Below are positions 1 to 64,000 of a stretch of DNA of 64,000 nt, piece after piece. The notes under the pieces are model-generated. The model ran no database searches and had not been told where the DNA came from. It saw nothing but the letters and a program-made list of their open reading frames with translations. Source of the stretch: Pecten maximus (lineage: Eukaryota); contig NC_047030.1 of the NCBI RefSeq assembly GCF_902652985.1, positions 11,780,001-11,844,000 on the forward strand, given 5' to 3'. Position numbers and translations under genes: made by a program. Position 1 is the first letter of the stretch; the number at the start of each line of letters is the position of its first letter.

Positions 1-182
1 ACCACATTTGGAATCCAAAGTAAAGCTGTTTAACAGTCTTTAAAGGTGTTTTTTAATATTATTTTTTAGCATATTGAAAACCACATACATTAAACTGATA
101 GACCATGTCTACAGGTGCTACGTGTCTAATCTGAAGTATAAATTAAATCTGTCCATAACTACTACCTATAAATACTCTATAT

Positions 183-2311
183 CCACTTGTCTATAGTGGC
201 CACCAGTCTCATGATAACTACCACCTCTGTATAGCAGCCAGTTGTCTATAGTGGCCACCAGTCTCATGATAACTACCACCTCTGTATAGCAGCCAGTTGT
301 CTATAGTGGCCACCAGTCTCATGATAACTACCACCTCTGTATAGCAGCCAGTTGTCTATAATGGCCACCAGTCTCATGATAACTACCACCTCTGTTTAGC
401 AGCCAGTTCTCTATAGTGGCCACCAGTCTCATGATAACTACCACCTCTGTATAGCAGCCACTTGTCTATAGTGGCCACCAGTCTCATGATAACTACCATC
501 TCTGTATAGCAGCCAGTTGTCTATAGTGGACACCGGTCTCATGATAACTACCACCTCTGTATAGCAGCCACTTGTCTATAGTGGCCATCAGTCTCATGAT
601 AACTATCACCTCTGTATAGCAGCCAGTTGTCTATAATGGCCACCAGTCTCATGATAACTACCACCTCTGTATAGCAGCCAGTTCTCTATAGTGGCCACCA
701 GTCTCATGATAACTACCACCTCTGTATAGCAGCCACTTGTCTATAGTGATCACCAATCTCATGATAACTACCACCTCTGTATAGCAGCCACTTGTATATA
801 GTGGCCACCAGTCTCATGATAACTACCACCTCTGTATAGCAGCCACTTGTATATAGTGGCCACCAGTCTCATGATAACTACCACCTCTGTATAGCAGCCA
901 GTGATAACTACCACCTCTGTATAGCAGCCACTTGTCTTGTCTATAGTGGCCACCAATCTCATGATAACTACCACCTCTGTATAGCAGCCACTTGTCTATA
1001 GTGGCCACCAGTCTCATGATAACTACCACCTCTGTATAGCAGCCACTTGTCTATAGTGGCCACCAATCTCATGATAACTACCACCTCTGTATAACAGCCA
1101 CTTGTCTATATTGGTCACCAGTCTCATGATAACTGCCACCTCTGTATAGCAGCCAGCTCTCTATAGTAGCCACCAGTCTCATGATAACTACCACCTCTGT
1201 ATAGCAGCCACTTGTCTATAGTGGCCACCAGTCTCATGATAACTACCACCTCTGTATAGCAGCCAGTTCTCTATAGTGGCCACCAGTCTCATGATAACTA
1301 CCACCTCTGTATAACAGCCACTTGTCTATAGTGGTCACCAGTCTCATGATAACTTCCACCTCTGTATAGCAGCCAGTTCTCTATATTGGCCACCAGTCTC
1401 ATGATAACTACCACCTCTGTATAGCAGCCACTTGTCTATAGTGATCACCAATCTCATGATAACTACCACCTCTGTATAGCAGCCACTTGTATATAGTGGC
1501 CACCAGTCTCATGATAACTACCACCTCTGTATAGCAGCCACTTGTATATAGTGGCCACCAGTCTCATGATAACTACCACCTCTGTATAGCAGCCAGTGAT
1601 AACTACCACCTCTGTATAGCAGCCACTTGTCTTGTCTATAGTGGCCACCAATCTCATGATAACTACCACCTCTGTATAGCAGCCACTTGTCTATAGTGGC
1701 CACCAGTCTCATGATAACTACCACCTCTGTATAGCAGCCACTTGTCTATAGTGGCCACCAATCGTATGATAACTACCACCTCTGTATAACAGCCACTTGT
1801 CTATAGTGGTCACCAGTCTCATGATAACTGCCACCTCTGTATAGCAGCCAGTTCTCTATAGTAGCCACCAGTCTCATGATAACTACCACCTCTGTATAGC
1901 AGCCACTTGTCTATAGTAGCCACCAGTCTCATGATAACTACCACATCTGTATAGCAGCCACTTGTCTTTAATGGCCACCAGTCTCATGATAACTATCACC
2001 TCTGTATAGCAGCCAGTTGTCTATAATGGCCACCAGTCTCATGATAACTACCACCTCTGTATAGCAGCCAGTTCTCTATAGTGGCCACCAGTCTCATGAT
2101 AACTACCACCTCTGTATAGCAGCCAGTTGTCTATAGTGGCCACCAGTCTCATGATAACTACCACCTCTGTATAGCAGCCACTTGTCTATAATGGCCACCA
2201 GTCTCATGATAACTATCACCTCTGTATAGCAGCCACTTGTCTATAGTGGTCACCAGTCTCATGATAACTACCACCTCTGTATAGCAGCCACTTGTCTATA
2301 ATGGCCACCAG
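183..2311. repeat. 55-bp minisatellite, ~38 copies, with a ~695-bp higher-order duplication
   Basis: Unit CTTGTCTATAGTGGCCACCAGTCTCATGATAACTACCACCTCTGTATAGCAGCCA repeated head-to-tail without spacers. Identical irregularities recur 695 bp apart (ORFs 768-1029 = 1463-1724). Confidence 0.97.
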
Positions 2312-3154
2312 TATAAAGTAACCATAGGTATAACTACCACCTATAAGCAATGACAACTTTTTAACATATACCTATGCAAATGTCACCTGTTTTATAAACA
2401 CCTGTATTCAGATATCTTCTGTAATGTTCACCTAAGTACACCACTAATTAACAAGTACCATTATACAGGTGACCTATATTTAGATGTCTTCTATAATGTT
2501 CACCCTAAGTACACCACCAATTAACAAGCACCTTTATACAGGTGACAAACATTTAGTTATTACCTGTAAGTCTCTCTTGTGTATACCATACACTGGCAAC
2601 ATTAAACATTTCATTTTAACAGCTATCATAATGGACTTTCAGAGTTCTTTTAAATGTACACTTCAAATTAAACTGAATTAAAATGATTTACAAAAGCTAC
2701 ATTGACAGCATGAGAAGCCTTAGTAGAGGAATAGACCTAAAACAACATGTAATGTATCATGGTTGTACCGACACCTTTGTTCTATAGACATTTTCAGCTT
2801 TGACGACCAAGTAGTATTCGTCAAGTGAACAAATATTAGCATATAGAGATCACTAATACACACTCCATTCAGCAAACAAGAATATTATTCTGTGGTTTCA
2901 CTCCCCCATACTGACATTAATAATCTAATACCTAGGGTCAATAACCATAACCTTTCATGAAACATTAAGTTACCTACATCATAATGTATGAAATTTGATA
3001 CAAGCAAGGTTAAAAAAAAAGGTTTATGTAGCTCCATGCCCCTTTTAGTCTTTGTTAACCTTTGACCCCCTGGGTGTGACCTTATTTTCATCTAAATCGA
3101 AATCCATTCAATAGTTCTTGAGAGTAAGTTTTTTTAAAGAAAATATTGCTGAAG

Positions 3155-3570
3155 GACAATGGGCATCTTACAATGGGTGTTGTCTATCTGAATGACAATG
3201 GGCATCTTACAATGGGTGTTGTCTATCTGAATGACAATGGGCATCTTACAATGGGTGTTGTCTATCTGAATGACAATGGGCATCTTACAATGGGTGTTGT
3301 CTATCTGAATGACAATGGGCATCTTACAATGGGTGTTGTCTATCTGAATGACAATGGGCATCTTACAATGGGTGTTGTCTATCTGAATGACAATGGGCAT
3401 CTTACAATGGGTGTTGTCTATCTGAATGACAATGGGCATCTTACAATGGGTGTTGTCTATCTGAATGACAATGGGCATCTTACAATGGGTGTTGTCTATC
3501 TGAATGACAATGGGCATCTTACAATGGGTGTTGTCTATCTGAATGACAATGGGCATCTTACAATGGGTGT
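3155..3570. repeat. 39-bp minisatellite, ~10.5 essentially identical copies
   Basis: Unit GACAATGGGCATCTTACAATGGGTGTTGTCTATCTGAAT; accounts for ORFs 3134-3556 and 3146-3592. Confidence 0.97.
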
Positions 3571-5264
3571 CTACGTAATAATCTCACAATGAACCAGGTG
3601 AGGGAATAAAACAGAAAAATGATCAAAAAGGATAACTAGAGCAAAATAAGAAGGGGCTCACATAGACATAGGCATGTGTACTTAATTGTTTGTGTGTTAA
3701 TACATGAGACCTTGTAGTAATAATTTAACCACAGGAATTTACAGCCAATGTTCAGCCATATTGGTATTGATTGGTATTGACCTATATTCCTACATACAAA
3801 GGCTATCCTTCAATCTGTCCACTTAATCGATCATGAATACTAGAATACATGTGTTTGTTTGAAGTCATGGCCAAAAATATTTCCAAAGCAGATGTGTAAT
3901 TATACTACAGTTTGTACTCGCTGAATATGTCTATATCACTGTACTACTTATTGTACATGTATATTTCACAATAGGTTGAAAATATGTCTGAGAACAATCA
4001 TGCTTTACCCATATATATACCTGTACCTGTATTTTAGGGGAAATAAATATTGATGACATACACCCTAAACAAAAGCAGGTGGAGATACACTTATATAGGG
4101 ACAGGTGTGCTTATTGGATAACTATGGTAATATGTACAACAGAGAAATAAAAATAATTATCGAAAGCAACCTTAAATATCTCATTATCTGAAGACATCTA
4201 GTTAATGGTACATTTTTACCACAGATTATATTCATATATATACAGGTACTTGTATGTTAGCTTTAATATGTACAATAAGTCATGTACCTTATTTATGAAA
4301 TAGTTCATTAATTTTTAAAGTGAACTTTTAATATACCTCCTCTCTGAACCAGGTTTGGTTTGGTTTAGTATTGAGATCCCTATCAACAGCTATGGTCATC
4401 TAAGACACCATCTGAACCAGGTAATTTGGATATACGTGTCACAGGTATATTGTGTACAGAGTCATTATACTGTGATGAAGTTGCTTTCTAGCTTTACACT
4501 AGTGGGGATTTATCTTTAGTGTGATAGGTAGAGCGGCTGACTGTCAAGTCAAGGGTCATTTAGGCGGTGTGAAGTTTGATTCTCGGTGGAGACTCATTAT
4601 TTGCTTTTCCTGTTACATCTGGTGCCGTGACCAGGATAATACAGGATTTCAGGATTTCACAGGAAAACTTCTTATTTCTGGGATGTGGCAAATGTTTTAA
4701 TAACCTAGTTCCAATATGTGGCACTCTACTTTATCAGAAAGCATTTCAAATTGTCTAATGTAGCAAGAATTATTATGAACTTCACATCCACTAATAACAC
4801 CATTGTAAGAAATTGTTCATTTCAGTAAAATCGAAGAATTATTTGAAATAAAAACAAAAATTGCCCAATGAGCCAGTAAACTATGAATGTTCTCAGGGAT
4901 AACAGAGCTGCTTTGTTCTAAAAATAATCTCCAAGGTCTTTATGAATACAATAGCCCTGAGCAGGTGATACGGCAATGAGCAGCATACTAGAGTGTAGAT
5001 CTGTGTTTATTGATCTAATGTTGCTACACTCCGGTACCACTACAGGTAGAAACGTCAGTCATCAGGTGTGCCAATGATCAGCTTTTACTGGAACTGACAG
5101 AGAATTAAATGATGCATGGATTTATGATATTGTATTGTCATTTGATCTAATCTAAATAGGACATGTATTTGTGTGAATACATGAAAAAAACTGTCAGGAT
5201 TATTCTCATTCTGGTGCCACAATCATGCAATAATGTAAAAGACAGGCGTCAACAGGGGAGGATG

Positions 5265-7510
5265 GTACACAGCCTTGTTTATAGTGGGACAGTACACAGC
5301 CTGGTTTATAGTGGGACAGTACACATCCTGGTGTATAGTGGGACAGTACACAGCCTGGTTTATAGTGGGACAGTACACAACCTGGTTTATAGTGGGACAG
5401 TACACAGCCTGGTTTATAGTGGGACAGGACACAACCTGGTTTATAGTGGGACAGTACACAGTCTGGTTTATAGTGGGACAGTACACAGCCTGGTTTATAG
5501 TGGACAGTACACAGCCAGGTTTATAGTGGGACAGTATACAGTCTGGTTTATAGTGGGACAGTACACAGTCTGGTTTATAGTGGGACAGTACACAGCCTGG
5601 TTTATAGTGGGACAGTACACAGTCCGGTTTATAGTGGGACAGTACACAGTCTGGTTTATAGTGGGACAGTACACAGCCTGGTTTATAGTGGGACAGTACA
5701 CAGCCTGGTTTATAGTGGGACAGTACATAGCCTGGTTTATAGTGGGACAGTACACAGCCTGGTTTATAGTGGGACAGTACACAGCCTGGTTTATAGTGGG
5801 ACAGTACACAGCCTGGTTTACAGTGGGACAGTACACAGCCTGGTTTACAGTGGGACAGTACACAGCCTGGTTTATAGTGGGACAGTACACAGCCTGGTTT
5901 ATAGTGGGACAGTACACAGCCTGGTTTACAGTGGGACAGTACACAGTCTGGTTTATAGTGGGACAGTACATAGCCTGGTTTATAGTGGGACAGTACATAG
6001 CCTGGTTTATAGTGGGACAGTACACAGTCTGGTTTATAGTGAGACAGTACATAGCCTGGTTTATAGTGGGACAGTACATAGCCTGGTTTATAGTGGACAG
6101 TACACACCCTGGTTTATAGTGGGACAGTATACAGTCTGGTTTATAGTGGGACAGTACACAGTCTGGTTTATAGTGGGATAGGATACAGCCTGGTTTATAG
6201 TGGGACAGTACACATCCTGGTTTATAGTGGGACAGTACACAGCCTGGTTTATAGTCGGACAGTACACAGCCTGGTTTATAGTGGGACAGTACACAGCCTG
6301 GTTTATAGTGGGACAGTACACAGCCTGGTTTATAGTGGGACAGTACATAGCCTGGTTTATAGTGGGACAGTACACAGCCTGGTTTATAGTGGGACAGTAC
6401 ACAGCCTGGTTTATAGTGGGACAGTACACAGTCTGGTTTATAGTGGGACAGTACACAGCCTGGTTTATAGTGGGACAGTACATAGCCTGGTTTATAGTGG
6501 GACAGTTCACAGCCTGGTTTATAGTGGGACAGTACACAGCCTGGTTTATAGTGGGACAGTACACAGCCTGGTTTATAGTGGGACAGTACACATCCTGGTT
6601 TATAGTGGGACAGTACACAGTCTGGTTTATAGTGGGACAGTATACATTCTGGTTTATAGTGGGACAGTACACAGCCTGGTTTATAGTGGGACAGTACACA
6701 GCCTGGTTTATAGTGGGACAGTACAGTCTGGTTTATAGTGGGACAGTACATAGCCTGGTTTATAGTGGCACAGTACACAGCCTGGTTTATAGTGGGACAG
6801 TACACAGCCTCAGGTTTATAGTGGGACAGTACACAGTCTGGTTTATAGTGGGACAGTACACACCCTGGTTTATAGTGGGACAGTACACAGCCTGGTTTAT
6901 AGTGGGACAGTACACAGTCTGGGTTATAGTGGGACAGTACATAGCCTGGTTTATAGTGGGACAGTACACAGTCTGGTTTATAGTGGGACAGTACACAGCC
7001 TGGTTTATAGTGGGACAGTACACAGTCTGGTTTATAGTGGGACAGTACACAGCCCGGTTTATAGTGGGACAGTACACAGCCCGGTTTATAGTGGGACAGT
7101 ACACAGCCTGGTTTATAGTGGGACAGTACACAGTCTGGTTTATAGTGGGACAGTACACAGCCTGGTTTATAGTGGGACAGTACACAGTCTGGTTTATAGT
7201 GGGACAGTACAGTCTGGTTTATAGTGGGACAGTACACAGCCTGGTTTATAGTGGGACAGTACACAGCCTGGTTTATAGTGGGACAGTACACAGTCTGGTT
7301 TATAGTGGGACAGGACACAGCCTGGTTTATAGTGGGACAGGACACAGCCTGGTTTATAGTGGGACAGTACACAGCCTGGTTTATAGTGGGACAGTACACA
7401 GCCTGGTTTATAGTGGGACAGTACACAGCCTGGTTTATAGTGGGACAGTACACAGCCTGGTTTATAGTGGGACAGTACACAGCTTGGTTTATAGTGGGAC
7501 AGTACATAGT
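5265..7510. repeat. 27-bp minisatellite, ~83 copies
   Basis: Unit GTACACAGCCTGGTTTATAGTGGGACA with point variants and occasional 1-2 bp indels; source of all long ORFs at 5163-7534. Confidence 0.97.
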
Positions 7511-8007
7511 GTTAGATTGCTAGTAAAATTTTAGGCACTGTGTTGGAACTGTTACCAATTGTCTTATCTATTTCTTTAGTCAGAGATGTTTTGTCTCCAA
7601 CTACTACATAATAATGACAACACAAGATATCATATCTACACATATGCCTTCCAGCGTTCACACTTGACACCTCCACACTTGTGTTATGTGCTGTTTTTGC
7701 TTCCTGGTACAGATAAAGTTGCCTGGCAACAGCTCCAACCAGAACCAATGAACATGGTGACATCATCGCCTGTATCAGTTAGAGGACTTTCCAAGAGCAC
7801 TTATAAAACCCTGATGTAACATTGACTGGATGCTACAAGCGGAGAATTATCAACTACAAAACATTCACAGAAATTGATTCAGATAATACTTTCTTATATG
7901 GACATAGTATATTTGTGAATCAATTCTGTCTATCAAAGTTATTTGGATCTAAATGACTCCAATGTCAGTGGGCCATAAAACAATAAAACAAAATAGCCAT
8001 TATATAC

Positions 8008-8180
8008 CTGCCTTTTTCACTAGTTAGTATTAGGGCATTCTTGCCTCATTTTGGGAAAATAATTGGTTAATTCCAGGGAAGGAAGTTTTCAGGTGTAAAC
8101 TGCAAACTTTGGGAATTGGCCTATATATGAAATAAATAAAATTTGGAACAGGGCCTTTTTGGCAACAAAGAAAAATGGTG
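8008..8180. mobile_element. Degenerate copy of the small TIR element at 33205-33391
   Basis: Shares CTCATTTTGGGAA...TTTTCAGGTGTAAAC..CAAACTTTGGGAATT.GC with 33205-33391; termini eroded. Confidence 0.6.
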
Positions 8181-10310
8181 ATACATGTATATCACATGAC
8201 AATAATGTGACTTGGCAATATATATCACATGACAATAATGTTACTTGGCAATAGGTATATCATGATCACCTGCTTGAATCTTTTCCTTAAACATCAAACA
8301 TACTTATATATAATTATTTAACTAAAATTACTTCATGAAAGAATGCAAGGTATTCTGCTTAGGAAAACAGGAATGTAATTTCAAGTCTGCTTGGCCAACT
8401 TTGTATTGAATGTCAAAGAAGTATATTGACTGATTGGCTGGTTAGATAAGCCGTCTTATCCTCAAATCAATAAAGCACAGAGACTTTTCGTATAGACATT
8501 ATACCTATAATACAATTTATCTAAGATAAGATTTAGAAAAAAACAAACATTGCTGAATATCACAAACACCCAATCATTTAAACATTAAAAACTTGTAAAT
8601 AATGACAGTCAAGAAAAAACCAAGAGAATATTTACATGTAACTGAAACCTTAATTCTAACTCAAACTTAAACTTGATAAAATGAGGACAAATCCTCTTTG
8701 ATCCTTGAAAAGAAGACCAGGTGTTCCAGCAGGGTAAGAGTCTTCTACTTTATCAACAAAGTTTTCAGTTATGAATAAAACACCTGAAAAAGTTACATGA
8801 AAAGAGGCAATGGCAATACTATGGGGCAGGACTTGGATTCGAACACAGATCTCCAGCTGTATACAGTCACTCTGACCAATTTAAGTTACCTTCAGTCAAA
8901 ATAACCCGATATATTCCTGTTGGCTTATATGGGAAATGGAAGGCAGCAAGCATGTACATATAGAATTGACTATAAATTGAAATTGACACATTCTAATAAT
9001 AAAATTGCAGTTACCCAGCAATATGATTTAAACCAATGTCCTATCAACCAATCAATATCCTGATAACACCTGGGGATACCTGACTCAACAACAACAGAGT
9101 TGCTCAGGGGATGAAGGACAATTTATATACTGTCAACAAGATGAATAATTCACTAATGGTCCTATCCCTAATGATTTCATACTGTATAACGAGTGATACT
9201 GATTGTAAACTATGTTGAAACTATAAATTTACATCTCTTACAATATGATGAATGAGTATTTCATAGATCTGTTATATACATGATAGATTCCATATGCTAC
9301 AATCCAGGTTAGTACCACAGGGTAAAAAATCATCCATTTTATTCAAATCAATGCATCATTGAACCAGACAATGCCTTTGGGAATTTTCTGTTTTCTCATT
9401 AATTTATAGAGCCCTGTATCCTACAGCCAACTTTAAAGCTAAGTCTGTGACATAATTCCCCGTCTTTTTTATCATATTATGACAGTTTATTTGTGTTTTG
9501 CATGATTATGCATCGAATGCCAATCTTCACGACTGTGTGAAATGAGAATCAATGTTAATATGCTCATGAAAAGGTATAAAAATATGATGTCAGCTCAGAA
9601 AATGAAATGTTCCCGATATCAAGTACAGATTAGATAATACAATGACATGTAGTATAACTTGTCTGAGAAGGAAGATATGGACTCCATGTAACTTTTTAAT
9701 GCCACCATTATCTTTATGATAATTAAGAAATAAATGAGAAATCTTTGTGAGGAATAAGTGGTGTATAATACTATTACTCACAATCGTTCCATTATTGGTT
9801 AGATGACTGTAAGACTTTGTATAAGAGTGCCGTATTCATCCACAAATAAGCCCCTTCCTTATTTTTGCAGAATCATCAATTTTAGAATATTAAACTAAAC
9901 GAGGTTCACAAATAAGCCCTCCGCAAACTTTTGTTCCAAACTTTTATATGCTAGGCACTTAGAGATAATTTTGGCCCTGGAGACCTATGAAAGAGTTTGG
10001 GAGTTTTGCCGAAAATATTTTTACATATTGCGTTCAACTGTGGGTAAAAATCCCCAGATCTTGCTCCCAGCACCTTAATGCAGTGCAATCTTTTGATAGT
10101 TCATGACCGTATTTATACTTTGATAAGTCTGTGGAGACAACTCATAATTTTTGACTCCAAGCAGTGGGAGGGCTTATTGCTGAGCAATGAAATATATAGA
10201 ATTTTGGCACCATAATAAAAAATAAACTATTGGAATAATCTTGTTGACATCCATGTATTAAATGAGTGTTAAATGGCAAAATAAAATTTAAAAAATTGAC
10301 AATAAATTAC

Positions 10311-10878
10311 CTCTCCTTGGACGGACTTTCGGCGGCGTTGGAGCTCGCTTTTTCAAGCCTGATGACCTATATTCAAGTAAAGCTGTCTTTTTCTTTTTTG
10401 TTTTTTTAATCTCTTGTGCATGATGTTTGAAACCTGGTGGCCTCACATAAACAGGTCCACTAGCTGTGCTACTTCCACTAGGGGAGGCAACATTTTCATA
10501 GTCATGATCATGTTCGTATGCTTCACATGCCCTCTGTTGTGATTGCGACGGTTGTGATGATGGTTGATGATGCTGATGCTGTTGTGATGATGATGATGAT
10601 GATGATGACTGATGTTTTGGTTGTTGGTACGAGAGGTTGTTGGAATAGTTAGACCGTGGACTGCTAGATCCATCACTTTCCTCGTCACTAGATGTTACAA
10701 TAGGGCCAGATGCACCCCTCTTTGCTGCTCCATTAAGCTGTGGTGCTCGGGGTGTGAGCGCGATGTTCGACACTGGGATTACCTGATTCTCAGACAGAGT
10801 GATTAATCCTGGTGCCCCCTTCTTACCTCCATGTTGTTTTGGAGTGGTAGAAGGAAGTTCGATCAAAGTGGTACTCAT
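10311..10878 (-). CDS. First coding exon (~189 codons) of an uncharacterised low-complexity protein; remaining exons probably lie left of the window
   Basis: Open frame from ATG 10878 with protein-like composition (S/Q/H runs, YENV, SGPVYVRPPGF, basic KKTKKKK, RAPTPPKVRPRR), ending at donor GAG|GTAATT (10311/10310). No downstream exon recognised in 1-10310. Confidence 0.8.
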
Positions 10879-11803
10879 CTTGTAAATCTGTCTTGTGCAA
10901 ACAAGGCCTAATTCATTTTCACTAATCCAATTAATTATAGATATGTGTCAAACGCAAGACACTGAAATTAATTAGCTAACAATAAAAATGCAACATTGTT
11001 TTGCCACCCTGTTCGGCTGTCACAACATTATACCGTTAGCTAATCCGTGCACCAAACACCACAGATGTAACGGTAAATTCAACCACAAAAAAAAATCTCA
11101 GGTAAGTAAAATGAGTGGAAATATGCCTACACTTTTACCATTTTCACGGAATTGATGTATTAAAATCCATTCTTTGATGACGCCGTCGTGGTTTTCTGTT
11201 GATATTCCACCAAGGTACGTAAGTACCGAAGCCAACAACCTTCTGACAAGCAACGTGACCGAACGAGTTCGGAACTGTCAAACGCAAACCTTGGATAACC
11301 ACTTGGGAAGCGTGTACTAACTTGCATTTAGCGCACCTTGCAGACGTTCTATAAGAATTTCCACTCCAATATAGACATGCGATCACATTGATCTATTAAG
11401 TATATGGTATGTAAATCGCTTCCTTTTTTGCTCACAACCTACCTAGCCAGCTAACAATAGACAGTGCGCCATATTGATTGTTTTGATGCTCCGTTGGTAA
11501 TACACACTTTCGTATCCATGTGCCCTAAGGACCGAACAAGCGATGTAACGCGTATTTCGATTGGTGCAAATTGTGCTCTGACGTTTACGGTGTATTCCAA
11601 CATGAGTGTCTATTTTTAGAAATTACAACATGCACTTCAACATCGGAATTCCATTATTTCATTGTTCCCATCGTCTTTTTTATCGACAGCATGTGTCACG
11701 AAACGGCTGCATACAGCAATCTTTTCTTACCGCAACCGGCGATGTTTTTTTTCTTCAAATTATGGATACCTCGGCCCTGTGGCGTAACAAGCCTAACTGT
11801 TAG

Positions 11804-12120
11804 TATGGCAAGCCACAGTGGGAAAAAAGTCACTATTTATGGATATCCATAATTCATTTCAAATATCCATAATTCATTTTTGAATATCCATAAATGATTT
11901 ATGGATATCCATAATTCGACTCACTTAATTATGGATATCCATAGATCTTCTAATTCATTTATGGATATTTAAAATTGATTTATGGATAATAAGAATTATT
12001 TCTAGATATCCATAAATAATTATGGATATCCATAAATCGATTTATGGATATCCATAAATAATGACTTTTCCACTTTGGCTTGCCCAGAGACGTATAGGCC
12101 TATATCTCTGGCTTGCCATA
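11804..12120. mobile_element. Non-autonomous TIR element with TATGG...CCATA termini (IS3EU-like), built of TATGGATATCCATA palindromes
   Basis: Left TATGGCAAGCCACAGTGG..AAAAGTCA matches the reverse complement of the right end; many GGATATCC copies inside; no clean TSD. Confidence 0.65.
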
Positions 12121-12889
12121 GTAGTCGGCCTTGGACAGTAAGAGTTGCTTCCCTTTAAGCACCTGTCTTGTCCCGCCTGACTCGAACTTATATTTTCAGC
12201 TAGCCTAATAATACAATGCTACACAATAATATTAGTTTGCCAAATTTCTTCCCGCACAAAAAAGAAGAAGACGAAATAATAAGAATAAAGCTGATTGCAA
12301 TGCATTTTCAGACAACACATTTCTCATTGTCAAACTTTCCCCAACTGAATAATAATTAAACTATATCGTACGTGTTCGCTAAAAATATTAGATATTCTAT
12401 AACAAAATGAAATGATAAGCATATTTAATTGATTAATAGTTTACAAATGTACTATCTTTTCCTTCTATTTTCTTCTGGAAATTATGACTATTTAAACTTG
12501 ATAGTAATGATTGTGATTGTTACCAGGTTCAATTCCAAGGAACCATTCATTTGAAACTTTTGTAATCAAAGTATATATAGATTGTAATATTACAAAACTT
12601 CGTATACATGTGGATGTTCCTATAATTAAAGGTCAGTAAATTATTAAAACAATCTGCTAGCTAATCGTGTTCAGTGAGATGTCTAGATCTTTAATACACA
12701 TAAATACGAGTACATGTATTTCTTTAGATCGATATCGCAGAGCGAGATTGCGAAATTGCTATATATGGCCCTAACCTGTCACCATATTCAGAATAAGAAA
12801 TGAAAACTTTACCTCTTTTTTTTATTACAACAATTGTGAAATTAGTTATATCAACTTTACATCATCCCCAATTTTTGACTCTGCTGGAA

Positions 12890-13031
12890 ATAGAAACCGG
12901 GGAACCTGAGGAAAAATCACGTGGTCGGGCGTGCAGATCACCATACCTTTGTCCGGTCGGGGAATCGAACCAAGGCCGCCTAGGTAAAAGGCCAATGTTT
13001 AAGCTTTAGCATTGCACTACTTGACCACCCT
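12890..13031 (-). mobile_element. tRNA-derived SINE fragment
   Basis: Minus strand GGTGGTCAAGTAG...GGTTCGATTCCCC (Pol III A/B-box-like, tRNA-Glu/Asp-like head with an insertion), followed by TTTTCCTCAGGTTCCCCGGTTTC resembling a SINE central domain. Confidence 0.55.
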
Positions 13032-13296
13032 AGAAGCTTATTCCGCGTCTCGTATTTATAAATAGGGTATTAATTATATTGTTTCTAGATCGCATATACA
13101 TATATAGATATGAATCTATACTGAGCTGATATAAATCTAGTCTGCTTTAACAATAGTCTATGTCCTTCTATGTGTAGAAGATTAAATAGAGGTGAAGAGT
13201 CGAGGACTACGTCATCATAGTTTAAGTTTGAACTTTTATTTTTCAGTTTTTATAGGCTAATAAGATAAAAATGTCAATAGCTTAAGTTGTGTCAGG

Positions 13297-14622
13297 TATG
13301 AAAGGCCGTTCATGTCAAAAACGAGATACATTTAACGCGTTAAGCTTTAACGCGTTAAACACATTTAACGCGTTAAACATAACATTTAACGCGTTAGTTA
13401 AAACTAGTTTTAACGCGTTAAGCTTTAACGCGTTAAAGCTTAACGCGTTAAATGTAAACATTTAACGCGTTAAATGTAGTTCTCATTTAACGCGTTAAAG
13501 ACAGTTTTATCACGTTCATAATCATTTTTACGCGTTAAACTTTATCAGATTAACCAATCAGTTGCACCCTTGCATCAGCATTCGGATGAAAGTTCTTCAG
13601 GGAAACAGTTTAATGACAGAATATTACAGTACGCGTTGACAGAATATCAACACGTCAAAAAGAACGTTGATATCTCTGAAAACCGATTTAAACAGAGACC
13701 GTATCAAAATAATCAATTTGTGCAATGAATCAACAATTTCTTTTTCCTCTTTCACTGTGCTTCATTCTTTTGGTCATTTGTGTATTCATGAAGGTCTGTA
13801 AGATACATTGTTGTACATTACTGTAACTGGTACATTCTGATGACGTCACATTGTTTACTGACGTTCCGAGTTGTGTATGCACTCACCGACACGAAGGTGG
13901 CATTTTGTTCTGGGATATGGTAGTTTTGTCATCTTTGAACATTGATGAGATAATACAGAACATCTCACAATATACCATGTTATAAATGCAGTGTACAGAA
14001 AACGAGATGTAGAGACTGTATTTATCACTCCAACATCCATCAGCCTACTACAAGTAGGCCATTTGTCGATAGTTCGTCTATATGGTCGGCTGCCATGGCA
14101 ACATTGATGACAGTAAATATTCCTACATCTGGCAAATATAAACACACGATTAGAATTTAAATATAAAAGTAAACAGTAGTAAATTATTTAAAAGATAACA
14201 ACAATAATTACGATAGCAATAGCTGACGGTAGAGTCAATTCTCTCCAGAAAACTGGCTCTGGCAGCCATACTGTTAGTCCTTTAAATGCATAGATATCTA
14301 GTAGATACAGGGAATTCGATTGGTCTGTTATTTTAGTCATTTTAACGCGTTAAAACAAAAGCTACGACTTTTAACGCGTTAAACGAATGAAGCTGTTTAT
14401 CACGTTAAATGCTAGCTAAGTAACAAATTTAACGCGTTAAAATTCCATGAAAACATTTAACGCGTTAAGCTTTAACGCGTTAAAGCTTAACGCGTTAAGT
14501 CTTTACGCGTTAAAGCTAGTTTTAACGCGTTAAATGTTATGTTTAACGCGTTAAATGTGTTTTACGCGTTAAAGCTTAACGCGTTAAATGTATCTCGTTT
14601 TTGACATGAACGGCCTTTCATA
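13297..14622. mobile_element. Non-autonomous DNA transposon, 1326 bp, long TIRs, 6-bp TSD (IS3EU-like)
   Basis: TATGAAAGGCCGTTCATGTCAAAAACGAGATACATTTAACGCGTTAAGC at 13297 and its exact reverse complement ending at 14622; GTCAGG duplicated at 13291-13296 and 14623-14628; subterminal TTTAACGCGTTAAA arrays; no transposase ORF. Confidence 0.9.
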
Positions 14623-15925
14623 GTCAGGACTCTGTACGACACGTGGTGGCAGATTTCTCCATTGATGAACGGATCGGGGAAAGAAGGACAATGCATAATA
14701 GTTTGTGGTCGAATGAGGAAAGACATTTATGGTTTCTGGGGGAGGGGTAAGAATGGATCTTTTTCTAACTTAGTGCAACTAGGCCATGTGTAATTTTGAA
14801 AACGTTTCTAGGATTCTTTGGATCATTTCACTATGTTCTGTAACGTTTTCAGTATATTTCAGTTGTTGGCTTTATACATATGTCTTATAGGCATTGCAAG
14901 TTATTTTGTTTCTAATAATGTTAAAAGTCAAGTAGTTATATGGTTTACTATAGTCTAGTTTACTAACCGTAGACAAAAATAGAAATTTCAGTATATTTAT
15001 CTTGATAGCCAAGGTTTCTGATTATGTTACACTCCACGAAGCCTTGGCTAACGAAGATGGGTAGATACTAGTATATTATAGTAACAGACACGTAAGTATT
15101 AACTAGTCTGGTGTAATTTATGGGATTGAAGTGTCATCTACTGTCAGTATGGTAAGCAATTTTAAATGAGAATTATCAATCCACGAAACACACTTTAGGC
15201 CTATCTTCAGGTGAAAAAAAACTGTGGTATATTTTAAAACGAATTGATTTTAAACCGAATTGACATAACAAGATCTACATCGAATATGAGGCCGAAAAAC
15301 ACTTTTACTAACTGGATTTGTTAGTATCAACTGTTGTTGCCGATTAGTACTGCAATGAGTTACTTCCCTTCTTTTCAATCTTGAAGCACCTGCGTGATCC
15401 CGATGACTGAGATTTTCTTCTAAAAGTTGTTGTTGTAGCAACACGACGCTGGCGGGAATAGGTTCTTTGAACATTTGATACCAGGTGCTGTATAATTGAA
15501 TCGTTATAACCAAAAGGCCATTTGCAATGTTGTGAATGTAACGTTGCTTAACATCACCGAAATATTTTAATTTTGATGAGGTTACAACTGTACCAGATTG
15601 TTCTGAACCGTCTTGCACCACTTTTGTATCTTTCATGACATATTGATTACTGTAAACTATTAATAATGTATGAGGAAATCATTATAGATTAATCTAGTTG
15701 CATTGAACGCATACTTTATTTACCAAGTAAATAGTCTAAAATACTCACTGTAAAAGAAACCGTTTATGCACGTTGATATTCGATCAATATCGTTGATTTT
15801 TTTTTTGGGGGGGTGGGGGGGGGGGGGGGTGTGTGTTACAATAATAATGTTTACAATACATAGAAATATACATCTTTCTATATGACTCTCGTCAATTTTG
15901 CAGATTTTAGTGACTAGCTCACAGG

Positions 15926-18900
15926 ATGTCGGACATCCACTCTACCGCCTTTAGGTATGAGGCAGTGTGTACTGAAATGGGCATCGAGATGAACCCTTAC
16001 TTCACATTGATGTTTGATAAAGAAAAGGAAGATGCGGTTTTGTAAGTGTCACATGATCACATTAATGAGTAAAAAAAAAGACCTATGGAGAATGGGAATT
16101 GCATGTTTGTAGTTATGCACAGTAATATCTGTTTCAGAATTAAGTGTGTTTAAGTTTATAATGATAAAATACAAATAAACACGTGTGGATCCTAATTAAG
16201 CATGATTGTGGAGTTTGTGGTATGTTATGACAGCATTCCTATAATAATACGAATCACCTGGAGTGTACACTTTCATACTATTTCACCTTCAACTAAAACT
16301 AAGTGATCCTCAGCCTTTTAAGTAGGTATATATATATATATTAATTAATCTCCAGATTTAAGATTGTAAACTGATTCTTTGAAGACTTTGCTTATGATCA
16401 AGTAAAATATAAATGACAGAAAGTTTGTAAAAGACAATAAAGGAAAATAAATGACAGAAAGTTTGTAAAAGACAATAAAGGAAAACATTCTACATAATGT
16501 AATGAAAAACATAGAGGTGGAAAATACTTAATAATTTAGCTGATGCTGTTGATTTCTAAATAGATCAATTAACTGGCAGTTAAGAATGTATTTGTTAATT
16601 ATTCAGAATTCTATTAGCCAAAATGGTCATATGAATAATTGATGTGCAAGAGGAAAAATCAACTCATCTATAGCTCTCGGTGAATGTAGCAAATGAAATC
16701 ACCCATCTGCACAATTTGTTAATGTCATGGTCTGTTGACTTGCAAGGACTATCTTAAAACATTATTTATCATTATGTAGATCATATATGATATGGATCTA
16801 ACTTCACTATAATGCTGTAAATCATTACATAATTAATGTAACAATGGAATTATAAGAGAAATGTCTAAACTCATTATAATGGGGCAACTCCAACTTGGAA
16901 AGGTTGTAAGAATTAAGATATTTCCACAACCTTACACTATCTGTAATAGTCCATTAATATCATAATTTGAAGTTGCATCCATACTATTGACAATTTTAAA
17001 AATCTTACCATGAAAATAACACTCCAGAGTATCTTTCAATGCAAGATTTAAAAAAAAAATCAGGATGTCTTAATATACAAATGTACATTGCATGAAGTTT
17101 GACCCTTCCTGTATCACTTGTTTATTTGGCAGTGCATTTATAACATTGATTTAATTTCACTTGTGATTGATTAACAAACCACCAATAAACAACCCTTCAC
17201 ATTTTCAATACAAAACAGACTAAAGAAAAAAGGGTAAGTATTCATTGATGTAATTATTCATACTAAGTAAACAAAAATCTTGACCAAAATTTTGACTTTT
17301 ATAACAATATATGATTAAAACTAATGCTTTTTTTTTTACTTTTTAAAATTTGTTTTTATCCCCCTCCCTCCTAACAATTTTTCAGATTTAGTAATTTTCG
17401 TAGGAATTTTTCAGGGGAGTCAAGAACACCATTTCCAAAATTTGAAAGAGTCCTAATATAAGACATGTATCTTCGCTGACCAACAGTGTTAAATATGAGG
17501 GTACCAAATCGTAATTCTTGGTAAGCGAAGATTAATATTAGAAGATTTATTGGATACATAGAAGTTAAGTGGGTCCCAAAGGAAAGGCACGTAACCAGGA
17601 TTCAATTATCTGAGTTATGAACTTTTGATATAGAAATATTGAAGCAGTAATATTTGGTCCAGGTTTTTTTGTTTGATTCCATTACATACTGTCCACTGTA
17701 TACTTTACACAATGTTTAGTGTTTGTTTTGAATCTTAACACTCTTTCCTTTATAGTTAGTAAGTCTTCTCTCCTAACAGCATGTCACAAAAGCTGCATGA
17801 CATTGAAGATTAAAACAACAATGGTGTCGCATGCAATATCTGCAACATGGGAAGTTTGAAAACACAGAGAATGGCTGTGTTATATGTATCTGATTACTTA
17901 GTATTAGAAATACTTGTAGTCTTAACTTGATTGGTAATCTTGTACTATAACTCACAAAATATCTTAATATTGCCTTTTCCTAATTACCAACCAGGTTTAA
18001 TCTATTGCTACCCGATGTATCATATCTGTGATGTGTGTAACATTGCATTTAACTTCTGCTTAAATTCAACATTACTGCTGACAGACCCAGTGGTATTCAC
18101 ACTGAACCTTCAGTTAACGCGAGCCCTTCCTACTGTGACACAGACCCAGAATACTGAAACCTACAGTTAACTCTGCCATTCCTACTGCGACACAGACCTA
18201 GTGATATTCACACTGAAACCTTCAGTTAACTCTGCCATTCCTACTGTGACACAGACCCAGTGATATTCACACTGAAACCTTCAGTTAACTCTGCCATTCC
18301 TACTGTGACACAGACCCAGTGATATTCACACCGAAACCTTCAGTTAATTCGGCCATTCCTACTGTGACACAGACCCAGTGGTATTCACACTGAAACCTTC
18401 AGTTAATTCGGCCATTCCTACTGTGACACAGACCCATTGATATTCACACTGAAACCTTCAGTTAACTCTGCCATTCCTACTGTGACACAGACCCAGTGAT
18501 ATTCACACTGAAACCTTCAGTTAATTCAGCCCTTCCTACTGTGACACGGATTCAGTGGTATTCACACTGAAACCTTCAGTTAATTAATTCGGCCCTAAGA
18601 CCTACTATGACACAGACCCAGAGGTATTCACACCGAAACCTTCAGTTAACTCAGCCCTTAATTCCTACTGTGACACGGATTCAGTGGTATTCACACTGAA
18701 ACCTACAGCACTATGTGTAAGCTGTTAATATTCTATTTCAGAGAAAAGGTTTTTGATTACATACTTAACCTGTAGGTGTTTCTATTTCACCGTCATCACA
18801 GTAAGTGCCAGTTATCTCCCCTGAATTCTATACACCATTATTCTACATACCTTACTGTTTTAGGCTGCTCTGAATGAATGCACTCTATTTATACCACATT

Positions 18901-21900
18901 CTTGCCGTCATTATTTTGTGTCTTTTTTTTCCTGATTGTCCATCTTAATGATTTTCTTCGACACCCAACACATTCTGTTTGAATCTAGAGACGTTTCCTA
19001 ATTGGAAACTTTTGTATTTTGGGTCGATCTGTATTATTCAGCAATAATTGTAATTTCAAAATATAAAATTCCCAGATAACAGCTGCAGTAATTTTTTTGC
19101 CCATAAATGAGATTTTAAGCTAACTTAATGTATGTTTCATTGGATTTAATGTTTTCAATCATCAGCTTATAAAGTATGTACTTTTCCTGTTCATGCATAA
19201 TCATATTGCCAATAATCCAAATTTCAGGATTTGGCAAAAGTTTTTCTGGAAATTAAGTAAACATGTATATTATCAGATTAAATTTTTTACAGAAGTAAAA
19301 CAATGTTTATATTATTACTGTGGGTAAATTACAGTGAATGAAAATTTACAATAATGTGTATTAATTACATGATGTAATTAAGATGGTGAGTCCATGAGCC
19401 TGTACCCATTTTATAATTAAGATGATGAATAATTTACAGCAAGTTATTATTAGAATATGTTAATTACAGTGAGTTTAAGGAGTCTATGGACCTGTACCTG
19501 GCCGGGAACAACAAGCTGCTGACAGACAAACGTTTGGAGGACTCAGATGCAGAGGCGCTGTATAAAACTCTGTGTAATAACACATACGTCCAGGGTCTGG
19601 ATCTCCGCTACAACAACTTAACCAATGTTGGCGCCAAACACATTGCCAAATTGCTTGAGGTTTGTAGCTATAGAGGATCTTTACAGTGATATGTCTCAAG
19701 TCTTTAGACAAGTACTAGTGTATTGATTTGTACAATGAGTTAATAAGCTCCATATAACATTTATACATTTGTTAAATTCTCTTATTAATTCACACACTTA
19801 ATATCTCATATCCATGCAAAAAATAAAAAAATGCCTCAAATATATTCATTGCTCACATATGTAAACAGAAACATTATACTTTTCAAAATGACTGTTCCCT
19901 TTAGTGGATCATGTATGTCAGAAATTACACTCAATGTTAATATAAGTAATGGATGTCGGAGCAAATGGTGTACCTGGTCCTATAACACACATTACTATTG
20001 GTGACAGAATATAGCATCTTCGCATTCATTTCTTAAAGTAAATCATTTTACCAGAATCCTGAATCTAACACCATTTTATTTGTCTTTTCTGTTTGTAGGA
20101 TACGGTGACTCTGAAGCATTTGAACTTGATGTGTAATGAAATTGAATCGGAGGGAGCAGAAGCCATTGCCAGGGCCTTAAATGTATGAGCACCTGCTATA
20201 TCTACACTGCATTCATACAGCACTTAATATATGTACACTGCATTCAAACTGCACTTATAATATATTTACACTGCTTTCAAACTGCACTTAAACTGTTTTT
20301 ACCCTGCATTCATATTGCACTTATACATGTACTGTATTTAAACTGCATTCATATTGCACTTATACTATATTAACACTGCACTTACACTGTTTTTATGCTG
20401 TTTTTATACTGCACTCATTTTGTATTTATACTGCATTCATAATGCACCTATAGGCTATACTGTATTTATACTTATTGATACTGCATTCACACTGTATTAT
20501 GTACTTCATTTATAATGCATTCATACTGCACTTACACTGTATTCATACTGCATTCACAATGCATTTTTACTTCTTTTATTCTGAATTATTGTCTGGTCTC
20601 ATTTTAAACTTAATCTTTTTTACAATTGTGAGAGCACTACCACCTGTAACTGTGTGTGTATACTTGTATATGTAAAAACATAAAAATAGCATGACTATAT
20701 ATGTTTCAGAAAAATGAGAGCTTGCGAGTGCTGAGGTTAAATGGAAATAAGATTGGTAACAGAGGAGGAATGTGTTTTGCTCAGATGTTACAAGTGAATA
20801 AAACCTTAGAGGCTCTTGACCTTGGTGATACTGACATGGTAAGTGTTAACGTTTGAAAATCATAATTGATTATTGGTTAAACATCAATTACCAGTAATCT
20901 TTTTTTGTAATTGTTTGGTCCTTGTCCCGTGCCCAGATTTTCTTCCATTTTGATTGGATGTTGCATGGTTATAATTAGTTCTATAATTGTTATTGCACTT
21001 TTCCCATATACTTAATTAGCTTGTAAGCCATTGAGCCTATTAACTCTACCTGTTTTACTTTTAATAAACCACAATGTTTTGACCTCAGTATATGCTGAAA
21101 AATTGTCATTGCCAAGGCCTTACATATATATATATGAGCACCTGCTGTATTCATACTGCATTCATATTGCACTTACACTGTTTTTGTAACTGTTCTTCCC
21201 ACCGTCTTTATCTATCAACCCTTGTGGTTTTTGTGTTTCAGACAATTGAGGCAGTAATTGCTCTCCCCACAGTCCTCTACAGAAACACTACACTGAAGGC
21301 CCTTAATGTAAACCGACCTCTCCTCTTCAGCTGCCAGGAGGAGACAACTGTTCATTTTGCCAAGATGCTTAAAGTAAGAAAGAGAACAAATAGTTTTTTT
21401 TGCTGTAAGAAGTTATATGTGGAAATAATGTAGTCTTCAAGCAGAAAAAACCATGTGCTGGTATAGTAAATATTAATAATATTTATAATACTGAAACATT
21501 GGGGGAAACAAATCTTCCACCTTATTTGTATATTATCATCTGTGGAATGTATTTTCTTCCATTTTCCAGGTAAATACATCTTTAGAAGAACTTCATCTAC
21601 AGAAGTATGACATGAGAGATTTTGGAGCCACACGATTAGCTGAAAATTTGATGGAAAATATGACATTTACCTACCTTAATCTCAGCTGGTGAGACATTCA
21701 TGATAAAACTTACTCTAAATGAATAATAGATTTCTCTATCAAAAACATTTCTCATTGTGATCTTGATAATGTAATAAACATTACAACATTCATGACAAAC
21801 TCACTATACCAGTCCTTGTTTGTGGCCCATTTAATGTAATTTCTATGTCTATCAACATTAGCGAGATGACATGGATTGCCTTTTCTGCATGTTGGCATCG

Positions 21901-23844
21901 TTGAAAACAAACCAGCCTTTGTTCTTTTCCTTTGACTCAAATGACAAGAGTATATTGACTGTCCTCGGTTTCCAACGATGCCTTTTGGTTTATCTGTCAT
22001 CGGTTAAACAGTTTTTTTTTGTTCAGCTCTATTTCTATCAAGAAGTCAAAAAGTAGTTGCATAAAATGTCCTGTATTTTGAATAGTACTGTATCACAACA
22101 TTAAAATGATTGTCATTAAAACTTCTTTTAACTGACCTCCATTAGTTTTTGCATTTCCATTCTAAAAAAGAGATAAGGTATGTTAAGAAGAAAAATAAAT
22201 ACAAATAATAGTTCCTTTAAGGCCAGTATATTGACATATTTTCATGAAAATTTACAACAGAATATTTTATTGATGTTTGATCTATTAGAATTAAAAGAAG
22301 AGAGAAAAAAAGAAATACAGTATATAATTAGCTTGAACTACTTTTGATTATTTTTCTTTTAAAATTTTGTTGTGATTTTACAGCAATAGAATCACCCGAG
22401 ATGGAACAAAAGAACTTGCCAAAGTTTTAAAAAATAACACATCCATCAAAACCCTGGATCTAGGTTTCAACAGATTGGAAGATGACGGTGCCATGCACTT
22501 AGCTGAGGCCATAGCTACATACAACACTACACTAGAGACGTAAGTCTACATTATCGACCATATGTACCACAGGGACTTGACATGAATTTCAAACCCAAGG
22601 TTCATATGTACCTTTAAAGGTTGGAAATTTGTGCCAAGTCCCTATGGTATATAATTATGAACTGTTCACATGTCATTGTGGAATTAACAAATTTCTGTCA
22701 AGTTACATTTCATGTGTGTTTTATTTTGTTGATTTCATGGGCAGTTTTAATAAAGGAGCTTGTATGTCCACAAATACTGTTTAAGTTTCATATGAACAAT
22801 CAATATAAACAGATTTTTGGTTACTACTAGTCCACACAAAAATAACCTGGTATATGATTTTACATTGGCTGGATTAGACTGCGTTTAAAACACAGGTTAT
22901 AATGGGTAATACCTGTTCATAAGAAATTTTATTACAGTTGTCATGCAAGATATGACAGGATTCTGAAGACTAGCATATAAGAGTCAGATTAGAAGATTAT
23001 TGTAGTATCAGCTCTATGTGTTGATTTTACAGTTTGGTGGTGGCCAGTAATAACATAGGAAACAAGGGCCTGTGTGCCCTGGCCGACGCCATGAAGACCA
23101 ACACAACCCTCACCAGTATATTTATCTGGGGAAACAATCTGGAAGAGCCTGCCTGCATTGTAAGTTGTAATTTTGTCAGATAATCAACTACATGATGAAC
23201 TATCATAAAGTTCAGTTAAGTGATAACTGACATTTATCATAAAGTTCAGTAAAAGTAATACCATTTATCAAAGTAATAACATTTATCATAAAGTTCAGTA
23301 AAGTGATAACTGACATTTATCATATAGAGTTCAGTAAAGTAATAACATTTATCATAAAGTTCAGTATATGTAGTTATAGCATTTATCAAAGTAATAACAT
23401 TTGTCATAAAGTTCAGTAAAGTAATAACTAATAAGTAATAAAAAGAATTAGTATTTTTCACTAAAAATTGTGATACTGATACTGTGTTTAATATTTACTG
23501 TCAAGGTTTTCCGATTTTCGTAGTTTAACTCAACTCTCAAAAAGAGCATAAAATAGAATCATTAAAAAGAGTAACCTTTTACAGTTACTAAAATGTCTAA
23601 CACTCTTGTTGCTTTTCAGGCTTTTGCAAGTTTGCTGGAGACAGGTCGACTGAAGCCTGAGAACACTGATGTACAGGCGTATGTTGTAGATGGCGTGACC
23701 AAGTTGTGTGAACTCAGCAATCAAATCCGCCGCCATTATTACTGGGCCCCAAACTATGGCAACGATGTCCCATCCTGGCAGCCGAGGGGAAAGAATCCAC
23801 GTGGCTCTGATGTTGTCATCATGAAAAATCTGACTGTGTACTGA
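15926..23844 (+). CDS. LRRC34: Leucine-rich repeat-containing protein 34 (RNI-like LRR), 9 coding exons, 425 aa
   Basis: Exons 15926-16041, 19470-19659, 20099-20182, 20710-20838, 21242-21373, 21570-21688, 22384-22539, 23033-23159, 23620-23844; all GT-AG and phase-consistent (1278 nt). Motifs LAGNN, LDLRYNNL, LDLGDTD, NRPLLFSCQEETTVH, IFIWGN, YVVDG...HYYW match LRRC34. Confidence 0.92.
18080..18710. repeat. ~59-bp minisatellite in an LRRC34 intron
   Basis: Unit ACTGTGACACAGACCCAGTGATATTCACACTGAAACCTTCAGTTAACTCTGCCATTCCT, ~10 copies. Confidence 0.93.
20200..20560. repeat. Degenerate short-period repeat (ACTGCATTCAT / ACTGCACTTA)
   Basis: Recurrent ~11-bp motif in the LRRC34 intron after coding exon 3. 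Confidence 0.7.
23200..23430. repeat. ~30-34-bp degenerate tandem repeat
   Basis: CATTTATCATAAAGTTCAGTAAAGT(G)ATAAC repeated in the last LRRC34 intron. Confidence 0.8.
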
Positions 23845-24548
23845 TTAGGACAATCAATCCAACAATACCTGTATCTTAAATCCAAGTGTCATTTGTGACT
23901 TGATAGAAATGCATTTTATAAATTTTATCCTTTTCACAATAACAATATCTCATTGAAGGAAAAAACATATTGTGAATTACTTCAATTTGAAACTTCACAA
24001 TTTTCTAGTTTATTGAGAGAACTTTCTTTAGACATTGGATTTTACAGGTTTGAAAAAAAGTTACCAGGTAATGATTTTGTTTTGAAACAGAATCTGTCCA
24101 GCGTTCATAGTAATACCCTTGACAAACGCTTTGTTGAATATGAGGATTCAGATTTCCATCCATTCATATTTTCCTTTGACTTTCATGGACAATTCAGCAT
24201 GAAGAACTTGGACCAAGCTCTGGGGGTAAACTTCTCAAATATGTAAATAATTTGATGAAGAAGACCATGTCTGCCTGTGATTAGTCAATGACTACATGTT
24301 CTGTGATATTTACCAATAAATTATTCATCTTTCCATGGAAAAGCGTTATTGGTTTAAAGGAAAAATATTAGTTATGGAAATTTCCTTAAATTCTGCAATG
24401 CTTTCCTAAGGAATTTTTTAAATTACAAATTGTAAGGAATGATAATGAAACTGGTGCCTGGTCTGGTTGCAAAGTAGGGCTGACAAGCTTGTTTTAAATA
24501 AGACTTATCATATGTTATGTGTTCCTGAACACAAAACATCATAGACAA

Positions 24549-24611
24549 TAGCCCGAGATTCTCTGGCCCCGACACCAGACATAGTGTCAGGGCCAGAGAA
24601 AACTCTGGCTA
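24549..24611. mobile_element. 63-bp hairpin mini-element with TAG...CTA termini (Academ-like)
   Basis: TAGCCCGAG.TTCTCTGGCCCCGACAC-loop-GTGTCAGGGCCAGAGAA..CTCTGGCTA; flanks CATAGACAA / TATGGACAA match at 7 of 9 positions. Confidence 0.55.
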
Positions 24612-24979
24612 TATGGACAATAACCACCTAATTTGACCTTTATTGATGACAAGCAGCAAAGTAAGGTTTCAAGAACAGTGACCACCTACTTTTAATGCAA
24701 ATGTTGTTTTATTACATAGTGGGTACCCAACACAATAAAATATTCATAGTTGATTCTGTGTTTAATGCTTTTTCAATTCATGGACTAAACTTTACACATA
24801 AAACTCTTGTTGAAATTTCATTCATGAATGTTTTATACAAGAGTAGCAGGTTTAGTTTGCTTTGGTGATGCAAGCTCTCCACAAAACGGATTCAAAGTCT
24901 GGATATTTCCAAAACAATATACATGTAGAATGCAATTTATAGTACCATATTAAGAAATTTTAATTAACAATGTTCCTTG

Positions 24980-27400
24980 TTATGTTGCTCCTGCAAAATT
25001 AAATCTGAAAGTATTTTCTGTTTTCTGCATTACAAAACTTTTGACTGTAGATGTGTTTTCATCACAAATCGAGTTGTCTTTGTCACTGTTTTCTGTGTTT
25101 GTGTCATCTACAGATGATTCTGATGGCGATTGAAAACCAAATGAAAAATCTCCCCCAGACTTGACAAAAGTGAATTGTTCAAGTCTTTCAGACACTTCAT
25201 CTTCATGACTTCTCATAGAGTTGTCTCCCTTCTGTGCAGAGTTATCTCCCATAGATGACGGTTGATGGGACTCGTTATTGATTTGATTGGTCAACAGAGA
25301 TGGACCATCACCTGACTGGCTGTTATACTGTTTACTGACACTTTTCTTGTAGAACACAGATTTGTAACCACTGCTGTCAGGTATAGATGTCATCTTTGTT
25401 TTCTTTAATTCTGTGGAATAGCAGGAAAAATATTTCACACATACTTATTCCAGAAATATTTCTATTTACAGATGAATGCATCAATACAATGTCAATGTAT
25501 AAGTAAAGAAACACAAAATTACAATTTTGAGATTTGGCCCTGTGACCTTGACCTACAGCGATGTACCCATGAACTCTTTGCTTCCATCCACAAACAACTT
25601 TGATTCATATTGTAATAGAAAATATTTACCAGTCAGAACATTTGAACTTTGAACCTTAAATCCAGTGAACTTGACCATTGGGCACACAATTCATCATATG
25701 ATTTCAATCAGGTTTCTTTATAATGTAACAAAATGAAGTAGGAAAAAAATATCATTTAACATAGACCTTTGACCTTGTGACCTTGATTTGATCCTTGGCT
25801 TTTGACCAGATTGGTGTTTTGGCCATATATAAAGGGAGAACAGGTATAAAATTTGAGAACAATCTGCCTTGTACTTTCCTAGAAATGTAATTTCTGACAG
25901 ATCTCGGAGGGATCTTGACGCTCACCATTAAATGATATTGGTTCTTTGTCGGACTGATATTCTCTCTACAATTCCCTTCTTCCTTTTCCCCCCTTTTAAT
26001 AATCTGATAACATGAACAAGTGGAACTTACATGTGAAGCTTGAGAAACATCCCTCCAATACTTTTCGACAAATAACTATCATAAACTTCCATGATCAAAA
26101 TCCAAGATGGCAGCATGTTGGCCATTTTGTTTCTAACTAAAAATCTTAATTAAATTGGCACAACTAGGGGCCGTTGGGAACAAACACATTAAGTTTGAGG
26201 AATATCCATCAAGCAATTTTCAAGAAATAGCAATAACAATTCTCAATTCTCAAAATCCAAGATGGCCACCATTTTGTTTTTCTGAACAAAAATCTAAATT
26301 GGAGTGGCACAACTAGGGACCAAGGGAACCTACACATGAAGTTCAAGGAATATTCCTCTAGTACTTTTCAAGAAATAGTGATAACAAGGATTGTTTAAGG
26401 ACTGACCATGGTCACAGGGCTTTTTGAATAGTCCACCATCTGATGATAATGAGCTAATAAACTCTGCATTATAGCCTTGAAACAAGATGGATGCCTGCAT
26501 GGTGAGCATTTTCTTTCATTAATAGAAGTGATGCTGCTTAGGTTCCATTTGGACACTGTACATCATCTGAGATTGGTTAACTTACCATGCATTCTCAGAT
26601 TGTGTACATAGTATCTAGTATCTGCAGTACTTTTGGAAATAACAAATTACAATAAAAAGATTGTTTGATGGATGACAGAATGATGGAATGAGGTTGAATG
26701 ATGAAAGGTCATTCTGATTGTAGGGCTAAACATTGATAAAATAGTTCAAAACTCCAAGGGAAAGAATTTCATTGAAATCAATAATATCAACATACTTGCT
26801 GCACTTTTTTTCTCTGCATTGAGCATCTTCAGTCGGTAGTCACCAAAAGCATTTCTCATAACTTGTCGTTTCTTTATCACCGGAGCTTTGTCACTACAGA
26901 GAATCTTCAACATCTTCTGTGCCTCACGAGCTATTACAGAAAACAGAATGAAGAGAGATAGGTTGATAACTGATAACTCCAGTACATTTCTGCTTAGTCT
27001 AAAAAACAAAGTCATTTAAGTTATTCAAGTATCATATTTCTTCAACCAAAACTGTAAATCATGTTTTTAATATGAAAATGTGTCTATTTTAAGTTAAATG
27101 CATGATTCATATCTTATCGATGGCAACCAAATTCAACTTCAGATATTCCATTGAAAAGGAACTTTCCTGAAATTTTGTAATGCTTTCCTATGGAAAATTT
27201 TATGTAAGGAATGCTGATGAAACCAAGGTTTGGTTACTAGAATAGTTTTACATGGATTGGCAGGCTAGTAAAAATATATCGATATACTTGTGTAGAGATC
27301 ATAACTTACCTTGTTTGGAATCTGGATTCTGTGTTTCTAGTCCAAGGTGTAGTTGTTCAACACACCAATGTAATTCTCTTATAAACTGCTCTTCTGTTGT
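24980..27400 (-). CDS. C8orf33: UPF0488 protein C8orf33 homolog (last three coding exons; first exon not identified)
   Basis: Exons 27400-27310 (EEQFIRELHWCVEQLHLGL), 26930-26796 (LKILCSDKAPVIKKRQVMRNAFGDYRLKM), 25410-24980 (ends FRFNFAGAT*); GT-AG with consistent phases; motifs match the UPF0488 family. Confidence 0.85.
25900..26460. mobile_element. Degenerate Helentron/HINE-type element with ~165-bp internal repeats
   Basis: Repeated AAAATCCAAGATGGC...CCATTTTGTT...GGCACAACTAGGG...AAGTTTGAG units. Confidence 0.55.
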
Positions 27401-28319
27401 CTAGAAATAAATCCATAAAAGTTTTGCATCAGAATACACTCAATCTATACTTGATTTGTTTATATATATATTGATTATACAAATAAATTCTTAACAAAAA
27501 AGGCAGATCAATTTGAATCCAGAACCTTCAAACTTGATACAGACACACTATTAGCAACTAAACTATCTAGCTGTTAGCTGACTGATACTATCAAAACAAA
27601 TCCTTTCTTTTTCTGTACTCAAACAGCCCTGAAGACAGCACCGTTCACAATCAAGGTACCCTTCTTAATTTTGAACCAATTGGACACTACTTCAAACAAA
27701 TCAACGGACATCACAGACAACATCAATCCCTCACACCAAGAACCAATAAACAATTTCAATCTATTAATAGTAACAGTGACCTGTATATGCCCCTAGATGC
27801 ATGGTTGAAGCAAATGTCATCCAAGAGCTGATAGTTGTAAGTACACATGCATGAAGTCTCAGGCCGTCAGATAATTAATGAAGTTGGTAGAGCGAGGAGT
27901 CATCGAAAATGTATGCATGACCTAAATTGTCAAAATAAGCAGATAAGAAGGATTGAATTGGTAATCTACATGTATTCCAACAGCTTGGAGAAGGAATCTA
28001 AAGCGGAGCATTAACTAACTTGGATAAGATCAAATGTTATCCAGAATAAGATGGATGTTGCAAGTAGCTCATTTATCTGGTCAGTTGCTGCAGTCAATCC
28101 ACATTTTCACCCCAAAACATCAGGTAATAATGATAATATATATATTAGTACAGTAATTAAATTCTGCTTGGCTCATTTGATATTATATTTGTCATTTGAT
28201 ACAGATATTTGTCAACTTTTAAAATTGTGAACTATGATATGTCAAAGATAAAATAATAGAAATTAAGGTTATATTTAAATCCAATGCGAAATACAATTCT
28301 TGTACTTCAAACATTTATT

Positions 28320-28423
28320 TATGGCGAGTTCCGGATTCGCCGAACCGTTCCGGTTTTAGTTTTAGAATTGTGCTTCCTCTTCAACATGTAATTACAGTAA
28401 CATTGTCCACGCCCGCAGTAGAA
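28320..28423. promoter_or_regulatory. Putative bidirectional promoter between C8orf33 (-) and the DUF885 gene (+)
   Basis: Locally CpG-rich; two TTCCGG (ETS-type) cores within 28329-28353; lies between divergent genes. Confidence 0.45.
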
Positions 28424-31400
28424 ATGGATTTTGAAATCAGTCCGTTGACTTACGCTAACAACGAGTAAGTAAACACAGACACAATTATGCATTTGAAGAA
28501 AATATAAGACAATTATTTGAAAATTTAACCAGTGGCGAGCAAATGAAGTGATGCTACGTGGCCTACTTTCGCTTTGTCAATGACCGGTACATCATAACCA
28601 TACTGTACGACTTGTAATATGACCGTTTGTACATAGTGTATCATCGTACTGGACGGGTTGATCTTACGATTGTTACTATAAAAGTTTTAACAACCGTATA
28701 TAATCCTGACATTTTATTTACATTACATCATGCCAACCCTCTTTATGCCAATTTGAAATGTTGTCATTGTGTAAACGTACCACTGGAGCACGTTGCAATT
28801 AAGTATTGGTATGTGATGGGTTACCGAATATTTTACTCGGAGTAAGCTTAAGACATCCATATAAACATGTATTTTAAAACATAGCAAACAATGATCATGA
28901 GTATCTGAGTTATTTTCAAGAATTATTTATAAACTATATAAGGATTCTATTTAACCCGAAAAGACAATATTTATAAAACAAAGGAAACTGTATAGCTGAT
29001 GTATGTGTGTAATAGGAAGTAGCAATGTAAAATACCCTGCCCATAACTGGGTATCAAACTAACCACCCCAAACTTTCCTCCCACTAGCCTGAGTTAATAA
29101 GGTGACCTCTATTTTCATATTTCACATGTGTATGACAAGGGTCATGTAAACTCAGAGCCAGGGATCAATCTACACTGTACATATGATAACGTATTGTAAT
29201 AGGAAGGAGTAATGAAAAATACCAAGCCTGCACTGGGGCTGGTACTAGCGACCTCCTAGCTACCACTAGGTTAAAGTGAAATTCATGCTAGTCTGAACTA
29301 GTAAGGTGGCCTTTTACTCTCTACTTATACATGAATAAGGAGGAATGATCCCAATACAGAATTTCGTCCAGAAATTTATTCCTCGAGTTGTTTACATGTT
29401 TCATGTTTCGACTAGAAGGTAGTCGTCATCAGAACTCCTTACTCATTACCTGGAGTTTTATGTGAGACCTCTGGTATCTTTTAGGATCCACGGCAGTTTT
29501 ATCAGGATCAGTACCAAACTCAACTTATAGGGACGTTGTGTCTCCACCCCCCTGTAGTGATCATTTCTACTTATACATGTATAATATAATCACACATACC
29601 TTTTAAGGTATTATAGGTAGGTAAGGCTATGTACAACCTATACTGTATCCATTCCCACATGGCAGCATGCGTGCTCCTCATCTGTGTCTACATAATGGTT
29701 ACTTAGTTACACAAATTATAAAGCTGTTGTAAAACATTTTGTTACTAAGGTTTCGCCCAGAAGATAAAGTAGTCACCAGACTATTTGAGGAGGTATGGAG
29801 TTGGAGACTGAAGACCAGTCCAGAATTTGCTTCCTATTGTGGTGTCCATGATTATGACGACAAGTTAGATGATATTGGACTTGAGGCATTTCAGGAATGG
29901 AAGGTAAATATAGCTGATGTTATAATTTCTGCTCTACGTTCCTCCACTTGTACTTGAATTATTTGTCAAAGGACTCAGTTAGCCACAATGTTGGAAATGT
30001 TTTTAATGGTAATTTGGTATGTAACTACTTAACCAAAATTAAATGTCAATTAAGAGAACAAGTGCGAACTATACTGTACTGGTAGCTGTGGTAGGTACAG
30101 CATATAGATTTATTTTATTCTCATGTTCAATTTCAAACCTCTAAATCAGAGTAATTATATTCCATGTCGTATGGGTAATTGTTCGTACAATTATCAATGG
30201 TCCGCAGATTGTGTAATTGTATGCATATGCTAAAACATTCTGAGTAATTCATGTTTAACAAATAATTGATTATGATTTTCCGTGTAATTACGAACACTAG
30301 TGAACATAACTTGTTTTATACCCTACAGACCACAGTTGATTTTCTGTGTAATTACGAACACTATAACATAACTGGTTTTATACCATACAGACCACAGTTG
30401 ATTTTCTGTGTAATTAAGAACACTATAACATAACTGGTTTTATACCCTACAGACCACAGTTGAGGAGTTCCTGGAGAGATCCAAGGAAATCAACACTGAG
30501 ATGATCAGTGAAGGTGCTAAACTTGACCTGGCGCTTCTCCAGGAGGAATTCAAAACCTTCCTGTCAGCCTGCAAGTTTAAGGGGTAACAATCCAACTTGG
30601 GATTCTTCTGTATGACTTTTGCAAGAGTATTACTTTGTCATATAAATCACAGTGTATCATTTTTGAGCATAACATAATCAGATGTCAGATTGTTCAAATC
30701 AACCTTCGTCCTTACTACTTAGTTACAAATGTAGTTATTTAGTTCTAAATGGCCCATCAACACTGTAAAGGTCATTAGGGCCAAAAAATGGAGAGTAAAA
30801 ATTATGGGTCAAATAGACAAAAGATTAAACCTTCATCCTTAAGTGTTTCTGCCAGGATACAGAAGTTCGAACATTAATAAAATAACCAAGAGGTTATAAA
30901 AGAAACCAAAAAAGTAAGATACTCAGGATATCAGAGAGATGAATTTATGTTCACTTTTTGGGACTCATAAATTAAAATTCCACATGTATATTCAGAATAT
31001 TGTTTCCAGAAGAAAGTATGAATTCTTAAAGGGGCATTCCTTTTCAATTTATTCCATTATTTATATTGACTTAAACAGTACATTTGTTCCACTTGTATGC
31101 TCATTTAGGTGGTGCTTCCCAATAACATTCCAAGATGGTGTTCACAATGATGTACATCTACTTCTGAGCTTTTCAAAGTTTGAGAAAGAATCTGACTACA
31201 GAGTCTACATAGAACGATTAAAGTGTTACCCTAGACAGGTGAGTTTATAATATACATGTATATAGCTCTTAAGGTTCATGCATACTGTGAGGTATCAAAA
31301 CGTGGGGTAATGGAACCACCCGATCCTAAACTTGCAGTATTGGCTATGCTATTATTCTTCAAAATGTTTTACTCACTGATCTGTAAAATGACCATAAGTT

Positions 31401-34400
31401 TGTACTTACTTACCAGTATAGGAAGACCTCTGTACTTGATAACCTTTGTTTCACTTAACTGTACCAAGTCACCTATTTCAAAGACCTAGTGTACTGATGA
31501 CCTGTATTTCACTGACCTAGTGTACCAGGTGACTTCTATTTCATTGACCTGTACCAGGTGACCTCTATTTCATTAACCTGTACTAGATCACCTCTATTTC
31601 ATTGACCTGCACTAGATGACTACTATTTCATTGATCTGTGAATGGTGACCTCTATTACATTGACTGATTTACAGATCTAGTGCGACTTCTATTTCACTGC
31701 CCTTGTGTACCAGGTGACCTCTATTTCATTGACCTGTGCATGGTGACATGTACTTGGTAACTTTCACTTTTCATTAACTATAGTAATTTACAGCAATAGT
31801 GAAATGTGTTATATCAACTTATACCACAAATGTCATCAGTTTTGTTACTGTAGCAGGACCTCGGCCTATACCATTTCACGTTTTATCTCCCTGACAATCT
31901 GTTCTGAACTCCCTGACCATCTGTTCTGAACTCCCTGACCATCTGTTCTGTACTCCCTGACCATCTGTTCTGTACTCCCTGACCATCTGCTCTGTACTCC
32001 CTGACCATCTGCTCTGTACTCCCTGACCATCTGTTCTGTACTCCCTGACCATCTGCTCTGTACTCCCTGACCATCTGTTCTGTACTCCCTGACCATCTGC
32101 TCTGTACTCCCTGACCATCTGTAGTGTACTCCCTGACCATCTGTTCTGTACTCCCTGACCATCTGTTCTGTACTCCCTAACCATCTGTTCTGTACTCCCT
32201 GATCATCTGTTCTGTACTCCCTGACCATCTGTTCTGTACTCCCTGACCATTGTACTTTAACATTTTCAGATTTCACAAGTGAGAGAGATGTGTGAAGAGG
32301 GAATGAAGACAGGTTACATGACTCACATGGTTTCTATGGTGAGTATTATTTAATTTTTTGACAATGAAGACATGCTATGTGAATCACATGGCCTCCATGG
32401 TGAGTATTATTTCATTTTCTATGTGATACCCAGTAAACCACACATTTAAAATCTCACTACATACTGGAATAGTCAGATGTAAGCTTGTCAAGCTTAAATA
32501 ATGCTGGTAATGTCCAAGACTAGTAATATGTAAGGAGGTCTAGGTTGTTTGAAAGAGTTTAACTGGCAGTGTGAAAAATATTATCTTACGCCACATGTAT
32601 GGGGCATATTTTCATATAAATGTCTTAATTATCTTCTCCAGAATGAAGTACCAGACCAGATCAATATTCTGACAAATGGTGGAAAGCTAGATACTAAAGC
32701 ATCAACTTTTTTGTCACCGTTCGGAAAGGAAGTGCATGGTATTTCTCCAGAGAAAATGTAAGTGTAGAACCTTAACATAACACATATAATATCAACGACA
32801 TAGTCGATTTACCGCCAAGGAAGCCAAGTCACTGGCATGATACCTCGCTGACTGTCAGATATTTACGTAACTTAAGAGGCGATACTGTATTTGACCTAAT
32901 AGCGGCACCTGCCCCATAAGCACACCCACACCTTTTTTTTTTTCAGGAAAAGAGGATGGTGCGTTATTTGCAACTTAAAAATGCCCTGACCTCACTGATC
33001 TTTTAATATCTTCTGTTAATCTGTCAATCTCCAGTTTTTTAACCAAAGACTCTGGATTGTTTTTGCTTCATATAGATATGTACATGGCAATGAAAGAAAT
33101 AACAATTTTCTCTACCCAGATTTCACTAGGAACATTTTTCCTGTACATGATTCTGTACCCCTATAGTGAAATCAACACCTATCGACTAACTTGTTAAAAA
33201 TTGACAGGGCTTTTTCTAACTGGTTTGGAAAGGGGCCTTTCTTGTCTCATTTTGGGAAGAAAATTGATGAATTGGAAAAAGATTTTTCAGGTGTAAACAG
33301 CAAACTTTGGGAATTTGGCTTAATTATGAAATAATTTCAATTGGGAATAGGGCCCATTAATGGCCCCAAAATGCTCTCAGAAAAAGCACTGATTGATAAT
33401 GCCCAAAAATTTGAATCTGCTAAAATAGTTCTCTTACAGTATTATACTTTCCCTTCTGGATGATAAACAAAACAAGATAATTTGTCAGTATCAGGAATTT
33501 CTGATCATATCTATAATAATTATACTTGTAATTTATGTCTTCAGGGAAGAGCTGGAGAAGGAAGCTATATCTGTATTAGAGGATAAAGTCATCCCTGCCT
33601 TTATAGACCTTCGGGATTATCTCTTGTCTGTAAGTACAGTCAAACCTGTCATATGTGACCTTCCAAGGGAGGCAAGAAAAAGGTCATGTGACGGGTGGTC
33701 TCTTAATCCAGAATAAGATACTTTGTGATACAAACTGTAGCTATAGGTCTTACACAACTAATTCAGCCAATCAGTGAAAGTGCAGAAAACATTTCTTGCT
33801 GAGGGTTTTACCTATTTTCTCGTGTTGTTAACATATACCGGTAAAATAGGAACTTTTTGTGAGCATAAAGAGTAAAGTCCTCAGTTTGAAAAACAAAAAA
33901 TAAATTGCTACTGAAAATAGAATGGAGTAGGACTACAGGTGTAAATAGCTGAGGATTTCCCAAGTGGGGTTTCTCTTCCACTGTAAACATCATGGTTACC
34001 ATGCATCTTTTGAGTACTGAGGAAACTTATATTCCTCCTGGTTTCACTGGTATGGGACTAATAATCAGTTGTATGAGACCCTTACCTACACTCCTGTTAA
34101 TGTGAGATATTTTCTGTATCTACAGGTATATATGAAGAGAACAAGACCCTGTATTGGGGTGTGTACTCTACCTAATGGACCCAAATATTACCAACAGTGT
34201 CTGAATTTTCACACGTCAACAAATCTGACACCAGCAGAGGTTCACAACCTTGGTTTACAGGAGGTTGAGAGAATTTCAAAAGCGATGCAGAAAATATCAA
34301 TGGAAGAAGGATTTGGTTCAAACATCCAGCGCTTCATGAAACACATAAAAAACAACAAGGAATTTTACTATCAAACCAAGGTAACGCTTAACAACTTTTT

Positions 34401-37400
34401 TCAGCTGAAATGGTTTTTTAACAAAGTGAATAAAGTCTGCGGAATTGAATTTACTATTGTTTGGCTGTTCCCAGTAGTGGAACTGAACATGTTTATGGTA
34501 CAACATCCTCCAAATAAACTCTATAACAAAGGGATACCCCTAGTCAAATGTCTGTATTCTAAACTTTATTTCTTTACATGATAAACAATCCTAACTGGCC
34601 ACCTTTAAACCTCCGTTCTCTTCAATTCAGACTTATATTGTTTTACCAATCACTCGTGAAAGTCACCACAGTGGAAGTCACCACAATCCATATGCATTCA
34701 AACTCCTCTAAACATCTACACAAATACTCCTCCTGCTCCACAACTATAACCCAATGGAATCTTCTCCCTCAGTTTTTCGTTTCTATCAACACTGGTGATG
34801 CCTTCAAATCAACTACAGTGCCCTGTCTCTCACAAGTTTAAGTAAATTACTTTTATCATATAGCAAAATAACTAACAAAAAGAACTTTTGCTTTTAACCA
34901 ATTCCTAGTGATGAATCATCAGCATTGTAAATAGTATAGTATACAGAAGACAGAATCTCTGTATATGTATAATACAGATAAATTAAATTTTGTTAGTAGT
35001 GGAATTATTATTAGAATAGAGTCTATGTCTTTATTATTTACATCAATGGTGTTTTCTTCTCTTAATTCAGGAAGATCTGTTGTCTGGAATTAAAGACATC
35101 TGTACAAATAAAATCAGACCCAAACTCTCAAAGCTGTTCAAGACAATCCCAGATGTAGATATGACGTAAGTTTCATTTATGTTGTATGTATCGAATTTCT
35201 AACAGAATGCTTGGTCGTCATGTTATATATCTAGAACAATACCCTAGGTCATCACTAAAATGTTTGTTTTCCATTATGATTTATTCCATAACTGCTCTAT
35301 GTTGCAAACATTATGATGTCTTTGTTATGAGAGAAACAAAATATCTGACTCTGCAAGATAATTGATATGATATGAATACTCGGCCTCTATCGTACAAGGT
35401 GACAGCAGATATCCTTTTAAGTCGATGATTGTTAGAGTGTCCAACAGACTTTTTGTGGTGTAAAAGTGTGGGAATATTATTTTAGGATCAAAGCATCGCC
35501 TAGTGCTATGAGTTCAGCTCCTGTGGGATATTACATGGCGGGTACCATGGATGGATCTCGACCAGGAATTTACTATGTCAACACTGCTCATGTCACAGAC
35601 ACGTAAGTCACGTCACACATACTTAAGTCATATTGGAGACATGAAAGTCACGTCACACATACTTAAGTCATAACGGAGACATGTATGTAACATCACACAT
35701 ACTTAAGTCATATTGGAGACATGAAAGTCACGTCACACATACCTAAGTCATAACGGAGACATGAAAGTCACGTCACACATACTTAAGTCATATTGGAGAC
35801 ATGAAAGTCATGTCATACATACCTAAGTCATATCAGAGACATGTAAGTCATGTCATACATACCTAAGTCATATTGGAGACATGAAAGTCATGTCATACAT
35901 ACCTAAGTCATATCAGAGACATGTAAGTCATGTCATACATACTTAAGTCAAATCGGAGACATGTAAGTCATGTCATACATACCTAAGTCATATCAGAGAC
36001 ATGTAAGTCACGTCACACATACCTAAGTCATATCAGAGACATGTAAGTCACGTCATACATACCTAAGTCATATCAGAGACATGTAAGTCACGTCATACAT
36101 ACCTAAGTCATATCAGAGACATGTAAGTCATGTCATACATACCTAAGTCATATCAGAGACATGTAAGTCATGTCATACATACCTAAGTCATATCAGAGAC
36201 ATGTAAGTCATGTCACACATACCTAAGTCATATCAGAGACATGTAAGTCATGTCATACATACCTAAGTCATATCAGAGACATGTAAGTCATGTCATACAT
36301 ACCTAAGTCATATCAGAGACATGTAAGTCATGTCATACATACCTAAGTCATATCAGAGACATGTTAGTCATGTCATACATACCTAAGTCATATCAGAGAC
36401 ATGTAAGTCATGTCATACATACCTAAGACATATCAGAGACATGTAAGTCATGTCATACATACCTAAGTCATATCAAAGATACGTACATCACATCACAGAT
36501 ACCTAAGATATATCGGAGACACGTACTATGTCATATTTACTTGTGAAGATATTGAGTTTTAATTGCACCCAGAGCTGATTATACATATGTTATTCAGGTA
36601 ATATTAATAGAAAAATATACAAGATGGGCAAGTGTTTAGAAAAATTAAAACAAATACACAAATGTTATTTTAGATATTAAGGTCTGATTTAATACATAAT
36701 GATGTAATTTAGTAACCAAGCATGATTATGTTTTTTCACTTTCAGGCCAAAATATGAGTTAATGGCGCTAAGTCTCCATGAGGGTGAACCTGGTCACCAC
36801 CTACAGGTGAGAATGGGTACTACTATACAGGTTGTACAGGTAATCTGATTAAAATCGTGTGTCCATGGCCACATTACTCTACTGTTACACCTGAACATCT
36901 GAAGGTACAGCGATCACGGTTATGTTCACATGACCAGTGAGATTTACCAATCAATGTGTCGCCTATAAGCAAAATTACAGGTGTAATAACAAAGTCCTGA
37001 ACAAGTGATTTTAATCAGACTGGGTGAACTGATGTCATTAGACTTTGTATTACATTATCAATTAGAGTCCAGTTCTAGAAAGCTGTATTATATAAGCATT
37101 AGTAAGGTAATTTTACGAGGTGCATACCATGGATGAGTTATGCAGGTCATTTAAGCCTCTTGTTTGAGGTATCAGAATCAATATTACATGGACAAGTGCT
37201 GCAGGCCTATCAGGCCTCTTGTTTGAGTGATCAGGTTCTGTTTAAACTGGAGAAAGATGTGGGCCCTTTAAGCCTTGTTTGAGAAATCAAGTTCTGTATA
37301 GGATGGGTTGGTAATGCAGGCCCTTTATGCCTCTTATTTGAGGGATCAGATTCCGTTTAACATGGGTGAGTGATGTGGGCCATTTAGGCCTCTTGTTTGA

Positions 37401-40400
37401 GAAATCAAGTTCTGTATAAGATTGGTTGGTAATGCAGGCCCTTAGGTTTCTTGTTTGAGGGATCAGATTTGTTTCTGTATAAGATGGGTTGGTCATGCAG
37501 GCCCTTTAGGCCTCTTGTTTGAGGGATCAGATTTGTTTGAGGGATCAGATGCTGTATACCATGTGTGAGTGATGTAGGCCCTTTAGTAATATGTAAAACA
37601 TTCATTCTATGTATATGATCTGTTGCCTTACAGAGTATGTATGCTATACAGCAGAAGGGAGTACCAACCTTTCGTCAGTACATAGAGGATATGAAGTATT
37701 CCCGAGCCCCCACCAGATTCTCCCTCCAGACTGCTTACATTGAGGTAACTTACACACCAAACACATTCAATTTAGATATCTGTATTTAAATTAGAGATAT
37801 CTGTGTCTAAATTAGAGATATGTGTCTGAATTTGAGATGGATGTGATTAAAATAGAGATATTTGTGATATCTGTATTTAACTCTAGATATCTCTATCTTC
37901 AGTACAGAATTTTTTCATTTTGATTTAAATATCTCTATTTATTTAATGAACAGCGATATCTCTATTTAAAATACAGAGGTTTGTTATTTTGATTCAAATA
38001 TCTATTTATCTAATATACAGATATACATGTATATCTATTTATCTAATATGCAGAGAACATCTTGAGCTTACCCCATCTACTCCTTTGTGTAGAGGGTATT
38101 GGACATGTTATGTAGGTAGATGTACAGTTAACCAGTCATTGTACAGTTTTAACAGATATACATACCACTCATCTTATATGAGATTAAACCTTGTACTAGG
38201 GAAATGGATCACTATTCTATACCATTGTCTCCACAGGGCTGGGGACTTTACTGTGAGGCGTTGGGAGAGGAGCTTGGACTATACAGTACAAATTATGAAC
38301 TGTAAGTATTTATCCAAACACCATCAGTGCTTAGGTTCAGGCCCCTGTTATCAATATCAAATGCTGTATTTTCTTTAACAAACCCTGTTAAATAGAGGCA
38401 GGTAAATAAGGAAATTATCATTTTGTCTCTATATGGGCATCCATTCCCTGTAAAGTTTGAGTACAAGATATCACACCTTATGTATGTCGTCATCCAGTTT
38501 CACACCTGGATAGATTTTGGCAGTCATCTGTCAAGGTCAAAGGTTGTACTTGACCACTACTGATATAAATTAGATATAGTTCTAAGAGGAGTACAGATGA
38601 TACCCCTATTTCCACTTTTTACTGTCATAAAAAGGACCACAACCACTTGCATGATACTGTTTTAATCCTAAAAGAATGAACTTCGGGAACTTAAAGGTCA
38701 AAATATAGACTACAGTGACCTACGTATACCTGCGGTATGTGACATTCGCACCTTATCTTCACACAAAAATCTTGATGATGGGATTAAAAATAATGGATAT
38801 TTTGCCTTATAAAGGTGAAAGGTCAAAATATTGTTTTCAGTGATCTACTTCCGGTTCTTGATATGTCATCTTTCCAAGATCTTAGTTCAATAGAATCTGT
38901 ACAGTAAAGATTTTTCATAATCAGGATGCAGTGACCTAATTCTGGTATGCAACACATTGTCATCCAAATATGTACCCACACTCAAATCTTCAAACTGAAA
39001 TAATGGAATGGAGTTGAGCAGCAGGATATGCACTGCAATGCTATATTTCTCTCTTTTTATAAAAACAACGAAATAGAAAGCTGTGGTACAAGATGTATCA
39101 TAATATCCCTCAACATATTTAATTCATATTTATACCCCCGCAACGAAGTTAGTGGGGTATACTGGAATCAGGTTGTCCGTCCGTCCGTCTGTCTGTAGAA
39201 ACATTTGTCCGGACAACTCCTCCTAAACCGATGGGCTGATTCCAATGAAACTTCACACAAATATTAATGATCATGTGTAGATGTGCATGCCACTTTCTTT
39301 TTCTTAAAATTATGGTTGCTATGGCAACTGGTCACTATAAACAGGTTTTCCAATAAGAACCATAACTTTAAGTTTGTCCAGACAACTCCTAAACCAAAGG
39401 GCCGATTTCAATGAAACTTCACACAAATATAGAGGACCATGTGTAGATGTGCATGCCACTTTCTTTTTCTTAAAAGTATGGTTGCTATGGCAACTGGTCA
39501 CTATATCACTGGGTTATCTTAGTTAACCTCTATTTCCAGTTCCAACCGTTCCAATTCACCACTGACTCATGCAGATTGCGGGGGTATTAGTCAGCCATCC
39601 TGGTGACAGTTCTAGTCACACCATAGTATCACTTTCCATATCTAAAAATGACTATTTTGACTCCTGATAAATTGTATCATCACATTTGTATACAGGTTTG
39701 GCAGATACACCTTTGAAATCCTGCGGGCTGCTCGTTTGGTGGTGGATACAGGGCTACATGCGATGGGGTACGTATGTCTATCTCACCTGTCTTTTTACCT
39801 GTGTGACAATAGCCTGTTTATCTCACCTGTCTTTTTACCTGTGTGACAATAGCCTTATTCGTGAAGTCATTGAAATTTGTGTGCATGTGACGTCAAACAT
39901 TGTACAGGTATGACAGACAGGATTATATTTAGGAACAAATCTTTGGTAGCATATGATGTGCTGTAAAGTTGGTAATATTTGAAGATTCAGGTTCACTATA
40001 CATGTATTTATGGTCATAACGCAAACTCAAAAATAAATATATGTATCCAGTGGATTTTTATACAGTGAATCATTGAAATGTGCATCTATTTACTGAAGTG
40101 GTGGTCAGTTTAGACTGCAAGTAAATTATAGTGAACACCTCAGCCAGGTCATCATGATTGAAAAGGTAAAGTAGGAAATAGAAGTTAAGGCCACATCCAC
40201 CAGGTATTTAAATTGCTCTTCATCCATGGTCTGTCCATTTCTTGAGAAAAATTTGAAGGATTTTTCTTAAAATTTATATATTAGTTCAATTTCGATCAGG
40301 AAACACAATGGCTGACAGGTGGTCATCTTTGTTAGCAATATTTTTCACTTTCCAGAAAGTTTGGATACTTCTTAGAATTCATATATGTATATGCAAATTC

Positions 40401-41873
40401 CTCATGTTATCTAATGATTTTGAGAAAGAAGTGAAAGTAGAGAAAAGATCAGTTATTCATAGGACTAATAAAGATGCTTCAATGGTGGGTTCCTAGATCC
40501 ATCTGAGATCTTGTGGTAAATAGAATTTCAGGTATTGCATTAGTAATGAGGATTAGACAGAATTTAAATCTTGATCTGTTTGTATTATTGAAGGTGGACA
40601 TTTGAGAATACTAAAAAATACTTAATGGAGAGGGCCTTTATGCATGAGTGGTTTGCTGACAGCGAGTCAAAACGCTACATTACCTGGCCAGGACAGGTAG
40701 GTTTTCCTGATAGGATGATTCAGGGTGTTGAGGAAGAAGAATTGTGACACAGGGGCTTGACATTTTCCTTTGACCCAGAATAAAAAAATTACCCTAAGGG
40801 TCCGAAGGTAATAAGTGATCAAGAGGTCAGATTCTTGGTTTGATTTTTGATAATAAATTATCTTGGGGTTGGACTCTTGGGTTAATTTTTCATTCTGGGT
40901 TGTAGGAACATGTCCAATGCCAGGGTTAAAACTAGTGAACCTTCGGTCTCTAACTTGACACTCTAATGCCGAGGCTAGTAAGGTGACCTGGGCTGGCATT
41001 TGAACTAGTGAACCTTCTGTCTCTAACTGGACACTCTAATGCCGAGACTAGTAAGGTGACCTATACCAGTGACCAATCTTCAATTTATTTTCATTAATTC
41101 TTTTCAGCTGAATTGCTAAAAGCAATGAGTCCATTAATGTTAAATCATGGGACTCTCAGAGTCCCATCAAAATTCTGAGTACAGGATTCCAGACTCACAT
41201 GTAGATTTATCTCTGCTGTACTGTCGATTTCCAGGTAATTAACTAATTAATATTTGTAATATTTCTTCTACTAGGCATGTGCATACAAGATAGGGGAACT
41301 GAAGATCAAGGAACTGAGAAAGAGAGCAGAAAAGGAACTGGGTATGTAAGACGATACTGGGGTATACGGATACCAGTTAGCAAAATGAAAGAAATCAGAA
41401 AAAAATCTCTAGTTGGTGAGACATTCTTATGTGTGTTGTGGTTCATATCTACTACACTTCAGGAAGTAAGCAGAAAAACACCTGCAGAAATCAGTAGTAG
41501 TAGAAGTTTTATTTTATTGTCTTCAGGAGTTGTTCCCTTTTTCAATTTGTTAAAGAAAGTAGTAGCCGCTTGTACCAGCATAATAACAGGGGGCATTTTG
41601 TATTGTACAGATAAAATCTTCATCTACAATAATAGTGTAAAATACTAAATGAGAACTATTCATTTTTTTTTTAAATGTAAAAAGAATATTATTTTTCTAA
41701 TTCCAGGTGATGCTTTTGATGTTCGTGAATTCCACGAAGCTGTTCTACAATGTGGGCCGGTCCCTCTGAATGTACTAGAGGGCATGATCACAGCATTTAT
41801 CAGAGAAAACAAAAACTCCAACAATCAACATGTCTCTAACGATTCCGAAGAAATAAATTCAGACGATTCTTAA
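28424..41873 (+). CDS. DUF885-family protein (putative zinc metallopeptidase), 17 exons, 612 aa
   Basis: Exons 28424-28464, 29750-29903, 30453-30583, 31109-31238, 32270-32338, 32642-32757, 33545-33629, 34126-34380, 35071-35165, 35486-35602, 36746-36806, 37634-37744, 38237-38301, 39696-39767, 40594-40696, 41275-41341, 41707-41873; GT-AG, in frame (1839 nt). Motifs VHNLGLQEVERI, DGSRPGIYYVN, LSLHEGEPGHHLQ, AYIEGWGLYCE, RAARLVVDTGLH, RYITWPGQACAYKIG, FDVREFHEAVLQCGPVPL. Exon 1 is the least certain. Confidence 0.9.
30273..30463 (+). repeat. Triple 62-bp tandem duplication containing the exon-3 splice acceptor
   Basis: TTTTATACC(C/A)TACAG|ACCACAGTTGA with AG at 30327-28, 30389-90 and 30451-52. 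Confidence 0.9.
31400..31760. repeat. Degenerate ~29-bp tandem repeat
   Basis: GTACCAGGTGACCTCTATTTCATTGACCT-like units. Confidence 0.75.
31887..32250. repeat. 22-bp minisatellite just upstream of the exon-5 acceptor
   Basis: CTCCCTGACCATCTG(T/C)TCTGTA, ~16 copies; explains ORFs 31866-32276. Confidence 0.95.
33205..33391. mobile_element. 187-bp MITE with 5-bp TSD (hAT5-like)
   Basis: CAGGGCTTTTTCT...AGAAAAAGCACTG termini; ATTGA on both sides (33200-04, 33392-96). Confidence 0.75.
34585..34840 (+). pseudogene. Decayed 3' fragment of a LINE ORF2
   Basis: NWPPLNLRSLQFRLILFY and TITQWNLLP...DAFK resemble the LxWxxLxxRR..RL..FY and TIxxWNxLP motifs C-terminal to CR1-type RT. Confidence 0.5.
35589..36525. 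repeat. 40-bp (2 x 20 bp) minisatellite seeded at the exon-10 splice donor
   Basis: First 20-mer CATGTCACAGACAC|GTAAGT spans the exon/intron junction; array unit CATGTCATACATACCTAAGTCATATCAGAGACATGTAAGT. Confidence 0.93.
37130..37590. repeat. Degenerate ~62-bp tandem repeat
   Basis: GCAGGCCCTTTAGGCCTCTTGTTTGAGGGATCAGATT-like units, ~7 copies. Confidence 0.8.
39129..39616 (+). mobile_element. Non-autonomous Helentron-associated element (HINE/DINE-1-like)
   Basis: 5' TTTATACCCCCGCAA...GGGGTATA subterminal inverted repeat, (GTCC)n/(GTCT)n microsatellite, two ~180-bp internal repeats, 3' TTGCGGGGGTAT plus short hairpin. Confidence 0.75.
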
Positions 41874-43009
41874 ATGAATAAATATGATCAGCTGCATCTT
41901 GATATTCTCCGAGTGAAATATCAGTACAATCCAAATGGCATACACTCTCCAGCATTTAAACTGTGTATGAATACCTGCCCTTTTTATAGATTTATGTTAA
42001 ACAGGTAACTTGAGTTAAGGATACGATACTCTATAGTTATTAAATTTCGCAGGGTAATTATTTCGTGGATGTCCCAGGTGACCTAAATTTCACACATCCT
42101 CGCCTTGTAAGCATTTTGAAGTATTCAAACACTTCTACACATTTGTACAAAATGTATATATAAATGTTTGCTGCATATTTATTTTTGTGCTATATTTAAT
42201 GGTTGTGAATATAGTAACTTAAACCCCCTGCAATTTTTACCAACTATACAGTAAATATATATGTATCTGTCAAATCCAACTTATATGCTAGTCGAAATGA
42301 TCTTTATGTTAATTGAAAAGAATATACCTTATTATTTGATTGTATCATTTACATACTTGTCGACATGGAAAACATCAATCTCTAATTTATAGTCGCCTAT
42401 CCATTCATGTTTTTTCTGTAATAATAAATTTTCACATTTGTTCCGATAGTCTTCTGTTTTATTTTGAAAGAACTACATTTGTCATCCAAAAAATATACCA
42501 GGTACATGATCATCTGTTTTTGTGTGGAGGCGGCCATTTTGTACTTTCTCACAAGTATGTCTGCCATACTACTCATTAAAATACCATGAAACACATACAA
42601 ACATAGTGAGGTTACATATTACTTTTCTTTCACACACCGAATCTTAAAGGAAACAACATTTGAAAGATACGTGAATAAAGTAAATTGCAATTTTTTAAGA
42701 AGGTACTCATAAGCAGAAGAATATCAAAATCTACAGACATTGATCATTTTTAACTCTTCGGGACGAAGTCCAGGGAGCTATTGCTATAATCCAGCAGTAG
42801 TGTTCATAAACAGCTAGGTCAGGTATTTCACATGTGTGTTCCTTCTGACACAGACATGTTCACTTTGACTGTGACCTTCGGCCTATTTTTAAAATCTTTA
42901 ACCTTTGCCCCAGTATATTAACTACACAAGATAGGGCTTTCACATTGAACATGTGTTCCTTGTCACAAGATCCTTCCATTGGTATGACAACTGCATACCT
43001 GCTGACCTC

Positions 43010-43176
43010 GACTGTGATCTCCGAATCCTTTTTAAAAACTTTAACCTTGTTAACAGTATATGACACTGTGATCTCCGAATCCTTTTTAAAAACTTTAACC
43101 TTGTTAACAGTATATGACACTGTGATCTCCGAATCCTTTTTAAAAACTTTAACCTTGTTAACAGTATATGACACTG
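43010..43176. repeat. 54-bp tandem triplication within a degenerate interspersed repeat
   Basis: ACTGTGATCTCCGAATCCTTTTTAAAAACTTTAACCTTGTTAACAGTATATGAC x3. Confidence 0.9.
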
Positions 43177-43549
43177 TAAGTGTTAGAGACAGGGATTCCA
43201 TATTTATCTAAATATCTCCCTTAAGGATATATGCTGCCGTCCTCATTACACCTGTGATTTTGTGTGCTATATGTACCATTCTCATTCTACCTGTTATTTG
43301 TGTCCGGCTCTCCACTACCTCAAGTACATATACATGTACCTGTGATTTGTGTTGAATTATCTCCCCTAAGGATACAAAAATGCTACCTTCATATTATAAA
43401 TGTGTTAATGTTATAGTCTTTCACATTACAACTGAGATTTTTGTCAAAGCTATTAATATGCTAATTTACCTATTGTTTTGAGTTTTGAGTTATTTCTCTT
43501 GAGCATAAATTGTAGTTATCTCCCTTTTTAGTTATCTCTCTGCCTTGGT

Positions 43550-44063
43550 GCAGTGTCACCGTGTCTGTCATCTATCTGCCATCAAATTTTTATTCAAACA
43601 ATTTCTTCTCAAGAGCAAATACATGTAGACCCATAGTTCTGATATTGGGCCTGTATCATGCTGGGATGAAGGGATACAAAGTTTGTTCAAATGAATGACC
43701 TTAACCTTTATTCAAAGTCACTGGGCCTAGGGAATTTATATTAGGCATGTAGCATGCTAGTGTAAAGGGCTACAAAGTTTGATAAAAAAAAAATGACCTG
43801 GGCCTACATTCAAGGTCTTGGGGTTCAAATATGTTAAAATCTTGAAACAACTCAATAACCAAGAAGCTCAGGGACCTGATAATGCACCGGTGGCATGCTA
43901 TGATAAATTGCTACTAAGTTTGTTCAAATAAATGACCATGATCTACGTTCAAGGTTACTGGGCTAAAAACAATGTCTTCCAAATATTCAGGAGGGCAATA
44001 CAAAACAATAGAATGCAGGATATTGCATTTATCTGCTAAAATTCTGACCCCTAGTAATTTGGG

Positions 44064-44098
<35 letters not shown>

Positions 44099-44180
44099 TT
44101 GATATAGATGTTTCTTCTTAAGCTCACTTCTAAGACTAATGCTAGGTGAGCCATGGTGCATACTCGTTGGGCCTCTTTTT
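43550..44180 (+). mobile_element. Degenerate Helentron/HINE-type element, same family as 52130-54152
   Basis: Shared CATGCTGGGATGAAGGG..ACAAAGTTTGTTCAAATGAATGACCTT units and 3' AGGTGAG...TTGGGCCTCTT end. Confidence 0.6.
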
Positions 44181-44550
44181 ATATTGCATGTTGTTATTTT
44201 TCTCCTTTGTGGAGTCGGTTTACATTATAATTAGCATATTTCGGTAAAATTCCTCAATCAAATACAGCCGTAATATTAACATATTTATTACTAGTAAAAT
44301 AGATGAAAACAACATTACACAGTAGATACAATTTCGCTGGTGTTTGCAGGACTTACTTCAGTGACCATCATAGTATGTATTAGTTTTAGAAAATGTATAC
44401 TTTACCGACTGGTCAGCCATTCTGCTGTTTGTTGAGAATATGTCTTCAGTTGAATTAAAGTGGATCACGTTATAAAGTCTAAAAAATTCTGAAAGACAAA
44501 AACAATAACTTCTTTCCATCAAAATATCCTAGTCATTGTTCAATTATTAA

Positions 44551-47500
44551 CCCTTGTGGTGCTGAATTGTCTTCCATTAGGATGGCATTAAGTGCTGATT
44601 TGTTTCAAAAACAATTTTTTACAAACCGTTTTTTTTTCTTCCTGCTAAAATATCAAGAATGATCCAAATGATGTATTCCAGACATTCAATGGCGGTTTGA
44701 ATATCAATTTTATGAAAAAATTAGCACTTCATCTGCTAAGCCTGAAAAAGTGCAAACTTCACATGAAAAAACAACAAAAGTCCAATAAACACAATTAAAA
44801 ATATTATTTAATTCTTTAAGATATCTTTTATCTATATGAGTACACAATATATATCTTTTATTTTATCAATAACAATAATTATAACTGAAATGATTAATGG
44901 AATCTGAAATGTTATCACTCAAGGGAGATAATTTGAAATTATTTTACTCAAGGGAGATAATCTTAAATTTTGTTACTGAAAAGAAATGACCAATGTCCTA
45001 TCCAGGAAGTTGCATTTCACAGCGTTTTCAGCTACAAGAGCTATTACTCCTCCTCCTGTCTCCTCTGACGCTTGTAGGCAAGCACAAATTCTGCAGTTGT
45101 ATGGAATAGCTCAAAGCAGGGTTCAACACACAGAGCTACCTGACACTGCTTGCACTGAAAACATGTCGTCCTCCCACAAGATTTCGGCACTGTCTCACCA
45201 GGATGCTGGGACCTGAACAAATCGGTCTCTGCTGGACCGCAGACAATACATTTCCTGCTGGCATGGGCTTTCCTTCCTGTTGATGGAGAGTAGCCAATGA
45301 AATGCCGCGCTGTCAACCTCTGAAGCACTTCAGCAGATTGCCTCCTCCTCCCCTTTTGCTGTGGGCCTATGGATTAGAAACATATATATGATTATTTACG
45401 CATGCAATGATTATAATGAAGATTATCATAATTTGTCTCTTAAAATGTTACACTGAATCAGTATAAATGTACACAATTCAATGTAAGTTGAAACTAAACC
45501 TATTATTTAATAAAGAATACTGTTGAACTTTGATCATAATCTAGTTATTTCATCTGGTATAAATTGAACTTTATATAGTTCATATAATGAAATACATGTT
45601 ATACAGAGTGTAAATATAAGTTTATGAGATATATATATATATATATACGTGTATATACACGTCTTTTTATATATTTGTGTGTGTGTGTGTGTCCATATAC
45701 GTGTATATCAATGAATCCTTAAATCTGACATTACCTTATGGTAATACAAATCACAAAACTTTTTTGTAGAGTTACAATGTAACTAAAGTTAATTTAGAAG
45801 ACAGCACTATTTCAAAACTTACCAGAGATCTCAGCAGCAGAGACCAGTTGACTCACAAGCTGTCGTCTGAAAATCCTGTGCAATACTGGGTTGGCTGTCT
45901 GTTGTTTGTACAAGATGTACGAGTTGAGCACTGCAAGACCAAGCATGTGGAAGAAGACCTTTTTCCACCATTTTAGTGTCCTTCTGTCAAATCCAGCATA
46001 TGCCACCATCTGGTCACATCTGTCTACTGCACCCATGTTGTGGTTGTAATCTAACACACAGTCTGGCTTGGCAATCAAGTTCCCCTCTGAATCTCTCTTT
46101 GCAGTGTTGACCATTTTTCCTAAATAGCAGCAATATGGAGAATATTTTAACAAAGTTTGATAAATTTATTGTTTCATTGAAATTTTATAACAGGTCAAAT
46201 AATAACGTCTTATGATAAAATTACCATAATGATATCAATAACTTAATATTGGAATCAACATAGAGATATTTCATAGTTCAGAGGGAGCTCAAAGTAATGT
46301 CAGTAATATTACCAGAAAATTAGTAAAATAATGCACATGTAGCAGACCTTACTTGTAATACTTGTAGCATTATTCATTCATCACAGAGTTTCAATATAAG
46401 CAAAATGCGATTATATAAATATGAAATTGATCAAATATTTGAAAAGTTACAAATCAATAGTATACCATTGATAAAGGTTTGCAGACATCAACAATGTAAT
46501 CCAAAAAGAAATACAGATCATAGGCCAAAAGCGTGATGTATATTAAGTCAAAAACTGTATTGCACAAGAGTGTATTCATGATATAAATTCATAAGCAATT
46601 TCTGAATAGGTACATACCTTCATGGATTGTTGTTAGGAGACAGACTTCTTTTTTATCGGAAAACTTCACTGCCACTAAAGTTCCATTGTTGAATGCCATC
46701 ATCTGGCCTTTGCATGGATGAGCATTTTTCATCTTGTCTGGAACTCCTCTCCGATTGCTGCGTAACGTTCCACAAGCAAGGGTACCATTAAGCCACAGGT
46801 TATAAAATAGTGCTGGACTGCTGAAGTAATTGTCCATATAAATCTTGTAACCTTTCAAAAGGTATGGTTCGGCCAGCCGCATAACAAGATCATAAGTCAC
46901 CCCGTACTCGCTGACTTCTGATGGACGACCAGTATACAGCTCCACTCGCGAACAATATCCATTCTTAGAGTCACAGAGCATGTAAAGCTTTATTCCGTAC
47001 TTGATTGGTTTGTCCGGACTATACACCCTAAACTTCAAATTTCCCCTCCAAGCAATCATTCCCTCATCTACTGCTACACACTGACTAGGATTGTAGACTT
47101 CCTGGAATCTCTGAAGAAGCTCTTGGTAGGGAGAACCAAGTTTTTGAAGAGGAGTATAACCTTCCTCGCCACGGGGAACAGCCAAAGTGTTGTTGGACAA
47201 GTGCAAGAAACTCATGATCGACAGGAACCTATCACGGGGCATCACAGAAGAAAAAAATGGCGTACTTACTACAGGGTCAGTGCACCAATAGTCCTGCATG
47301 TTAATCTGCTTTATAATTCCCATTGCAATTGCCACTGCTATAAAAGCCTTCATCTCACCATGGGTCACTGGAGTCCATTTCTTGAAGCGGGAGTGCTGAG
47401 TAGGCTCTGGATGTCCTTGGATATAAATGTTGGCATACCTGTTGGTTTCAGTGACAATTTTATCCAGAATACCGTCTGTGAAAACCGCTTCAAAGTAGTC

Positions 47501-48536
47501 AAGAATGGATAATGATCCAGTCTCTGGCTCAGGCAAGTTCTTAGGTCCAGCATTCCCCGTGAATGTAAACCCCATGGGAGTTTTACCGCCTTCTATCCAG
47601 GTATCTTCAGCAAATAACCCCAATAAATCGCCGTCGTTATTCTCCTCATCAATATCGAACCCGTCAAACTCATCGCTATCTTCATCATCAAATATTTCGT
47701 CAAATAACTCTTGAAACTCTGGTAAGACTTGACCGATCGTAAAGTTGCCTGCCATGTTGTTTACATCTGCGACGAGCACTTCCGGTGTTTGGTCAAAGTG
47801 AAAGTCGAGATAAATTCGTCTGGTTTTAGCATGATTCTTACGCTTTATTTCAAACGCCAGTGATGGTAAATGACAACACCAATACAAATATCATATTTCA
47901 GTGATTTAATATCCATGTATTCCGCCGAAGACAACAGGACATCGAATTTAATTAACCGATTGACTAAGAAGTCAATGACTGCGCATGACATTACTTCAGG
48001 ACGACTATTAGCTTCGATCTTTTTTACTTGTCTGTAAACAACGACAATAAGATCGAATTAAAACGTAAATAAAATCACGAAGAACATCGATAGACTCCGT
48101 GTTATTGTACATACCTCAATTCTTGTTTGTAAATTAGCCGAGAAATAGCATTATTCCTTATAGTAACAGAGCACCTGTTTCCGACATTGGCGGTAAAATT
48201 ACGTCATCTACTTTCACAACCCATGCGCATTCGTCGAAACTTCAAAGCCTTCCGCTGAGCTAAAAATATCGTAGTTGCAGACGAAGCGGAGGATTCCCAG
48301 TGGTTACGTTATGGTTGTTTCAGAACTACGACGTATTGGGCTTTGGTCTTCAGTAACTAAATTTTTAAGATTCTTAGCTTTTAGGCACACGTGAGTCATT
48401 TTTTTAATTTCAGACTCAAACTTGTATTTTTAGCCACCGATATCTGGGGGTTTTCCCATTTTTCTCTGGCGGGTATATATACCCGTTCAGCACCCAACCG
48501 ATGGATCAGATATATACCCGTTCAGCACCACTAGGG
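44551..48536 (-). mobile_element. Full-length piggyBac DNA transposon (3,986 bp)
   Basis: TTAA at 44547-50 and 48537-40; TIRs CCCTTGTGGTGCTGAA / CCCTAGTGGTGCTGAA (15/16); subterminal GTGCTGA repeats at both ends; encloses the transposase gene. Confidence 0.95.
45044..47755 (-). CDS. piggyBac (PGBD4-like) transposase, 3 exons, 585 aa, apparently intact
   Basis: Exons 47755-46618, 46119-45823, 45366-45044 joined by phase-1 GT-AG introns (1758 nt, no internal stop). DDD triad VDEGM / YMDNYFSS / MGAVDRCDQ; WWKKVFF; C-terminal cysteine-rich domain CIVC...CKQC..ALCVEPCFELFH. Confidence 0.92.
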
Positions 48537-49710
48537 TTAAATGTTGATGAAACTTCAAAAGTATTTATATATTATCATTTTTAATTATCAAATTTAAGAG
48601 TCAAGAGTTTTTATGTCCAGATCAATTTATTTTTAGGAATTAGTGACAATTCTGTATCAAATATTTATTTTTTTGTTATAAAATTAATTTGGTTATTATT
48701 AATTGAAAAAAAAAAATAGCCCCTTCTTTTCGATATAGTAGAGTAGGGGATAATTTTTTTTAATTATTTACTAACCAGAAGCGGACGCCTGTGATTATAC
48801 TTACTGCTGTCAAGTTATTACATTAATGCAGGACAAAAATATAGCTATGCGCCGTGATATTGCATTGCCTTACATAGGGACCTGTATTTTTTGTTTTGTT
48901 TTATGATTGTTTCATCTAGGTTGCTAAATCTGTTCAACCAAGTCACAAAATGAAACATATAAATCTTCCGCGATGTTGAAATGGACCCTTTTTGATGACA
49001 ACGAAAACTTGATATGCACTAAGCTTACTGCTCTACAGTATCATAAATACACGTATACAAATGTACTAATCCCTCATCACAACAGGTCCCTGTGTCGGAT
49101 GTATTCCTATCGCGACTACACGTGGGACCGAGGTGATAGTATACAAACCACGTGAGTGATGCACGACAATATTTATATGTCATTGCATTCATTTGAGTTA
49201 CGAATATTGTCACTTCGTTCTCATAACGTCGCAGTTATCATGAAACAACCTACCTTCAGGAGTATTCCTAATTAATTGGTTGCTGTTCGGAACATCTTGA
49301 TGTCTTCATTACTGGGAGGATATTGTTCGACGAGTTCCGAGTGAAGTCATCTGACAATATACGAAACGGACAAAATCCGGATATTTTATGTAACACGAAT
49401 AGTAAAATACGTTTGTATATATATATATTTTATTCTCATTTATAATATCCAATCATTTAACCGATATTTTGTTCGTATGTTACGTTCTGTTCTATTTAGG
49501 TGTTTTGTCCTGAATATACATGTATCTAAGATTGTAATTTTGTTTGATTTGAAAATGATAATTCAGCATACTGTAGCATTTTGGCACTGCTTACAGTTTT
49601 TTATGACTACGAATACAGCGAAAATAAATCATTTGCGAAAATCAATATACCGTAAATATTACCATATTGATAGTTAGGTATAGATAGGCTAATAACTGTT
49701 TCTCAGCTCC

Positions 49711-50510
49711 CAGGGGCGTAGCGCCCATTAGAAAAAAAAGCCCGGGCTTACACATAAAAAATCCTGCCTTTATGTTATGGTCCAACATTTCAAGAAGCCT
49801 CCGAAAAAATTTGATTATTACTTCAAAGTTTTGATTTAATATTACAACCAAATTATTGATAATACCAGAAAATGTACCACTGTGTGCTATATATTATAAA
49901 ATATAGGTCTAGAGCATTCAGGAATAGCTATCACATCGTCTTTATACTGTCACCCCCTGTTTCCGGTTGTATAATGTTGAAAAGTGTATTCAAAATGAAG
50001 AAGGCTTCAAAAATGTGCCCAGGGTCGAAACATTTTTCAAACCCAAGGAAGAAGAACCAGCGACTAAAAAGTTAAACCAGTCTGCTGATAGCTCATTTCC
50101 TTGCCCAAGTAACGTACCACAAACACATGACAAAATCGGACCCTACATGTTCCAACAAAAAATGATTCCAGAAAGGCCCAAATAACCTAGACATGGGATT
50201 TCTTACCCAAATTGAAAATGTCTTTTATTTAGACAGACAATTGTCTTTTGTCTAAACTATAGAAACAAATGAACATTAATTTTATGTTTTTACCGGAAAA
50301 CTTGTAGTTCAGTATAATTTAGAATAACGTAAACATATTTTGAAATTACTATCTCGGAAATCAATTTCACAAACCCTCATAAATCTTTAAATTCATTTTC
50401 CGTCGGGGGGCTTCGCCTCCCAACCCCCTGATCCCCCACCAGGGCTCTGCCCTAGGCCCCACACCCCTCGCCTGGGCTTACACATTTCTGTTGGCCTAGC
50501 TACGCCCCTG
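49711..50510 (+). mobile_element. 800-bp non-autonomous hAT-type element with 5-bp TSD
   Basis: TIR CAGGGGCGTAGC / GCTACGCCCCTG; GCTCC at 49706-10 and 50511-15; possible frameshifted coding remnant at ~49995-50190. Confidence 0.8.
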
Positions 50511-52129
50511 GCTCCCCTTCAATATTTTCAAACACGGACTTCAGAATTCCAACATGATTTACGTTATGTTCAAACTTCACACGATACAGAAAAAGAAATG
50601 ATCCAAGTATCCTAGATTTTTTTAATAACAAATGAAGAGGAAATGATCAGAGATGGACTAATGCGTCCATCAAAAACATATATGCTATGAAATTTTTCCA
50701 CACTTACGAGAATATAGATACGAATAAGGCTCTCTTTTCCCCATTGTTCTGAAATCTTTTCTCTTTTTCCGAAAAGTAAAAATAATTCAATGAATACGTT
50801 TCTTACTTACTGAGGCAAGCAACTTCAAGTCAGGGACAATTTACAGAAACATATATATGTCTCTGCTATTTACGTCTCTGATTAAACATAAACATATTTT
50901 TTTAACATACTACCATTGATTTATCAACTACGGATATGGCTGCCAATATAACATTTAAAAGAAAGAAAAAAAAAAGAAATTTAAAGAAATGATCAAAAAT
51001 ACAATTGTACATGGAGCCAATAAAGTCAAGATAATGTGAAAGGTAATTCAGTAGTTTACTCAAACATAGGTGCGATAACGTACATGTAGCTCTGGACGAC
51101 GGACGGACAATTTCTGACGATGTGGAGAGCATGCAAAGTGTAGGCAGGGTATGAATATTCGTTCTAACTCAAACACAGATCTAGATGTTTTATAAATCAC
51201 GAACATGATGTAGTCAGCCGGGTTGCTTCATTTGATTTCAGAACCTTCTCTGATTATCCTATATATATTTCATCTCCAAAGAAACTATGCCCAGTAAATT
51301 ACTGTACCGAAACTTTGCGCACATTTTTAGTGGTGCCCAATTAATTCACTTATAGAAAGATATATTCTCACTGTAACTTCTTCCTTTACATTGGAGGCAA
51401 GTTTCCGATTTTATTAACACATGACATGAAGACATATCGAACTCGACCGCATAACCTTACTGTCGTGTCTTATATGAGAAAATCGCACGTTAGTTCAAGG
51501 TCTGTACAATCAACCTCACAGTCGTACGTGTGTCTTATATTAGAAAGTTGTGTTGTATATGTATGTCTGTACTCATAAAGTGATTGTCAATACAAGCGGC
51601 CAAAGGTCAATATTACAGAGGAATGATCTTCGACATTACAAAATATAGACAGTTAATATAACTGGCAGAAGCAGACCATGTTATATTTATTGAACGTAAC
51701 TCGAAAATGTTCTCAAATCTTCTGATGCGACATACATGTATTACGGACGGAGTAAAGTGTTGCATATTTTTCTAAGTAAGTGCAAGTTGTACTACAAAAG
51801 TAAAGGTCATCACGGGGAGCCAAAGGTCAAATCAATGCTTTGATGATAGGTGTATATAGTCCAGTCATTTTATAGTAAAAATATGGCTTACCTCACACTG
51901 ATTGCAAAAGAATTTATTTTTGGGTTTCTATTATCTGCAACATGTCTTGCTTAATATTTAAAAAGTCTAAAGCCATCACCGAAAAGGAAGAGTTATTTTT
52001 TCACCTTTAAGTATTGCTTTGAAACTCAAAAAGAAGAGTCCATCAGACCACGCCCAGATCCAGTATACCCCACCTAGACGGTTCCAAATGTATATGGGCA
52101 AGGCGTCAAATTGCCAATACCATAGCTTA

Positions 52130-54152
52130 TTATCAGCTTAAGACTTTTCAGGTAGTCATTCCCGAAGGACAGGTGAGCGTATGATGTGGGCGGCGTCTGT
52201 CGTCTGTAATGTCCGTCTGGACGTCATCTCTACCAAGATGTCAAGGTAAGTGTATTTTGCTCCTGTGAATGGCTGCCAAGTTTGCTCAAATGACTGACCT
52301 TGACCTACTTTCAAGGTTACATGGGTAACATGTAAACGAATTTAATGACTTCTTCTCTCTGTTTTGTTAAACTCATGCAAAGGTCACAGGTGTCAAAAAT
52401 GTTAGACTCTTTAGAACAAGTCAAAATCGTCTGAATGACATTTAGAACAAGAGCCACATTTGAGCTTACACACATTCAAGATCACCGAGTGAAAACAAAA
52501 TATGAATAACCAAGATATCAAGGATATTAAAATAAATGACATTGACCTTTCTTCAAGGTCACAGGTGTCAAATATGTTAAAATCTTTAAGCAACGTCTTC
52601 TCATTCATGGGAAGTATGGTCATGGTATTAGGCCAAAAGCATGTTGGGATGAAGGGCTACTACACTTGTTCAAATGAATGACTTTGACCTGCTTTCAAGG
52701 TCACAGGGGTCAACTAAGATCAAATCTTAAAACAACTTCTCTTTAACCAAGAGGTGACTTTGGGCCAGTAGTATGCTGAAATGATTTTTTTCCCTTCAAA
52801 TGACCTTGACCTACTTTCATTATTGCTAGGGGTCAAATGTGTTAGAATATTAAATATTAAAAAAAATTCTATTAACCAAGAAAACTAGGGTCATTGTTAA
52901 GGGTATGTATGTGCTTGAATGAAGGGCTATCAATTGCAAGTTTAGTTAAATGACTGACCTTAAACTTCTTTCAAGGCCACAGCGGTCATATCTAAAAAAA
53001 TCTTAAAACAGCTACTTCACATTATGTAACCAAGAGTCCAGGGGACATAGCATTGGATCAGCAGCATGACTACAAAGTTTGTTCAAATGAGTGACCTTGA
53101 TCTACTTTCACAGTTCCAAGGGGTCAAATGTGTTACAATCTTTAACAAGGGCCCGTTGGAGGGCCACAACATACGCCCACCGCAATATTTGACACTTGGA
53201 AGGGGGTAGTTTCACAGGTTGTAATGCTTTAAAATGAAGTATCATTGTTGGAAAGTTGGAAGGAGATATTGATACACATAATGGTGTGTAGTTGAAACCG
53301 AAGGGCAACTTTAAATGATGAGATGTATATATGTTGCAAATATGGGAGACCTTGGTTTAGACACAACACAAAAATTAGTTCACATGTTTATATACAGAAT
53401 ATACAGAGCCTGGGTCGGGTAGTATTGAAGTTATGGTCCGGATAAGTAAAATCATCAAAGGGCAATAACTCCGCTAATAAGGGGGTAAGGGGCATAATTT
53501 TGGTATGTGACACTCCGGCTCATCAAGATGTATATTTGTGTCAAGTATGGAAAGCCTGGGTCGGGTAGTATTGGAGTTATGGTCCGGACAAATAAAATCA
53601 TCAAAGGGGGATAACTCCGCAAATACGGGGGTAAGGGGCATGATTTTGGTATGCGACACTCCGGCTCATCAATATGTATATTTGTGTCAAGTATGGAGAG
53701 CCTGGGTTGAGTAGTATTGGAGTTATGGTCTGGACACCATATGTGCCCGCCTGCCAACATGATAACATAATACGTCCCGTCTTTTGTCGGGCGTATAAAA
53801 AGCTTCTTCTCAGTAATGAATGAGCCGAGTGTCATGACTGGATTATTAATGCTGGGATGAAGGACTGCCAGGATTGTTCAAATGACTGACCTTGACCGAC
53901 AAAAAAGGACTTAAAAATTATCCAAGGTTTAAAGTGTTTGATGTTAATTTTTCCTGAATGTTCAAAAGAGCTAGGGTGCTAGGATCATGATGTTGGGCCA
54001 GTAGCATGCTGGGATGAAGAAAAGGCTACAAAACTGGTTTCAATGTTAACTGAGTGAAGAGGTTATCAGCTTAACATCATTAAGAAATACCTAAATCAAT
54101 TCTAAAGTTGCATTTGTAGCAGGTGAGTGATACATGTCCATTGGGCCTCTTG
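52130..54152 (+). mobile_element. Helentron/HINE-type element with ~140-bp internal tandem units, interrupted by a nested element
   Basis: 5' CAGGTGAGC..GGCGTCTGTCGTCTG..GTCCGTC, repeated AAATGACTGACCTTGACCTACTTTCAAGGTCACAGGGGTCAA, 3' CAGGTGAGTGATACATGTCCATTGGGCCTCTTGT. Confidence 0.7.
53144..53800 (-). mobile_element. Nested HINE-type element in opposite orientation, with ~146-bp internal repeats
   Basis: AACAAGGGCCCGTTGGAGGGCC hairpin at one end and TACGTCCCGTCTTTTGTCGGGCGTATAAAA at the other; host unit resumes on both sides; internal repeats explain ORFs 53455-53835. Confidence 0.65.
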
Positions 54153-54729
54153 TGTCATGTAGCTTCATAGATCTTACAATTCATGCTCCAAATAAATTTC
54201 AACTTTCAGAAAAGTAAAGCTCTTCTTTCTGACCACCTGATGCTAACTTTCTGTCAAACTGAAGGTGGTGATCCTTCATATTGATTTTACTACATTTGCC
54301 AAGAAGTGATATAACTAATACAAAGTAATATTTTTTAAACTGTTTTTATTTTTCATTATCTTTTTTCTTATTCCAGATGTTCTTCAAACTTCCTTTTACT
54401 TTTACTTTTCGTTGTCCGTTACATATTGAAGTATGTTCACCTTGAATTGTTAAAACACATTATCAAGTATAACACAGGAATGTCATTATTTTTCACAGCA
54501 TGTGCTTGAAGATGCCAAAAAATCTTGCCACATAACCAATAAAAAATAATCCTGTCAGCAAGAATTATGTTCATGGTCACAATGTTTGTATAAGATCGCC
54601 TGAACATTTTCTAAAACCAATGTCATTTGTGTATGACATCATAAAAACATTTTTTTGCCTATCACTGGATATTGACAGAATAAATAAACCCAATGATAAA
54701 GCAAGTTACAAACAAAATTAAACATCGTA

Positions 54730-54842
54730 AATCTGTTAAAAATCATATCTTGATCTGAACTCCCGTTCTGTAAACTACACTCCGCTACGTCTTTTAGTTT
54801 AGGGAATATTAGTGCAGATCAAGATATGATTTTAAACAGATT
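54730..54842. mobile_element. 113-bp MITE with ~31-bp TIRs
   Basis: AATCTGTTAAAAATCATATCTTGATCTGAACT ... AGTGCAGATCAAGATATGATTTTAAACAGATT; GTA on both flanks. Confidence 0.7.
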
Positions 54843-55913
54843 GTAATATCATGTACTTTCAACCAAGATCTCTCTCCTTATCTTCTCTATCTCTCCTCCT
54901 GTTCTCTCTCTCTCTCCCTCCTGTTCTCTTTCTTGTAGCAAAATTTATAAACTCACCCGAAAAAAAAGAAAACCTTGAATCTTCACACCTACATTATCCT
55001 GTTGTTTAATCTCAGCACCTATTAAACTTACTTAGACATATACAATTAATCAATGATTCATTCTCTATCCAGCATGTTACTTTTTATTCCTAGAATATGG
55101 TACTTAGTGAAGGAACAATTAAATCTGGCACAGTAGATTCATATTTTACATGTGGATGGCAACAAACATGTTCAAACATTACAGTTAAGTTTTGATGCCC
55201 TCTATCAGATGTTACTGATAATTTGAAAGTTTTTCAAAATTCTGGATGACAATGAGTCTTCATCTCGTGTTACTGTAGGCATCAAGCTCCAGAGGTCAAT
55301 AAGCCTCCCTGGAAGTGTTACTGCTGAAGACCAAAGGTCAAAGGCCAGAGGTCAATCAGGGCTCTCAGATGTTACAGCATCTTCAAAGTCCAATGGCTTC
55401 ACCCTCGATACATTATCTTCTCTGTACTTAATTGGGCAGTGTAGTAGCAACACACTCACATTTCACTTGACCGATTTGACCGACAGGTTTTATCTGTCGT
55501 CCTACGTGGGTCATTCCTGTTTCCTCTCAGTCAGATCCCTAATGCACTTCCATTTGGACCAACTACAGTGTTTGTTTTGCAACCATTGTTGTAAAAAAAA
55601 GTTTGTATAAGTATCTTCACAGCACTCTTCACATACCTATGTCATCACAAAATCAAAGGAAACTAAGATCTGACAAATCACAGGGTTACCATCTATCTGG
55701 TGAAGATTACAAAGGTGTTATAAATAAAAGCCAATCAACTTTATGCTATCTCACAATACCTATTATTATCTTATTATTACCCATTTTGTCGGGAGATATT
55801 CCAAGAATGCAGAAAAGATATGTATAATTGAGAGCGAATCACTTGGATTTTAAGACGTGTAGACAGTAGATGTTGAAGACGACAATGAGCCACTAGCCTG
55901 CTACATATAGAGA

Positions 55914-58900
55914 TCATATATTACTGATGCCCAGTCTCTCACTTTGTTCTATCGCCTGCTGGAGATTAGTGTCAAATAGGTCACATCTGGAAATAGAAAA
56001 AAAGACAATAATCTGAGGACATATTTTATTTCACATACATGATAGATCATCCAAACTTGACTTTAATTTGTGGGGAGATTTTCTTTGATTTCTTTTGATA
56101 CATATTTATACAGTGGGAAATATTCAGGTAAGGGTTGTAAATACAGTCTCCAATGTCATCCTAAAGATAATTGTGACAGACACACTGAGGCAAGGACGAG
56201 TAGTTACCTGATAGGCATGTCCAGTGAGTAGAATGGATTCTTGAGAGCGAAGTCAGAGTAGACTTCATACAGCTTCTTGAGTAGCACGTCGACAGCCATC
56301 TGTCGCGGGTCAGCCAGGATGATAAACTTTATACCTGATGGTGATATAATAAATCTGATATCATCATGATGAAAGTTTTTCCACTGAATATTGATATACA
56401 AGTAAGCCTGACTTACTCGAACCCGCATTACTTGAATATCCCCAGTTTATCAAGCTGCTCAATTGGTCTGATCTTATGTATTCTTTGTAAATCAACTTCA
56501 GATAACTCAAACCACTATTCGTCGAATAACCGACATTACTCAACCTAATATTTATCCCCTTCATTCATATTCATAGTATCAATCCTACTTATTCATCGAA
56601 CAGGTGTCACACTTAACAACGTTTACCTGTGTCATAATGGCTACGTCGGACCTCAGGGTACCACGCTTAATCTCACTCTCAACGACGATTACCTGTGTCA
56701 TAATGGCTACGTCGGACCTCAGGGTACAGCACCGCACTTTATCTCACACTCAACAACGTTTACCTATATCATACATGGCTTCGTCAGCCCTTGGGGTACC
56801 ACACTCGATCTCGCACATGTTTATATGATTAATATGGGTGTATTATCAAACAAAGTACACATTTATACAAGTTCATTACCCAGACTTTGATAGCCCTTGA
56901 TAACATGTCAATAAACATACCTGTCATGGTCTGGAAACAATGAAGTTTGAATGTGTCTGTCTCCAGGACCTCAATACCGGAACTCCTTGGCTCTGGAGAC
57001 AGCTGGGATCCGATAGCAAACAGTCTATAAATAGTATGGATCATTTACTTATATAACTTTTATTAGATATACAAACAGGGTATATGTATATATGCTTTGT
57101 TTCTTTCTTTGTTTGCTGGGTTTATCGCCAAGTGAACAGCCAGGGTCCTTTTAGTCTCCTTGTAGTAGTTGATGACCACCTCAACATATGGGAGGCCTGT
57201 CACATTCCATCCAGAGAAAAGTGTCTTCCCAAGGACACCATAACCACAACAGCACAGACTGGCCCGTTTCTTAGCTTCCCGAGAAAACAAACCAACACTG
57301 GTAGGGAGCGAGGAACCACGCACATTTATACTTTATACAACAGATACACCGTCTATGACAAAACTAGAATACTATGTATATGTATTACCAGGCACAACAA
57401 CCTACATATATAATACAGTATAATGAGTATATATCATAGAAACAATGCCTATCACAAATAAGTCCAGATATATACAATAGTTTCATTTGTAAGTTTAAAC
57501 AGGCTAAGGAACAAATGAAGACTTCAGTCAGTTCAGGGATAATTCACGATGTGCTGTCATTTAACAAATGAAGACTTTATTCAGTTCAGGGATAATTCAG
57601 GATATACTGAGTTTAAACAATGAAGACTTTAGTCAGCTTAGTGATAATTCACAATATACTTGGAAAAAATAAAGACTTCATTCTTTTCAGGGATAATTCA
57701 CGATATACTGACTTGGAACAAATAAAGACTTCATTTGTTTCAGGGATAATTTCAGTGTACAAATACCATGTAAAGACTTATTTTGGTTCAGGGACATTTC
57801 CACTATCGACAGTATTTAGAGTATTACACTGTATAACAGATACTTACGAGTGAAACATACTGGCCAACATAATTCTCTCATTTGTTGTTAGCTTTGTACG
57901 TCCGAACTTGAGGCTGATTGGGTAATTTTCTTCATCAGCGATAATATCCATAATGTCTCTACCATCACTCTTCAAAAACCGACCCTCAGCTGGGACGCCA
58001 TTTACCGATAATAAGGTATGACCAACTGTAAATGAACATTCATAATTCATTTTGAAATATCTCCAATATAATCTCCAATATATAACCTTCAAATTTGTTG
58101 AAGTGTGTGTATAGGTTTTCTTATAGATCAAGCTGGTGGGAATTTCCCTATGGGAGTACAGAGTATTCCTGAATAGAAAGTGATCAATATGCATGACTTC
58201 TACCTATCATCAGTACCGGTGTTCTCCTATAATTTATAAGAGGCTGTTGGCTGGTCAATTTATTATTGGATGTTTATATTTTATATTATGTTGGCTGTGA
58301 CACAGGTATCTCTCAAAAGTATATTGCTGTATAAACCTTACATTGTTGGTGTGTGGCTTCCTGTGTAGGTAGCCTGGAATCAAACCTGTGACCACCAGCA
58401 TGTCAGCTTGCTGATAACACATCAAGCTAAAGGGAAATTCCTTCTAGTGCAAAGCAACATAAACAACATAATCTTAAACTTGTTTACGAAAAATTATTAA
58501 AATGTAGAAATTATATGTAGAAGGAATTGTTTATTTGCTGGGTTTATTGCCCCATGAACAGCCAGGGTCATATTCAGACTAGGTCTCCTTGCAGTAGCTG
58601 GTGGCTACCACACTGAAGACAATAAAGGAGACATTAAAAAAAATTGTGGATTTGAACAATATCTATGAAGCTCATTTTTGTTTGGCCAAATCACATGCCA
58701 TCCATAGTAATTAGGGTAAAGGGTCTTGGCCAAAGACAGCAAAGACAAAGACTGGTCTGTTTCTCAGCTTCCTGAGAAACAAACTGCCATTAGTTGGGGG
58801 CATATCGAACCACGCCAAACGGATCTCCACCTGAGGTTTAATAGGCCAACACTCTACAGATTGAGCTATGGTGACTCCTCAAGCTAAGAGGTGGTATACC

Positions 58901-59632
58901 AATAAACATTTTACAACCTACGTACTACTCTACATTCTACATTTTCAAATGTGTGGCAGCCCCAAACATCATATTATACCTATGGCCCTAGTCATGGATG
59001 TTCTCAAATAGACCACACATCTGGTGTCTAGCTTTTTGTTAGAATGTCAAAGTCTGGTGTTAGGACCACACCAGGAAATTTACTCAAAAGCGAGTTGTGT
59101 GCCTCCAACATGGATCGACCATACAGCATCTGTGCCACTCTATCAATCAAGCTAAGGATACGTCCCTTATATCATGAAACTAGGAAGTGTTGTACAGCTA
59201 ACGCTTTACAATTAAAACATAATCAATAATTGTTTGTGATGGGAAACACACACAAAAACAACTGATCATGATGGCATCTCATTTTAGCCTCTATTTTCCT
59301 TATAGCTAAATATCAATAACATCTCAGACGTGATTACTGTAAATATGTGATCATGTATATAATGATACATAATGCTGTGAAACTCCCATGCATCCATATT
59401 GTTGAAGGATGCTAATTTGAAGAACCTCAACTGCTGTAACCAAATCGGCACGCCCACCTTTGATTCCATCCCTTTCTCCGAACGCCACAACAAGTTTCTC
59501 GTCATGGACTTTTAGTACCAGTTCGAGAGGGTAGCTAAACGTCTTCTCCACCTCGGGTCTAGCACCGGAATGATCATACTGGTATATTAACCCTCCGGCT
59601 TTGTTAATGATGTAAACACTGTAGATCGCCAT
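55914..59632 (-). CDS. TRAPPC4: Trafficking protein particle complex subunit 4 (Trs23/synbindin), 5 exons, 218 aa
   Basis: Exons 59632-59458, 58025-57848, 57024-56921, 56334-56208, 55986-55914; GT-AG, in frame (657 nt). [87 protein letters not shown] are diagnostic. Confidence 0.96.
57105..57325 (-). mobile_element. SINE-like interspersed repeat (copy 1)
   Basis: TTTGCTGGGTTTATCGCC..TGAACAGCCAGGGTC..GTCTCCTTGTAGTAG; homologous to 58530-58880. Confidence 0.6.
57513..57800. repeat. ~48-bp degenerate tandem repeat
   Basis: AATGAAGACTTCA.TCAGTTCAGGGATAATTCACGATAT units, ~6 copies. Confidence 0.8.
58530..58880 (-). mobile_element. SINE-like interspersed repeat (copy 2, with tRNA-like head)
   Basis: Homologous to 57105-57325; minus strand begins ATAGCTCAATCTGTAGAGTGTTGG (A-box-like) and contains GGTTCGA. 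Confidence 0.6.
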
Positions 59633-59931
59633 CACTCCATTCTTGGCAGTAGGGGAGCTAACTCAAAGCAGAAGTAGAACTCTTTAGGGTTAGAAGATAC
59701 GAAAACCCAACTATGTTTACCTTAGCAATGTTGGAAAGAAACATGGTAATGTGCACGTTTTTGTTTGTTTTAAGGAGAAAATAAGTATCGTGGGTGCATG
59801 TAAATTGTTGTTTGGATATACATTTTTATTTTAAGTTAGATGAGCTGACCAAATGTGTTAACGTCAAGAGGAGGGTGTATACATGTGGACTCCATGTGGT
59901 TCCTGACTGTACTGTAGAAACCTAGAATCTA

Positions 59932-61295
59932 CAGAGACCGGACAGAAGTATTCAGACAAAATGACGTTGCGTTATAACGTGCGGTATAGTGTTGCCTAAA
60001 TTAAAACCGCCATATCTGAAAAACCTGTTTGTTTTACTTACTTAATATTTGGTAATATTGCCCTTTGCTTTCCTGACTTCCTTCAGACGGTCTGGGATTG
60101 TGTTATATAAACTCTGGATGTATTCCGTGTCCAACGATCGCCACACATCCGTGATAGCCTCGTACAGTTGGTTTTTATTGTTGATGTTGTGTACCATCGA
60201 TTTAAGTTTTATTTTAATCTTCAGCCACACATTTTCAATTATATTTAAATCTGGGCTCTGTGGAGGCCATTCTAATGTTGAAATATTGTTGTTTTCAAAA
60301 TATTCCGACACCACACGGGCCTTGTGAACGGGGGCATTGTCTTGTTGAAACACATACCTGTCATTTGCAAAGTGTCTGGCAATTACCGGCCAGAGATTAT
60401 CTTCTAAAATTTGGATATATTTTACAGCATTAATAGTACCGTCAACACAACATATGGTTCCAACTCCATTGTAAGTAATGCACCCCCAAATCATCACCGA
60501 AAGTTTCCTTTGTGACCTGGGACAGACACAATCCGGGCGGTACCCCTCGTCCTTTTTTCGCCATACAAAAATCCTGTTGTCATTACCAACAACAATCTGG
60601 CTCTCATCGGAAAATATAACACCTTTCCAATAATTATCCACTGTCAAATTTCTTTTTTCGTAACAAAAGATACTCTTTTCCTCAGGTTAACCTCTCGAAC
60701 GACCATAGTTTTCTTTGTAATTCGTCTAGCGTAGCCCTCAGACTTTAAAAACCTGTCAATAGTTTTGGAACTAACCGGAGCATCATTTACAATGGTCCTA
60801 GAATTATTTACTTTGCTGGTTATTTCGGCTAAAGAATTTCTTCTGTTTTTCCGGACACAAAGAATAACGCGACGCTTCTCACGTTCGTCCAGAAATGGCG
60901 TCCTTCCGCATCGAGGGTTATTAACAACTGTTCCACGGGTTACATAACGTTTCCAAACATCTGAAATGGTAGATTTCGAGACACTTAAAACATCCGCAAC
61001 CACTGATTGCTTGGTTCCTGCCTTAATCAATTTGATGATAGCTTCCTTTTCACCAACCGTCAGTTCAACACTTCGCCGACCCATCTTTCTTTAGCAGACT
61101 GTCAGAAAACATCAGCAGATGTCACGTACGTTTAGTGACGTAGATGACGTCAACAGTGACGTCACCTTCCCGCTGGTGTACGGTAATAAGCGAACAAGTA
61201 ACCTATTAAGATTTTATCCGGTTTTTTGTGCGCCTCACGGTAGTCGACGGCGCTTAAGATTAGCCATTTGTCCGAATACTTCTGTCCGATCTCTG
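59932..61295 (-). mobile_element. Full-length Tc1/mariner (DD34E) transposon, 1364 bp
   Basis: 29-bp TIRs CAGAGA(C/T)CGGACAGAAGTATTC(A/G)GACAAA (27/29); TA at 59930-31 and 61296-97. Confidence 0.95.
60042..61084 (-). pseudogene. Tc1 transposase split by a single frameshift (HTH ORF 61084-60644 plus DDE ORF 60647-60042)
   Basis: N-part MGRR..HTH..PRCGRTP; C-part VIFSDES, QQDNAPVH, WPPQSPDLNIIENVW with 34 residues between the second D and the E; one extra base near 60653-60668 would fuse them. Confidence 0.9.
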
Positions 61296-61512
61296 TAGTA
61301 GGACTATGTCAATGCATGTTGTTTTACGCAAGTGACAGATCACAAATTGAGGAATCACTAAGATTATTCCAAAATAGTAACTGGTGATTCACTTTTAATA
61401 ATCCTCAATGCTCAAGAATATAGGCTTATGCCTGTCTGTCTGTGCTAATTGTAATATACACGCACATGTAGGCCTATGCTGAAGAAGAGCATTATATGAC
61501 TGTTACATATTT

Positions 61513-62886
61513 GCAGATGTTTTGTATGTGGGGGCCCCAATTAAGATTTTGTTGGATGGTAACTCCCAAGTACTTAGCTTTATCCACATGTTCTAGACAA
61601 TGGCCATGGAGATAGTACTCATGTTGCACTGGGTTTCTACGTTGGGTAACGGAGAGGACATTACATTTTTTAGGATGGAATGCCATTTTCCACTTAGATT
61701 CCCAGGCTGCCAGTTTGTCTAGGTCAGACTGCAATGTTTGTGCATCCCTGTCTGAGGAGACAGTGATATAAACAATAGTGTCGTCAGCGAAAAGTCTGAT
61801 AGAGGAGGATAAACCTTGGGGCATGTCGTTTATATAAAATAGAAACAGGACCGACCCCTGGGGTACCCCTGACTCTACTGGTACAAGTGAAGAATGTTCG
61901 CCTTCGAGGACTACTGACTGGCGTCTGTTTTCTAGAAAATTTCCAATCCAGCGGTGTGTATTACCCACAATACCATACTGTTTCAATTTGTGAGATAGGA
62001 GCTTGTGGCTGACTTTGTCGAATGCTTTCGAGAAATCAAGGATGAGGGCGTCGGTACATTTATTTTTGTCAATATTTTTTGTAATGTCTTCCACAAACTC
62101 TAGGAGTTGGGTTTCACAAGATCGAAATTGCCGAAAACCATGTTGGAAAGGGTATAAGATATTATGTTGGTCTGCGTGAGACATTATGCTGCTGACAATA
62201 ATGTGCTCAAGGAGTTTGCTGCAAATACATGTTAGAGAAATAGGTCTATAATTTTCTGCATCATACTTTGAACCTTTTTTATATATAGGAGAAACATGTG
62301 CTGTACGCCAGTCAAGAGGGACTACGCCAGTATTTAGAGACTGTTGGAAAATGTGTGCCAGTATTGGAGCTATTTCTGTTGCAAGTTCTTTCAAAAATTT
62401 TGGTTTGATACCGTCTGGGCCTGGGGCCTTTGCGGGTTTAAGGTTTAGGAGGAGTTTCTTTACACCCTCTACAGTGATGGTGATGTCTTCAATGGGTGGA
62501 AATGTTGGAAGGCCCAGGTTATATTTTTGTGTGAGCTGTGCATCTGAGAAGTGTTCTGATGGTGTAAACACAGACTGAAATTGTTTATTTAAGATGTCTG
62601 CCTTTGTTGAGGGATCAGTTATTAGTTTCCCATCACTTTTTAAAGAGGGGACACCTGAATAGTTTGCTTTTTTGTGTTTAATGTATGTCCAGAAGCGTTT
62701 CATTGGTGAGTAGTCGTTTTCGCCAGAAGAAGAAATAGGGGGGGAGACAACATCTTCAATATATTTCCAATATGACTGCCTAATGAGTTTTTGTGTGTTG
62801 CTCTTTAGTAATTTGTATTTGTCTCTATCTTCTGTGCGTCCTGATTTTTTCATTTTTTTGTAAAGTCTAAATTTGGTGCTGATCAG
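61513..62886 (-). mobile_element. Non-LTR retrotransposon (CR1/L2/jockey-type) ORF2 fragment: RT domain, truncated at both ends
   Basis: KAPGPDGI, NYRPISLT, QHGFRQFRSCETQL, DFSKAFDKV, GVPQGSVL, LFADD, KYLGV. No endonuclease domain, C-terminus or tail; the usual GPxL after GVPQGSVL is missing. Confidence 0.92.
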
Positions 62887-63273
62887 GCACGTTTTTGTTT
62901 GTTTTAAGGAGAAAATAAGTATCGTGGGTGCATGTAAATTGTTATTTGGATATACATTTTTATTTTAAGTTAGATGAGCTGACCAAATGTGTTAAGGTCA
63001 AGAGGAGGGTGCATACATGTGCACTCCATGTGGTTTCTGAATGTACTGTAGAAACCTAGTAGGCCTACATTCATGTATGTCAATGCATGTTGTTTTACGC
63101 AAGTGACAGATCACAAATTGAGGAATCACTAAGATTATTCCAAAATAGTAACTGGTGATTCACTTTTAATAATCCTCAATGCTCTAGAATATAGGCTTAT
63201 GCCTGTCTGTCTGTGCTAATTGTAATATAGGCCTATGCTGAAGAAGGGCATTATATGACTGTTACATATTTAC

Positions 63274-63330
63274 GTAAATACAATATCCTCGAAATGTACT
63301 GTACACAGATATCGAGGATATTATATTTAC
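63274..63330. repeat. 57-bp inverted-repeat hairpin
   Basis: GTAAATACAATATCCTCGA ... TCGAGGATATTATATTTAC (18/19-bp stem). Confidence 0.75.
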
Positions 63331-64000
63331 TTTGATTGTTAATGTCCAGATACAAGTGCCTATGTTTGCACCACATATTGATATACATATAGTAAGCAGG
63401 AATCTTGAACCATATTATTTATATGTTGTCCAACTTATCCTGCTAAAATGTAACAGAGTGCATGATAAATTAAATTTATTTCAATGTCAATGCTACTGAT
63501 CAAATCTTGGACCTCTTGCAGACTAGTGTTATTCTCAATTGATCAAGCTAAAGAGAAGTTCTCTCTAGCCGAGCGATATATTGCGGCTAGAATTTACCAG
63601 GGTTACAAAAATACTATTCAATTCCTGCTAACTCAGCTTTGACAGAAAGATTTCTCTTAAGCTCATTAAGAAGAGCCTTGGTCTAGTAATCCAGATTGAG
63701 ATCCCAGGTTTGGAGGCAAGTAATGATCCCTGTATCCTTAGGTTGTGTCAAAAGTCATTTAAATGAAAGCTTGATCAGGTTAGAACAGAGGAAGGAATGT
63801 CTATTTTTGAGGTCATGTTAATGTGTTCTATAAGTGGTGCTTTTCAACAGAGAAATGCCTTTTTTTCTTTCTTTAATCCGATCATATTTATTTTATGCTG
63901 GTACACATACATAATACAAGAAAAATGTAACATATTGACTCATTTATAAATGAATTAATTTTTTTTTCATAGGTTTGATATACTATGGAGAGAATGAAAA

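Follow-up and report, generated by a model that had tools for sequence, protein, structure and literature searches.

The segment 44547-48540 of the window (the whole stretch of 64,000 nucleotides of Pecten maximus DNA analyzed, to which all window positions refer) is best explained, with good confidence, as one copy from a scallop family of autonomous DNA transposons that belongs to the piggyBac superfamily. The element is of a known kind and does not define a new class; it is a new, and probably active, member. Its demonstrated features are the anatomy, the copy structure, the insertion polymorphism, the splicing of two introns out of the transposase transcript, and purifying selection on all three coding exons.

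Structure of the element

The components of the element, all on the minus strand, are given below in the direction of transcription.

44547-48540, minus strand: piggyBac element, 3,994 bases
48537-48540, minus strand: TTAA target-site duplication at the 5' end of the element, found in 4/4 complete copies, with unrelated flanks
48521-48536, minus strand: 5' terminal inverted repeat CCCTAGTGGTGCTGAA, the same in every copy
48475-48529, minus strand: subterminal 20-nt repeat in two direct copies (48529-48510 and 48494-48475), read directly from the sequence
47756-48326, minus strand: probable 5' leader, 571 nt; an RNA-type contig of run X2 ends at 48326 in sequencing adapter
46618-47755, minus strand: coding exon 1, 1138 nt, residues 1-379 plus 1 nt
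46120-46617, minus strand: intron 1, 498 nt, GT-AG (GTATGT...TTTAG), phase 1, 27% G+C
45823-46119, minus strand: coding exon 2, 297 nt, completing the catalytic core and contributing the third Asp (D412) as well as D415
45367-45822, minus strand: intron 2, 456 nt, GT-AG (GTAAGT...CATAG), phase 1, 25% G+C
45044-45366, minus strand: coding exon 3, 323 nt with the TAA stop (45046-45044) counted in, cysteine-rich C-terminal domain C518-H567
44567-45043, minus strand: 3' untranslated region, AATAAA at 44862-44857, covered by contigs in runs X2 and X4
44551-44566, minus strand: 3' terminal inverted repeat, inward reading CCCTTGTGGTGCTGAA
44547-44550, minus strand: TTAA target-site duplication at the 3' end of the element

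The inverted repeats are 16 bp long and differ at one position, the 5' end reading CCCTAG... and the 3' end CCCTTG..., an asymmetry present in every genomic copy. Short repeats with CCC...GGG termini and a TTAA duplication are both found in the element, as in the piggyBac superfamily at large. The 20-nt subterminal repeat overlaps the 5' inverted repeat, and two TCAGCAC motifs in inverse orientation were read from the sequence at the 3' end. The transcript may start near 48326; a TATA-like TTAAAAAT is located ~30 nt upstream of this position. The presumed leader contains 14 upstream ATGs, which would lower the efficiency of translation.

The transposase gene

The three exons, when joined, make a frame of 1758 nt (585 codons plus the stop) with zero internal stops. 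Pfam and structure searches were run exon by exon, the joined frame being computed by a local script. Exon 1 supplies an acidic N-terminus together with the larger part of the DDE_Tnp_1_7 core, including D230 and D308, and matches the Pfam profile (PF13843) at positions 4-281 (E 4.8e-72); exon 2 matches positions 291-349 of the same profile (E 3.7e-11). As the profile resumes at 291 in exon 2, removal of intron 1 restores a continuous domain, in which D230, D308 and D412 make up the DDD triad and reside in motifs shared with piggyBat. The introns are much poorer in G+C than the exons (25-27% vs. 44-52%), and intron 2 contains CA and TA microsatellites.

Residues 518-567 include eight Cys and one His (C518...C562, H567). 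The score of zf-Tnp_2 on exon 3 (17.3 bits) is under the 24-bit Pfam cut-off; a C-terminal cysteine-rich domain is nonetheless recognizable, exon 3 being homologous to the C-termini of relatives carrying PF13842 (P0010, E 6.6e-16). Searches of exon 3 against solved structures gave weak GATA-finger matches alone (E 0.014 and worse), taken as generic zinc-finger resemblance. The TTAA, the 16-bp repeats, the 585-aa frame with its two AT-rich phase-1 GT-AG introns, the three catalytic Asp and the cysteine-rich domain had all been proposed in a sequence-only reading of the window, and each was recovered at the same positions. The entry for the locus in the protein database spans just 297 residues of exon 1.

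Transcription and splicing

Four public runs were searched as assembled contigs rather than raw reads; they bear no tissue labels, and X1 is the sole run recorded as RNA, X2 and X4 being labelled as RNA by a guess of the index. One X2 contig joins 46119 to 46618, skipping exactly the 498 nt of intron 1, and another joint in X2 connects 45366 to 45823, skipping exactly the 456 nt of intron 2; read on the minus strand, each skipped stretch begins with GT and finishes with AG. A near-identical intron-2 joint was found in X4. Coverage in X2 is zero over the flanks, over the initial ~215 nt of the element and within intron 2, which is the pattern expected of RNA. Both junctions are also used by the NCBI protein P0064 (279 aa), which consists of 73 residues from the end of exon 1, a Gly, exon 2, a Gly and exon 3. 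Both introns, which the sequence-only reading had predicted to be spliced at these very junctions, are thus removed in RNA, as expected of an intron-bearing mobile piggyBac of the Pokey type.

Unspliced contigs, running from exon into both introns, were found in X1, X2 and X4, the contigs of X1 being exclusively unspliced. One possible origin lies in the position of the element, which resides, in sense orientation, in the intron 49253-44489 of a host gene, 58 nt upstream of the acceptor of the following exon:

44406-44488, minus strand: host gene exon 2, holding the host ATG; in RNA contigs 49254 is joined to 44488, and 44406 to 27400, by splicing

With a sense copy in its intron, the host pre-mRNA contains the element. 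Unspliced contigs could equally come from host-gene pre-mRNA, DNA carry-over or degenerate copies.

The same contigs are relevant to an additional, and doubtful, level of complexity, transposition being controlled by splicing as in the P element of Drosophila. This would supplement, not replace, the interpretation of the element as an autonomous transposon. The reading frame stops after residue 388 if intron 1 is retained, and after residue 481 if intron 2 is retained; the former product is predicted to miss the third Asp, the latter the cysteine-rich domain. Both truncated frames, computed here, are exactly those anticipated from the sequence, and contigs retaining either intron do exist. The P element provides a general precedent for control of this type, and its tissue-specific splicing is established. 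Efficient intron removal might accordingly be restricted (e.g., to the germ line), the products of 388 aa or 481 aa made in some tissues limiting or repressing transposition, yet this seems rather unlikely. Host pre-mRNA extending across the sense copy is a simpler source of unspliced contigs; those of X1 run past both ends of the element into flanking DNA, and in several unspliced contigs there are variants characteristic of the degenerate copies. Were intron retention to damp transposition, a P-element-like regulation would have evolved independently in a piggyBac.

Copies and insertion polymorphism

Six near-full copies (L001-L006) and 26 inverted-repeat ends were found in 918 Mb. The copy at 44547-48540 (L001, on C16), L002 (C5) and L003 (C13) share 99.2-99.6% pairwise identity and, once the intron-2 microsatellite is excluded, differ at no more than 0.1-0.2% of sites. 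All three are inserted at different TTAA sites, are flanked by TTAA duplications and unrelated DNA, and keep both the 1758-nt spliced frame and the GT/AG ends of the two introns. The remaining copies, L004 to L006, have frameshifts and an identity of 96-98%. Near-identical copies at other TTAA sites, for which the sequence-only reading suggested a search, are represented by L002 and L003 (>99% identity). The copies did not arise by segmental duplication, the flanks being unrelated up to the TTAA.

Empty-site alleles, likewise suggested as a check, emerged from comparing the contigs of the public runs with the reference. In X1 both ends of the element join flanks which in the reference are contiguous over a single TTAA (C17:9796732-35). 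In X4 the 5' end of the element is joined to C14:10359009-12, an empty site in the reference, and one 3' end to a C12 TTAA (at about 25309236-39), similarly empty. At all three sites the reference has a single TTAA exactly where the run contigs bear the element. Since element ends are joined to flanks uninterrupted in the reference, the insertions vary between individuals; the empty sites are evidence of polymorphism, and are silent on the time or the rate of movement. The 22-nt flank of a 3' junction in X2 had no match in the reference at ≤1 mismatch.

The occurrence of several copies at non-homologous sites, polymorphic for presence or absence, is that of a mobile piggyBac. The family is very young, and the element is probably still mobile; from the intact copies, the empty sites and the spliced contigs, which bear out the earlier proposal of an intact, potentially mobile piggyBac with two true spliceosomal introns, we infer both catalytic activity and ongoing mobility. 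The family may alternatively have become extinct only recently, the young copies being immobile because of silencing, or of an inactivating substitution common to all three copies scored as intact. Copy number is indeed low, three of the six near-full copies are frameshifted, and activity is a property that we infer. Extinction is nevertheless improbable, slightly more so than control by splicing: the intact copies hardly diverge, at least three non-reference insertions were found among three runs, the element is transcribed and spliced, and every catalytic residue is retained.

The multi-exon structure, and the automated NCBI name ('piggyBac transposable element-derived protein 4-like'), might suggest a domesticated host gene of the PGBD type. 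This is refuted by the copy structure and has very little probability left: inverted repeats and TTAA duplications are intact, and the presence of several non-homologous loci, polymorphic for presence or absence, is the opposite of a single-copy gene fixed at one locus. It is just as hard to believe that the spliced contigs derive from intron-less DNA copies (retrocopies) and not from RNA, a suspicion raised by the guessed labels of X2 and X4, as a DNA library would have covered the regions in which X2 has zero depth, and searches of the genome with the element and with its introns detected no intron-less copy of the family.

The preferred interpretation, an autonomous transposon, may be worked out as follows. 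Transcription would start in the 5' region of the element itself; the two AT-rich phase-1 introns are spliced out by the spliceosome, and the mRNA codes for a DDD transposase of 585 residues that ends in a cysteine-rich DNA-binding domain. If it acts like its piggyBac and piggyBat counterparts, this protein would bind the 16-bp terminal and the subterminal repeats, cut the element out and insert it again at TTAA. The introns belong to the element and move along with it as DNA, and the family has moved recently enough for individuals to differ in their insertions.

Only a small number of piggyBac elements are known to be active in nature, and bivalve molluscs are short of good transgenesis tools. 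A native piggyBac which is intact, transcribed and polymorphic is hence a reasonable candidate vector/helper for mollusc genome engineering, the king scallop being moreover a commercially important species.

Comparison with known elements

The best matches among solved structures are piggyBat from Myotis lucifugus (PDB 9c0f) and the T. ni piggyBac (PDB 6x67/6x68). E values were 6.4e-46 (piggyBat 9c0f) and 3.4e-27 (T. ni 6x67) for exon 1, 2.3e-13 and 1.2e-07, respectively, for exon 2, and sequence searches of exon 3 against the same structures gave no significant match. The DDD motifs …DEG…, …YMDNY… and …VDR.DQ… are kept in the three proteins, which are similar in length (585 aa in the scallop, 578 in piggyBat, 594 in T. 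ni piggyBac) and have TTAA as common target. Unlike the scallop gene, both piggyBat and T. ni piggyBac consist of a single uninterrupted reading frame.

Pokey, a member of the piggyBac superfamily from Daphnia, is likewise mobile, features inverted repeats, TTAA sites and an intron in the transposase gene, and the splicing of this intron was demonstrated by RT-PCR (PMC3849761). Pokey inserts into rDNA and its one intron is short (68-84 nt), whereas the scallop element, with two introns each about 0.5 kb long, is found at dispersed TTAA sites. Introns also break the piggyBac-derived coding sequence of PGBD genes such as PGBD5 (PMC5381638). PGBD genes, however, are single-copy, fixed, devoid of inverted repeats and often of the catalytic triad; the scallop element combines inverted repeats and target duplications with a complete triad, and exists in several copies that are polymorphic. 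The sequence-only reading regarded multi-exon piggyBac genes as typically domesticated, a view which overstates the rarity of mobile ones, given the intron of Pokey (PMC3849761) and the presence of intron 1 in diverged scallop lineages (see below). The P element of Drosophila is similarly a DNA transposon with introns in the transposase gene, one of which, if retained, would truncate the protein, but belongs to another superfamily and relies on another chemistry.

The scallop piggyBac is a clean example of spliceosomal introns inside a cut-and-paste transposon, and allows one to ask whether introns alter the way in which the host treats a transposon. It is also a caution that surveys for long single reading frames miss or truncate intron-bearing elements.

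Intron distribution and selection in sister lineages

A sister piggyBac family of this genome, represented by P0002 (593 aa) and by loci such as L035/L036, is 62-71% identical at the amino-acid level, has an almost identical inverted repeat (CCCTAGTAGTGCTGAA), and carries intron 1 at the corresponding codon and in the same phase. Intron 2 is missing from this family (P0002/L036), exons 2 and 3 being contiguous in one frame. In the comparison with P0002/L036, non-synonymous differences per site ranged from 0.19 to 0.25 in the single exons, synonymous differences from 0.81 to 0.88, indicating that all three exons are constrained at the protein level; the contrast is given as pN/pS, saturation of the synonymous sites (pS about 0.85) making dN/dS not computable.

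A phase-1 intron at the intron-1 position resides also in loci L036, L037 and L038, and is thus common to several diverged, mobile-looking piggyBac lineages. The genome hosts in addition piggyBacs with one uninterrupted reading frame, and lineages in which the frame is interrupted elsewhere. Intron 1 is old, being common to diverged sister lineages; intron 2 is shared with the closest relative only. Repeated gain of introns in the scallop piggyBac clade, at positions varying from lineage to lineage, has better chances of being true than the control of transposition by splicing, and would provide a natural system for intron gain in mobile DNA. Related lineages with unlike intron content, found in one genome, are in any case usable for the study of intron gain and loss in mobile DNA.

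The intron sequences, searched singly, matched just the copies of the family and a 70%-identical relative on C14. They are therefore not dispersed repeats, and insertion of such repeats, or of 'introner'-type elements, is ruled out as their origin. Locus L038 is frameshifted, and has ~1.2 kb at the place of intron 2.

Structure and coding capacity of the element

The piggyBac element resides on the minus strand, and its anatomy was read on that strand over window 44400-48700:

48540-48537, minus strand: 5' TTAA, followed by CCCTAGTGGTGCTGAA
47755-46618, minus strand: coding exon 1, 1138 nt
46119-45823, minus strand: coding exon 2, 297 nt
45366-45044, minus strand: coding exon 3, 323 nt
44550-44547, minus strand: 3' TTAA, directly preceded by TTCAGCACCACAAGGG

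The two 16-bp inverted-repeat arms, ranked by the repeat finder as the second-best inverted pair of the region, differ by one mismatch. Every genomic copy shows this asymmetry, with CCCTAG at the 5' end and CCCTTG at the 3' end, which therefore characterises the family and does not reflect decay. The exons add up to 1758 nt: 585 codons and the TAA stop. The introns, both GT-AG, interrupt the frame in phase 1 and have a G+C content of 25-27%, vs. 44-52% in exons. The TTAA duplication, the 16-bp repeats, the 585-codon frame and the two AT-rich phase-1 introns had been noticed in the sequence-only reading and are confirmed. If the RNA begins near 48326, where one contig terminates in adapter, the leader (47756-48326, minus strand) is 571 nt long and carries 14 upstream ATGs with short reading frames, which would make translation of the transposase inefficient.

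Protein searches were run one exon at a time, the joined exons being used for frame arithmetic only. Exon 1 matches the Pfam domain DDE_Tnp_1_7 at profile positions 4-281 (E 4.8e-72), exon 2 at positions 291-349 (E 3.7e-11), hence removal of intron 1 restores one continuous catalytic domain. Among solved structures, the closest are two transposases: that of piggyBat (9c0f), with E 6.4e-46 (exon 1) and 2.3e-13 (exon 2), and that of T. ni piggyBac (6x67). Motif alignment assigns the three catalytic Asp noted in the first reading to residues 230 and 308 (exon 1) and 412 (exon 2, with D415). The cysteine-rich domain is represented by eight Cys and one His at residues 518-567 in exon 3; the direct zf-Tnp_2 score of this exon is 17.3 bits, under the 24-bit cut-off, and the C-termini of relatives with a zf-Tnp_2 domain align to it. 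Comparison with the sister family gave pN values of 0.19-0.25 and pS values of 0.81-0.88 in each of the three exons, indicating that all are constrained coding sequences.

Genomic copies and insertion polymorphism

The search for copies covered the genome of the window (918,306,378 bases, 3,983 contigs), and yielded six near-full copies, in addition to fragments and to relatives at a greater distance. The family is low-copy, as the assembly holds only 26 inverted-repeat ends. The window copy (on C16) and those on contigs C5 and C13 are 99.2-99.6% identical to one another; C13 carries a further complete copy, the fourth, at 97%. All four are bounded by TTAA on each side, with flanks unrelated up to it, so that near-identical copies do reside at other TTAA sites. 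The three youngest copies retain the ATG, the 1758-nt spliced frame and GT/AG at all four splice sites, and differ at about 0.1-0.2% of sites, when the intron-2 microsatellite is excluded; copies at 96-98% are frameshifted. In the C14 copy (L005, C14:13749501-13753405; L025, C14:13747164-13747267) about 2.2 kb of other DNA is inserted near element position 100. L006, on a small contig (C2711:888-4751), has the same flanks as the C14 copy, and is probably the alternative haplotype or an assembly duplicate.

Contigs of four public runs were aligned to the element and its flanks. Run contigs leave the element exactly at its ends, and enter sequence unlike the window. In X1, the flanks of the 5' and 3' ends meet in the reference at a single, element-free TTAA (C17:9796732-35). 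In X4, a 5' flank adjoins the TTAA at C14:10359009-12, and one 3' flank the TTAA at C12, about 25309236-39; the reference lacks the element at both. The 3' flank found in X2 was searched for in the reference and not found. Altogether, at least three insertions, from three runs, are missing from the reference, so that individuals differ in their insertions. Non-reference insertions are what recent cut-and-paste movement into TTAA produces.

Splicing of the transposase RNA and the host gene

In X2, intron 2 is precisely absent from a contig of 1,040 nt, in which 45366 is followed directly by 45823 (456 nt skipped), and intron 1 from a second contig, in which 46119 adjoins 46618 (498 nt skipped). 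On the plus strand both missing stretches have CT..AC ends, i.e. GT..AG on the coding strand. A near-identical intron-2 joint is found in X4. In X2, coverage is zero over the flanks, the initial 215 nt of the element and the interior of intron 2, a pattern which fits an RNA and not a DNA library, the RNA label of X2 being itself a guess. Independent evidence comes from the NCBI protein P0064 ('piggyBac transposable element-derived protein 4-like [Pecten maximus]', 279 aa), which is made up of the last 73 residues of exon 1, Gly, exon 2, Gly and exon 3; both junctions are consequently present in the public model of the C5 copy. P0001, the database protein for the window copy, covers no more of exon 1 than its first 297 residues.

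X1, the sole run recorded as RNA-seq, features unspliced contigs only. Since these also extend into flanking DNA, they may represent pre-mRNA, read-through or DNA carry-over. A host gene, likewise on the minus strand, could be delineated from RNA contigs:

49254, minus strand: end of host exon 1, spliced to 44488
44488-44406, minus strand: host exon 2, with ATG; 44406 is spliced to 27400
27400, minus strand: start of the next host exon

The element lies in sense orientation within the first host intron, accounting for 3,990 of the 4,765 nt of that intron and leaving 58 nt between itself and the downstream exon-2 acceptor; the second host intron is about 17 kb long. Host pre-mRNA will consequently contain the unspliced element, which bears on the RNA data.

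The core of the sequence-only reading, an intact, potentially mobile piggyBac with spliced introns, finds support in the structure of the copies, in their insertion polymorphism and in the evidence for splicing. P-element-style control by splicing, suggested in the same reading, is a hypothetical addition. The window element is probably active.

Intron history and related families

Used separately as queries, introns 1 and 2 match only copies of the family and a degenerate C14 relative (70% identical, both introns present), which rules out that they are copies of a dispersed repeat. Three lineages at a greater distance (L036, L037 and L038; 59-69% amino-acid identity in exon 1) are interrupted at the codon of intron 1 by a GT-AG intron, likewise in phase 1 and 353-377 nt long. 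In the sister family (NCBI model P0002, 593 aa; inverted repeat CCCTAGTAGTGCTGAA) the frame continues across the intron-2 site. L037 and L038 feature extra GT-AG interruptions at different places within the region homologous to exon 2, which suggests lineage-specific intron gains:

L037 (C4:13064000-13072000), 5247-5496: 250 nt, phase 0
L038 (C16:26525000-26533000), 5060-5323: 264 nt, phase 2

Relatives from other sources (46-49% identity), which may stem from DNA or from transcripts, have a single frame across both intron sites. According to the whole-genome Pfam scan, the intron-bearing lineages share the genome with many piggyBac copies whose DDE domain is unbroken and whose open frames span 569-630 residues; several of these form groups of identical score, so that other families may be young too. 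Families are also split near profile position 282 (the clade of the window element) or near 178-190. A multi-copy family of the latter type has a gap of about 250-300 nt in the DDE domain, flanked by open frames, which is probably an intron, at a position unlike either intron of the window element.

Unbroken domain: C4:25524133-25525224
Unbroken domain: C13:17751145-17752239
Unbroken domain: C19:31308583-31309677
Split at 178/190: C3:15631876-15633275
Split at 178/190: C1:32639344-32640746
Split at 178/190: C14:24572611-24574010
Split at 178/190: C2:1820809-1822154

Transposase genes with introns are common in other superfamilies, as CACTA and P. Mobile piggyBac-like elements have been described as made up by one reading frame, introns being reported only for domesticated genes (Bouallègue et al., PMC5381638). 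The rarity of multi-exon mobile piggyBac elements had been overstated in the first reading, as Pokey of Daphnia is a mobile piggyBac with an RT-PCR-confirmed intron (PMC3849761); this measures 68-84 nt, vs. 498 and 456 nt in the scallop element. A survey of bivalve transposons lists 27 piggyBac consensus sequences, for which frames >300 residues were required, and does not discuss introns (PMC10294476).

A differently labelled organism, B (run X17, compared with window 44247-48840), also has the element, about 95-99% identical and with portions of introns 1 and 2; in one of its contigs, 48688 is connected back to 44846 through 33 unrelated letters. P0028, a piggyBac transposase of 597 residues that shares 40% identity with exon 1, bears the database name 'MAG: transposase [Candidatus Thiodiazotropha taylori]', which refers to a clam symbiont; it probably stems from host DNA that was assigned to the bacterial genome during binning.
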